Shown here in pieces: positions 1 through 64,000 of a DNA stretch of 64,000 nt. The stretch is from Candidatus Moraniibacteriota bacterium (GTDB lineage Bacteria > Patescibacteriota > Minisyncoccia > Moranbacterales > DUUL01), in contig JALVDV010000001.1 of assembly GCA_027008775.1 (NCBI GenBank), positions 3,889 to 67,888 on the forward strand, read 5' to 3'. Position numbers and translations under genes: made by a program. Under the pieces are notes generated by a model, which was not told where the DNA came from, made no database searches, and was given only the letters and a program-made list of their open reading frames with translations. The stretch's first letter is position 1, and every line of letters starts with the position of its first letter.

Positions 1-8048: not shown

Positions 8049-10010
8049 ATGACTCGTAAAAGATACAAAGCCTATGAAATAGAAAATCCGCTGGATAGTC
8101 TCTCTTTCGTGCAAAAAACTTCCGAAAGAATTCTACGGAAAAAAAATCATTGGCATCACAAAATTTTTTCCGCCCTAATCCTGATTTTCTTTTTGATTGT
8201 TTTTGCGCGTCTTTTTTATTTGCAAATTCTCAATGGTCATCATTATCAACAGCTGGCCAATCGCAATCGTATCAGAGAAGATGTTATTAAAGCTGCTCGG
8301 GGAATTATTAAAGATAAAAATGGAATAATTCTGGCGCGCAATATTCCCAGTTTTGAATTGGATTTTATTCCCGCCTATCTACCGCCCCAAACTTCTTGGC
8401 CGGAGATGGCGACAAAGTTGTCTCAACTCTTGCAAAAAGACAGGGAAGAAATTTTGCAAAAATTATGGGAAGCCGTTCCCAACAGTCAACAAACTTATCA
8501 ATTGGTTGATTATCTGGACAGAAATCTGGCTCTAAAACTGGCGGAGAAAATGAATGATTTTCCCGGTTTGGTAATCACCAAAAGCGCTCACCGCGAATAT
8601 CCTTTGGGGCGCGTCTGCGCTCATATCATCGGCTACACCGGCAAGATAACCAAAGAAGAATTGCAAGAATATCCCAATTACCTACTGATAGATTACGTGG
8701 GAAAAAACGGTTTGGAAAAAACTTACGAAAAGTATTTGCACGGCGTACCGGGCAAGCACCGATTTGAAGTAAATTCTCGCGGGCAGATAGTGGCCGACTT
8801 GGGAGTTAAAATCCCCCAAAAAGGTTATGACGCTCTTTTAAATATTGACGCCAAGTTGCAAGAAAAAATATATCAGGAAGCGGAAAAAATTATGTCTGAA
8901 AATAAAGACGCTACCGGCGTGGCTGTTGTCGCTCTGGATCCGCGAGACGGCGCCGTACGGGCAATGGTCAGCTATCCCAGTTATGATGATAACGATTTTT
9001 CCCAAGGAATCTCTCCGGAAAAGTACAAACTTTTCCTTAACGATCCCTTCAAACCGCTCATCAACAGAACCATTGCCGGTCTCTATCCCCCCGGCTCAAC
9101 TTTTAAACCTCTGGTGGCCACCGCCGCTTTACAGGAGGGTGTAATTGACGAACATACTACTGTTAATTGCCACGGAGAAATCAGTATTGGTCAGTGGCGT
9201 TTTCCCGATTGGAGCGTTCACGGAATAACAGATGTTAAAAAGGCTATCGCTCAAAGTTGTGATGTTTTCTTCTATACCGTCGGTGGCGGTTGGCAAAACA
9301 TTCGTGGCCTGGGCATTAACCGTGTAAACAAGTATGCCAAATTGTTCGGCCTTGGTGATTATTTGGGGATTGATATTCCCGGAGAAAAAAAAGGACTTGT
9401 TCCTGGCGCCACCTGGAAATTCAAGCGTTTTGGTGAAAAATGGTATATTGGAGATACTTATCACGCCGCCATCGGCCAAGGTTATGTAACGGCAACACCT
9501 TTGCAAATGGCTGTTGCCACCGCCACTATTGCCAACGGTGGCACAGTTTATCGTCCTCGCCTGGTGGCTGAGTTGTTTAATTCTGAAACGAAAGACAGGA
9601 TTAAGATAGAAAAAGATATTTTGTTCAAAGATTTTATCAAACCGGAAAATATAAAAATCGTTCAGGAGGGTATGAGACAGACAGTTACCGCCGGTTCGGG
9701 GCGGTTGCTCAACAGTCTCAAGGTAACCAGCGCCGGCAAAACGGGTACGGCTCAATTTGGCTCGGAAGGCAAAACACATTCTTGGTACGTCTCTTTTGCT
9801 CCCTACGAGAAACCGGAACTGGCCCTGGCTGTTTTGGTGGAAAGTGGCGGTGAAGGGCATCAATGGGCGGTTCCCTTGACGAGAGAAATCTATCAATGGT
9901 ATTTTGATGAAAAAGAGGGGAGTAAACAACCCGAAAAGAAAAAGGAACAAGCAAAACCTGAGGCAACAAAAAGTGGCAACCGGGAACAAGTGGAAAAGAA
10001 TAAGCAGTAA
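8049..10010 (+). CDS. mrdA: Penicillin-binding protein 2 (peptidoglycan D,D-transpeptidase)
   Basis: Active-site motifs STFK (PPGSTFKP) and KTG (SAGKTGTAQ), plus N-terminal TM. Synteny with mreBCD. Confidence 0.9.
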   Translation: MTRKRYKAYEIENPLDSLSFVQKTSERILRKKNHWHHKIFSALILIFFLIVFARLFYLQILNGHHYQQLANRNRIREDVIKAARGIIKDKNGIILARNIPSFELDFIPAYLPPQTSWPEMATKLSQLLQKDREEILQKLWEAVPNSQQTYQLVDYLDRNLALKLAEKMNDFPGLVITKSAHREYPLGRVCAHIIGYTGKITKEELQEYPNYLLIDYVGKNGLEKTYEKYLHGVPGKHRFEVNSRGQIVADLGVKIPQKGYDALLNIDAKLQEKIYQEAEKIMSENKDATGVAVVALDPRDGAVRAMVSYPSYDDNDFSQGISPEKYKLFLNDPFKPLINRTIAGLYPPGSTFKPLVATAALQEGVIDEHTTVNCHGEISIGQWRFPDWSVHGITDVKKAIAQSCDVFFYTVGGGWQNIRGLGINRVNKYAKLFGLGDYLGIDIPGEKKGLVPGATWKFKRFGEKWYIGDTYHAAIGQGYVTATPLQMAVATATIANGGTVYRPRLVAELFNSETKDRIKIEKDILFKDFIKPENIKIVQEGMRQTVTAGSGRLLNSLKVTSAGKTGTAQFGSEGKTHSWYVSFAPYEKPELALAVLVESGGEGHQWAVPLTREIYQWYFDEKEGSKQPEKKKEQAKPEATKSGNREQVEKNKQ

Positions 10011-10027
10011 ACAATAATCGTAAACCT

Positions 10028-10762
10028 ATGTCAGGACATTCCAAGTGGTCAACCATCAAACATAAAAAAGCCATCAATGATGCCAAAAAGGCCAATGTTT
10101 TTACGCGTTACGCTAAACTGATTGAAGTGGCCGCTCGGACCGGCGCCGACCCGGAAACTAATTTCAATCTGCGGATGGCTATAGACAAAGCTCGTTCCGT
10201 CAATATGCCCAAAGCCAATATAGAAAGAGCCATCAAAAGAGGCAGTGGTCAGGACAAAGATCGTGTCGCTTTGGAAGAAGTTGTTTATGAAGCCTACGGT
10301 CCCGGACAAGTGGCGCTCCTAATCCAATGTATCACTGATAACAAAAACCGCACTCTTTCCGAAGTTAAAACAATTCTCAAAAAGAACGATGGCAAATTTG
10401 TTGAAGGTGGAGGAGTTAGCTGGCAATTTGAACAAAGAGGTTTTATAAAATTGACCGATTTTAAAGAAGAAGATAAGGAAAGTATAGAAGAAATTTTACT
10501 GGAGAGCGAAGCCGATGACTATCGTTTTAAAAACAACGAACTCCATATTTTCACCAAGGTTGATAAATTAAAAGAAGTCAGAGATTTTTTGGCTGAGAAA
10601 AATTCTGCGGAATTATACAAAGTTGCCGAGGCAAAGTTGATTTTCCAAAGCAAAGAGAAAACCGGTCCGAGTCAGGAAGAATCAGACAAATTGACAAACC
10701 TGCTTTCCCTCCTGCGGGAAAACGATGATGTTGTTAATATTTGGACAAACTCGTCGGAATAA
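10028..10762 (+). CDS. yebC: YebC/PmpR family DNA-binding transcriptional regulator
   Basis: MSGHSKWSTIKHKKA...ANIERAIKRG family signature. Confidence 0.9.
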   Translation: MSGHSKWSTIKHKKAINDAKKANVFTRYAKLIEVAARTGADPETNFNLRMAIDKARSVNMPKANIERAIKRGSGQDKDRVALEEVVYEAYGPGQVALLIQCITDNKNRTLSEVKTILKKNDGKFVEGGGVSWQFEQRGFIKLTDFKEEDKESIEEILLESEADDYRFKNNELHIFTKVDKLKEVRDFLAEKNSAELYKVAEAKLIFQSKEKTGPSQEESDKLTNLLSLLRENDDVVNIWTNSSE

Positions 10763-10906
10763 GACGGTAGAATCTATTTCTACCAATACTTTCCGCCGGC
10801 AATCTTTGTTTTTGTCTTCAAGCAGTCTTCTCTTTTCTCGTTTTGAATAAATATTCCCGTTTTATCTTTCCTTTAGATGCATTTCAAAAATTTACCTTAA
10901 TAATCA

Positions 10907-11425
10907 ATGTCGGTCCAAAGAAAAAAAGAAGAAGTGATCATTCTCGGAATTGATCCAGGCACGGCTATTACCGGTTGGGGGGTTGTGCAAGAAAAAGGTA
11001 ACGATTTGGAGCTCCTGGCTTACGGTTCCATTGAAACGGAAAAAAATAAGACTGATATTCAAAGATTGGAAGAAACAGCTAAAGATCTGGAGGTCATTAT
11101 CAAAGAATATCAACCGGATGAAATGGCTATTGAAGAGTTATTTTTCTTTAAGAATTTAAAGACGGCCATCAAAGTGGCTCAATCGCGTGGCGTTCTAATC
11201 TACACTGCCGTCAAAAATAAAGTTTCCGTTGCCGAATACACTCCCCTGCAAGTCAAGCAAGCTTTAACCGGCTACGGTCGCGCCGGCAAAAAACAAATTC
11301 AAGAAATGGTTAAGAGAGTTTTGAAGCTGAAAAAAATTCCTCAACCGGACGACGCTGCCGACGCTTTGGCTATCGCTATTTGCCATCAACAATCTCGCAA
11401 AATTTCTAAACTTATTCCCGGTTAA
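10907..11425 (+). CDS. ruvC: Holliday junction resolvase RuvC
   Basis: ILGIDPGTAITGWGVV N-terminus and RNase H-like fold motifs. Confidence 0.9.
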   Translation: MSVQRKKEEVIILGIDPGTAITGWGVVQEKGNDLELLAYGSIETEKNKTDIQRLEETAKDLEVIIKEYQPDEMAIEELFFFKNLKTAIKVAQSRGVLIYTAVKNKVSVAEYTPLQVKQALTGYGRAGKKQIQEMVKRVLKLKKIPQPDDAADALAIAICHQQSRKISKLIPG

Positions 11426-11589
11426 TTATTGTCGGGAAAAATTCTCATCGCAAGTAGAGAACAGCAACTGCTCCTGACTTATGTTTACAACCACTTTATA
11501 AACTGTTGGTGGTCAAAATTGAAAAAAAGAAACATCTGCGTTATAATCAGAAAACAAAACGAGACACCTATTCTAAAAACAGAAATTTT

Positions 11590-13074
11590 ATGACCATCAA
11601 AACAAATCACAATAAAAAAAGAAAAAGTCCTTCATCCCCGCCGAAACAAAAAAAGACCGAATATCAGAAAACTTCCTTATACAAAAAGGATGATTTTCTG
11701 GTACCACCGCACAATCAAGAAGCGGAAGAGTCCGTTCTTGGTTCTTTGATGTTAGACAAAGACGCTCTGGTGAAAATAGTTGACATTTTGGAGCCGGCGG
11801 ATTTTTACAACGAAAATTACGGTCTGATTTACGAATCAGCCCTGGAACTTTATTCCGAGCAGTTGCCGACGGATATTGTCAATGTTTCCGCTAAGTTAAA
11901 AGAAAAAAAACTTTTAAAACAAATCGGTGGACGCGCTAAACTCACCGAATTGATCAATGGCGTTCCTACCGCTTCTAACATTCAATCTTACGCGAAAATT
12001 GTCAAGAACAAATCAATCCTCAGGAAGCTGATCCAAACCGCTTCAGAATTGGTGCGAATGGGCTACGAGGAAAAACAACCCGTTGACGAAATCTTAGATC
12101 ACGCCGAAAAGAAACTTTTTGCCGTTTCTCAGGGCAGTGGTAATCAAGAGTTTATTTCTATGAGCAGTTTGTTGGAGACCGCTTTTGACCGTATTGATGA
12201 GATTCATAAAAATAAAAATAAATTCAGGGGGGTTAGAAGCGGTTTCTCCGATCTGGACAAACTTCTTTCCGGCTTTCAAAAATCAGACCTTATTATTCTG
12301 GCCGCCCGTCCCTCTATCGGAAAAACCTCCTTTGCTTTGGATATTGCCCGGCAGGCTGCTTTAAAGGAAAAAAGTCCGGTAATGATTTTTTCTTTGGAGA
12401 TGTCGTCAGACCAATTGGTTGACAGAATGTTAGCTGCTGAAGCCCGAGTAAATCTTTGGGCTCTACGCACCGGTAACTTGGATGAAAAAAATAATGATTT
12501 TCAAAAAATCGGCGAGGCTATGGGCGTGCTTTCCAAAGCCCCAATTTTTATTGACGACTCCGCCACTGCCAACATTATGGAAATGCGAGCCATTGCGCGA
12601 CGTTTTCAGGCTGAACACGGTCTCGGGTTGCTCATCATTGATTATTTACAGTTAATGGAAGGGCGCAACAATTACTCTTCCGACAGTCGTGTCAATGAAA
12701 TTTCGGAAATTTCCCGAGGCTTAAAAAATTTGGCGAAAGAATTAAATGTTCCTATCTTGGCTCTTTCCCAGCTTTCGCGAGCGGTGGAAAATCGTAGCCC
12801 GCAAATTCCCAAGCTGTCAGACTTGCGTGAATCCGGTTCCATTGAGCAAGATGCCGACGTTGTTCTTTTTCTTTATCGCGAAGATAGAGAAAATCCGGAA
12901 ACAGAAAACCAAAATATTGTTGAGGTACATGTGGCCAAGCATCGTAACGGGCCGGTCGGCCGTATAAATCTGTATTTTGACGAGGAATATGCTTCTTTCA
13001 AGTCTTTGGACACCCAACACGGTGAAGAAGAAATTATTCCTGCGGAGGTGGGGGTTGAAAATTCGGTAGAGTAA
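11590..13074 (+). CDS. dnaB: Replicative DNA helicase DnaB
   Basis: PHNQEAEESVLGSLM N-terminal motif, Walker A (PSIGKTSFAL), and LIIDYLQLM. The ORF-track start 11506 is non-ATG; the first ATG in frame is at 11590. Confidence 0.9.
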   Translation: MTIKTNHNKKRKSPSSPPKQKKTEYQKTSLYKKDDFLVPPHNQEAEESVLGSLMLDKDALVKIVDILEPADFYNENYGLIYESALELYSEQLPTDIVNVSAKLKEKKLLKQIGGRAKLTELINGVPTASNIQSYAKIVKNKSILRKLIQTASELVRMGYEEKQPVDEILDHAEKKLFAVSQGSGNQEFISMSSLLETAFDRIDEIHKNKNKFRGVRSGFSDLDKLLSGFQKSDLIILAARPSIGKTSFALDIARQAALKEKSPVMIFSLEMSSDQLVDRMLAAEARVNLWALRTGNLDEKNNDFQKIGEAMGVLSKAPIFIDDSATANIMEMRAIARRFQAEHGLGLLIIDYLQLMEGRNNYSSDSRVNEISEISRGLKNLAKELNVPILALSQLSRAVENRSPQIPKLSDLRESGSIEQDADVVLFLYREDRENPETENQNIVEVHVAKHRNGPVGRINLYFDEEYASFKSLDTQHGEEEIIPAEVGVENSVE

Positions 13075-13084
13075 GTTTGCTGTT

Positions 13085-13684
13085 ATGTTTCCCAAAACAT
13101 TTCAAAAATTGATAGAAGATTTTAGTCGGTTGCCCTCTATCGGCCCCAAAATGGCTGAGAGGTTGGTTTTGTTTTTATACAAGGGTGACAAAGAATTCTT
13201 GAAATCTTTTGCCAGCGACTTGAATAATCTGGCTGAAAACATAAACTTCTGTCGGCGTTGTCACCATCTCACCGAAGACGATCAGCTTTGCAAAATTTGC
13301 TCCAATCCTCAGCGTAACCAAGAACAAATTTGCGTGGTGGAAGATCCCCTGGACGCCATTTCCATAGAAAAAACCAAAGCTTTCAACGGTCTTTATTATA
13401 TTTTGGGAGGCAGTCTATCCGTTATCAATCAAAAGGAAATTGATAAATTAAATTTTAATCAATTAGTACGGAGAGTGAAAGAGGAAAAAATTAAAGAAGT
13501 GATTATTGCCACCAATCCCACCACTGACGGTGAAACCACTGCGCTTTACCTTTTGCGAATTTTAAAACCACTTGGTGTCAAAGTTACTCGTCTCGGTCGT
13601 GGCTTGCCCACCGGTGGCGATATAGAGTATGCCGATGAAGTAACTATTTCTTCCGCTTTCCAAGGGCGAACCACAATGAATTAA
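13085..13684 (+). CDS. recR: Recombination protein RecR
   Basis: HhH motif LPSIGPKMAERL, Zn-finger CRRCHHLTEDDQLCKIC, Toprim domain. Confidence 0.92.
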   Translation: MFPKTFQKLIEDFSRLPSIGPKMAERLVLFLYKGDKEFLKSFASDLNNLAENINFCRRCHHLTEDDQLCKICSNPQRNQEQICVVEDPLDAISIEKTKAFNGLYYILGGSLSVINQKEIDKLNFNQLVRRVKEEKIKEVIIATNPTTDGETTALYLLRILKPLGVKVTRLGRGLPTGGDIEYADEVTISSAFQGRTTMN

Positions 13685-13696
13685 CCGGATTTTTAA

Positions 13697-13730
13697 ACCT
13701 CGCTTTTTAGAGCGGGGTTTTTAAGAACTA
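13697..13730. terminator. Putative bidirectional hairpin terminator between convergent recR and corA-like genes
   Basis: cctcgc-tttttaga-gcgggg stem-loop with flanking T/A runs. Confidence 0.35.
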
Positions 13731-13827
13731 AGTTGTCACAATATCCCAAGGAATTTTCTTAGGCAAACTTATTGCCAAAACGAATACTGGTTCAGCCCAG
13801 TCCAGCTCAAAAGCAAAGAAAATTTGC

Positions 13828-14748
13828 CTAAAGCCAACGCTTTTTCTTCAGCCAGAGATAAGCCAAGAAAGCCACCAAGAAAAGTATCAGCATTATCAAC
13901 CAAAAGGAAGCCGGTTCGTGAGCTAAAGAAAAACCGCCAAAGGGAATGACGCTGAAAATACCCAGGGTGACGGACATGGCAAAAGTAATTAAAGAGACAG
14001 AAGCCAAGAAACGCATAGTATTACTCAAACGATAGGAGACCATGGAATTATTGGTGACCTCCAATGATTCAATAATTTCCTGCGCGCTCTCAATACTGTT
14101 CCAGACTTTAATATTTATTCTTATCAATTCTCTAATCTCCGCTTGTATTACGGGGTAATTGAAAAAAGAAAAACCTTCGCGCAACATTGTTTCAAATAAA
14201 GCTTTTTGCGGTTTAAGCACCCGACGAAAAGTCAAAATATCCAACTTAATTTTTGATATCTCCTCCACCGTGTCGTAACGGTCGTCGCTGAAAATGGTGT
14301 CTTTCACCCATTCAATATTTTCATTGATATGCTTGATTTTATCAAAAGAAAGTGAAGTTAGTTTTTGCAAAAAATTTATCAGGAAAAAAACAACGTTGTC
14401 TTTCATCAACTCTTCCCGAAATTTCCTACTTTTTTGGGCATGATGCCAAATGCTTCGCACCGGAATATTGGATTTAAAAACCATGGTTACCAGAAGATTG
14501 TCTTTCAACAAGATATGTAAATCAGACGCTTCCGTTATCTGTTTTTGTCGATTAAAAGTTGGTACGGCCAAATTTAAATACAAGCTGTTATTCCATTCTT
14601 CAATCTGCGCCTGTTGAATATCCTCGCTTATTCTCAAAACAAAATCCTCCGGCAATTGAAACTCTTTTTTTAAAAACTGCCAATCCTTTCGTCTCGGTTT
14701 GTCAATATGAACCCACTGTAAATTGTTGCAAGTTATTTTCTCTATCAT
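13828..14748 (-). CDS. CorA-family divalent-cation transporter homolog with a non-canonical GMN region
   Basis: CorA-like N-terminus (WVHIDKP...EDF), two C-terminal TM helices. The canonical GIYGMNF is replaced by GIFSVIPFGG. Confidence 0.65.
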   Translation of the reverse strand: MIEKITCNNLQWVHIDKPRRKDWQFLKKEFQLPEDFVLRISEDIQQAQIEEWNNSLYLNLAVPTFNRQKQITEASDLHILLKDNLLVTMVFKSNIPVRSIWHHAQKSRKFREELMKDNVVFFLINFLQKLTSLSFDKIKHINENIEWVKDTIFSDDRYDTVEEISKIKLDILTFRRVLKPQKALFETMLREGFSFFNYPVIQAEIRELIRINIKVWNSIESAQEIIESLEVTNNSMVSYRLSNTMRFLASVSLITFAMSVTLGIFSVIPFGGFSLAHEPASFWLIMLILFLVAFLAYLWLKKKRWL

Positions 14749-14866
14749 TTCGTTTTACTTTTTGTTTTTGTTATTTTCCGTTGTTATGCTATTATTATAG
14801 CAACTCTTAGGCAGACTGGCAATTTAAATTTATCCGGCAAAAAACATAACTCTTTAACAACTTTTT

Positions 14867-15100
14867 ATGAAAAGCCTGGTTATTTGGCTCATTAAAATTT
14901 ATCAGAAAACTCTTTCCGCCGAAACCGGTCTCCTGGGAAAAATTTACTCGCGACCGCCAACTTGTCGCTTTTATCCCACTTGTTCGGAATACACCGTTCA
15001 AGCCGTTCGTAAATACGGAACAATCAAAGGTCTTTGGCTGGGAGTAAAAAGAGTTGGTCGTTGCCATCCCGGACATCCCGGCGGAATAGATAAACCCTAA
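14867..15100 (+). CDS. yidD: Membrane protein insertion efficiency factor YidD
   Basis: YQKTLS...[10 protein letters not shown]...[12 protein letters not shown] signature. Confidence 0.9.
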
Positions 15101-15109
15101 AAATAAAAA

Positions 15110-16603
15110 ATGTTGACTTTAGATGAACTGCTTAATTTACGGAAGATCCCTTACTCGGAGGAACAGAAAAAAAGAATAAGCAAAGCCTACGAATTTGCTC
15201 GCCAGGCCCATCAAGGACAAAAGCGAGCTTCCGGGGAGGATTATTTTTCTCACTGTGTAGCTACCGCTGCCACCCTAGTTAAAATGGGCTTGGGTTCAAT
15301 CACCGTTTCCGCCGGTTTGCTTCACGACACTTATGAGGACACGGACGTTTCTCTGGCGGAATTAAAAAAAGAGTTTGGCAAAGAAGTGGCCTTTATTGTG
15401 GAGGGCGTCAGTAAATTGAGCAAAGTACAACTCAAGGGCAGTCAGGAAGAATATTATCTCAACAATCTGCAAAAAATGTTTTTAGCCATGGCTGCCGACA
15501 TTAGGGTGGTTTTGATAAAATTGGCTGATCGCTACCATAATATGCAAACCCTTTACGCTCTACCTAAAGAGAAAAGGTTGCGGATTGCCAAAGAAACAAT
15601 GGAAATTTTTGTGCCCATTGCCAATCGTTTGGGAATAGGGGAGCTCAAAGGCAAATTGGAGGATCTCTGTTTTCAATATTTGGACCCGGAAAACTATCAG
15701 CGTATTTTAAAATTGGAAAAAGAAACTTACGCTCCACGCAAAAAATATGTGGATGAAGTTATCAAAACTCTCAAGAAAAAACTGAAAGAGGAAAATATCA
15801 ATTTTGTGGATATTCACGGGCGCGCCAAACGGCACTACAGTCTTTTCAAAAAACTGCAACGCCATGACAACAATATAGAAAAAATTTATGACCTGGCTGC
15901 TGTGCGAATTATTTTGCCGACTGTGGCCGACTGTTACGAAGCCTTGGGAATAGTTCATAAAAATTACCGGCCCTTGATCGGCCGGATTAAAGATTATATT
16001 TCTTTACCCAAACCGAACGGTTACAAATCTCTGCACACCACCATTTTCGGGCCCCAAGGGAAAATTTTGGAAGTGCAAATCAGAACGGAAAAAATGCATG
16101 ACGAAGCCGAGTACGGAATCGCCGCCCATTGGATTTATGACCGGCAAAAAGGAATGAATTGGCGTCGTCTTCTTTTTCAAGGTAAGCATTCTCCCAAAGT
16201 GCCGGCTGAGGAGATAGAATGGGTGAAGCAGTTAAAGGAGTGGCACAAACAGACTGGTGGTGGCAGTGATGAGTTTTGGCAATCTTTAAAAATAGATTTT
16301 TTCAAAAATCATATTTTTGTTTTCACTCCCAAGGGAGATGTCATTGAGTTACCGGAAAATTCCACACCGGTTGACTTTGCCTACAAGGTCCATACCGAAA
16401 TCGGTAACAGAATGACCGGCGCCAAGATAAATGGCAAAATGTCTTCCTTGGACTCTATTTTAAAAAACGGCGATTTGGTGGAAATCATTACCAGCAAAAA
16501 CAAAAAACTTCCCAATCAAGATTGGTTGAAGTTTGTTTGCACGGCCAACGCCAAAGATAAAATTAAAAACACTTTACGCAAAGCGGGAGTGAAAATAGTC
16601 TGA
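15110..16603 (+). CDS. rel: Short bifunctional (p)ppGpp synthetase/hydrolase (Rel/SpoT homolog) with TGS domain, lacking C-terminal ACT region
   Basis: HD hydrolase motif (HCVATAATL...LHDTYEDT), synthetase motif (GRAKRHYSLFKKL), TGS (IFVFTPKGDVIELPENSTPVDFAY). Confidence 0.88.
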   Translation: MLTLDELLNLRKIPYSEEQKKRISKAYEFARQAHQGQKRASGEDYFSHCVATAATLVKMGLGSITVSAGLLHDTYEDTDVSLAELKKEFGKEVAFIVEGVSKLSKVQLKGSQEEYYLNNLQKMFLAMAADIRVVLIKLADRYHNMQTLYALPKEKRLRIAKETMEIFVPIANRLGIGELKGKLEDLCFQYLDPENYQRILKLEKETYAPRKKYVDEVIKTLKKKLKEENINFVDIHGRAKRHYSLFKKLQRHDNNIEKIYDLAAVRIILPTVADCYEALGIVHKNYRPLIGRIKDYISLPKPNGYKSLHTTIFGPQGKILEVQIRTEKMHDEAEYGIAAHWIYDRQKGMNWRRLLFQGKHSPKVPAEEIEWVKQLKEWHKQTGGGSDEFWQSLKIDFFKNHIFVFTPKGDVIELPENSTPVDFAYKVHTEIGNRMTGAKINGKMSSLDSILKNGDLVEIITSKNKKLPNQDWLKFVCTANAKDKIKNTLRKAGVKIV

Positions 16604-16682
16604 CGGAAGTTTCTCATTAAACCCATCTCGTATTCATTTTTTTATTGCTGTAAAATTTTTTTTATCATAATTGCCTCCCCGG

Positions 16683-16741
16683 TTGACACTTTGTCATTTC
16701 CTACTAAAATATAGTTAGCAGGGGAGTGTTAAAAGTGCTAA
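16683..16741 (+). promoter_or_regulatory. Promoter (TTGACA-16-TAAAAT) overlapping a CIRCE-like inverted repeat upstream of hrcA
   Basis: TTGACA 16683-16688; TAAAAT 16705-16710. TTAGCAggg-N9-aaGTGCTAA at 16715-16741, compared with the CIRCE consensus TTAGCACTC-N9-GAGTGCTAA. Confidence 0.5.
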
Positions 16742-16787
16742 TTGCGTTTCAAGAACGTCTCTCTGGAGTATCATTAAAATTTTTTCT

Positions 16788-17534
16788 ATGACCAAGAGAC
16801 AAGAAAAAATTTTGAAAATCATTATCAAAGAGTATACCAGCAATGCCGTGCCGGTCGGTAGCAACGATTTGGTGAAAAAATATAATCTACCTTTTTCTTC
16901 GGCCACTTTACGTAATGAAATGGCCAAATTGGAAAAACTTGGCTTTATCCAAAAGACACATATTTCCTCCGGACGCATCCCCACTGATCAGGGCTACCGC
17001 TATTTCATTGATCATTTGATTGAGCGACGAGAAAGTTCCTTAGCCTATCAAAAAAAATTGGAGTTGGAATTGTTAAAAATGCGTACTCGCAATATTCAAC
17101 TGGAGAGATCAGTCGGTAAAATCCTTTCCACTCTCTCCAAGTGTCTGGTGATCAGCGGAGTTTTGGATAAGGGCGAATTTCAAAATTTCGGCATTCACAA
17201 TCTTTTGGAAAGTCCGGAATTCACTTCTTTGGACAATCTTTCCAAGATAACCACTCTGCTGGATACAATAGACGAAAAAATTAACCAGATTCTCAAGCAA
17301 GCGGAAAAGGGAGAAGTGAAAATATTCATCGGCAAAGAAAATCCCGTTAAAGAAATTCAAAACAGTTCCATGATAGTCTCCCGTTACGAAGACTCGGAGG
17401 GAAAAGACAGGGTAATTGCTCTCATCGGTCCCAAGAGTATGAAATATCAGAAAAACAAAAATCTCTTGGAGTTGGCCAAAAAATTGCTCAGTCAAAATAA
17501 ATTCAAAAACAATTTTTTCAAGACAAAGAAATAA
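16788..17534 (+). CDS. hrcA: Heat-inducible transcription repressor HrcA (short form)
   Basis: N-terminal wHTH (SNDLVKKYNLPFSSATLRNEMAKLEKLGFI...GRIPTDQGYRYFID). Confidence 0.88.
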   Translation: MTKRQEKILKIIIKEYTSNAVPVGSNDLVKKYNLPFSSATLRNEMAKLEKLGFIQKTHISSGRIPTDQGYRYFIDHLIERRESSLAYQKKLELELLKMRTRNIQLERSVGKILSTLSKCLVISGVLDKGEFQNFGIHNLLESPEFTSLDNLSKITTLLDTIDEKINQILKQAEKGEVKIFIGKENPVKEIQNSSMIVSRYEDSEGKDRVIALIGPKSMKYQKNKNLLELAKKLLSQNKFKNNFFKTKK

Positions 17535-17564
17535 ACGAATCAAAGAATAATTTAGAATTAAATA

Positions 17565-18557
17565 ATGCTCAAGAAAATGGAAAATAAAACTAAAAAAGAC
17601 GATACCAAGCCAACGACTTGGCCACTGCGATTGACGGCCAAGGCGGTCATTTTTAATCCCCGGGGAGAGGTCTTGATTTTGCAAAGATCTGACCAAGAAA
17701 AAACGAACCGGAACGCCTATGACCTTCCCGGAGGCACCCTGGAAAAAGGAGAAACAATTTCCGAGGGTCTGGCTAGGGAAATAGCTGAGGAAACAGGTCT
17801 AAGAATTAAGAATGCTCAGATCATCAGAATCAGCGAGTATCCCAAAGGCGATCCTCGTCTGGACGAAATTAAAGGTTTGCGTTTTGTTGTTAAATATGAG
17901 GGAGATGATTGGCAAAAAATCAAGCTGGACAAAAAGGAGCATCAAAAATTTGAATGGTTGCCGGTGAAAAAAGCCCTGGAAAGATTTTCTGATCGGGATG
18001 GCTTTGAAAAAGAAAAAAAAGAAACTATTAAATTGGCGCAGGAATGGTTGGAAAAAGAGGACGCCCTGAAGCGATGGCAGAGATGCCTGGCTGATTTTGA
18101 AAACTACAAAAAACAAAGCGCTCAACAGAATGAAGAATTTAAAAAATATGCCGCTGAAAATTTAATCGTTGATCTTCTTCCGGTTTTGGATAACTTTCAA
18201 GCTTCTTTGGAACACATTCCGGAAACGGAAAAAGAGAGCGGTTGGGTAACGGGAATTCTATATATCCAAAAACAATTGTTAGACGTTTTGGCCGGTCATG
18301 GCGTCAAGGCGATGAATGTCCAAGTTGGCGACACTTTTGATGCCGGCCAACACGAAGCCTTGCAAAGCTCTGCGAAACCGGAACCGGAAAAGAACAAAAA
18401 AGAAGAAAAGAGAAAAGAAGAAGACGTCCAAGAGAATAAAGAGAAAGAGGGGAAAGTTGATAAGCGGGACAACAGCCTCAAAATTACCAAGGTTATCAAA
18501 GACGGATACAGAATCGGCGACAAAGTCATCCGCCCGGCCTTGGTGGAGACAAGTTGA
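17565..18557 (+). CDS. grpE: Nudix hydrolase domain fused to nucleotide-exchange factor GrpE
   Basis: Nudix box GGTLEKGETISEGLAREIAEETGL in residues ~30-150. GrpE motifs ADFENYKKQ, LLPVLDNFQ, FDAGQHEAL, DGYRIGDKVIRPALV in residues ~165-330. Single uninterrupted ORF. Confidence 0.8.
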   Translation: MLKKMENKTKKDDTKPTTWPLRLTAKAVIFNPRGEVLILQRSDQEKTNRNAYDLPGGTLEKGETISEGLAREIAEETGLRIKNAQIIRISEYPKGDPRLDEIKGLRFVVKYEGDDWQKIKLDKKEHQKFEWLPVKKALERFSDRDGFEKEKKETIKLAQEWLEKEDALKRWQRCLADFENYKKQSAQQNEEFKKYAAENLIVDLLPVLDNFQASLEHIPETEKESGWVTGILYIQKQLLDVLAGHGVKAMNVQVGDTFDAGQHEALQSSAKPEPEKNKKEEKRKEEDVQENKEKEGKVDKRDNSLKITKVIKDGYRIGDKVIRPALVETS

Positions 18558-18644
18558 TTAAGGTCTGATTGTTGAAGATAAGTTTTTTGAGATTGACATA
18601 TTGTTTTCCCAAAAAGTGCTCATTAATCATATTTTATCGCTGAA

Positions 18645-20669
18645 ATGTTAGAAAAAGGCGAGAAACACTTTTTTCAAAATGAAAAAATAAGTTCCGAGAA
18701 AAAACCGGAAAAAAGTAAAAACAAAATTGAACGCAAGATTCCGGAAAAAATAATTGCTGAAGCTTTGGCTTGGCACAAATTGTTTCGTTCCGGCTGGTTA
18801 ACCGCTCACGAATTGGCGGAATTGGATAAAAATGCCAAACCGGAAGTGGAAGGAGAGATTTTCAAAGTTGAAACCGAGAAGCTATTGGTCATTAAAGAAA
18901 TTTTAGATAAAGATCTGAAAGATGATGATTTTAGGGAAAAAGTGACCACAGTCCTGCCCGACTTACTGCCACGTCCTTTTCAAGAAATGGAAGGAATGGA
19001 ACAAAGTCCCCCGCATGATTATTGGGATCCAATCGAGCATACTCTCAACGCCTTGGAATTGTTAGATACAAGGAAATTGGATTCTGAGCAAAGATTAATT
19101 GCTCGCACAGCTCTTATTTTTCATGACGTTGGCAAGGTTTTTGATCCAAAAAGCAGGTTGCACGCTTATCGCTCAGCAAAAATAGCGTGTAATTATTTGG
19201 AGAAAATGGGTTTTTCGGAGAAACAGCAAACTGAAATCTTGGGGCAAATAAGGTGTCATGACGCCCTGGGAGAGGTAACCAGAAGAGACGGAGAAAATAT
19301 GTTTAATTATGAAGATTTGCTTTTGTTTTTTCCGAATAAAAAATCTTTGGAGATTCACCGTGCCGTAGTAATGGCGGACATCGGTTCAATTCCGGGACTA
19401 AGCTGGACTTTGGATGACATTGAGGAGACTTACCGAATAGCTTTAAAAAAAATGGTTGGCAGGGAAAAAGTGTTGACGGAAAAGAAAAATAAATTACCGT
19501 TTCCGAGAGTAAGCGGACGAATATTCTTTGAGTTAAGAGAGATGCTTTCCAAGGGAGATGAAGCTCATTTTGATGATGTTAATTCCGAAGAAGATATTGA
19601 ATATAGGCGAAAAAAATTTGAAGGGGGACTGTACAGAGGTCAACGCTTTCGTGAAGGAGAAGAAATAGTTGCCGAATTCAAAGGAGTTACGACTGAAAAG
19701 AAAGACAAACTGGAAAAACTGCTTGTTCAGTCAAGTCTTGAAAATGAAAGAAAAACACTTTTCATTCTAAAACTTATGGGTCGGGATACGGATCGGCAGT
19801 TTGTGGAAAATTTAGAAAAAAAATACAATACTCCCTTGGACAATTTGAAGGCGATAGTCAACATCAACTTCATAACTTATCGCTTATGGGAGCTAAATTT
19901 TGAGGTTGAAAAAATAGGAGGAGAGCAAGACGAAAAAATAAAACTGATCAGAACAAAGCTCTTAAGTATTAAAAACAGGGCAGAAGAAATAGCTAAATAT
20001 AAAATGCTGGCTACTCATATCACAAGCGAATATTCTGCCGAAGAAATAAAAGAAAAGGGCGAATCAATATGGGCTTCGGATACCAGGCGAACCAATCACT
20101 ATGAAGGGAACGGGGTGTATTTGGGAGCGATGGGCAGTTTTAGGAATTGGGGGGAAATCAGTCTGGGAGAAAAAGGAGTGACATTCAAAGTTGATATTGA
20201 GCTAAGCAAGACCTTGCCGATAATAGTTGACTCTCGATATCCCAAACTGATGTTAGTTGTATTGAGTGAATATTTAGACGTCTTTTCAAAGAAAAAACAG
20301 GATACTACTCACGGCTTGAAACGTTGGTTAAAAGCTGACGACGAGAGTTATAATCTGAAAGGTTGGAAATTAAAATTGCTTAGTGAAGCGTTGGAAACAG
20401 ATATTTTTGTGATGAGAGATGAAGATGAAGAAAAAATGGCTGTGGCCAATACTGATGTCGATCCGATTGTTTGGGGAGTTTTGTGCCGCGCTCTAAAAAT
20501 AAACAGATTTATGCCAATGAGAGAGTTAAGAAAAATGTCTCTGCCGGTGATGCAATCTGCCGAAAAAGCTATTCAGGAGATAGAATTCAAAGATTATTAT
20601 AGCGGGCTGGCTCTAAAAGCGACTCGTTTGCGCGGAATTAACCCTCAAGAGTTTGAAAGAGAAATTTAG
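18645..20669 (+). CDS. Large (674 aa) hypothetical protein with N-terminal HD-type metal-dependent phosphohydrolase motifs
   Basis: H...HD...H...H...D pattern (EHTLNALELL; ALIFHDVGK; RLHAYR; RCHDALG; VVMADIG). The C-terminal ~430 aa have no recognisable domain. Confidence 0.55.
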   Translation: MLEKGEKHFFQNEKISSEKKPEKSKNKIERKIPEKIIAEALAWHKLFRSGWLTAHELAELDKNAKPEVEGEIFKVETEKLLVIKEILDKDLKDDDFREKVTTVLPDLLPRPFQEMEGMEQSPPHDYWDPIEHTLNALELLDTRKLDSEQRLIARTALIFHDVGKVFDPKSRLHAYRSAKIACNYLEKMGFSEKQQTEILGQIRCHDALGEVTRRDGENMFNYEDLLLFFPNKKSLEIHRAVVMADIGSIPGLSWTLDDIEETYRIALKKMVGREKVLTEKKNKLPFPRVSGRIFFELREMLSKGDEAHFDDVNSEEDIEYRRKKFEGGLYRGQRFREGEEIVAEFKGVTTEKKDKLEKLLVQSSLENERKTLFILKLMGRDTDRQFVENLEKKYNTPLDNLKAIVNINFITYRLWELNFEVEKIGGEQDEKIKLIRTKLLSIKNRAEEIAKYKMLATHITSEYSAEEIKEKGESIWASDTRRTNHYEGNGVYLGAMGSFRNWGEISLGEKGVTFKVDIELSKTLPIIVDSRYPKLMLVVLSEYLDVFSKKKQDTTHGLKRWLKADDESYNLKGWKLKLLSEALETDIFVMRDEDEEKMAVANTDVDPIVWGVLCRALKINRFMPMRELRKMSLPVMQSAEKAIQEIEFKDYYSGLALKATRLRGINPQEFEREI

Positions 20670-20674
20670 AAAAC

Positions 20675-20733
20675 TTGACAAAGTCAAGAAAACACTTATA
20701 ATAAAATTAGCAGACTGGATGGTGGAGTGCTAA
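20675..20733 (+). promoter_or_regulatory. Promoter (TTGACA-16-TATAAT) followed by a CIRCE operator upstream of hsp20
   Basis: TTGACA 20675-20680; TATAAT 20697-20702. TTAGCAGAC-N9-GAGTGCTAA at 20707-20733, with the right arm perfect to CIRCE consensus. Confidence 0.6.
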
Positions 20734-20852
20734 CTATAAAAATAATGTTTGTAGATAGTCAGCCTCCGCCACAGTTAAAATAAAATAAAAATTAATTTAA
20801 ATTCAAACGTTGGGCAATCAAGTTGGTATTGCCGACGGGAGAATCCAAAGTT

Positions 20853-21263
20853 ATGCGAAAAATAGTACCATTTGATCCTTTTAAAGAAGTCCCGGCTGTT
20901 TGGGGAGAAGAGTTTTTTGGTAATGTCGGCTTACCGGCGGTGGATGTTTACCAAAAAGGAGACGATGTCATCGTGGAAATGGAAGTGCCGGGAATCAAAA
21001 AGGACGACATTGACATTTCGGTGGAAAATGATGTTCTAACTGTCTCCGCGCGAAAGAGAGAGAAGAAGGAAGTTAAAAAAGAGGATTACTACCATAAAGA
21101 AATTCGGGAAGGTTCTTTCTCTCGCAGTGTTATTTTACCAATGAAAGTGAAAGGGGAAGAGGCTGAAGCGGAGATTAAAAATGGCGTTTTAAGAATCGTT
21201 CTTCCCAAGGCCGATGAGTTAAAACCCAAGAAAATCGCTATCAAAAGCAAGAAAGAAGAATAA
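20853..21263 (+). CDS. Hsp20/alpha-crystallin family small heat-shock protein
   Basis: Alpha-crystallin domain (VDVYQKGDDVIVEMEVPGIKKDDIDISVENDVLTVSA...GVLRIVLPK). ATG at 20853; the ORF-track start 20823 is GTT. Confidence 0.9.
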   Translation: MRKIVPFDPFKEVPAVWGEEFFGNVGLPAVDVYQKGDDVIVEMEVPGIKKDDIDISVENDVLTVSARKREKKEVKKEDYYHKEIREGSFSRSVILPMKVKGEEAEAEIKNGVLRIVLPKADELKPKKIAIKSKKEE

Positions 21264-21269
21264 GAAAGT

Positions 21270-21301
21270 TGGGCCAAGAACAACTTGGCCCGGCTGCCGG
21301 G
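21270..21301 (+). terminator. GC-rich hairpin(s) after hsp20 (weak terminator/attenuator)
   Basis: gggccaag/cttggccc and gcccgg-ctg-ccgggc stems; the T-tail is weak. Confidence 0.35.
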
Positions 21302-21399
21302 CTGTTAAAACAAGATGAAAATTTTGGCGGTCCGGTTGCCTTGAGCAACACCAAAACAAAACTTTGGTTTAAACAATAAATATTAAAAAATAAAAAACT

Positions 21400-23364
21400 A
21401 TGTCAAAAGTTTTAGGAATTGATCTCGGTACCACCAACTCCGCTATGGCGGTAGTCAGAGGTGGAAAGCCGGAAATTATAGAAAATAAAGAAGGCAGTCG
21501 CACCACGCCTTCTATGGTGGCGGTCAACAAGAACGGGGAAAGATTGGTTGGTCTGTTGGCCAAGCGACAAGCGGTAACCAATCCGGAGAATACCATTTTT
21601 TCCGCCAAAAGATTGATTGGACGCAAGTATTCCGATCCGGAAGTGCAAGAAGCCAAGAAAACTTTGCCCTTCAAAATTGTGGAAGGCAAGAATGGCGCTG
21701 TGCATGTGGTGATGGGAGGGAAGGAGTATCGCCCGGCGGAAATTTCAGCTATGATTTTACAAAAACTGAAAAATGACGCCGAGGAGAAATTGGGCGAAAA
21801 AATTGAAAAAGCCGTTATTACCGTTCCTGCCTATTTTGACGACTCACAAAGAAAAGCCACCAAAGACGCCGGCCGGATTGCCGGTCTGGAAGTGGAGAGA
21901 ATTATCAACGAACCAACAGCCGCCGCTTTAGCCTACGGTTTTGATAAAAAGAAAGATGAAAAAATAGTCGTTTACGACTTGGGCGGTGGGACCTTTGATG
22001 TTTCCGTTCTGGAAGTTTCCGAGGATACGGTGGAAGTAAAATCAACCAGTGGAGATACTTACTTGGGTGGAGATGATTTTGACAAAAAAATCATTGATTG
22101 GATTATTGAAGAATTCAAAAAACAAGAAGGTATTGATTTATCTAAAGACAATCTTGCTTTGCAAAGAATTAAAGAATCAGCCGAAAAAGCCAAAATTGAG
22201 TTGTCCACCGCTCAAGAAACGGAAATCAATCAACCATTCATCACTTCCGGCGAAGATGGCCCTAAACATTTGGTTTTGAAATTAACCCGGGCCAAACTGG
22301 AAGAGTTGGTTAGCGACCTGGTTGATAAAACGATGATTCCCGTTGAAAAGGCACTGAAGTCTGCTGGTTTGAAGAAAGAGGATGTCAACGAAATTATTAT
22401 GGTTGGTGGAATGACCAGGATGCCGTTAATTCTTAGAAGGGTGGAAGAATTTTTTGGCAAAAAGCCTTCCACCAGCGTTAACCCGGATGAAGTGGTTGCC
22501 TTGGGCGCCGCCATCCAAGGAGCGGTTTTGCAAGGAGATGTTAAAGACGTTCTTCTTTTGGATGTTACTCCTCTAACTCTTGGTATTGAGACTTTGGGTG
22601 GAGTAATGACTCCATTGATAGAGGCTAACACGACCATCCCCACCAAGAAAACACAAATATTTTCTACAGCGGCTGACAATCAGCCCTCGGTGGAAATTCA
22701 CGTTTTGCAGGGAGAAAGAAAAATGGCGGCCGACAACAAAACCCTGGGTAGATTTATGTTGGACAATATTCCGCCGGCTCCTCGCGGAGTGCCACAGATT
22801 GAAGTTACTTTTGACTTGGATGCCAACGGTATTTTGAATGTTACTGCCAAAGATAAAGCCACCGGTAAAGAGCAAAGCATTCGTATTGAAGCTTCTTCCG
22901 ATTTAACCGAAGAAGAAGTTGAAAGGATGAAAAAAGAAGCGGAAGCTCACGCCGAAGAAGATAAAAAGAAAGCGGAAAAAGTGACCATCAGAAACACCGC
23001 CGATGCTTTGGTCTTCAGCACAGAAAAAGCTCTCAAGGAGGCCGGCGACAAAGTCAGCGCCGAAGAAAAGAAGCCGGTAGAGGAAAAACTGGAAGCTTTG
23101 AAAAAACTTCTCAAGGATGAGAAAGCTTCAATTGAAGATATCAAAAAAGCCTCCGAGGAGTTATCAACGGCCGCGCAGGCTATCGGTGAAAAACTTTACA
23201 AAGCGGCGCAAGAAAACAAGCAAGCTCAAGCTGGTACCGCCGATAATCAAAAACAAGAAAAAACCGATAACAAAGAAGAAGGTTCAGTTAAAGATGCTGA
23301 AGAAGTAAAAGAAGATCAGGAAAAGAAAGGGGAAGACAAAGATGATGAAAGCAAGGAAAAGTAG
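21400..23364 (+). CDS. dnaK: Molecular chaperone DnaK (Hsp70)
   Basis: [28 protein letters not shown]-terminal lid and EEVD-less acidic tail. Confidence 0.97.
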
Positions 23365-23380
23365 CGATAATAAAAAAAAC

Positions 23381-23410
23381 AAAAACCCCGGGTTGCCCCG
23401 GGTTTTTGTT
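23381..23410 (+). terminator. Rho-independent terminator after dnaK
   Basis: aaaaccccggg-ttg-ccccgggttttt hairpin plus T-run. Confidence 0.65.
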
Positions 23411-23486
23411 TGGAAGACAAGTAAATATTGGCATTTTTTTAAAAACAAATTATAATTACCAGCGTCTAAATTTTTACAACAAAATT

Positions 23487-24860
23487 ATGAAATTAAATCC
23501 GGGAATTTTTAAGGCTTATGACATCCGAGGAATTTACCGGAAGGATATGGATGAGAAAACTTATTACCTGATTGGTCAAGCCATAGTCAAAGAATTACGA
23601 GCAAAAAAAATAGCCGTCGGTCACGACGCTCGTCCTTCTAGCCTCTCCTTATATAAAGCATTGATTCAGGGAATTGTTTCCACCGGAGCAAAAGTGATTG
23701 CTCTGGATTTGGTTACTACTCCTATGGTTTACTTTGCTTCACACCGTTTGAAGGTGGACGGCGCCGTAGCCGTCACTGCTTCCCATAATCCGCCCGAGTG
23801 GAATGGTCTGAAAATTTGCCGGCGCCGAGCCGTTCCGGTCGGTAGTGACAGTGGTTTAGACAAAATAAAAGATGAAGTTTTGCAAAAAGCCAAGAATATT
23901 GAAAATGTTTCTTTGAAATCGGAATCTCAGACAAAAGTTGTAGAAAAATTTGACATCAAACCGATTTACTACGAATACTTCAGTAAATTTGCTGAATTGG
24001 GGGAGCGGAAATTTAAGATAGTGATTGACTGCGCCAATGCTATGGGTGTTTTGGAACTACCAATATTTGAAAAATACCTAAAGAAACATTTTCAAGTTAT
24101 CAGGTTGTATTGTGATTTAAAAAATGCTTACCAAGGCTGTCACGAACCCAACCCTTTGAAAACCGAAACTCTACGAGATTTACAAGAAAAGGTTAAGAAA
24201 GAAAAAGCCGATCTGGGCTTGGCTTACGATGGCGACGCCGACCGAATCGGTTTTGTAGATGAAAAGGGCGAGATTATTCCCATGGATTTGGTTACCGCCC
24301 TAATTGCCGAATATTTTTTAAGCAAACCGGAAAATAAGGGAGCCACCATCCTTTATGATCTGCGTTCTTCTCGGGCGGTCAAAGAAGCTATTGAGACCAA
24401 CGGCGGTGTCGCTCACGAGTGTCGGGTCGGACACGCTTTCATCAAGAAACAAATGGCTGACGAAAAAGCTATTTTCGCCGGTGAATTATCTGGGCACTAC
24501 TATTTTCAAGCTAATGCCAATGCCGAAGTCAGCACCTTGGCCGCTTTGATTGTTTTGAATATGATGGCTAAAGAAAACAAACCTGTTTCCGAGTTTGTTG
24601 AAAAGTTGAGAAAATATCATCATAGTGGAGAAATCAACTTTCAAGTTGAGGATAAAGACAAAATTTTGGAAAAATTGAAAGAAAAATATAAAGATGGAAA
24701 ACTATCCACTTTGGACGGAATTAAAATAGAATATCCCCACTGGTGGTTTAACGTTCGCGCCAGCAACACGGAACCACTCTTAAGACTAAATCTGGAGGCT
24801 GACAGTCAAGAACTGTTACAAGAAAAAAAGAAAGAGCTGGCGCAAATCATTGAAAGTTAA
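23487..24860 (+). CDS. Phosphomannomutase/phosphoglucomutase (alpha-D-phosphohexomutase)
   Basis: Active-site TASHNPPEWNGLK, Mg-binding DGDADR, sugar-binding GELSGH. Confidence 0.88.
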   Translation: MKLNPGIFKAYDIRGIYRKDMDEKTYYLIGQAIVKELRAKKIAVGHDARPSSLSLYKALIQGIVSTGAKVIALDLVTTPMVYFASHRLKVDGAVAVTASHNPPEWNGLKICRRRAVPVGSDSGLDKIKDEVLQKAKNIENVSLKSESQTKVVEKFDIKPIYYEYFSKFAELGERKFKIVIDCANAMGVLELPIFEKYLKKHFQVIRLYCDLKNAYQGCHEPNPLKTETLRDLQEKVKKEKADLGLAYDGDADRIGFVDEKGEIIPMDLVTALIAEYFLSKPENKGATILYDLRSSRAVKEAIETNGGVAHECRVGHAFIKKQMADEKAIFAGELSGHYYFQANANAEVSTLAALIVLNMMAKENKPVSEFVEKLRKYHHSGEINFQVEDKDKILEKLKEKYKDGKLSTLDGIKIEYPHWWFNVRASNTEPLLRLNLEADSQELLQEKKKELAQIIES

Positions 24861-24875
24861 TCAATTCTTCTTACA

Positions 24876-25631
24876 ATGCCTAAAACTCAAAAGAAAAAAC
24901 CAATCCTCATTCTTCAATTTCGTCCGGAAACGGAAGTTTCCGATAGTGAATTTCAAGCTTTTCTGAAATATGGAGGGTTACAGCCAAACGAAGTGAAAAG
25001 AATCAGGGCCGAATTTAAAATGCCGGAGATAAACCTAGACGACTACAGCGCTGTGATTACCGGCGGAGGCCCTTATAATGTTTCCGAACACAAGAAAAAA
25101 CCAGTGCAAGAGGAAGTGGAGAAAAACCTCTTTTCTTTGTTGCAAAAAATTGCCGAAAAGGACTTTCCTCACCTGGGAAACTGTTATGGCTTTAGCGCCG
25201 GCGTGGTTGCTTGTGGAGGAGTGGTCTCCAAGAAAAAATATTCGGAAGATGCCGGCGCTGTCACCATTAATCTCACCGAAGAAGGGAAAAAAGACAAACT
25301 GTTGCGAGGCATAAAATCAAACTTCCGCGCTTTTGTCGGACATAAAGAAGCCTGTCAGCAACTACCGCCGGGAGCGGTCAATTTAGCCTACTCATCCACT
25401 TGTCCCTTTCATATGTTTCGTCTGGGAAAAAACGTATATGCCGCCCAATTTCATCCGGAATTGGATTATTCTGGTATTGCCGTTCGCATAGAATTTTACA
25501 AACATCATGGTTATTTTCCCCCGGAAGAAGCGGAGGCCTTGAAAGAAAAATTGGCTAAAGAAAACGTTAGCGAGCCGATGAAGATTCTAAAGAATTTTGT
25601 GGATATTTATTATCGTCAAAAGGAAAAATGA
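24876..25631 (+). CDS. Class I glutamine amidotransferase-like protein (standalone GATase1 domain)
   Basis: Nucleophile elbow GNCYGFS and catalytic FHPE motif. Confidence 0.65.
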   Translation: MPKTQKKKPILILQFRPETEVSDSEFQAFLKYGGLQPNEVKRIRAEFKMPEINLDDYSAVITGGGPYNVSEHKKKPVQEEVEKNLFSLLQKIAEKDFPHLGNCYGFSAGVVACGGVVSKKKYSEDAGAVTINLTEEGKKDKLLRGIKSNFRAFVGHKEACQQLPPGAVNLAYSSTCPFHMFRLGKNVYAAQFHPELDYSGIAVRIEFYKHHGYFPPEEAEALKEKLAKENVSEPMKILKNFVDIYYRQKEK

Positions 25632-25646
25632 AAATAAACCTAAAAT

Positions 25647-25675
25647 TTGACAAAGTTTTTTAGCAATCGTATAAT
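25647..25675 (+). promoter_or_regulatory. Consensus sigma70 promoter of the ATP synthase operon
   Basis: TTGACA (25647-25652), 17-nt spacer, TATAAT (25670-25675). Confidence 0.65.
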
Positions 25676-25709
25676 AAGAGCGTGGTCAAGAGCTTATACC
25701 ACGACGGAA

Positions 25710-26024
25710 ATGAGTAAATTTAAAAAAGAGAATAGAACAAAAGGAGGAGACGGTGATTGGTCTCTTTTCTCTTTGGCCTGGGATCTAGGTTGGATGATAG
25801 CCATTCCCATTATTCTCTTCGGAGTGGGTGGCGCGATTATGGACAAAAAACTGCACAGTTCTCCCTGGCTTCTTCTGTTAGGGTTTGCAATTTCTCTTAG
25901 CTTGACCTCTTTTTTTATTTATTTCAAAATAACCAAGGTGCTCAACGAAATTGATCAGAGCGCCGGCGAGACAAAAACATTAGCCAATCAACAAAACGAC
26001 AGGTATGACAGAGGCTCTCATTAA
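25710..26024 (+). CDS. AtpZ/AtpI-like small membrane protein preceding atpB
   Basis: Two TM helices (LAWDLGWMIAIPIILFGVGGAIM; LLLLGFAISLSLTSFFIYF) immediately upstream of atpB. The ORF-track TTG start at 25647 coincides with the promoter -35; the first ATG is at 25710. Confidence 0.45.
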   Translation: MSKFKKENRTKGGDGDWSLFSLAWDLGWMIAIPIILFGVGGAIMDKKLHSSPWLLLLGFAISLSLTSFFIYFKITKVLNEIDQSAGETKTLANQQNDRYDRGSH

Positions 26025-26769
26025 ACCATCATTCAAACCGGAAATCGTAGCCAATGTAGGAAATCTCCCGATAACCAATTCTTTTTTGGTTACAATTATT
26101 ATCAGTTTGATAATTATTATTGGAGCTTTGTCCATTAAAAAAAGACTGAAAAAGAATCAACCGGGCGGATTGCAAAATTTGATTGAATTGATTTTTGAGA
26201 AGTTACTGGAACTAATGGATGGTATCACCGGCAGTAGAGAGCAAACCAAACAGTTTTTTCCACTGGTGGCCACCATTTTTATTTTTGTTTTATTGGTGAA
26301 TTGGGTGGAGGTATTGCCCGGCTTGGGAACCATTGGGGTTGAACAACATCATCACGGAGAGAAAATTTTGGCGCCCTTTATCAGAAGTGGCGCCGCTGAT
26401 TTGAATCTAACCTTGGTTATCGCTCTAATTTCTGTTATTGCCACTCAAATTATTGGAGTCTCCGCCTTAGGTGTGAAAAAGTATTTGGGAAAATTTCTCG
26501 TTAGTCCTTTACAAAAACCGTATTTCATTGGCACTTTCGTTGGTTTGTTGGAAATTATTTCCGAGTTTGCCAAAATCATCTCTTTTTCCTTCCGTCTCTT
26601 TGGAAATATTTTTGCCGGGGAGGTGTTGTTGACGGTAATGTTAATGCTAGTGCCACTGTTTGTGCCATTGCCATTTTTGTTTTTGGAGATTTTCGTCGGT
26701 TTTATCCAAGCGGCCGTTTTTGCCATTTTAACACTGGTTTTTATGAAAATGGCCACCGAAGCGCACTGA
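26005..26769 (+). CDS. atpB: F0F1 ATP synthase subunit a
   Basis: Conserved Arg in SFRLFGNIFAGE; polytopic. Confidence 0.92.
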   Translation: MTEALIKPSFKPEIVANVGNLPITNSFLVTIIISLIIIIGALSIKKRLKKNQPGGLQNLIELIFEKLLELMDGITGSREQTKQFFPLVATIFIFVLLVNWVEVLPGLGTIGVEQHHHGEKILAPFIRSGAADLNLTLVIALISVIATQIIGVSALGVKKYLGKFLVSPLQKPYFIGTFVGLLEIISEFAKIISFSFRLFGNIFAGEVLLTVMLMLVPLFVPLPFLFLEIFVGFIQAAVFAILTLVFMKMATEAH

Positions 26770-26818
26770 GAAGTGATTTCAATTTTAAATTTTAATAATT
26801 TAAAAATTAATTAATTAA

Positions 26819-27103
<285 letters not shown>

Positions 27104-27110
27104 ATAGATA

Positions 27111-27137
27111 GTTATCAGTTATCAGTTATCGGTTCGC
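27111..27137. repeat. Left arm of a ~25-nt inverted repeat flanking the four-helix-bundle gene
   Basis: gttatcagttatcagttatcggttcgc; the reverse complement of 27598-27623 matches at ~24/25 positions. Confidence 0.7.
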
Positions 27138-27219
27138 AGCAAAATGTGAGCCGATGACGGGTAAGCGATGTGAATTAATTTGGAATTACAATTTGAAATG
27201 CATAAATGGATAAAAAAAT

Positions 27220-27567
27220 ATGCATAACTTTGAAAAACTAGATGTTTACAAGAGGGCGGTTGATATTGTGAATTGGTTGTATGATATTACAAAAAAATAT
27301 CCGAGAGATGAAATGTTTTTGATGGTAAATCAATTAAGAAGAGCGGCTATCTCAATAACATTAAATATAGCAGAAGGAAGCGGTAGGACAAAGAAAGAGT
27401 TTTCTCATTTTTTAAATATATCCAGAACGTCTGCTTATGAATGTACTGCTCTATTACAAATTTCGGCTAGAAGAAAATATATTAGCGCAGAAGAGCTAAA
27501 ATACGGATACAAGCAATTATTGATAATTATTAAAATGATTAATAAGTTAAAGGCAAGTTTAAAATAA
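27220..27567 (+). CDS. Four-helix-bundle protein (23S rRNA intervening-sequence protein family)
   Basis: Family signature LDVYKRAVDIV...RRAAISITLNIAEGSGR...E; ~115 aa. Confidence 0.85.
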   Translation: MHNFEKLDVYKRAVDIVNWLYDITKKYPRDEMFLMVNQLRRAAISITLNIAEGSGRTKKEFSHFLNISRTSAYECTALLQISARRKYISAEELKYGYKQLLIIIKMINKLKASLK

Positions 27568-27597
27568 TAAGTAAAGGTGTGCAGTTGTCGCTACCGT

Positions 27598-27623
27598 GAA
27601 CCGATAACTGATAACCGATAACC
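27598..27623. repeat. Right arm of the inverted repeat flanking the four-helix-bundle gene
   Basis: gaaccgataactgataaccgataacc. Confidence 0.7.
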
Positions 27624-27629
27624 ATTCTT

Positions 27630-28124
27630 ATGGAATTATTAGGAAACCTAGGCATCAATACCAAATTATTTATAGCTCAATTGGTCAATTTCGCCATTTT
27701 GTTTTTCGTTTTGAAAAAATTTGTTTATCAACCATTGTTGCAGGTTTTGGAAGAAAGAAAAAAGAAAATAGAAAAAGGAATTAAAAGTGCTGAACAAGCA
27801 GAAAGGAAACTAGCGGAAATATCCGAAAAAGAAAAGAAAATATTGGAAAAAGCTCAAGAAAAAGCGCAAAAAATTCTTTTGGAAGCGGAAAGGAAAGCGG
27901 AAGAAAACAGGCGCTTGGCCACGGAAGAAACCACGACCGAAATCAATAAAATGATGAAAAAAGCCGACGAAGAAATTGAAAAGAAAAAAGAGCAAATGTT
28001 GACCGACTTAAAGAAAGACTTGGCGCAATTGGTTGTTTCGGCCACGGAAAAAGTTTTGGCGCAAAAAATAGACGAAAAATCAGACGAAAAAATAATTGAC
28101 AAGGCGATTGCCGAAATAAAATAA
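27630..28124 (+). CDS. atpF: F0F1 ATP synthase subunit b
   Basis: N-terminal TM (LFIAQLVNFAILFFVL) then a long charged coiled coil. Confidence 0.85.
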   Translation: MELLGNLGINTKLFIAQLVNFAILFFVLKKFVYQPLLQVLEERKKKIEKGIKSAEQAERKLAEISEKEKKILEKAQEKAQKILLEAERKAEENRRLATEETTTEINKMMKKADEEIEKKKEQMLTDLKKDLAQLVVSATEKVLAQKIDEKSDEKIIDKAIAEIK

Positions 28125-28157
28125 TTAACAGGAGAATAAAAACAGTCTAAAAACACT

Positions 28158-28556
28158 ATGAAAATTTCCCCCAAGCAATATGCCCAAACTTTATACGACC
28201 TGACGATGAACAAATCTGAAGATGAAGTCAAAGAAATAATTGCCAAGTTTGTTGCCAATTTAAAAAAAGAGGGTCTGTTGAATAAAAGTAAAGAAATCAT
28301 CGCAGAATTCAAAAATATCTACAATCAAGAACAGAAAATTTTACCGGTAAGAGTTATTTCCGCGCATAAACTGACAAAAGAGGAGAAAAATAATTTGCGA
28401 GAAAAATTAAAAAATAAGTATCAGGTCAGAGAAGTTGAGTTGACCAATCAAATTGACCCGAGTCTCCAAGGGGGATTTAAGCTGATTGTTGACGAAAATG
28501 TTATTGATGAAAGCGTAGCTGAGGGGATGCGTTTACTGAAAAAAGCATTGCAATAA
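28158..28556 (+). CDS. atpH: F0F1 ATP synthase subunit delta (OSCP), short form
   Basis: Position between atpF and atpA; YAQTLYDL N-terminus; C-terminal GGFKLIVDENVIDESV. Confidence 0.75.
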   Translation: MKISPKQYAQTLYDLTMNKSEDEVKEIIAKFVANLKKEGLLNKSKEIIAEFKNIYNQEQKILPVRVISAHKLTKEEKNNLREKLKNKYQVREVELTNQIDPSLQGGFKLIVDENVIDESVAEGMRLLKKALQ

Positions 28557-28708
28557 TTTTGTTTTGCAAAATCGGCAATTTATTTTCCAAGTCATAGATT
28601 GTTGTTGGGCGAGTACAAAACATACCCTCCCAAAAACATTGTTACAAAATCAATTTTAGAAAAGTATAAATTTACAAATAGCGAAATAAACAAACTAATT
28701 TTATTACT

Positions 28709-30202
28709 ATGAACAACAAAGATTACATTATTGAAGAATTAAAGAAACAGATTCAAGGAATCAAAAGAGATAGTCAAGAAAAAAAAGTTGGTACGGTCTT
28801 GGAAGTAGGTGACGGAATTGCCAAAATCTCCGGTCTTTCCGACTTAATGTCTTCGGAAATGGTTGTTTTTCCCGACGAAACGATGGGAGTGGTCCTAAAT
28901 TTGGAAGAAGAAAACGCCGGTATAATGATTCTTGGTGATGACAAGAATATCAAAGAAGGCGATGAAGTGCGAGCCACCGGCAAAATTCTCTCTATTCCGG
29001 TTAGTGAAAAAATGATTGGTCGGGTGGTTAATCCCTTGGGGCAGACTATAGATGGACAAGGTGAAATTGAAGCGGAAAAATTTTATCCTATTGAAAGAAA
29101 AGCGCCGGGAGTAATTGAAAGAAAATCGGTTGATCAACCTTTGCAAACCGGTATCAAAGCCATTGACGCTTTGATTCCCATCGGTCGTGGCCAGAGAGAA
29201 TTGATTATCGGCGACCGTCAAACCGGAAAGACTGCTGTGGCCATTGACACCATTATCAATCAAGCCGATCAAGACATTGTTTGCATTTATGTGGCCATCG
29301 GTCAAAAGGAGTCCAAAATAGCCCGAACGGTCAGCGAATTGGAAAAAAGAGGCGCTATGGAGCACACGATTATTGTTACTGCCGGCGCCGCCGAATCGGC
29401 CGCCTATTCTTACATTGCCCCCTATGCCGGCACAGCCATCGCCGAATATTTTATGGATCAAGGCAAAGACGCTCTCATTGTTTACGACGATCTCAGCAAA
29501 CACGCCTGGGCTTACCGACAGATTTCTTTAATTCTTCGTCGTCCTCCGGGACGGGAGGCTTACCCGGGAGATATTTTTTACGCTCACTCTCGCTTACTGG
29601 AAAGAAGCGCCAAACGAAATGAAGAAGCTGGCGGTGGCTCCATTACAGGTTTGCCTATCATAGAAACCCAAGCCGGCGATGTTTCCGCTTATATTCCAAC
29701 CAACGTCATTTCTATCACTGACGGTCAAATTTATTTGGAATCAGATTTATTTTACAAGGGTGTACGACCAGCTCTCAACGTTGGTTTGTCTGTTTCCCGG
29801 GTCGGTTCAGCCGCTCAAATCAAAGCGATGAAAAAAGTAGCCGGCACTCTCAGATTGGATTTGGCGCAATTCCGCGAATTGGAAGCTTTCGCCCAATTCG
29901 GTTCCGACCTAGACGAAGCCACCAAGAAGAAAATTGAACGCGGTAAACGCACAGTGGAAATACTCAAACAAAGACAATTTGAGCCAATGAGTGTGGAAAA
30001 TCAAGTTGTTATTTTGTACGCTCTAACCAAGGGTTATTTAGATGAAATTCCGGTCAAAGATATAATTAAATGGGAAGAAGAATTTAACAAATACATCAAC
30101 GCTTCTCACCGGGAAATTTTGGAGGAGATCAAAGAAAAGGGCGATCTAACCGAGGAATTGGAGAAAAAATTACAAAAGGCGATTGAGGAATTTAAATTAT
30201 AG
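28709..30202 (+). CDS. atpA: F0F1 ATP synthase subunit alpha
   Basis: Walker A GDRQTGKT and alpha signature. Confidence 0.97.
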
Positions 30203-30240
30203 AAATAATTAGTAGTGCTCATTCAACAGTTTATAGGACT

Positions 30241-30267
30241 GCGAACCGAGTTCTGATAACCGATAAC
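30241..30267. repeat. Solo third copy of the IR-arm sequence between atpA and atpG
   Basis: gcgaaccgagttctgataaccgataac, close to the right arm at 27598-27623. Confidence 0.55.
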
Positions 30268-30274
30268 TAAAAAC

Positions 30275-31231
30275 ATGGCAAACCTAAAAGACATTCGCAG
30301 ACGAATAAAATCAATAAATAATACCGCCAAAATTACGCGGGCGATGGAAATGGTTTCCGCTGCCAAGATGCGCAGGGCTACGGAGGCGGCTTTGGCTATT
30401 CGCGATTATGCCCGCGCCGCTTGGGACATTCTCACCAATCTTTCCCGCGCTTTTGAAAATTACAACTACGGGCTTCTAGAAGTTAGACCGGTGGAAAAAG
30501 TTTTGATGGTGGTTATAACTTCCAACCGCGGTTTGTGTGGCTCTTTCAATTCTCAAATTCTCAAAAAAATCAGGGAGCAACTGGAAAACCCTCGGAGTTT
30601 GGCCATTAACAGAGTTGGTGATAAAAAGATTGAATCACCCGGCAATAAAAAACCGGACATAGACTTTATTGCCGTCGGTCGCAAAGGAGAAAGTTTATTG
30701 AGAAAACTAAATAGAAATATAATTGCCACTTTTCCCGAATTAACCTATTTACCCAAAATAGAAACAGTTCGCCCTCTGGCCAGAATTATTATTGACGAAT
30801 ATTTGCAAAAAAACTACGACAAGGTGGTAATAGTTTATACCGATTTTGTTTCTCCCTTATTGCAAGAAGCTAAAATCCGACAGTTGTTACCTGTTTCCAA
30901 ATTAGATCTGGAAAAGCAAATAGCTGATATTGAAGGTTCTTCCCGAGAGAAAACAAGAGAGAAGAAATTTATTGTGGAATACAAAGTGGAACCAAGTCCA
31001 CGCAAAGTTTTAACGCACATCTTCCCTCGCCTGATTGAAATGCAGATTTACCACGCTATTCTGGAATCCAACGCTTCCAAAGAATCCGCTCGGATGATGG
31101 CTATGCGTAATGCTACTGATGCCGCCAAGGAAATCGCCGAGGATTTAACCTTGACCCACAATAAAATCAGACAGATGAAAATCACCCAAGAAATATCTGA
31201 AATTTCCGCCGGACGAGTGGCTTTGGAGTAG
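30275..31231 (+). CDS. atpG: F0F1 ATP synthase subunit gamma
   Basis: IKSINNTAKITRAMEMVSAAKMRRA N-terminus. Confidence 0.93.
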   Translation: MANLKDIRRRIKSINNTAKITRAMEMVSAAKMRRATEAALAIRDYARAAWDILTNLSRAFENYNYGLLEVRPVEKVLMVVITSNRGLCGSFNSQILKKIREQLENPRSLAINRVGDKKIESPGNKKPDIDFIAVGRKGESLLRKLNRNIIATFPELTYLPKIETVRPLARIIIDEYLQKNYDKVVIVYTDFVSPLLQEAKIRQLLPVSKLDLEKQIADIEGSSREKTREKKFIVEYKVEPSPRKVLTHIFPRLIEMQIYHAILESNASKESARMMAMRNATDAAKEIAEDLTLTHNKIRQMKITQEISEISAGRVALE

Positions 31232-31456
31232 AGTTTTGTTTATAAGCTAATTTTTTTTTAATTTTAAGCATGCCAAAAACATGTCCAAAGAAAATTATGA
31301 GCCTATCATCTCCGTGAAGAGTAAATATTTCATCGTTATTTTTTCTAATTTTTCTTATCAGCATATATTCCTCCTTTTTAAGTTACTATTTCCTGCAGAA
31401 TTGTTCTGCCAGATGTCAAATCGTATCAGAAGAATAAGTCAAGAGCGAAGCTGGAT

Positions 31457-31485
31457 TTGACAAGCAATAAAGTAAGAATTATACT
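31457..31485 (+). promoter_or_regulatory. Own promoter of the vapBC insertion
   Basis: TTGACA (31457-31462), 17 nt, TATACT (31480-31485). Confidence 0.45.
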
Positions 31486-31521
31486 AAAAGTAAGATTAAT
31501 ATAATTAGTAAGAATAAAATT

Positions 31522-31827
31522 ATGTCTAAAACACATAAAACAAAAGAAGAAATTATAGAAACCTATTCGGCGCGGGTTTCTAGCAAGGGGCAAGTGGTTT
31601 TACCAAAAACTCTTAGAGAAGAACTGGCTATTCTTCCAGGCACATTGATTAGTTTTAATGTTTTTCGTAATGCTAGAAGTAAAAAAATTAGGGATGTAAA
31701 AATGAAAAAGGAAATGAATTTAGTTGAATTAGTTAAATCAGGTCATTTCCCTTCGCCCCGAAAAAATAAAGGAGTTGATCCTGTGAAAGCTAGAGAATAT
31801 ATGGAAAAAAACTATGAAAGAAACTAA
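31522..31827 (+). CDS. vapB: AbrB/MazE/SpoVT-type antitoxin (VapB-like)
   Basis: Looped-hinge motif VSSKGQVVLPKTLREELAI. Its end overlaps the downstream PIN gene by 14 nt. Confidence 0.7.
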   Translation: MSKTHKTKEEIIETYSARVSSKGQVVLPKTLREELAILPGTLISFNVFRNARSKKIRDVKMKKEMNLVELVKSGHFPSPRKNKGVDPVKAREYMEKNYERN

Positions 31828-32266
31828 AAAATTATTTATTGATACTAATATTTTTGTTAGAGCATTGACTAATGATAATAAAAAATTGTCTGTGGAAGCG
31901 ATTGATTTTTTAGATTTTGCCAATAAAACAACAAATGTAAAAAGTTATACTTCTGTAGTGGTTTTAATGGAAATAGGGTGGGTATTAAGTTCTTTTTATG
32001 GATACAATAAAAGTGAAATTATTTTGGCATTATCGTCTATAGAAAAGATGACCGGCATTAAAATAAGCAATATTGAAATTAATTTTAAAAAGGGAATTAG
32101 GTATTTTAAAAAACATCATATCAAACTAGGTGATGCGATGATCGTGGCGGGAGATATTATTCAAAAAGAAAAAGCAATTATTGTTTCTTATGATAAAGAT
32201 TTTGACAAAATTAAAGAAGTGGTTAGAATGACACCGAGGGAAGTTTTGAAAAAATTTAAAAGATAG
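31814..32266 (+). CDS. vapC: PIN-domain ribonuclease toxin (VapC)
   Basis: N-terminal FIDTNIFV with acidic residues, and C-terminal SYDKDFDKI. Confidence 0.8.
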   Translation: MKETKKLFIDTNIFVRALTNDNKKLSVEAIDFLDFANKTTNVKSYTSVVVLMEIGWVLSSFYGYNKSEIILALSSIEKMTGIKISNIEINFKKGIRYFKKHHIKLGDAMIVAGDIIQKEKAIIVSYDKDFDKIKEVVRMTPREVLKKFKR

Positions 32267-32273
32267 ATTGAAG

Positions 32274-32301
32274 ATTTATGATTTATGATTTACGATTTAA
32301 G
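32274..32301. repeat. Four tandem 7-mers (ATTTATG ATTTATG ATTTACG ATTTAAG) just after vapC
   Basis: Direct reading of the sequence. Confidence 0.5.
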
Positions 32302-32465
32302 AAAATATATTGTAAATTGTGGATTGTAAGTTCTAATTAAAATTCTAGACAGGCGAATGCCTGGTTGAACATTAAACATTGAATTAAAATTTAAAATTTA
32401 CAAATTAAAATTTTTGTAAAGAAGTATATTGAAAATTTAATAACGAATACTTTTAGGAAACAAAA

Positions 32466-32741
32466 TTGTTTCTAAAAAAAATAGAAAAGGAGGAAGGTTG
32501 GTTATGGGAAAAGAAAAAAGCTATAAATGGTGTAATAATTATTACTCCAATTGTTCAGGATAAGGAGGACTGTAGTTATTCTATTTCCGTGTACGACAGA
32601 AGATTTAACGTGTGCACTTTCGAGATAAGTCTCGCACACGTAGGTGTCAAGGTAGATATTCCAACTGCCATTATCTATGCCCAGAGAGTTTTACAGACCA
32701 TTCTCGTTTCCCGTTTCCTAAAAGTATTGGTTAGATTGTAA
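32466..32741 (+). CDS. Orphan 91-aa ORF in the AT-rich spacer before atpD (possibly non-coding)
   Basis: Open frame only, with no recognisable motif. Confidence 0.2.
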   Translation: MFLKKIEKEEGWLWEKKKAINGVIIITPIVQDKEDCSYSISVYDRRFNVCTFEISLAHVGVKVDIPTAIIYAQRVLQTILVSRFLKVLVRL

Positions 32742-32771
32742 TAAAAAATTAACGAATTATTATTTAATTAA

Positions 32772-34169
<1,398 letters not shown>

Positions 34170-34271
34170 TCAGTGTTCAGTAGATAATTACGGAAAAATG
34201 ACTAGCAACAAGGGATCGATCATGAATAACGAGGAGTAGATAACAAATAAGGAGGGAACAATGATAAAAAC

Positions 34272-34628
34272 ATGGAAAAAAGTGTGTTAAAAAAGAAGGC
34301 AGATAAATTAGCACATCTTGGCTATGACTTAACTTTTAAATTTCCGAAAAATGAATTGTTTTGCTTGACATCCCAAGTTAGGAGAGCTCTTCTGTCTGTT
34401 CCGTCTAATATAGTTGAAGGGTATTCTAGAAATAAAAAGAAAGTGTTTGTTAATCATTTAGAAATAGCGTATGGTTCTTTAGCTGAAGCAAAATACCAAA
34501 TGAATTTTGCCTGTAAAAGAAATTATATACCCAAACGAGACTATTTGAAATTTCATGCTTTAGCCGAAGAAGTCAGTAAAATGTTGTGGGCGAGCATAAA
34601 TACATTAACAAAAGTTAAAAGTAATTAG
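34272..34628 (+). CDS. Four-helix-bundle protein (23S rRNA IVS protein family), second copy
   Basis: RRALLSVPSNIVEGYSR...E signature. Shine-Dalgarno AAGGAGG upstream. Flanked by short ATCAGTG/CACTGAT inverted repeats. Confidence 0.85.
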   Translation: MEKSVLKKKADKLAHLGYDLTFKFPKNELFCLTSQVRRALLSVPSNIVEGYSRNKKKVFVNHLEIAYGSLAEAKYQMNFACKRNYIPKRDYLKFHALAEEVSKMLWASINTLTKVKSN

Positions 34629-34688
34629 TGGACAAATGCAATGATTAGTGTATTACTGTTCATTGTCTATTGTTCATTGCTCACTGAT

Positions 34689-35126
34689 ATGAATATTAAA
34701 TTTAAAATAGTTACTCCGGAAAGAACTGTTCTGGAACAAGAAATAACTCAAGCCACTATTCCCACAGTGGTAGGTGAGATAACCATTCTACCAAATCACC
34801 GCTCCTACATTGCCGGTCTTAAACCGGGAGAAATTCTGGTAAAATGTTTGGAGCAAGGGAAAACCAAGGATTGTGCCCTGGCGGTTTCCGGCGGTTTTGT
34901 GGAATTTCATAACAATGAACTAACAATCTTGGCTGATACCGCCGAGCGAGCGGAAGAACTTGATTTGAAACGAGCCGAAGAGGCCAGAAAACGGGCCGAG
35001 GAATTGAAAAAACGCAAAATTACCGACGAAAAAGAGTATGCTACTGTTTTGGCTCAACTGGAGAAAGAACTGGCCAGAATCAAAGTGGCTAAAAAGTGGC
35101 GCAAATTGCGACCACGTCTAAAATAA
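34689..35126 (+). CDS. atpC: F0F1 ATP synthase subunit epsilon
   Basis: MNIKFKIVTPERTVLEQEI...; first ATG at 34689. Confidence 0.88.
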   Translation: MNIKFKIVTPERTVLEQEITQATIPTVVGEITILPNHRSYIAGLKPGEILVKCLEQGKTKDCALAVSGGFVEFHNNELTILADTAERAEELDLKRAEEARKRAEELKKRKITDEKEYATVLAQLEKELARIKVAKKWRKLRPRLK

Positions 35127-35156
35127 TAACCCTGCTAATAATTCAACAAAAAAAAT

Positions 35157-35822
35157 ATGTCTGAAAAAATAAACAACAATGTTGAAAATACGAAGGATGT
35201 TTTTGAAAGATTGGGACAAAAAACTTTTGCTGAATGGAACGAATCACTCCAATCCAAAAATCCCGAAGTGGTGGCAGGCAAGTACAATGAAGAAGGAGAA
35301 TTATTTGGCACCGTTTCCAATAAAATCAGACACGGTCGCCAAGAAATTGCCGAATATTTCCAACATTTTTTGGCTGGCAGTCCCGTCGGAGAATTGAAAA
35401 CTTCAAAAATTATTCCTATTGACTCCAAAACATTTTTAATGGGCGGAGAATATGTCTTTGAACTGGACGACAAAGAAGGTGGTCGCAAAAAAGTTACAGC
35501 CGATTATACTTTTGTTTGGCAAAAAGAAGCTGATGGCCAGTGGCGAATTCTTCACCATCATTCCGCCGCCAAATCAGACAAAGAAATCACCGTGGACAAA
35601 GATTTGTTAATTAAGGACACCGCTGATTATCAAAAAGGTTTAGAAAAGAAACTTGGTGGAAACTTCTTTTTGAAAACTTTCTTTTTCAAAGATAAAAATG
35701 ACGGTTTGGAAAAACGAGTAACCCGACTTTATCAAACAACAGAAGACGAAGATGGTAATCGCGCAGCCGAGTTGATTTATCAACAAGTTTCCGAGAAACC
35801 GGATAACAGTAGCGGTGTTTAA
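35157..35822 (+). CDS. NTF2-like/SnoaL-like (DUF4440-type) domain protein with C-terminal extension
   Basis: WQKEADGQWRILHHHSA ending is typical of the NTF2-like fold. Confidence 0.5.
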   Translation: MSEKINNNVENTKDVFERLGQKTFAEWNESLQSKNPEVVAGKYNEEGELFGTVSNKIRHGRQEIAEYFQHFLAGSPVGELKTSKIIPIDSKTFLMGGEYVFELDDKEGGRKKVTADYTFVWQKEADGQWRILHHHSAAKSDKEITVDKDLLIKDTADYQKGLEKKLGGNFFLKTFFFKDKNDGLEKRVTRLYQTTEDEDGNRAAELIYQQVSEKPDNSSGV

Positions 35823-35861
35823 GTTCCATTCTTTCTAAAACTATATTTCTTCTAAAAGTAA

Positions 35862-36293
35862 ATGAAAATAAAAATTTTGACCGTTGGCCGACCAAAAAGC
35901 TCATTTATTCGGGTCGGCCTTGCTGATTATTTGACTCGTTTACAGAAATTTCGTCCGCTGGAAGTCAAACACTTTAAAGACAGCTCCAAGGATTTGGAAA
36001 TTTTAAAATTTATCAAAAATGACTTTTTAGTTATTCTTGACGAAAAAGGGCAAGAATTTTCCAGTCAATCTCTGGCAAAATTTCTTAACAAACAGGAAAT
36101 ATTCGGCCACAAAAACATTTCTTTCTTTATTGGTGGACCCGACGGGCACAGTCCGACAATTAAAGAACGAGCAAATTTTTCCTGGAGTTTAAGCAAACTG
36201 ACATTGCCCCACGAACTAGCCTTACTGGTCCTAACAGAGGCTTTGTATCGCGCTTATACTATCAACCAAAATCTTCCTTACCATCGCGCCTAA
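35862..36293 (+). CDS. rlmH: 23S rRNA (pseudouridine1915-N3)-methyltransferase RlmH
   Basis: SPOUT motifs; FFIGGPDGHS...ELALLVLTEALYRAYTI. Confidence 0.88.
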   Translation: MKIKILTVGRPKSSFIRVGLADYLTRLQKFRPLEVKHFKDSSKDLEILKFIKNDFLVILDEKGQEFSSQSLAKFLNKQEIFGHKNISFFIGGPDGHSPTIKERANFSWSLSKLTLPHELALLVLTEALYRAYTINQNLPYHRA

Positions 36294-36521
36294 CTCTTGT
36301 TGCTTGTCCACTCCTCCTGTTATATAATGCCAAAGTAAGAACTCGCCTCGGGTTAATACTCAGTCGAACTTTCCGGATGGTATTTTCTATCTGATGTTTG
36401 ACACCTTGTTGATTGAAGAAGGAGTTAAACAGGCATCCGAAAGCAATATTCAGAAAACCTGTCAGACAAAGAATGTAAAAGGGCAATCCTAAATGATTTA
36501 AAATAAAATTAAAAGACAAAA

Positions 36522-38555
36522 ATGCAAAAATTCTTTCAACCTCAATCAGTTGCCATCATTGGCGCTTCTCAAAACAAAGACAAAATCGGACATATTTTGG
36601 TTGATAATCTTCTCAGGCAAAAAAAGAAAATCAAAATCTTTCCCGTTAATCCCAAGCACCGGCGAATAGATGGTCTGCAATGCTTTCCCTCCGTTTTGGA
36701 CATAGTCGAACCGGTTGATCTAGCAGTCATAGCCGTTCCGGCGCCTTTGGTAAATCAAATTGTTCGGGAGTGTGCTTGGCGCGAAAAACCCATTAAAAAC
36801 ATCATCATCATTTCCGCCGGTTTTGGTGAGAGCGGAAAAGAAGGAAGAGAAAGAAAAAAAGAACTAAAAGAATTAATCACTGAATATGATTTGCGCGTTC
36901 TGGGACCGAATTGTTTGGGTGTGGCCAATCCTCCGCAAGAAATCAATTTAACTTTTGCCAAAAAAAATATCCCCGCCGGTAAAATTGGCTTAATTTCCCA
37001 GTCTGGCGCTCTAATAACCTCATTGATTGACCTGGCCGAAGAAAATAATTTCGGCTTTTCTCTGGTGGCTTCTCTGGGAAATAAAATAGATTTAAACGAA
37101 AATGATCTGTTGCAATATTTCCGTCAAGATAAAAACACTTCCGTTGTTATTCTTTATTTAGAAAGCATTGCTGACGGAAAAAGATTTGCCAAAGAATTAG
37201 CCAAAACAACAACCGTTAAGCCGGTTATTGTCATCAAAACCGGGCAGAACAAAAAAAGTCAGGCGGCTATTCGTTCGCACACCGGTTCTTTGGCCGGAGA
37301 GAATGCTGTTGTGGCCGAGGTCATTAAAGAGAATGGGGGGGGTATAATTGACAACATCCGAGACACTCTGATTCTGATTCGCCTTTTAAATTCTTTCCCT
37401 CCTCTGGCCACGGATAAAATAGTCATTGTCACCAACGCCGGCGGTCCCGGTGTTATCACTACAGATTTGTTGGAAAAATATAACTTGCCACTCTTGGAAC
37501 TAAAGGAAGAAATTGTAAAAAAACTGCGTAAAGTTTTGCCGACCGAAAGCTCCGTCACTAATCCGATTGATCTCTTGGGAGATGCTCTAGCAGACAGGTA
37601 TCAAAAAACCTTGGAGATTGTCAAATCAGTTTCAGACTTGGGAGGCATAATAGTCTTAGTTACTCCGCAAGCGCAAACACCAATTGAAGAAATCAGCCGG
37701 GTTATCATTAAGATTAGCCGGAAGAGCAAGATTCCGATTTTTCCGGTTGTCATTGGCGGAAAAGCAAGTCAAAGAGCCAAGCGAATTTTTCAGCGAGCCG
37801 ATCGGGATTGTTTCACTTTTCCCTTGAATTTAATCCAAAATCTGGCCCTTCTAAATAAAAATAAACTTGGCACACTTGGCGACCGCCGGAAAAAAGATTC
37901 TATCACCACCCCAAGCCAAACAGGCGGACAACTGCTAAGTTACAAAAAAAGTGTTGCCCTGGCGCAAAGCTTCGGCTTCAATATCATTCCCGCCCAAGAA
38001 ATCAAAGATGAAAAAGAACTAAAGCAACTAAGCCAAACCACAAATTTCCCGGTAGTTTTAAAAGTGGACAGTCCCAAAATAATCCACAAAAACAAAGAAG
38101 GAGCTGTTCTCACCGGTATCGCTTCTCCAGCGGAATTGATTTCCGCCTGGCAAGAACTGCAAGAGAAATTTCCCGGACAAACAATTATTGTTCAACCGCA
38201 AGTAAAAAAGGGTTTGGAAATTATCTTGGGAATGAAGAGAGATGTCCAATTTGGCCCGGTTATCATTATCGGTCTGGGCGGTATCAATACGGAAATATTT
38301 AACGAAAAAATAATTCTCGTCAACGATTTTTCTCCAAAAAAAATGCTTCAGAAATTACAAAACTCCAAGTTGGCTTTAATATTGCAAAAAGAAAAAATTG
38401 ACCCGGAAAAAATTGTTGCCGAAGCCGAAAAACTTGCTCGCCTGGCTCAGGAGAGAGAAGATATTATTGCGGTGGATATAAACCCAATCTTTTTTTACCC
38501 ACAAGAACCAGCCACCATAGTTGATTTTAAAATTTTTTTACAAAATAACAATTAA
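36522..38555 (+). CDS. ADP-forming acetyl-CoA synthetase / acyl-CoA synthetase (NDP-forming), fused alpha-beta
   Basis: CoA-binding N-terminus (SVAIIGASQNKDKIGH), ligase-CoA domain, C-terminal ATP-grasp. Confidence 0.8.
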   Translation: MQKFFQPQSVAIIGASQNKDKIGHILVDNLLRQKKKIKIFPVNPKHRRIDGLQCFPSVLDIVEPVDLAVIAVPAPLVNQIVRECAWREKPIKNIIIISAGFGESGKEGRERKKELKELITEYDLRVLGPNCLGVANPPQEINLTFAKKNIPAGKIGLISQSGALITSLIDLAEENNFGFSLVASLGNKIDLNENDLLQYFRQDKNTSVVILYLESIADGKRFAKELAKTTTVKPVIVIKTGQNKKSQAAIRSHTGSLAGENAVVAEVIKENGGGIIDNIRDTLILIRLLNSFPPLATDKIVIVTNAGGPGVITTDLLEKYNLPLLELKEEIVKKLRKVLPTESSVTNPIDLLGDALADRYQKTLEIVKSVSDLGGIIVLVTPQAQTPIEEISRVIIKISRKSKIPIFPVVIGGKASQRAKRIFQRADRDCFTFPLNLIQNLALLNKNKLGTLGDRRKKDSITTPSQTGGQLLSYKKSVALAQSFGFNIIPAQEIKDEKELKQLSQTTNFPVVLKVDSPKIIHKNKEGAVLTGIASPAELISAWQELQEKFPGQTIIVQPQVKKGLEIILGMKRDVQFGPVIIIGLGGINTEIFNEKIILVNDFSPKKMLQKLQNSKLALILQKEKIDPEKIVAEAEKLARLAQEREDIIAVDINPIFFYPQEPATIVDFKIFLQNNN

Positions 38556-38566
38556 AGAATCAGATT

Positions 38567-39145
38567 ATGCTCACAAATCTCAGCGCCACCAACAAAATAC
38601 TGATAGTGCAACCAGAAGCGGAAGTCAGGGAGATGCTCAAAGCTATTTTTGAAAAAAGCGGTTTTGAGGTTATTGAAGCCGAGGATGGCATTGATGCCTT
38701 GATGAAAGCCAAGAATGAAAGTATTGATGTGATTCTCACCGCATTGCATATGCCTCGCTTGGACGGCATCAGCCTAATCAAGAAAAAAAATGAAGATCCT
38801 TTTCTCAAGGATGTGCCTGTTGTCTTTTATGATACCGTTAGCAACGAAGAAGAAAAAGAGGAAATTCTCAAAGAAACCGGCGCCAAAGACTATTTGCCTC
38901 AAGGCGTTATTTCTCCGGAGGAAATTATTCAAAGAACATCCCGCGCCATCAAACAAGGGGATTATTATTTCAAGATAGATCCTTATGCTTTGGACGCCCA
39001 GGATTTTATTAATGATTTTCACTTGGGTAGCAATTTTAAATGTACCAATGACGGTTCTGATTTGGCTATCAAATTGCACATCAATAAAGATAAAACCATC
39101 ACCGCCAATATTGTTTGCCCGGTCTGTCACAAAAAATATCTCTAA
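38567..39145 (+). CDS. Receiver-domain-like protein (degenerate, probably non-phosphorylatable) with C-terminal extension
   Basis: CheY-like fold (ILIVQPEA...DVILTALHMPRLDG), but the DD pocket reads QP and the phospho-Asp position is Ala. Confidence 0.55.
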   Translation: MLTNLSATNKILIVQPEAEVREMLKAIFEKSGFEVIEAEDGIDALMKAKNESIDVILTALHMPRLDGISLIKKKNEDPFLKDVPVVFYDTVSNEEEKEEILKETGAKDYLPQGVISPEEIIQRTSRAIKQGDYYFKIDPYALDAQDFINDFHLGSNFKCTNDGSDLAIKLHINKDKTITANIVCPVCHKKYL

Positions 39146-39159
39146 AACCGCACGATAGC

Positions 39160-40893
39160 ATGAAGAAAAAATGGTCATTGAAAAACAGCCGAAAAATTAG
39201 CGAAAGAATTTTCCCAGAATTGGAGAGGGCTACAGAGAAATTGCTCGTAAAAAAGGGAATAAATAACCGACAAAAGCAACAAGAATTTCTTTATCCCGAT
39301 TATGAGCGCGATCTTCACAATCCTCGTTTGCTCGGCGATATGGATAAAGCTGTCCGGCGTATTCTACAGGCCCGTAAACGCAAAGAGAAAGTTTGCATTT
39401 TTGGCGACTATGATGTTGACGGCATCACTTCCGCCAGCATCTTGTTTGATTTTTTTCAGCAAATCGGACTGGAGAGTTTTGTTTATTTGCCGGACCGCAA
39501 CAAAGAGGGTTATGGTCTTAATAAGCAAGCTATTGATTATATCAAACAAAAGGGGGCCAGTCTGATCATTACCGTTGATTCCGGTATAACCAGCTTGGAC
39601 GAGGTAAAATACGCGCAGAAAAAAGGTTTGGAAACTATCATAACAGACCACCATTTGCCTCTGGAAAAAATACCTTCAGCTCTGGCTGTTATTAATCCCA
39701 AAAAGAAAAAAGATCCTTATCCGGAAAAAATGCTGGCCGGCGTTGGTGTTGCTTTTAAGTTGATTCAGGCTCTGGCTACTGAAATAAAAGACTATAATCA
39801 AGAACAATTAAAATGGTTGTTGGACTTAGTGGCGTTAGGCAGTGTGGCCGACTGCGTGCCCCTACTCGGGGAAAATCGCACCCTTACCAAATTCGGTTTA
39901 ATAGTTTTGGCTAAGACCAGACGGACAGGCCTGAAACAACTTTTTCAAGTGGGAAGAATAAATATCGGCGCAGACAACCTACCCACTGGCGAACAGATCA
40001 GTTACCAAATCGCGCCCCGGTTGAACGCCGCCGGCCGAATGGATCATGCCAGCCTGGCCTATGAATTATTGAAATGTTCGGCAAAAGAAAGCGCGCGCGC
40101 TCGCCTGTTGGCTTTGGAAATTGAAGAACAGAATCAACAGCGACAGAAAACCACCAGCGCTATCATCAAAGAAATTGAAAATAAGCTTGATAAAAATAAT
40201 TTACCAGCGGTTATCATTGACAGCTCGCCTCATTGGTCATTAGGCGTTGTCGGCCTGGTAGCCGGTCGCTTGGCGGAAAAATATCACCGACCGGTTATTC
40301 TTTTCCAAGAACAAAATGAATACCTCAAAGGCTCCTGTCGTTCCGTCTCCGGTTTTAACCTGGTGGAAAATCTAAAACAATTAGCTCATCTGTTGGAAAA
40401 ATTCGGAGGTCACGCCCAAGCAGCCGGCCTGACGATCCTCAGGGAGAATTTACCGACTTTTCGTCAAAAATTCGCTAAAATAGTCAGTCAAGCCAACCTT
40501 TCTTTAACGGAAAAAGAAGTAATTATTGATGAAGAGTTAGCTCTTTCCGAAATAAACGAAAAGCTTCTGAAAGAGTTGTCGCTTTTTGAACCGTTTGGCA
40601 TCGGCAACGAAAAACCTCTCTTTCTTTCCCACAAAGTTAAAATTGAGCAAATCAAATATTTAGGAAAACAAGAACAACATTTAAAAATTTGGGTTAGTCA
40701 AAATAATAAGCAGCAACAAATTCTACCTTTAATTATGTTTAATTTTTCCGAACAGCTACCTAGCCAAGAAATCAACAGCTTAAAGCCGGGAGAGAAAATT
40801 GACATTGTCTATGCTTTGCAAAAGAACTTTTGGAATGGACAAGTAAGCATTGAAGGGCAGTTAGTTGATTTGCGTAAAGCGAATAATAAGTGA
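39160..40893 (+). CDS. recJ: Single-stranded-DNA-specific exonuclease RecJ
   Basis: DHH motifs (IFGDYDVDGITSASIL; ITDHH) and DHHA1 domain. First ATG at 39160. Confidence 0.9.
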   Translation: MKKKWSLKNSRKISERIFPELERATEKLLVKKGINNRQKQQEFLYPDYERDLHNPRLLGDMDKAVRRILQARKRKEKVCIFGDYDVDGITSASILFDFFQQIGLESFVYLPDRNKEGYGLNKQAIDYIKQKGASLIITVDSGITSLDEVKYAQKKGLETIITDHHLPLEKIPSALAVINPKKKKDPYPEKMLAGVGVAFKLIQALATEIKDYNQEQLKWLLDLVALGSVADCVPLLGENRTLTKFGLIVLAKTRRTGLKQLFQVGRINIGADNLPTGEQISYQIAPRLNAAGRMDHASLAYELLKCSAKESARARLLALEIEEQNQQRQKTTSAIIKEIENKLDKNNLPAVIIDSSPHWSLGVVGLVAGRLAEKYHRPVILFQEQNEYLKGSCRSVSGFNLVENLKQLAHLLEKFGGHAQAAGLTILRENLPTFRQKFAKIVSQANLSLTEKEVIIDEELALSEINEKLLKELSLFEPFGIGNEKPLFLSHKVKIEQIKYLGKQEQHLKIWVSQNNKQQQILPLIMFNFSEQLPSQEINSLKPGEKIDIVYALQKNFWNGQVSIEGQLVDLRKANNK

Positions 40894-41019
40894 GTTATCA
40901 ACAGTTTTTTGTTTGACAAAAATTTTTTTCCGAGTACACTAAAGGGTGTTAAAATATCTAGTGGGGGAAACATTAGTCAAACCACTAGATATTGTGTTTT
41001 ATAGCTAAAAATTGTTAAA

Positions 41020-41460
41020 ATGCTTTGTCCCTACTGCGACTATCCGGAAACAAAAGTTTTGGATTCTCGCAAATTGCAAAATGGTCGGGTCATCAGACGG
41101 CGTCGGGAGTGCCTGCATTGCCGGCAACGTTTTTCCACCAAAGAAAGCATTCAAATTCTCCAGCTGACCGTTATTAAGAGAAACGGGGACAAAGAAGAGT
41201 ATCGTCCGGAAAAAATAAAACAAAGTTTATCCATTGCCACTAACAAAAGACTGAAAAAACATCAGTTGGATGATCTAATCAGGAAGGTGGAGGGAGAGAT
41301 TTTTGCTAAGGGCAAAAAACAAATTGAAAGTAAAAAAATTGGCGAAATTATTTTGCGTCGTTTGCAAAAAATGGATGAGGTCTCCTATCTGCGCTACGCT
41401 TCGGTTTTTAAATCTTTCGGTAGTGGACGCCGATTTGTCAAAGAGGTTGGCAAAATCTGA
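41020..41460 (+). CDS. nrdR: Transcriptional repressor NrdR
   Basis: Zn ribbon MLCPYCDYPETKVLDSR...CLHCRQRFST plus ATP-cone. Confidence 0.93.
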   Translation: MLCPYCDYPETKVLDSRKLQNGRVIRRRRECLHCRQRFSTKESIQILQLTVIKRNGDKEEYRPEKIKQSLSIATNKRLKKHQLDDLIRKVEGEIFAKGKKQIESKKIGEIILRRLQKMDEVSYLRYASVFKSFGSGRRFVKEVGKI

Positions 41461-43595
41461 TGATTGACGATTTCTTAAATAAACAAAAGGTAAAAAATAA
41501 AGTTTTTACACAAACAAAAATGAAAAAAGACAACCCAAAGAAAAGACAGCGAGTGATTAGTAAACACAAAAACATCACTAAACGCAACGGGGATGTAGTC
41601 CCTTTTCGTCAGGGAAAAATCACCGAAGCGGTTTACAAAGCCTTCAAAGAAACGGGAGAGGGCGGCATCAAAGAAGCCCGTCGGGTTTCTCAAAGAGTTG
41701 TTCGCTTGCTCAATCAGAATTTTAAAAACGAATTGCCCAGCGTGGAAGAAATCCAAGATCGGGTGGAAAAAGCTCTGATTAAGATGGGATTTGCCGAGAC
41801 AGCCAAAGCCTATATTCTTTACCGAGAAAACCGCCGCAAAATCAGAGACACGGAAGCCTCCTTGAAAGACGCTGTCGCTTTGGTGAACAACTATCTTAGC
41901 GAGGCCGACTGGCAAGTTAAAGAAAATTCCAATATGGCCTATTCTTTGCAAGGTCTCAACAATTACATTTCCTCCATCGTCAGCGGCAAATATTGGATGG
42001 ATCAAGTTTATAATAAAAAAATAAAAAGAGCTCACGAAGAGGGCGATCTTCATATTCATGATTTGGATAAAATCTCCGCCTACTGTTGCGGTTGGGACTT
42101 GCAAGATCTTCTAACTCGCGGTTTCACCGGTGTCCCCGGCAAAATTTCCTGCGCTCCACCCAAACATTTTAAAACCGCCTTGGGACAAATAGTTAACTTT
42201 TTCTACACCACCCAGGGGGAAGCGGCCGGCGCCCAAGCTTTTTCCAATTTTGACACTTTGTTGGCTCCCTTTATCGCCTACGACAAACTGAACTACAAAG
42301 AAGTTAAACAGGCTATGCAGGAATTTATCTACAATCTCAACGTTCCCACCCGTGTCGGCTTTCAAACTCCCTTTACTAACTTGACCATGGATTTACAGGT
42401 GCCAAAGAACTATCGCGAGCAAAACGTTATTGTCGGCGGAGAAGTTAAATCCAAAAAATACAAAGATTTCCAAAAGGAAATGAATATGTTAAACAAAGCA
42501 TTTTTGGAGGTTATGAGCGAAGGTGACGCCAGTGGACGAGTTTTCACTTTTCCCATTCCCACTTACAACATAGACAAAGATTTTAATTGGGACGACAAGG
42601 AGTTAGATCCCCTTTGGGAAATGACTGCCAAATACGGCATTCCTTATTTTGCCAACTTCGTTAACTCCGATATGAATCCCGATGATGCCCGCAGTATGTG
42701 TTGTCGGCTTAGATTGGATAACCGTGAACTTCACAAGCGAATGGGGGGATTGTTTGGCGCCGCCCCTTTGACCGGCTCCATCGGTGTAGTAACTATTAAC
42801 CTACCTCGCATCGGTTATCTGGCCCGTAACAAAAAAGATTATTTTCAAAGACTGGATAAGTTAATGGACATAGCCAAGGAAAGTTTGGAAATCAAAAGAG
42901 AAGTAGTGGAAAATCTTACTCGCAAAGGACTTTATCCCTACTCTCGTTTCTATATGGATACCATCTTCAAAAAAAGAGGCGCCTACTGGGCTAATCATTT
43001 CTCCACTATCGGCCTAATCGGTATGAATGAAAGTATCCTGAACTTTATGGGAGAAACCACCGCCAGCAAAAAAGGTGTAGCTTTTGCCGAGGAAGTTTTG
43101 GAACATATGCGTGACAAAATGATTGAATACCAAGAAGAAACCGGCAATCTTTATAATCTGGAAGCCACTCCCGGAGAAGGAACTTCCTATCGTCTGGCCC
43201 TCAAAGATCAAAAACGCTTTCCTCGCATTGTTTTTGCCAATCAAGAAGCAGTGGAAAAAGAAGGAGCCGCCCCTTATTACACCAATTCCTCCCAATTACC
43301 GGTCGGTTTCACCGATGATATTTTTGAAGCCTTGGATTTACAAGACAATTTGCAAACAAAATACACTGGGGGAACGGTTTTGCACGGTTTTTTGGGAGAA
43401 AGAATCAACGATCCGCAAATTGCCAAAGAACTGGTTAAAAAAATTACCACCAACTATCGCCTGCCTTACTTCACCCTGACCCCCACCTTCAGTATTTGTC
43501 CCATCCATGGCTACTTAGAGGGAGAGCACAAGGTTTGCCCCAAATGTGTAGCCGAAGCGGAACGAGTTAAACCGCAAAAAATTACCATAGAATGA
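41460..43595 (+). CDS. nrdD: Anaerobic ribonucleoside-triphosphate reductase (class III) large/catalytic part, ending right after the Zn site without a glycyl-radical loop
   Basis: N-terminal ATP-cone (KRNGDVVPFRQGKITEAV), SMCCRLRLD core, C-terminal CPIHGYLEGEHKVCPKC Zn site, then a stop 14 aa later. Confidence 0.85.
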   Translation: MIDDFLNKQKVKNKVFTQTKMKKDNPKKRQRVISKHKNITKRNGDVVPFRQGKITEAVYKAFKETGEGGIKEARRVSQRVVRLLNQNFKNELPSVEEIQDRVEKALIKMGFAETAKAYILYRENRRKIRDTEASLKDAVALVNNYLSEADWQVKENSNMAYSLQGLNNYISSIVSGKYWMDQVYNKKIKRAHEEGDLHIHDLDKISAYCCGWDLQDLLTRGFTGVPGKISCAPPKHFKTALGQIVNFFYTTQGEAAGAQAFSNFDTLLAPFIAYDKLNYKEVKQAMQEFIYNLNVPTRVGFQTPFTNLTMDLQVPKNYREQNVIVGGEVKSKKYKDFQKEMNMLNKAFLEVMSEGDASGRVFTFPIPTYNIDKDFNWDDKELDPLWEMTAKYGIPYFANFVNSDMNPDDARSMCCRLRLDNRELHKRMGGLFGAAPLTGSIGVVTINLPRIGYLARNKKDYFQRLDKLMDIAKESLEIKREVVENLTRKGLYPYSRFYMDTIFKKRGAYWANHFSTIGLIGMNESILNFMGETTASKKGVAFAEEVLEHMRDKMIEYQEETGNLYNLEATPGEGTSYRLALKDQKRFPRIVFANQEAVEKEGAAPYYTNSSQLPVGFTDDIFEALDLQDNLQTKYTGGTVLHGFLGERINDPQIAKELVKKITTNYRLPYFTLTPTFSICPIHGYLEGEHKVCPKCVAEAERVKPQKITIE

Positions 43596-43667
43596 TTTCT
43601 AAGGGAAATCGCCTTTTCTCAAACAAGAAATAAAATTTAAAAAAATAATAATTAAAAACAAAAAAAA

Positions 43668-43949
43668 ATGAAAACCAAACAAAAAATTGTTTGTCACGAC
43701 TGCGGACGAGAATTGAAAGAAGGAGAAGAAGCGGTTATTTACAATTTGGAGGAAAAGGGGACTTTCTACAAATGCGCTGACTGTTACGCTAAAAATGAAA
43801 ATCTGACCAACTTTCAACCTTGTGAAGTCTACTCTCGCATTGTCGGCTACATTCGCCCCATAGATCAATGGAATGAAGGTAAACGAGCCGAATACGCCGA
43901 TCGCCAAGAATTTGTCGCCAATGTTGAAGGTTGTCGCACCGGTTGTTAA
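43668..43949 (+). CDS. Stand-alone NrdD C-terminal module: Zn ribbon plus glycyl-radical motif
   Basis: CHDCG...CADCY (C-x2-C-x23-C-x2-C), then glycyl-radical-type SRIVGYIRP and NrdD-tail-like WNEGKRAEYADRQEF. Own ATG 72 nt after the nrdD stop. Confidence 0.65.
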   Translation: MKTKQKIVCHDCGRELKEGEEAVIYNLEEKGTFYKCADCYAKNENLTNFQPCEVYSRIVGYIRPIDQWNEGKRAEYADRQEFVANVEGCRTGC

Positions 43950-43987
43950 AAAGAATTAGGCACCAGATATATTTTCCCATAACAAAA

Positions 43988-44008
43988 GACGGCTAAGCCG
44001 TTTTTTGT
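43988..44008 (+). terminator. Rho-independent terminator after the nrdD locus
   Basis: acggc-taa-gccg-tttttt. Confidence 0.55.
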
Positions 44009-44108
44009 TGCATTAAAGCTGTCTCGCAAAAAAATAAGAATTTGTCTATTTCTTCCTAAAGTGTTAGAATGTAGAAGCTTAAGTTTAAAAAATAAAAAAA
44101 CAAAAACC

Positions 44109-45431
44109 ATGAATGATTTCCTAAAAAAAATTTCTCTTCCCTTTATTTTTTTATTAACCCTGTCTCTTTTTCTTGTCGCTTCACCAAATAACAAAACTGT
44201 CCTGGCCGTTAGTGTTGGCGAGAAAGAAGCAGTGCAAAAATTTATTAAAGAAAACAGCAAAGACCTTTTTAATTTACCATCTGACAAAGTTAAAATAAAA
44301 GACATCCAAGATGATAATGGTCTCCTAAAAGTCACCTTGGATTTAAACGGCGAAGAGCAAACATTCTATCTAACCAAGTCCCTGAAAATTGTTTCTCAGT
44401 TTATTGATTTGGCCAAAATCAGCAAGGGTAAGCTAAAACAAATCGGTCAAAGCAATGGTCAAAAACAAATAACTATCAACGAAGAAACCAAAAAACAAAT
44501 CAAAAACTTTATTGAAAAATATTTACTCTCTCAAAAAGTTCCCGTAGAAATAAAAAGCGTCACCGTCAAAGATGGTCTTTATTATTTAGACATTTCTTTA
44601 GCCGGACAATCTCAGCCGTTATATCTTAGTCTCAACGGACGCAAGTTGGCCTTTGGTGTCATTACTCTGGATGAATACAAAAAAATTGTAGCCGCCAATA
44701 AAAAACAAACAGCGGTCAGTCCCGAAAAAAAGACCGACAGACCGAAGGTTGAACTGTTTGTTATGAGTTACTGTCCCTACGGCACTCAAATAGAAAAGGG
44801 AATTTTGCCGGTCTTAGATTTACTCAAGGGGAAAATAGACGCCCAAATTAAATTTGTTGATTACGCTATGCATGGCAAAAAGGAGCTAGATGAAAATCTT
44901 AGACAGCACTGCTTGCAGAAACAATCCCCGGAAAAATTCACCGACTATCTGAAGTGTTTTTTGGAAGAGGGTAATGCTAAAAAGTGTTTAGCGGAAATTA
45001 AACTAAATGAAAAAGATAAAACTCCCACTTCCTGGTTCCAAAAAGTAATTAATTGGTTTAAATCTCTTTTCCATCTTGGTAAATCGGAAAATGGACAAGC
45101 CGAATTGGAGCAATGTATCCGGGAGACTGACAAACAATTTACCGTCAGCAAAGATTACAATGACAAAAGCACTTGGAACGGACGTTTTCCCGGTTTTAAA
45201 ATAGATCGAGAGGATAATAAAAAGTATAACGTTCAGGGTTCACCCACCTTAATTATCAACGGCGAAAGAATAACCACCGGTCGCGATCCTCAAAGCCTCC
45301 TTAAAGCTATTTGTAGCGGCTTTAAAAATCCTCCCAAAGAATGTCAAACTAAACTTTCCAATCAAACTCCCAGTCCCGGCTTTGGTAATCAAGCCGCCAC
45401 TGCCGGCAGTGGCGGAGGTTGCGGACAGTAA
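44109..45431 (+). CDS. Secreted thioredoxin-fold (DsbA-like) thiol-disulfide oxidoreductase with two N-terminal repeated domains
   Basis: Signal peptide (ISLPFIFLLTLSLFLVASP), internal ~60-aa duplication, CPYG active site (VMSYCPYGTQ), GSPTLIING motif. Confidence 0.55.
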   Translation: MNDFLKKISLPFIFLLTLSLFLVASPNNKTVLAVSVGEKEAVQKFIKENSKDLFNLPSDKVKIKDIQDDNGLLKVTLDLNGEEQTFYLTKSLKIVSQFIDLAKISKGKLKQIGQSNGQKQITINEETKKQIKNFIEKYLLSQKVPVEIKSVTVKDGLYYLDISLAGQSQPLYLSLNGRKLAFGVITLDEYKKIVAANKKQTAVSPEKKTDRPKVELFVMSYCPYGTQIEKGILPVLDLLKGKIDAQIKFVDYAMHGKKELDENLRQHCLQKQSPEKFTDYLKCFLEEGNAKKCLAEIKLNEKDKTPTSWFQKVINWFKSLFHLGKSENGQAELEQCIRETDKQFTVSKDYNDKSTWNGRFPGFKIDREDNKKYNVQGSPTLIINGERITTGRDPQSLLKAICSGFKNPPKECQTKLSNQTPSPGFGNQAATAGSGGGCGQ

Positions 45432-45494
45432 CTCTTAGGAGTATTTCGACAAGATAAAAACCTCGGTTTTGTAACCGAGGTTTTTATGTAAAAA

Positions 45495-46424
45495 TTATGA
45501 TTTTGCTTTCATCGCCCACTCAATAATCCGCCACCGCTTAGCCAAATCTCTATGAGCGACAATCTCCGCTTTCGGAAATGTCTTTGCGATTTCTCCTGTC
45601 AGGTTATCTTTTTGCTCCGGAGAAATTTCCCAAAAACAATAAATATTTCTTTTTCTCAACCAACCACTTTGTTCTCCGGCTTTTAGTTGCTTTAAAAGAC
45701 GACGATAATGATCCAAACCGTCCCGACCGGATAAAAGAGCTGATCTTGGTTCATATTTTTTCACCTTGGGAGCAGTGTTGTGATAAACAACTTCGCTCAA
45801 ATAGGGCAAATTGGCTAGCAAAAAAATGTTCGCTGAAGTTTTTGCTAAAATCGCCTCCAAAGGCTTTAGCAAATCTCCTTTTAAAAAATCCACCTCGGAA
45901 ACACCTAAGAGCGAAGCGTTTTTTCTGGCCATAGCCAAAGCTACCGGAGAAATATCGGTGGCCAAAAATTTTATATTATTCTCGGAACAAGAAATTCCTT
46001 GTTTTTTCAACATTTTAGCCAAAGAAATAACAATGTTCCCGGAACCGGTGCCAATATCCACTACTAGTAAATCTCTGAGCTGACGTAAAATTTTCTCACC
46101 CGCCAATTCTATCAAAATTTCCGTTTCCGGCCGGGGAATCAAAGTGCTTTCATCAACTTTAAAACGCTCGCCATAAAAATATCTTTCACCCATAATATAA
46201 TCCAAAGGTTTGCCCGCTAACAACTCCGACAACATTCTCTCCAAAGTGACAATCTCTTCTTTTTTCAGTAAGAGATTGTTACTTAAGACGATTTCTTCCG
46301 CCGATTTCCCTAAAACAAATTCCAACAACAAATCAAGTTCCCTGGCTTCTTTCAATTTTGGCAACCATCTTTTCTTAAACTCGCCAATTCTCATAAATCC
46401 GAAAAACTTTATTACCATCATCAA
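45495..46424 (-). CDS. prmC: Release-factor glutamine methyltransferase PrmC/HemK
   Basis: PLDYIMGERYFYGERFKV...LIPRPETE, SAM motif VVDIGTGSGN, NLPY (NPPY-like). Confidence 0.82.
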   Translation of the reverse strand: MMMVIKFFGFMRIGEFKKRWLPKLKEARELDLLLEFVLGKSAEEIVLSNNLLLKKEEIVTLERMLSELLAGKPLDYIMGERYFYGERFKVDESTLIPRPETEILIELAGEKILRQLRDLLVVDIGTGSGNIVISLAKMLKKQGISCSENNIKFLATDISPVALAMARKNASLLGVSEVDFLKGDLLKPLEAILAKTSANIFLLANLPYLSEVVYHNTAPKVKKYEPRSALLSGRDGLDHYRRLLKQLKAGEQSGWLRKRNIYCFWEISPEQKDNLTGEIAKTFPKAEIVAHRDLAKRWRIIEWAMKAKS

Positions 46425-46516
46425 ACTAGCACCGTTTTCCCAAAAAATAAAGAGCTTCTTTACAGTTCAACCGGGCTGGTCTATAATCAAGACAACAATT
46501 ATCTTAAAAATAAAAA

Positions 46517-47602
46517 ATGAAGACAAAATATTTTCTAATCATTTTATTACTTGTCAGTCTTTCTTTTTCCGGCTGCAGTCCGAAAAAAAGCAAAAAAGTC
46601 TCAGGCAATGGTGGCGTTTACAAATCAATAGACGCTGGACACACTTTTGTTCCCATCAATAAAATCAATGCCGAAAAGAACATCTCCCGCTTTTCCGTTT
46701 TGGATATTGCCGTTGACAAAAATGACGCCAACCTTGTTTATATCGGCACGGATAAGAATGGTATTTATAAATCAAGTAATGGCGGAGAATCTTGGGCTAA
46801 GAGCCAAAATGGTTTTAGTCGCGTCTATCAGATAGAGCTGCATCCCTACAATAAAAACGTCATCTATATTATTGCCGATGACCAAAAGGGAGAAAGAGCT
46901 CTTTTCAAAACGGAAGATGGCGGTATCAACTGGCAAAGGCTTCTCACCCAAAGAAACAACCTGGTGCCTAAGATTTCCGCTCTGATCTTGGATGAGAATA
47001 ACCCGGAAATAGTTTATGCCGGAGACTCCACCGGCGGAGTTTACAAGTCAGTCAACGGGGGCAAAGAATGGCAAACACTGGCCTGGGCTAAGCAACCGAT
47101 TAGGTTCATCTTGGTGGATAAAAAAGATAACAATATTATTTATTACATCACCGGCGCCAACCAAGTTTTTGTTTCTACCAACCAAGGAAAAACTTTTAAC
47201 AATTCCAACCGAATGGCCAAAACAAGTTTCGGCGCAATTTATTACGCCACTGTCAGTCCGCAAGAAAAAGGAGTTCTCTACATTCTCTCCCGGCAAGGTT
47301 TGAAAGTCAGCAAGGATGCCGGTCAAAAATATGAATTGGTCAATACGCTCCTGCCCCCCGGAAAAACAACTGCTGATTACATTACCATTGACCCGCGCAA
47401 TCCCAACACCATTTACATCTTGGCCGGCAAAGTCCTCTACAAATCTCTCAATCGGGGGAAGGACTGGGAAGTCATTCCCTTGAAAATCAAGTGGTCTGTC
47501 GGCTCTTTTGTAGTCAGTGCAAGCAATCCGCAAATCATCTATATGGGCTTGGCCCATCCCATTGAAAAGGGTAGTTGGGGAAAGTTTTTGTTACCCTTCT
47601 AA
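46517..47602 (+). CDS. Lipoprotein with BNR/Asp-box repeats (beta-propeller, Ycf48/sialidase-like)
   Basis: Lipobox LSFSGC; repeated S-x-D/N-x-G-x-x-W motifs (SIDAGHTF, SNGGESW, TEDGGINW, VNGGKEW, NRGKDW). Confidence 0.6.
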   Translation: MKTKYFLIILLLVSLSFSGCSPKKSKKVSGNGGVYKSIDAGHTFVPINKINAEKNISRFSVLDIAVDKNDANLVYIGTDKNGIYKSSNGGESWAKSQNGFSRVYQIELHPYNKNVIYIIADDQKGERALFKTEDGGINWQRLLTQRNNLVPKISALILDENNPEIVYAGDSTGGVYKSVNGGKEWQTLAWAKQPIRFILVDKKDNNIIYYITGANQVFVSTNQGKTFNNSNRMAKTSFGAIYYATVSPQEKGVLYILSRQGLKVSKDAGQKYELVNTLLPPGKTTADYITIDPRNPNTIYILAGKVLYKSLNRGKDWEVIPLKIKWSVGSFVVSASNPQIIYMGLAHPIEKGSWGKFLLPF

Positions 47603-47668
47603 GCGGATACCTTCTTGACCTGGGCAACGATTTGTCTAATATTTATTTAAAATATTTAAGTAAAAAAT

Positions 47669-48211
47669 ATGCAAGAACTTGAAAAAAAATTGTCGGAAGT
47701 CATTGAAAAATTCCAAAACGAATTGAAAAACATTCGCACCGGACGCGCCAATCCAAAAGTGGTGGAAGATTTAATCATTGAATATTTTGGCGCGCCCACA
47801 CCCTTAAAACAGGCGGCCAATATTTCCGCTATTGATGCTCGCACTATCGTAATTTCTCCCTGGAGTAAGGATTCGTTGGTGGATATTGAGAAAGCAATCA
47901 ATGAGTCCGATTTGGGAATTACTCCGATTAACGACGGGGAGGTTATTCGCTTGACTTTTCCCGCTCTTACGGAAGAAAGACGCAAGGAAATAGCCAAACT
48001 TGTCGGACAAAAAGCGGAGGAAGCTCGCATAAAGATCAGACAAATTAGAGAGAAATATAAAGAAAGTATAGAAAAAGAGGAAAAAGAAGGTAAAATCGGC
48101 GAAGACGAAAAAATCAGACAAGAAAAAGAATTACAGAAAATCATTGACAAATATAATCAAAAAGTGGAAGAAATCCAGAAAGAAAAAGAAGAGGAAATAA
48201 TGACAGTCTAA
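47669..48211 (+). CDS. frr: Ribosome recycling factor
   Basis: Full-length RRF signature (LKNIRTGRANP...ITPINDGEVIRL). Confidence 0.95.
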   Translation: MQELEKKLSEVIEKFQNELKNIRTGRANPKVVEDLIIEYFGAPTPLKQAANISAIDARTIVISPWSKDSLVDIEKAINESDLGITPINDGEVIRLTFPALTEERRKEIAKLVGQKAEEARIKIRQIREKYKESIEKEEKEGKIGEDEKIRQEKELQKIIDKYNQKVEEIQKEKEEEIMTV

Positions 48212-48248
48212 CTGTCCAGTCTAATAAAAGATTATCTAGCTATAAAGA

Positions 48249-49400
48249 ATGACCATAGTTATATTTTTTTTGGTTTTAGGGATTCTGGTCCTGGCCCACG
48301 AATTGGGCCATTTTCTGGTAGCCAAAAGAAACGGGGTGGAAGTGGAAGAATTTGGTTTTGGCTTTCCTCCTCGTCTAGTTGGTACTTATAAGGACAAAAA
48401 AGGACAACGACGTTGGCTCTTCGGTAATAAAAAAATTAGTGAAGAAATTAAAAACAAAGAAGAAACCATTTATTCTATCAACCTTTTACCTTTTGGCGGG
48501 TTTGTAAAAATCACCGGCGAAAATGGGGAAGAGGAAACCAAGAATGACCCGCGCAGTTTCAGTAATCAACCCCTGTGGGTTAGGTTTAAAATCCTGGTAG
48601 CCGGAGTATTGATGAATTTTCTCCTGGCTATTGTTTTCTTCAGTCTTTCTTTCTGGTTGGGGGTCCCCAAGTTTATTACCGACAACAACGAACATCTTAA
48701 CTTTCCCGTTACAGTCATTATGGTTTCCCCCAAAAGCCCGGCCGCTCAAGCCGGTTTCCAAATCGGTGATAAAATCCTTGCTGTCATCAGCCCCAGTGGG
48801 GAAGAAATAAAGATAAAAAAAATAGAAGATTTTGTTAATTTCTCCAAAAAACATCGTGGTCAAACCGTCAAAGTAAAAGTCAAACACCCTCAGCAACAAG
48901 AAATTAAAACTTTAACAGTTAAAGAGGACAATCCCACTGATGAAGAAACGGGCGCAATCGGTGTAGCTTTGGCCAAAACCAAACTGATTCGTTACAACCC
49001 TTGGGAATCTCTCAAACTTGGTTTTCAGGAGACTGTCAGTATGACCGTCCTGATCCTGGTCTTCTTGGGCAAACTAATTGCCAGCCCTTTTACTCATCAA
49101 CATTTGGCCGGGGACATTACCGGCCCTATCGGTATTGCCAAAATGACCGGTCAAGCTGCCCGGGTGGGACTGTCTTTTCTGCTTCGCTTTGTTGCTATGC
49201 TCTCCGTTAACTTGGCTGTTATCAATCTCTTGCCTTTCCCCGGCTTGGATGGCGGAAGAATTCTTTTTCTGCTAATAGAAAAAATCAAAGGCAGCCCCCT
49301 CAATCAAAAACTGGAAGGGCGAATCAACACCATCGGTTTCATTATTTTACTTATCTTGATGATTGCCGTAATCATCAAAGATATCCATACTTTTTTCTGA
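48249..49400 (+). CDS. rseP: RIP zinc metalloprotease RseP (site-2 protease) with PDZ domain
   Basis: HELGH motif, PDZ, NLAVINLLPFPGLDGG. Confidence 0.9.
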   Translation: MTIVIFFLVLGILVLAHELGHFLVAKRNGVEVEEFGFGFPPRLVGTYKDKKGQRRWLFGNKKISEEIKNKEETIYSINLLPFGGFVKITGENGEEETKNDPRSFSNQPLWVRFKILVAGVLMNFLLAIVFFSLSFWLGVPKFITDNNEHLNFPVTVIMVSPKSPAAQAGFQIGDKILAVISPSGEEIKIKKIEDFVNFSKKHRGQTVKVKVKHPQQQEIKTLTVKEDNPTDEETGAIGVALAKTKLIRYNPWESLKLGFQETVSMTVLILVFLGKLIASPFTHQHLAGDITGPIGIAKMTGQAARVGLSFLLRFVAMLSVNLAVINLLPFPGLDGGRILFLLIEKIKGSPLNQKLEGRINTIGFIILLILMIAVIIKDIHTFF

Positions 49401-49527
49401 TTGTTGAATATTTTCGCTGATAATAACAAGAGTAAAAACCAAAAAAACAATTTTTTAATCTTTGTTGTTTTTTGCCCGTATTTGATTGACTTTCAAAATA
49501 TTATATAGTACGATTAGTCAGTCTTAA

Positions 49528-49599
49528 GGCCCGTTCGTCTAGTGGTTAGGACGCCGCCCTCTCACGGCGGTAACAGGGGTTCGACTCCCCTACGGGCTA
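49528..49599 (+). tRNA. tRNA-Glu (anticodon CUC); CCA not encoded
   Basis: Manual cloverleaf: acceptor GGCCCGT/ACGGGCT, D-arm GTCT-AGTGGTTA-GGAC, anticodon stem CCGCC/GGCGG with loop CTCTCAC, T-arm AGGGG-TTCGACT-CCCCT. Strong similarity to bacterial tRNA-Glu. Confidence 0.85.
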
Positions 49600-49634
49600 C
49601 GAACGAAACGAAGTGAAGTGAGGAGACCGTAAGA

Positions 49635-49658
49635 AAGCCAACTGCTTGGCTTTCCTTG
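49635..49658 (+). terminator. Hairpin terminator after the tRNA
   Basis: aagccaa-ctgc-ttggctt followed by tccttgttt. Confidence 0.5.
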
Positions 49659-49681
49659 TTTACATTTTAAGTCCGGTATCT

Positions 49682-50767
49682 ATGTCCGTAGAAAAAAAGG
49701 CTCTAAAGTTGCTCAAAAAATACCAGCAGACCGTTAACAAACTTTTACTTGAGTATTTTAGGCAAGAGAAAAACAAAGCTAAAAAAACCGACTTGGTTGC
49801 CTGGCAATCGGTAAAGTCAATAGAAAAATTTGTCTTGGCCGGCGGAAAAAGGCTGCGCCCGGCCTTGTTGTACTATGCCTACCTAGCTTCCGGACGACGC
49901 AGCAGCTTGGCCATTAAAAAAGCCTCTCTTTCCATTGAATTGATACATTCCTTTCTTTTAATTCATGATGACATTATGGATCGTGACTACAAGAGACACG
50001 GCCAGGACACCATCCACGAAAAATATCGCAAATTAGCCCAAAAATATTTCCCCGACAAAGACCACGAACACTACGGACAATCACTGGCCATCGTTATTGG
50101 AGACCTCTGCTACACCTTGGGAAACAAAGTTCTTTTCCAAGCCGATTTTCCCGCCAAAACCATCCTGAAAGCTTTAACAAAATTACAAGATATTGTGTAC
50201 GAAGTGATCCCCGGGCAAATTAGAGATATTACATTGGAATTTAAAAGCAAGGTCTCCGAAAAAGAAATTTTACGCGTCCAGGAAGCTAAGACCGCTCACT
50301 ACACTTTTGCCGGTCCTATCCAAATGGGTTGCATCTTGGCCGGCAACAAAAACAAAACGATGCAAGAAAACTTTACCCGCTATTCACTGGCCGTCGGTAA
50401 AGCCTTTCAAATTCGCGATGATATTTTGGGTATTTTTGGCGAAGAAAAAAAACTGGGCAAACCGGTCGGCTCAGACATCAGCGAGGGTAAACAAACTCTA
50501 TTGGTAAATTATGTTCTAAAAAAAGGCACTCCCCACCAAAAAAGAATTATTAACGGCCTCCTTGGTAAAGAAAAAATTTCTCAGACAGACCTCAACATTT
50601 TTCGCCAAATAATAAAAGAAAGCGGTTCCCTTGATTATTCCCTGCATAAAGGAGAAGAACTTGTTAAAGAAGCTCTTTCCGCTTTGGAGCAAATAAAATT
50701 TCACAACCAAGAAGCCAAAATCTTCTTTAGCGGAATTGCTCATTACATCATCAAGAGAGAGATTTAG
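49682..50767 (+). CDS. Polyprenyl diphosphate synthase (FPP/GGPP synthase family)
   Basis: First DDxxD (LLIHDDIMDRD) and second (FQIRDDILG) motifs. Confidence 0.85.
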   Translation: MSVEKKALKLLKKYQQTVNKLLLEYFRQEKNKAKKTDLVAWQSVKSIEKFVLAGGKRLRPALLYYAYLASGRRSSLAIKKASLSIELIHSFLLIHDDIMDRDYKRHGQDTIHEKYRKLAQKYFPDKDHEHYGQSLAIVIGDLCYTLGNKVLFQADFPAKTILKALTKLQDIVYEVIPGQIRDITLEFKSKVSEKEILRVQEAKTAHYTFAGPIQMGCILAGNKNKTMQENFTRYSLAVGKAFQIRDDILGIFGEEKKLGKPVGSDISEGKQTLLVNYVLKKGTPHQKRIINGLLGKEKISQTDLNIFRQIIKESGSLDYSLHKGEELVKEALSALEQIKFHNQEAKIFFSGIAHYIIKREI

Positions 50768-50802
50768 TAAAAAAATAACTAAAAATTTTAAACTCAGTAA
50801 AA

Positions 50803-51516
50803 ATGAAAGATAACATTCCCGAACATATCGCCATTATTCCCGACGGCAACCGACGTTGGGCTAAAGAAAAACAACTACAGCCCTGGGAAGGTCATTATGA
50901 GGGAGCTAAACGATTTGAAGAAATCCTCAACACCGCCTTTCAAGCCGGGGTTAAGAATGTAACTTTTTGGGGGTCGTCAGCGGACAATTTAAAAAAACGC
51001 CCTTGGCGAGAAAAAAAAGCCTTGTTGGAAATTTATGAAAAATATTTCCAGAAATTACTCAAAAGCAAAAAAATTTTTCAAGAAAAAATTAAAATAAACA
51101 TCGTTGGACGTTGGGAAGAACAATTGCCTGGCAAATTAGTCAGACTGTTAAAAAGGGGGATACAGGAAACCAAAAATCACCGCAATTTTAATCTAAATTT
51201 TTTGTTAGCCTACAATGGCGATGACGATATTTTGATGGCTGTCAAAAATATAGCTAGAAAAATCAAAAAGGGCGGTCTCAAAATCACCAAAAAAACCATT
51301 GCCGAGCATCTTCTCAGCCAACCGGTCAAAGAAGTTGACCTGGTGATTCGCACCGGCATAGAAGGCGACCCGCACAATAGCGCCGGCTTCTTAATGTGGC
51401 AAACACAAAACTCACAGCTTTATTTCACCGAAACCAAATTCCCCGACTTCGGCGCCAAAGAGCTAAAAAAAGCCATTCATGATTTTGCCCGCCGACAACG
51501 ACGCCTCGGTCGCTGA
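50803..51516 (+). CDS. uppS: Undecaprenyl diphosphate synthase (cis-prenyltransferase)
   Basis: HIAIIPDGNRRWA and the rest of the UPPS fold. Confidence 0.93.
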   Translation: MKDNIPEHIAIIPDGNRRWAKEKQLQPWEGHYEGAKRFEEILNTAFQAGVKNVTFWGSSADNLKKRPWREKKALLEIYEKYFQKLLKSKKIFQEKIKINIVGRWEEQLPGKLVRLLKRGIQETKNHRNFNLNFLLAYNGDDDILMAVKNIARKIKKGGLKITKKTIAEHLLSQPVKEVDLVIRTGIEGDPHNSAGFLMWQTQNSQLYFTETKFPDFGAKELKKAIHDFARRQRRLGR

Positions 51517-51536
51517 TTAAATTAAAAGATAAAAAA

Positions 51537-52406
51537 ATGTTGAAATTCAGTTATAAAAATGGCGCCATAATTCCTTCCCGGGAATTAAAAATAGAAGTTA
51601 ACGATTTGGGATTCACTCGCGGTTACGGTATTTTTGATGTTTTCAAAACAGTGGGCGGACATCCATTTCTATTGAAAGAGCATTTTCAACGATTAAGAAA
51701 ATCAAGTCGTCTTTTAGACTTAAGGCTACCTTTTGATTTGCCCGTCTTCAACCAAACCGTCCAAACCTTACTTAAAAAAAACAACATTACGCCCGCCGAA
51801 GTTAAAAAGGGCAACAGCCGGGATGTCTATATAAAAACAATAGTCACCGGAGGTCCTTCCGCCGACGGTCTCTCAATCAATTCACAACCGACAGTTATTA
51901 TTTTTTTAGGGCACTTGAATAAAGTTGCCCCCGCACCAAAATTTTTTCAAAAAGGGGCCAAAATTATTACTGTGGAGTTCCAAAGATTCTTACCGGACAT
52001 CAAAACGCTTAATTACATCACTGCCGTTAAAAATCAAAACAAAAAGAAGGAGGCGGGAGCAGTGGAAATTTTATATCATCATCAGGGGAAAATATTGGAA
52101 GGAGCCACCAGTAATATCTTTCTGGTAAAAAATGGAGAGCTGATTACTCCGGCTGAAGATATTTTGCCCGGCACAACTCGCAACTTTCTCCTTCATCTTT
52201 GCCGTCAAAACAATTTACCGGTGACCAAACGAACTGTTTCTTTATCTGAATTATTATCCGCAGAAGAGGTTTTCTTAACCGGAACATTTAAAGATGTTTT
52301 ACCAATCATTCAAGTAGACAACCGAAAAATCGCCACTGGCAAGGTTGGTCCTGTGACCAAAAAATGCCAACAACTTTTTCAAGAAGCTTTGGAAATATTC
52401 AGATAA
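51537..52406 (+). CDS. Class IV PLP-dependent aminotransferase (branched-chain/D-amino-acid aminotransferase or aminodeoxychorismate lyase family)
   Basis: Fold-type IV motifs (FTRGYGIFDVFKT...EHFQRLRKS). Confidence 0.7.
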   Translation: MLKFSYKNGAIIPSRELKIEVNDLGFTRGYGIFDVFKTVGGHPFLLKEHFQRLRKSSRLLDLRLPFDLPVFNQTVQTLLKKNNITPAEVKKGNSRDVYIKTIVTGGPSADGLSINSQPTVIIFLGHLNKVAPAPKFFQKGAKIITVEFQRFLPDIKTLNYITAVKNQNKKKEAGAVEILYHHQGKILEGATSNIFLVKNGELITPAEDILPGTTRNFLLHLCRQNNLPVTKRTVSLSELLSAEEVFLTGTFKDVLPIIQVDNRKIATGKVGPVTKKCQQLFQEALEIFR

Positions 52407-52483
52407 CTTCAAGCGAGTTTCAAAATTTTTTTAATTTACAGTTATCCATTTAGATAACAAACCTAAAAACTAAAATTCAAGAA

Positions 52484-53230
52484 ATGTTTTTCTTTAGAAA
52501 AAAGAAAAAAAGAGCTGCCAATCAAAACAAATTCTCCAAAGAAAATAAGTCGCCCTTGGCCATCTTTGATGTGGACGGCACCATTTTTCGCAAAAACTTG
52601 CACTTTGAGTTGATTAACCAATTGGTTTTAATGGGTGTTTTTCCCGAAGAAGTCAGACATATTTTGGTTAAACTCTATTCGCGCTGGCTGGAGCACGAAG
52701 GCACCTATCAAGAATATCGCGACGCCCTAATTTCCCTCTACAACAAAAATATCCGAGGCGTTTCCGCGGAGACCGTTAAAGTAGCCAGTAAAAAAATGGT
52801 GGCTTTCCACAAAAAACGAACTTATATTTTTGCCGAACGACTAATTAAATATCTCGAAGAAAAAGGTTACCATATTATTGCCATCTCCGGCTCTCCCCAA
52901 GAAGCGGTTCTTGAGTACAACCGACAACACCTGCATTTTAATGAAGTCTTTGGTACTGTTTACGAAATAAAAAACGGTCGTTATACCGGAAAAGAAAAGG
53001 AAGCCCCGGTGTTAGACAAAGCTCGTTTTCTGCAAGAATTCACGCGCAAACACGGTTTCAGTTTAAAAAATTCCTACGGTATCGGTGACACCCAAAACGA
53101 CGCCGGCTTATTGAAACTGGTTCAAAATCCAATCGCTTTTAATCCCGACGCTGAATTAAAAAGTATTGCTGAAGTTAAGGGTTGGAAAATTAAAGTGGAG
53201 AGAAAAGATGTTGTTTACGATATTGTTTAA
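52484..53230 (+). CDS. HAD-superfamily hydrolase (subfamily IB, phosphoserine-phosphatase-like)
   Basis: Motif I AIFDVDGTIF, motif III K, motif IV GDTQND. Confidence 0.7.
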   Translation: MFFFRKKKKRAANQNKFSKENKSPLAIFDVDGTIFRKNLHFELINQLVLMGVFPEEVRHILVKLYSRWLEHEGTYQEYRDALISLYNKNIRGVSAETVKVASKKMVAFHKKRTYIFAERLIKYLEEKGYHIIAISGSPQEAVLEYNRQHLHFNEVFGTVYEIKNGRYTGKEKEAPVLDKARFLQEFTRKHGFSLKNSYGIGDTQNDAGLLKLVQNPIAFNPDAELKSIAEVKGWKIKVERKDVVYDIV

Positions 53231-53336
53231 GAACAAAATATAAAAGGATAAATGAGGAAGGCGATCTGCCGGAAAACAAAAACCGGATACAACTCACATT
53301 TGAATTGTATCCGGACAATGATTCAGAGAAAATGGG

Positions 53337-53726
53337 CTATTTTTCAAAACGTATAGCCCTTAAAACAACTCCCCCTCCCTTGGGGGAGCGATAAAAATCA
53401 ATTTTAAACCCCTGGCTTCTTTCGATGAGCCAGATAGGACTTCGCCGGCTAACGTTGGCATCGCCGGCCGGGATCTCCAAAAATTGTTCTCCGGCCGAAC
53501 CGGGAATATTATATCGGAGAACGCCTCGACCGGAAATAATCCGAGGACCGGCCGTGTTATCCACGACCAACTCAAAACTGCCTAAGCTTATTTTAGTGGT
53601 CCTACCCACAGGCGTGAACCACTCTTTTGCTAGTTGCCGAGAACATTCACAATTGTCCTCGGCTAAAGAAATTCCGCAAAAAAAACAAAAAACCACCAAT
53701 CCAAAAAACACAACAAAACTTTTCAT
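53337..53726 (-). CDS. Small secreted hypothetical protein
   Basis: Signal peptide MKSFVVFFGLVVFCFFCGISLA; otherwise no motif. Confidence 0.45.
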   Translation of the reverse strand: MKSFVVFFGLVVFCFFCGISLAEDNCECSRQLAKEWFTPVGRTTKISLGSFELVVDNTAGPRIISGRGVLRYNIPGSAGEQFLEIPAGDANVSRRSPIWLIERSQGFKIDFYRSPKGGGVVLRAIRFEK

Positions 53727-54135
53727 TATAATCCCTCCTTTATTTTAATGATATTTTTAACAAAATGTACTCGGTTCAAAACCGTTCCGCTCAGTATAGG
53801 GCAAGAATAAAATTTGTCAAGAAAATGTATAGTTAACACCTAGAGGTAACACTTTGGTATTTGTTGAATCAATATTTGCCGAGAGCAATCAAAATTGTAA
53901 TTCCAACAATAAACTATAAGTCTAAACAACAAACTACCAGTCAACTGGGTAAGTTACATCTCGGTCGGTAACCAAAGCTTCTAACATCTCTCCCTTGGAA
54001 ATTGCATTTAAATGAATAATAAGGAGAATAAGCTTATTTTCGTTTTCATCTCCACTCTCATTTTTTTGTCTTTATCTCTATTTCATTCCCATCTCTATTT
54101 TCGACCCCATCTCCATTTTACTTTCACAATCTTCT

Positions 54136-54178
54136 TTATGATATGGTGATGCATTATGATATTATTGATAATATCATA
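54136..54178. promoter_or_regulatory. Operator-like site: two direct TTATGATAT half-sites plus a perfect palindrome TTATGATATTA-ttga-TAATATCATAA
   Basis: Direct reading of the sequence; located in the long intergenic region between the divergent 53726(-) gene and clpB. Confidence 0.4.
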
Positions 54179-54625
54179 ATACATTACTGTTATCAGGGTT
54201 GAGAAAAGGAGAACACGTTCTTCCTTTTGGCTTGAAAAGAAGCTCTAAAGATGAGAGTTGCCTTGGTGATTTATTGCGACAATAAATGGTCAATCTTTAT
54301 CCAAATTTTTGAAGTAAAAAGTTGAAATTTTCAGCTATCTTTCTGCAAGAAATATTTTTATCTTTGGATTAGAGGTTAGCAGAGAATATCTTTTTTGTTT
54401 GACTTTTCAACCGAGCTCCAACTTCCCCGTTTGGCGCAGAATCTTCGTGGAACTATCCGGAATCTGTTTTATCTTGCCGGGAGAAGTTGGCACTGTCGCG
54501 CTTCTTTTCTATTACCTAAATTTCCCGCCTCCGACCAGTTTTCGTCTTTTTCAATTTTTGCCATTTTCCGGAAAGGTGTTATAATAAAGCAACAATTCAT
54601 AATTTAATTTAATAAAAAAATAAAA

Positions 54626-57232
54626 ATGAATTTAGAAAAATTTACCACCAAATCTCAGGAGGCCATTCAGGAAGCCCAACAAGAGGCAATCAAGCGCCAA
54701 CACCAACAAATAGAAGTTTGGCACTTGCTCTTAGCTTTAATTAAACAAGATGGTTCCATCGTACCAACTATTTTAAACAAGTTGGAAATCGACACCACTT
54801 CATTGGAAAACAAAATAGAAGAACATTTAAGCAAACTCCCTCGTCTCACCGGGCAAGTTGACAGTAGTCAGGTTTACGCCAGTCCGGCAGTCGGACAAGT
54901 TTTGGAAGGCGCTTTTCAAGAGGCGCAAAAAATGGGTGACGACTATGTTTCCACCGAACACATTTTTCTCAGCCTACTCAAAAACAATCCCGAGATCAAA
55001 CAGCTTTTCACCGAACAAGGTATCACCGAAGAAAAGGTAAAAGAAGTTTTGGAAAGTGTTAGGGGTGGACAGAAAGCCGACTCGCCCGATCCGGAAGGAA
55101 AATACCAAGTCATTGAAAAATATACTGTTAATCTGACAGAGGAAGCCAGAAAGGGCGAGATGGATCCCATTATCGGACGCGATGATGAAATCAGACGGGT
55201 TATTCAAATACTTTCTCGTCGAACAAAAAATAATCCCGTTTTAATCGGAGAACCGGGCACCGGTAAAACCGCCATTGTGGAAGGCTTGGCCCAAAGAATC
55301 GTTAACAACGATGTTCCGGAGAATTTGAAAGACAAAGAAATCATCGTAGTGGATATGGGCTCCCTCTTGGCCGGAGCCAAATATCGTGGTGAATTTGAGG
55401 ACCGCCTTAAAGCATTGATAAATGAGATAGAGAAATCAAATGGCCACTACATCCCTTTTATTGATGAATTGCACACCCTAGTAGGCGCCGGCGCCGGCGA
55501 AGGACAAGCAGACGCCTCCAATATGCTTAAACCGGCCTTGGCTCGGGGCAAACTGAAAATGATTGGCGCCACCACTCTCAAAGAATATCAAAAATACATT
55601 GAAAAGGACGCTGCCTTGGAACGAAGATTTCAACCGGTTTATGTTGACGAACCCAGTGAGGAAGATACATTGGCCATTCTGCGAGGAATTAAGGAAAAAT
55701 ACGAACTGCACCACGGGGTCAGAATTACCGATGAAGCCGTCAAAGCAGCCGTTAAACTTTCCACTCGCTATATCCCGGAAAGATTCTTGCCGGACAAGGC
55801 CATTGACTTATTGGATGAAGCCACTTCCGCTCTGCGTATGGAAATAGAATCCAAGCCAACGGAAATTGATCGTCTGGAAAGAGAGCTGACCAAATTGGAA
55901 ATAGAAGAAAAAGCTTTGAAAAGAGAAAAAGGCGACCAAGCCAAAAAACGACTGGAAGAAATAAAAAAAGCCAAAGCCCAAATCAAGGAAAAATTAAAAG
56001 CCATCAAACTGCGCTGGCAATCGGAAAAGGAATTGATTGACAAGATTAAAGAAGACAAAAAGAAAATTGATGAGCTCAGAACTAAAGCTGAACAACTAGA
56101 AAGAGAAGGGCGATTGGATAAAGTAGCCGAAATCAGATACGGACAAATTCCTCAAATAAAGCAAGAAATTGAAGAAACCCAGAAAAAACTAAATGAACTG
56201 CAAAAGAAAAGTGGAGCCATTCTTAAAGAAGAAGTCACCGCCGAAGATGTGGCCAAAGTCGTTTCCCGTTGGACCGGAATTCCGGTGGATAAAATGCTGG
56301 AAACGGAAAGCGAAAAACTGGCTCATATGGAAGAAGCTCTTTCCCAGAGAATCGTTGGACAAAAAGAAGCCATTAAAGCAGTGGCCAATGCTCTCCGACG
56401 CAACCGCGCCGGCCTCACCGAGGAAAACAGACCGATAGGCTCCTTTATGTTCCTGGGACCAACCGGAGTTGGTAAAACGGAACTGGCTAAAAGTTTGGCC
56501 GAGTTTCTCTTTGACGATGAAAATGCGCTCATTCGCGTAGATATGAGTGAATACATGGAATCACACAGCGTGGCTAAGTTTATCGGCTCTCCTCCCGGTT
56601 ACGTTGGGCACGAAGAAGGAGGACAATTAACGGAGAAAATCAGACGACGGCCTTACAGTGTTATCCTTTTTGACGAAATAGAAAAAGCTCACCCGGAAGT
56701 TTTCAATATCCTCCTGCAAATCTTGGACGATGGACGATTAACCGACGCCAAAGGAAGGTTGGTTAATTTCAAGAATACGATTATTATTATGACTTCCAAT
56801 CTGGGTAGTGATATTATCATTGAAGAATTCAACAAAGCCCGCAAAGAAAAGAAAAAGGTGGATATGAAAAAATTAAAAGAAAAAGTATTGGAAGTTCTTA
56901 AAGCCAGATTCAGACCGGAATTCCTCAACCGTTTTGATGAAATTATTGTTTTTGAGGCTCTCAGTCAAGAAGACATCGCTAAAATTATTGACTTGCAAAT
57001 TCAGAAAATAAATAATCGCCTCAAAGAAAAGAATATTTCCCTCAGACTAACCGATAAAGCCAAGAAATTCTTGGCCGAAAAGGGCTACGACCCGGCCTAT
57101 GGCGCTCGTCCTCTGAAAAGAGCTATTCAGAAATACGTTCTGGATAAACTGGCGCTTCTGATGATAGAAGGCAAAATAAAATCCGGAGAAGTGGTCGTTG
57201 ATGTTAAGAATGGTAAAATAATCTTTAAGTAA
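54626..57232 (+). CDS. clpB: ATP-dependent chaperone ClpB
   Basis: Clp-N, two AAA+ modules (GEPGTGKT; GPTGVGKT), long middle coiled coil. Confidence 0.97.
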
Positions 57233-57247
57233 CAGTCAGCAAAATAA

Positions 57248-57775
57248 ATGGAAAGACTACTGGATATTTACAACGAAAACAATCTGCCCTTGGGAAAGGT
57301 TGAGTTTGAAAGCGTTGTTTATCGCCACGGCTTATGGCATCGTACTGTTCTGGTGGTCATCCACACTCCGGCAGGGGAGGTTTTGGAAATAAAAACCTCC
57401 CCCAAGAAGACAAGAAATGGGCTACCAGATAGATTTACTCAAACTTGCCAACTAGGCTTGTTTAGCTTTGTGGAAAGAGGGAAAAAAGAAAGGGAAACAG
57501 CTTGCAAAATGCTTGAACAAATTCTACAGAAAACTCCGGATGAAAATGAACTCCGTCCTTGGTTGGTAAAAATTATAGAAGAAAATCAAGACTGGGAGAA
57601 AAAACGAGAGTTTCGCTACATTTATTTTTTTCAAACAGAAAAAGATAATCTCCCGGACAACTGTGGCAATTTTATTCCCATTAACCAAGCCAAAAATTTG
57701 TTTCAAAAATATTCCAAAAACCTGGGAGAAAATGAGGATTTTTGGCTGGACATTCTAAATGAATTGTCAAATTAA
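57248..57775 (+). CDS. Hypothetical protein, possibly a degenerate Nudix-fold protein
   Basis: N-terminus resembles IPP-isomerase/Nudix starts (LPLGKVEF...HRHGLWHRTVLVVI), but no intact Nudix box. Confidence 0.3.
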   Translation: MERLLDIYNENNLPLGKVEFESVVYRHGLWHRTVLVVIHTPAGEVLEIKTSPKKTRNGLPDRFTQTCQLGLFSFVERGKKERETACKMLEQILQKTPDENELRPWLVKIIEENQDWEKKREFRYIYFFQTEKDNLPDNCGNFIPINQAKNLFQKYSKNLGENEDFWLDILNELSN

Positions 57776-57815
57776 GAAATAAAAGATTAAGAAATAAAAG
57801 TGGTGACACGAAAAA

Positions 57816-58646
57816 ATGTTTTTCAATCTTAGAGCATTTTTGGCCAGTTGGATATTTGCCGGCGCTCTGATTCTTTTCTCCCGCCAAGAAGATTATTATT
57901 TTTACGTTCTGTTATTTTTGTTTCTTTTCAATCTGCTTTTAATCTGGCCTCTGGCCGGACGGCTGAGATTCTTAGCTATTCCTTTCTTTCTCAGTATTGG
58001 TTCCCTTAATCTTCTTTACCTGATTGATGGCTGGGAAAAAAGAATTTTATTCACCGCTCTGGCCACCTTCATTTATTATCTGTCCCTTCTGGGCGCCAAT
58101 CGTTTAAAAAAATATGACTGCGATCAAACCGCCCAGAGTATGATAAACCTGGCCACTATCGTTACTGTCTTTTTTTGGTTTACATCCAACTACGGTTGGT
58201 ATTTGAACTTCAGTATAGACAGTTGGGTGTTGGTCATCACCACCATTGCCTCCACTTTTCTGATTATTTTTCCTTCCCTGACCATTTGCTTTATTTCCTG
58301 TTATAAGGTGCATTACCGCCAATCTCAAAAAGGGGAGGGCAAGAGAGATAAACTTGCTTTTTTGTTAGCTTTTAGAAAACAACTGCAGGTACAACGTTTG
58401 GCCTTGTTCTTTAGTTTTTTAATTGCCTTCGTCGTTAGCGAAATAATTTGGGGCTTGTCTTTCTGGCCTTTCGGTTATCTAACCACCGGCATGACAGCCG
58501 TTATAATTCTTTTTGTTTTCTGGAGTATCGTCAGGCGTTTTATTCAACGAAAATTGACTAAACGCTTCGTTGTTGTTAATATAATAACCATGCTTATCCT
58601 CATAATTCTGTTAATCGGCACCTCTCCTTGGCAAATAATAGAGTAA
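57816..58646 (+). CDS. Polytopic membrane protein, unknown function
   Basis: About 8 hydrophobic helices. Confidence 0.5.
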   Translation: MFFNLRAFLASWIFAGALILFSRQEDYYFYVLLFLFLFNLLLIWPLAGRLRFLAIPFFLSIGSLNLLYLIDGWEKRILFTALATFIYYLSLLGANRLKKYDCDQTAQSMINLATIVTVFFWFTSNYGWYLNFSIDSWVLVITTIASTFLIIFPSLTICFISCYKVHYRQSQKGEGKRDKLAFLLAFRKQLQVQRLALFFSFLIAFVVSEIIWGLSFWPFGYLTTGMTAVIILFVFWSIVRRFIQRKLTKRFVVVNIITMLILIILLIGTSPWQIIE

Positions 58647-58655
58647 TAAAATCAA

Positions 58656-59768
58656 ATGTTTAAAAAGGTATTGTTTTCCATTTTTTATTTGCTTTTATTT
58701 TTTTCAGTTGCGGTTTTTTCGCATTTTTTCATAATTCCCAAATTAAACCAGTATCCCTTTTTTCTAAAGCACGAACTGCAAAATAACAAAAACCCTCAAA
58801 ACATTATCATCAAAAAAACTGAGCATATCCAGGTCAAGGAAAATTTTTCCATCCAAAAAACAGCTGAAAAAGTTTTGCCTGCCTTGGTAAAGGTCTATTT
58901 TATTTTGCCAAGCAGAAATAAAACTTTATACAATAAACACAAATTGGTTTATTCCGGCTTGATAGTTTCCGGCGATGGAGCCATTGTAACAGCCTTGCCA
59001 CCGGAAAAATTTAGCAAGGCTAAAATAAAAATAATTCTCAGGGACGGTCGAGAGTTTATCCCCACAAAAATCAGCCCTGACAATTACAATGAGCTTCTAT
59101 TCCTGAAAATCAAAGCCGACAATCTGCCGGTGGCCCCTTTCGGCGATTCAGACAAATTGGAAGAGGGGGAAAAAGTTGTTTTGGCCGGTTACCGTCCGCC
59201 TAATATTAATCTTGCTTTAAGAGTCATCACCGAATTTGACCATTCTTTTAACAAAAACAACTTGGAATTTTTATTCTCCGACAAAAACGCCGACGCCCTG
59301 GTTCTAGACGAAAAATTACCCGGAAACTTTCAAGGAAGCGCCGGTATTGATTTTCAAGGAAACCTTGTCGGCTTAGTCAAAGGCAACTCGGAACGCTCCT
59401 TCTTGATTCCTCTGCAAAATATCAAAAATAAACTGGCAGACATATTTAAAGAAGGAGAAAAGTCTTTCCAACTGGGAGTTTACTACCTGAATATTTTTCC
59501 CGAGTTGCAAAAAACGGATTCTCTACCAGTAGCAAATGGCGCTTTAATTTATGAACCATCGGGGAAAACCGGCCTGGCTATTCTGGCAAATTCCGTCGGA
59601 CGAAAAATCGGGCTTCACCTTAATGACATTATTCTGGAAGTTAATGGAGAAAAAATTACTTATGAAAACAACCTCTCCCAGGTACTTTCCCGTCATCATG
59701 CCGGAGAAAAATTGCTCTTTAAAGTCCTGAGAAATAACAAAATTATTACTCTCACAAACAAAGAATAA
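58656..59768 (+). CDS. Membrane-anchored HtrA-like trypsin-fold protein with PDZ domain, probably catalytically inactive
   Basis: N-terminal TM, chymotrypsin-like fold, GSAG in place of GNSGG. The region where the catalytic His is expected (TNNHV) reads TALPP. C-terminal PDZ (GLHLNDIILEVNGEKI). Confidence 0.55.
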   Translation: MFKKVLFSIFYLLLFFSVAVFSHFFIIPKLNQYPFFLKHELQNNKNPQNIIIKKTEHIQVKENFSIQKTAEKVLPALVKVYFILPSRNKTLYNKHKLVYSGLIVSGDGAIVTALPPEKFSKAKIKIILRDGREFIPTKISPDNYNELLFLKIKADNLPVAPFGDSDKLEEGEKVVLAGYRPPNINLALRVITEFDHSFNKNNLEFLFSDKNADALVLDEKLPGNFQGSAGIDFQGNLVGLVKGNSERSFLIPLQNIKNKLADIFKEGEKSFQLGVYYLNIFPELQKTDSLPVANGALIYEPSGKTGLAILANSVGRKIGLHLNDIILEVNGEKITYENNLSQVLSRHHAGEKLLFKVLRNNKIITLTNKE

Positions 59769-59864
59769 ACAAGATTTTTTGAATTTTTTCAGAATTATGC
59801 TATAATCAAAACCACGTGGAAAAATTCCTCGTGAAATAAACTCAATAATAATTATCATAAAAAA

Positions 59865-60182
59865 ATGCCTATTGAACTAACCGATGCTAATTTCACGGAA
59901 GAAGTAATTAATGAAAAAGAAAAACCGGTCTTGGTTGATTTTTGGGCTCCCTGGTGCGGACCCTGCCAAATGATGGGACCGATTATTGAAGAAGTGGCCA
60001 AAGAGGCCGGAGACTTTGCCAAGGTTGGAAAATTAAATGTGGATGAAAACCCCAACACGGCCGGACAATACGGCATTATGTCTATTCCAACTTTGATTAT
60101 TTTCAAAAACGGACAACCGGCCAAACAGTTGGTGGGAGTTCAATCCAAGGAAGCTTTATTGGCCGAACTGAAAAACGTTTAG
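59865..60182 (+). CDS. trxA: Thioredoxin
   Basis: WAPWCGPC active site. Confidence 0.93.
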
Positions 60183-60206
60183 TTATCCGCCAAGTAAAAC
60201 TTTATA

Positions 60207-60240
60207 AAACCATTCTCATTGTCTTTAGAATGGTTTTATT
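60207..60240 (+). terminator. Rho-independent terminator after trxA
   Basis: aaaaccattct-N10-agaatggtttt, then att. Confidence 0.55.
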
Positions 60241-60323
60241 ATATTTCAGTAATTCCTTAGAACCACCTTATTTCATCAAGCCTAAAAGTTTGTTGACAAA
60301 TATCACTCTAACATTTAAAAACG

Positions 60324-64000: not shown

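Follow-up and report, generated by a model that had tools for sequence, protein, structure and literature searches.

The window analysed here, i.e., the whole 64-kb stretch of DNA, probably encodes a two-gene class III ribonucleotide reductase (RNR), in which an otherwise complete NrdD has lost its glycyl-radical domain (GRD) and a separate 93-aa protein would supply that domain in trans; judging from the sequences compared, this small protein would be a former spare part of the GrcA/YfiD kind, now obligatory in this lineage. Class III RNR makes all DNA precursors in strict anaerobes, and oxygen cuts glycyl-radical enzymes irreversibly at the radical glycine, NrdD being likewise cleaved by O2 at its radical Gly. 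To our knowledge, pyruvate formate-lyase (PFL) is the only glycyl-radical enzyme with a known repair protein. The small proteins GrcA/YfiD and T4 Y06I rescue O2-cleaved PFL (PMC8683613), and reviews describe the existence of spare parts for non-PFL glycyl-radical enzymes as undetermined (PMC8683613, 2021; PMC13450708, June 2026). No description of a split or spare-part NrdD was found in the literature accessible without subscription, and the family reported here, which is apparently undescribed, seems to be the first "spare part" serving any glycyl-radical enzyme besides PFL.

The locus and its relatives constitute concrete, clonable spare-part candidates for class III RNR, comprising natural 'before' operons, in which a spare accompanies a full-length NrdD, and 'after' operons, in which NrdD is truncated and the small subunit presumably obligatory. 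If true, our interpretation would account for the continued operation of an oxygen-labile RNR in CPR bacteria that are exposed to oxygen and have reduced genomes, and would offer a route from a single-chain radical enzyme to a two-subunit one, a new viral auxiliary gene, and the correction of a systematic annotation gap.

Results

Organization of the nrdR-nrdD locus

The genes encoding NrdR, NrdD and the 93-aa protein form a single operon, with the following features:

40913-40940, + strand: promoter-like site TTGACA-16-TACACT (10/12 promoter match), upstream of nrdR
about 40949-40965 and 40982-40997, + strand: two NrdR-box-like palindromes, 5' of nrdR and 3' of the promoter-like site
41020-41460, + strand: nrdR, repressor of RNR genes, 146 aa, with Zn_ribbon_NrdR and ATP-cone; its stop overlaps the 41460 ATG
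41460-43595, + strand: nrdD, catalytic subunit without glycyl-radical domain, 711 aa from 41460, TGA stop
43596-43667, + strand: A-rich spacer of 72 nt, with a second in-frame stop (TAA) inside
43668-43949, + strand: autonomous NrdD-type glycyl-radical protein, 93 aa, "class A", with its own ATG and stop
43989-44010, + strand: terminator-like hairpin ACGGC-TAA-GCCGT followed by TTTTTTG, closing the nrdR-nrdD-small gene operon

A sequence-only reading of this DNA had proposed a split NrdD made of a 711-aa ORF, a stop, a 72-nt A-rich spacer, an ATG and a 93-aa ORF, and the ORF coordinates confirm this layout. The nrdR product matched TIGR00244 at 140 bits (cutoff 124.65), and its gene shows 10 synonymous and 2 non-synonymous codon differences from that of a sister strain. 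The first NrdR-box-like palindrome, CCACTAGATATTGTGT, displays 2 mismatches to the NrdR-box consensus, with a chance expectation of 0.5 in the window; the second, TTAAAATATCTAGTGGG, is an inverted copy and comes from direct reading of the sequence. The terminator-like hairpin was reported by a - strand scan, and its T-run was read directly on the + strand. Within the spacer, no ORF, hairpin or + strand promoter-like site was found.

The large ORF as an NrdD catalytic subunit

The large ORF matched Pfam NRDD (PF13597) over positions 1-531 of 562 (E=2.8e-185, 617.7 bits, cutoff 26.2), NCBIfam PRK08270 (NF006126) over positions 3-654 of 684 (1049.5 bits, cutoff 548), and TIGR02487 (543.6 bits, cutoff 326.35). 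Its start is probably ATG 41520, giving 691 aa, since in a 95%-identical strain a stop codon lies 5' of that Met and gene callers picked the same start. Numbered from 41460, its main features are:

41571-41837, + strand: ATP-cone (allosteric activity site), residues 38-126 (PF03477, E=5.8e-22)
42699-42704, + strand: finger-loop Cys414-Cys415 (NPDDARSMCCRLRL), invariant across relatives
43497-43547, + strand: resident Zn site C680, H683, C693, C696 (CPIHGYLEGEHKVCPKC), read directly
43548-43595, + strand: 15-residue tail VAEAERVKPQKITIE plus TGA stop, recognized by alignment with the C-termini of relatives

Residues 413-419 read MCCRLRL, and, going by published NrdD structures, we take Cys414 or Cys415 of this finger-loop pair to be the thiyl-radical cysteine. 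The Zn motif, C680-x2-H683-x9-C693-x2-C696, is present in all full-length relatives directly ahead of the radical domain, and where the large ORF has its tail these relatives carry EQKxEVYSRVVGYIRP... No RxxG[YF] was found 3' of the Zn site, and the ORF stops at NRDD model position 531 of 562; the earlier statement that it ends without a radical loop after the Zn site thus stands, although 15 residues, not 14, follow the last Cys. The 'HGY' of ICPIHGYL was also considered as a radical loop and rejected, as full-length relatives hold CPxHGY plus a downstream EVYSRVVGY.

Of the 147 non-GRD columns without variation among 38 full-length NrdDs, the large ORF retains 146. Compared with the 95%-identical strain, nrdD displays 99 synonymous and 4 non-synonymous codon differences, and the small gene 2 and 0, a codon pattern that shows purifying selection on both. 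These counts and the retained core speak against a decaying pseudogene pair, i.e., an inactivated nrdD with a leftover fragment, which the loss of the defining domain and the lack of a nearby nrdG (window plus 10 kb to its right) might otherwise suggest; moreover, the small ORF starts independently, encodes a Zn ribbon of its own and belongs to a conserved family, and the arrangement is kept over a clade at 70-100% identity. We therefore hold the pseudogene explanation to be highly improbable.

The small protein carries an NrdD-type glycyl-radical domain

The small ORF matched NRDD over positions 510-562 of 562 (E=5.7e-12), thereby complementing the 1-531 covered by the large ORF, and TIGR02487 over positions 529-580 of 581. 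In this HMM alignment, a check named in the sequence-only reading, the large ORF is without the radical Gly and the small ORF fits the NrdD C-terminal model; by profile homology, the small ORF is the C-terminus absent from the large one. PF01228 (Gly_radical, PFL-type) gave no match to the small ORF at E<=1, NRDD being the sole significant match; therefore, the protein is an analogue of GrcA and not a member of the GrcA family (IPR011140). Its motifs are C9-x2-C12-x23-C36-x2-C39, then YSRIVG60Y, located as follows:

43692-43784, + strand: Zn ribbon, C9-H-D-C12 ... C36-A-D-C39, conserved in alignment A2
43809-43913, + strand: glycyl-radical domain core, residues 48-82 (FQPCEVYSRIVGYIRPIDQWNEGKRAEYADRQEF), from alignments A1 and A2
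43845-43847, + strand: predicted radical site Gly60, invariant in alignments A1 and A2
43932-43946, + strand: C-terminal Cys pair C89-R-T-G-C93

In the Zn ribbon, C9, D11, C12, C36 and C39 are invariant (alignment A2), and in the glycyl-radical core E53, V54, Y55, R57, G60, Y61, R63, P64, K72, E75 and R79 are invariant in both A1 and A2. The C-terminal Cys pair was rejected as a general redox tail of the family; since no more than 15 of 116 class A members possess it, it is a subclade trait. The AF2 model of the small protein reached block-mean pLDDT values of 85-94 at residues 11-50 and of about 55 at residues 51-60, i.e., it is uncertain in the radical loop. A fold search of this model against the PDB returned generic Zn-ribbon ribosomal proteins only, all at E>0.02, and is uninformative on the radical domain; phmmer against PDB sequences matched the C-terminus of P. 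copri NrdD with E=1.3, a value without significance by itself. In PHROGs, no dedicated family for the small protein was found, and only the C-terminal end of the NrdD phrog was matched.

The two ORFs are genuinely separate

An identical 93-aa protein is encoded on 12 contigs from ENA, NCBI, JGI and Logan assemblies, all with the same arrangement. The split is not an assembly artefact; the sequence-only reading had named such an artefact as grounds for dropping its proposal, and independent assemblies agree instead. In the window both ORFs share one frame (43668-41460 = 2208 = 3 x 736), as a programmed read-through or frameshift yielding one fused polypeptide would have it. However, read-through is excluded because a TGA and a TAA intervene and the spacer of the 95%-identical sister strain, which carries several substitutions, is 70 nt long, so that the frame relation is not kept; among relatives, the nrdD-small gene spacers likewise vary in length and frame. 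Furthermore, the pair is not collinear with one NrdD because the Zn module is duplicated: the earlier argument that a Zn site occurring twice is no simple frameshift is upheld, with both motifs read directly. Sequencing or assembly error, or recoding, is thus an extremely unlikely source of the split.

We give scarcely any credence to a mobile element (group I intron, intein or homing endonuclease) as its cause, as in phage nrdD, nrdA and nrdB. RNR genes split in this way are amply documented, among the RNR genes of phages nrdD is interrupted most often (PMC3653736), and inteins occur in some NrdD homologues of this clade (P0202, P0209). Nevertheless, the 72-nt spacer is free of ORFs, no intein or HEG domain occurs in the large ORF, and the small ORF is not a collinear continuation but belongs to a separate family that is also found beside intact NrdDs.

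The claim that no nrdG activase lies within the window was also sustained: no ORF of at least 80 aa with CxxxCxxC was found in the 64 kb, and tblastn with an NrdG gave no match. Past the right window end, no nrdG was found within 10 kb. In the same-split relatives L017, L021, L024, L031 and L178, NrdG is encoded directly downstream. Neither a further NrdD nor a further GRD turned up in the 64-kb window.

A large family of small glycyl-radical proteins

The small protein belongs to a large family that combines a Zn ribbon with an NrdD-type glycyl-radical domain, most members being about 80-160 aa long. A profile built from 21 small proteins retrieved 544 cluster representatives at E<=1e-10, the best 150 of which were all 42-211 aa, and the radical Gly was kept in all but one (a fragment) of 192 small relatives. 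Family genes are currently annotated as 'hypothetical' or mislabelled as whole reductases.

Four settings were recognized, namely beside a full-length NrdD, beside a decayed or GRD-less NrdD, alone in CPR stress cassettes, and alone in viruses. The first is represented by 11 operons encoding a full-length NrdD with its own EVYSRVVGY, the small protein and NrdG. The second, for which the sequence-only reading had suggested a survey of related genomes, was found at 8 genome loci, with 3 more on further survey. The small gene stands alone in 9 CPR loci, 7 of them flanked by Fur-family regulators, rubrerythrin, Fe/Mn SOD or hemerythrin. In viruses, 73 of the best 80 loci have the small GRD gene on its own, a profile search having found no NrdD core in the +/-10 kb around it; tail sheath, tube and tape-measure genes are present at one viral locus (L106), and the 38.5-kb record of virus ANMV-1 holds just the small gene. 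Methanobacterium virus PhiF1 was rejected as a solitary-gene case, as it carries an ordinary full-length NrdD. Solitary copies in Desulfobacterales and an ANME archaeon are neighboured by housekeeping genes or a DNA methylase, giving no functional hint.

We consider it somewhat more likely than not that a large unannotated family spans CPR bacteria, Desulfobacterota, ANME archaea and their viruses and is the first non-PFL spare-part system; several lineages, this one among them, may have turned it into a two-subunit class III RNR with a disposable radical subunit, and viruses may use the module alone to keep or put the host anaerobic RNR in service.

Decay of the resident radical domain

The closest 120 NrdDs comprise 82 full-length and 37-38 truncated proteins, the latter with remnants of the resident domain that grade from near-intact to unrecognisable (..TVYLKVVMAD*, ..EVYSQIVS*); in L178 the resident GRD is still present, frameshifted and nonsense-containing. 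In a simple NJ tree, the truncated NrdDs are nested among full-length forms with the small gene in two separately supported places, one being clade Y (100%) and the other, outside it, L017/L031/L021 (99%). Every truncated NrdD locus checked has the small gene. The tree topology points to at least two independent decays or losses of the resident domain beside the small gene, and throughout a clade at 80-100% identity the GRD-less arrangement is fixed. Furthermore, resident and small-protein GRDs are 84% identical within operons and 73% between them (permutation p<1e-4; some loci are close relatives); therefore, both domains track the same partners.

Another possibility is that the small protein is merely a spare part here, a full-length NrdD being encoded elsewhere and the GRD-less ORF of the window being a paralogue served occasionally or never. 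The family does exist as an accessory beside full-length NrdDs and as solitary genes, and the genome is incomplete and not closed, so that another RNR class may also be encoded outside the inspected 64 kb plus 10 kb. Nonetheless, the window holds no second NrdD or GRD; the large ORF occupies the canonical nrdR-nrdD position, under strong purifying selection and with its catalytic core intact; the GRD-less arrangement is fixed clade-wide; and CPR genomes are small, with RNR duplication rare. We consider this alternative unlikely.

Discussion

Proposed mechanism and origin

For the two-gene enzyme that we favour, we propose that a radical-SAM activase of the NrdG type, whose gene would lie elsewhere in the genome, would take an H from Gly60 of the small protein, whose radical loop would then dock in the large-subunit barrel, in the slot usually held by the resident C-terminus, and generate a thiyl radical on Cys414 or Cys415. 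Radical formation at Gly60, docking in trans and complex formation are predicted steps of this scheme. The Zn ribbon of the small protein probably replaces the structural and activase-recognition role of the loop-adjacent Zn site of ordinary NrdD. The large subunit retains its own Zn site beside the Zn module of the small protein, an observation that we counted against this explanation.

Regarding its origin, the small protein would be the NrdD-specific counterpart of GrcA/YfiD, swapping in for an oxygen-cleaved radical domain, a role that may persist beside full-length NrdDs, in oxidative-stress cassettes and in viruses. In the Moranbacteria-like lineage, the spare part would have become an obligatory, cheaply replaceable radical subunit because the redundant resident domain decayed. 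The sequence-only reading had offered a two-piece NrdD or a spare-part radical domain, and both gain support, as two putative stages of one evolutionary path.

It is very unlikely, in our opinion, that the small protein gives no radical to NrdD and acts instead as a regulator or decoy of the activase NrdG, or as a partner of another glycyl-radical enzyme. Its role in NrdD catalysis is a prediction from sequence, and viral copies could in principle titrate the host activase. Yet its radical domain is of the NrdD type (Pfam NRDD) and not of the PFL type (no PF01228 match), its sequence varies together with that of the resident NrdD domain in the same operon, resident-domain loss occurs in lineages with the small gene, which all truncated loci checked possess, and purifying selection on the truncated NrdD would be unexplained without a trans-acting radical donor.

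Comparison with known systems

As a predicted radical donor, the small protein resembles GrcA/YfiD of E. coli and Y06I of phage T4 in being a small stand-alone glycyl-radical domain copied from the C-terminus of a large enzyme, in its occurrence in cells and also in viruses, in its genomic association with oxygen-stress genes, and in its presumed activation by the enzyme's own activase and presumed docking in trans. Unlike GrcA/YfiD, it is homologous to the C-terminus of NrdD (Pfam NRDD) and not of PFL, and its N-terminal half is a folded Zn ribbon, whereas that of YfiD is disordered. GrcA/YfiD is a back-up; in the family described here, coexistence with a full-length parent enzyme is seen in 11 operons, whereas in the window the resident domain is gone and the small protein would be obligatory.

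As in the canonical single-chain NrdDs of T4, E. coli, T. maritima and P. copri, the large ORF possesses the ATP-cone, barrel, finger-loop Cys pair and Zn site, and the two ORFs jointly hold every element of the canonical enzyme; the differences are that the radical loop resides on a separate polypeptide with a second Zn module, and that a 15-residue tail replaces the resident loop.

Other RNR catalytic chains are also produced from two adjacent genes whose products must assemble, namely NrdJa/NrdJb (Pseudomonas aeruginosa, Thermus phage phiYS40) and NrdA of Aeromonas phage Aeh1, and in the split class II NrdJa/NrdJb the C-terminal piece also bears a Zn-finger module (PMC9669993). Those cases are collinear fissions (a homing endonuclease being the cause in Aeh1), whereas the small gene constitutes an independent family pre-existing beside intact enzymes, the 'split' appears to have arisen by decay of the resident copy, and the separate piece would bear the radical cofactor itself.

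Lastly, the separation of catalytic and radical-harbouring subunits recalls the alpha/beta organization of class I RNR (NrdA plus NrdB), as a functional analogy only: there is no homology to NrdB, whose radical derives from a metal site and O2 and is transferred over a long distance, whereas the glycyl radical would here be installed by a radical-SAM activase and presumably act inside the barrel.

Organization of the nrdR-nrdD operon

The class III ribonucleotide reductase (RNR) operon of the window consists of nrdR, nrdD (the large ORF) and a separate small ORF that encodes the end missing from NrdD.

Features of the operon (window coordinates)
40913-40997, upstream of nrdR: promoter-like site plus a pair of NrdR-box-like inverted repeats (about 32 bp apart)
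41020-41460, + strand: nrdR, first gene of the operon
41460-43595, + strand: large ORF, nrdD, 711 aa, ATP-cone and Pfam NRDD match
Between large and small ORFs, + strand: A-rich spacer, 72 nt
43668-43949, + strand: small ORF, 93 aa, match to the C-terminal end of NRDD

The two ORFs are complementary: behind its ATP-cone, the large ORF covers Pfam NRDD only at model positions 1-531 of 562 (NCBIfam PRK08270 at 3-654 of 684, with 1049 bits against a cutoff of 548), and the small ORF supplies the missing C-terminal end (NRDD 510-562, E=5.7e-12; TIGR02487 529-580 of 581). The Zn site of the large ORF is formed by C680, H683, C693 and C696, with no RxxGY downstream of it, and the small ORF displays C9-x2-C12-x23-C36-x2-C39 followed by YSRIVG60Y. 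The HGY of the Zn site (ICPIHGYL-type) was considered as a radical loop and rejected, unsplit relatives carrying both elements (e.g., ...CPTHGYLSGEHFNCPKCAITQPCEVYSRIVGYIRP...). ORF reading and family matches thus bear out the sequence-only reading in its layout, in the absence of RxxGY from the large ORF and in its assignment of the 93-aa ORF to the NrdD C-terminal module; the residues left after the Zn site are 15, not the 14 it had counted.

The true start of the large ORF is probably ATG 41520, giving 691 aa, because the sister strain (95% identical) has a stop upstream of Met21 and gene callers chose this ATG; the 711-aa start at 41460 overlaps the nrdR stop. Both ORFs share a frame in the window, and read-through between them is excluded, since TGA and TAA intervene and the spacer of the sister strain measures 70 nt. 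The NrdR-box-like palindromes suggest an autoregulated nrdR-nrdD-small operon, and a terminator-like hairpin is located 3' of the small ORF. As previously stated for the window, no radical-SAM ORF (nrdG candidate) was found in its 64 kb, nor within 10 kb beyond its right end, in this incomplete genome. The AF2 model of the small protein was uncertain at the radical loop.

Regarding other features of the region, the small protein ends in C-R-T-G-C (43932-43946), recalling the Cys pair that acts as redox shuttle at the C-terminus of class I/II RNRs; such a terminal pair occurs in only 15 of 116 members of its family (class A), and the C-termini of many CPR relatives are CC, CxC or CxxC. The adjoining downstream gene (44061-45431) encodes a 456-aa protein with a faint Thioredoxin_4/DsbA-like match and, read by eye, an N-terminal hydrophobic, signal-like segment; a similar gene lies upstream of nrdD in L007, a locus of a different split type. 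A 105-aa cytosolic thioredoxin is encoded 16 kb downstream (~59865-60182), and the MCC finger loop of the large ORF resembles those of thioredoxin-dependent NrdDs. Additionally, a 118-aa 23S_rRNA_IVP/bAvd-type four-helix-bundle gene (34272-34628) is inserted between those for the beta and epsilon subunits of ATP synthase.

Both genes are maintained by selection

An assembly artefact, which the sequence-only reading had raised as a concern, is contradicted by the recurrence of the identical 93-aa protein in independent assemblies (ENA, NCBI, JGI and Logan; 12 contigs), each time behind the same nrdR-nrdD pair. Codon differences with respect to the sister strain (synonymous/non-synonymous) were 99/4 in the large ORF, 10/2 in nrdR and 2/0 in the small ORF, and both the large and the small ORF are under purifying selection. 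Moreover, 38 full-length NrdDs share 147 invariant alignment columns outside the radical domain, of which the large ORF retains 146, and all its remaining losses of invariant columns fall within that domain. On these sequence grounds, both genes are considered real and functional.

A large family of small glycyl-radical proteins

A word-indexed search with the small protein retrieved 43 relatives, all of 51-128 aa, and a profile built from 21 of these was run on 1.84 billion cluster representatives and matched 4070 of them at E<=1e-3; 544 passed E<=1e-10, and the top 150 all measure 42-211 aa. Judged by these matches, the small protein is a member of a large family (class A) in which a Zn ribbon (CHDC ... 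KCxxC) is followed by L-T-N-F-Q-P-C-E-V-Y-S-R-I/V-V-G-Y-I-R-P-x-x-Q-W-N-x-G-K-x-x-E-F/Y-x-x-R; the radical Gly is kept in all of 192 small sequences except one fragment. No dedicated model for this family exists in Pfam, NCBIfam or PHROGs, and its members match only the tail of NrdD models, under whole-protein cut-offs; a large unannotated family, viral members included, is thereby brought to light. In a deltaproteobacterial MAG (L037:8990-10264), the Zn-ribbon and radical-domain module forms the C-terminus of a 424-aa ORF (first-start-codon call), which may be a gene fusion or an ORF called too long.

Genomic settings in cells and viruses

In cells, 80 loci (one genome per species) and further look-ups were surveyed, and the small gene was found in three settings, including the split of the window.

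Cellular settings of the small gene
Full-length NrdD (own EVYSRVVGY) plus small protein, 11 loci, NrdG also in 10 of 11: L015, L018, L019, L023, L026, L030, L032, L033, L038, L041, L043
NrdD without its own radical domain plus small protein, as in the window: L014, L016, L017, L021, L024, L029, L031; from later look-ups, L176, L177, L178
Small gene with no NrdD within 10 kb: 25 of 80 loci, plus look-up loci L010, L011

Solitary copies in CPR genomes lay in oxidative-stress cassettes in 7 of the 9 examined: between genes for a Fur-family regulator and rubrerythrin (L022), Fur and Fe/Mn superoxide dismutase (L036) or Fur and hemerythrin (L010), or next to rubrerythrin (L025, L027), Fur (L040) or hemerythrin (L034). 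The solitary copies of Desulfobacterales and of an ANME-1 archaeon had uninformative neighbours.

The family occurs in viruses as well. Among the 80 best IMG/VR loci, 39 held a solitary class A gene, 34 a solitary Zn-less mini version and only 7 a full-length NrdD; profile search found no other NrdD core within +/-10 kb of these loci, and NrdG occurred only next to two full-length nrdD genes. One locus (L106), with genes for sheath, tube and tape measure, comes from a genuine tailed phage. In the 38.5-kb record of the archaeal virus ANMV-1, the label 'anaerobic ribonucleoside triphosphate reductase' is attached to a class A gene of 144 aa, and an NrdD core is absent. A 'gp37/gp68' ORF in the same record (L174, 20823-21485) displays a CxxxCxxC motif and is possibly a radical-SAM-like enzyme, not NrdG-like by BLAST.

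Repeated loss of the resident radical domain

Of the 120 NrdD homologues ranking closest (>=70% identity), 82 are full-length and 37-38 truncated. The truncated C-termini are remnants of the lost radical domain at all stages of decay: ..EQGCEVYSQIVS, ..KIYSKIVGVDENK, ..EQSSTVYLKVVMAD and ..DQGEKEYLKSDR, each running to a stop, and ..EQKTEVFLKVGEEEL..; that of the window is ..VAEAERVKPQKITIE, also before a stop. L178 holds a complete operon of nrdR, truncated nrdD, small gene and nrdG. Its resident domain is a frameshifted, nonsense-containing relic (SSSCVVGYLCPTS, stop, WNTGKAEEYANRKEFVT), with nearly the same sequence as the radical domain in the intact small gene of that locus. This domain appears freshly inactivated (L178:6040-6270), NrdD ending in ..EQSCEVHLA and two stops, with the rest out of frame and bearing an internal stop.

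In a neighbour-joining tree of NrdD cores, the truncated proteins fall inside a Moranbacteria-like clade (99% bootstrap), mixed with full-length forms having the small gene. The clade of the window (100%) includes truncated L014 and L016, full-length forms with the small gene (L026, L032, L033, L041) and unsplit L084 and L086; L017/L031/L021 form another truncated group (99%) that branches outside it, among other full-length forms with the small gene. Because the truncated groups occupy two separate supported positions, the tree places at least two losses of the resident domain, always where the small gene was already present, and the remnants, which differ from one another, are consistent with independent decay. 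When the two radical domains, resident and small-protein, were compared across the 11 full-length operons, pairs from one operon shared 84% identity and pairs from different operons 73% (permutation p<1e-4). Such an excess points to gene conversion, or to co-adaptation of both domains to one barrel and one activase, and speaks for their being interchangeable.

As a side observation, several NrdD homologues of the window clade are much longer: P0202 and P0209 (1027 aa), which carry intein-type Pfam domains (PF14528, PF14890), also inside a truncated NrdD, and those of L057, L065, L083, L075, L091 and L172 (1007-2553 aa).

A second type of split

A different class III RNR split (class B) was observed in L007:5901-8897, and also in L058, L060, L061, L063, L072, L075, L091 and L092, from Saccharibacteria, Dojkabacteria, Gammaproteobacteria and Bacteroidota MAGs. 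Its large subunit, basal in the NrdD tree, has a conserved C-terminal CPxCDxEIGYxE tail and is followed by a 45-92-aa protein (4-nt overlap to 180-nt gap), comprising the radical loop only, without Zn ribbon, and then by nrdG.

Proposed mechanism and comparison with known systems

The sequence-only reading had proposed a two-piece NrdD or an NrdD-specific spare part, and the family, its operon settings, the same split in relatives and the repeated domain loss support this proposal. A spare part for class III RNR, in the manner of GrcA/YfiD, would be the best-supported role of the family overall; in the window, this part has quite likely become an obligatory radical subunit acting in trans. An NrdG-type activase would place the radical on Gly60, and the loop would enter the large-subunit barrel beside Cys414/415, the Zn ribbon of the small protein taking over what the loop-adjacent Zn site does for structure and activase recognition. 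After oxygen damage, only a 93-residue protein would have to be remade.

By function, the closest analogues are GrcA/YfiD and T4 Y06I, which serve pyruvate formate-lyase (PFL). The small protein is of another family than GrcA/YfiD, being NrdD-type with no PF01228 match and having a Zn ribbon in place of the disordered N-terminus. NrdJa/NrdJb (class II) and the phage class I/III genes broken by introns, inteins or homing endonucleases are collinear fissions, unlike the split of the window. The open-access literature searched contained no description of an NrdD-type spare part or detached radical domain, and two papers call it open whether spare parts exist beyond PFL (PMC8683613; PMC13450708). 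What appears to be new here is an autonomous glycyl-radical protein that would serve class III RNR, carries a Zn ribbon of its own and is putatively obligatory in the window, and the proposed model makes that explicitly stated question directly testable.
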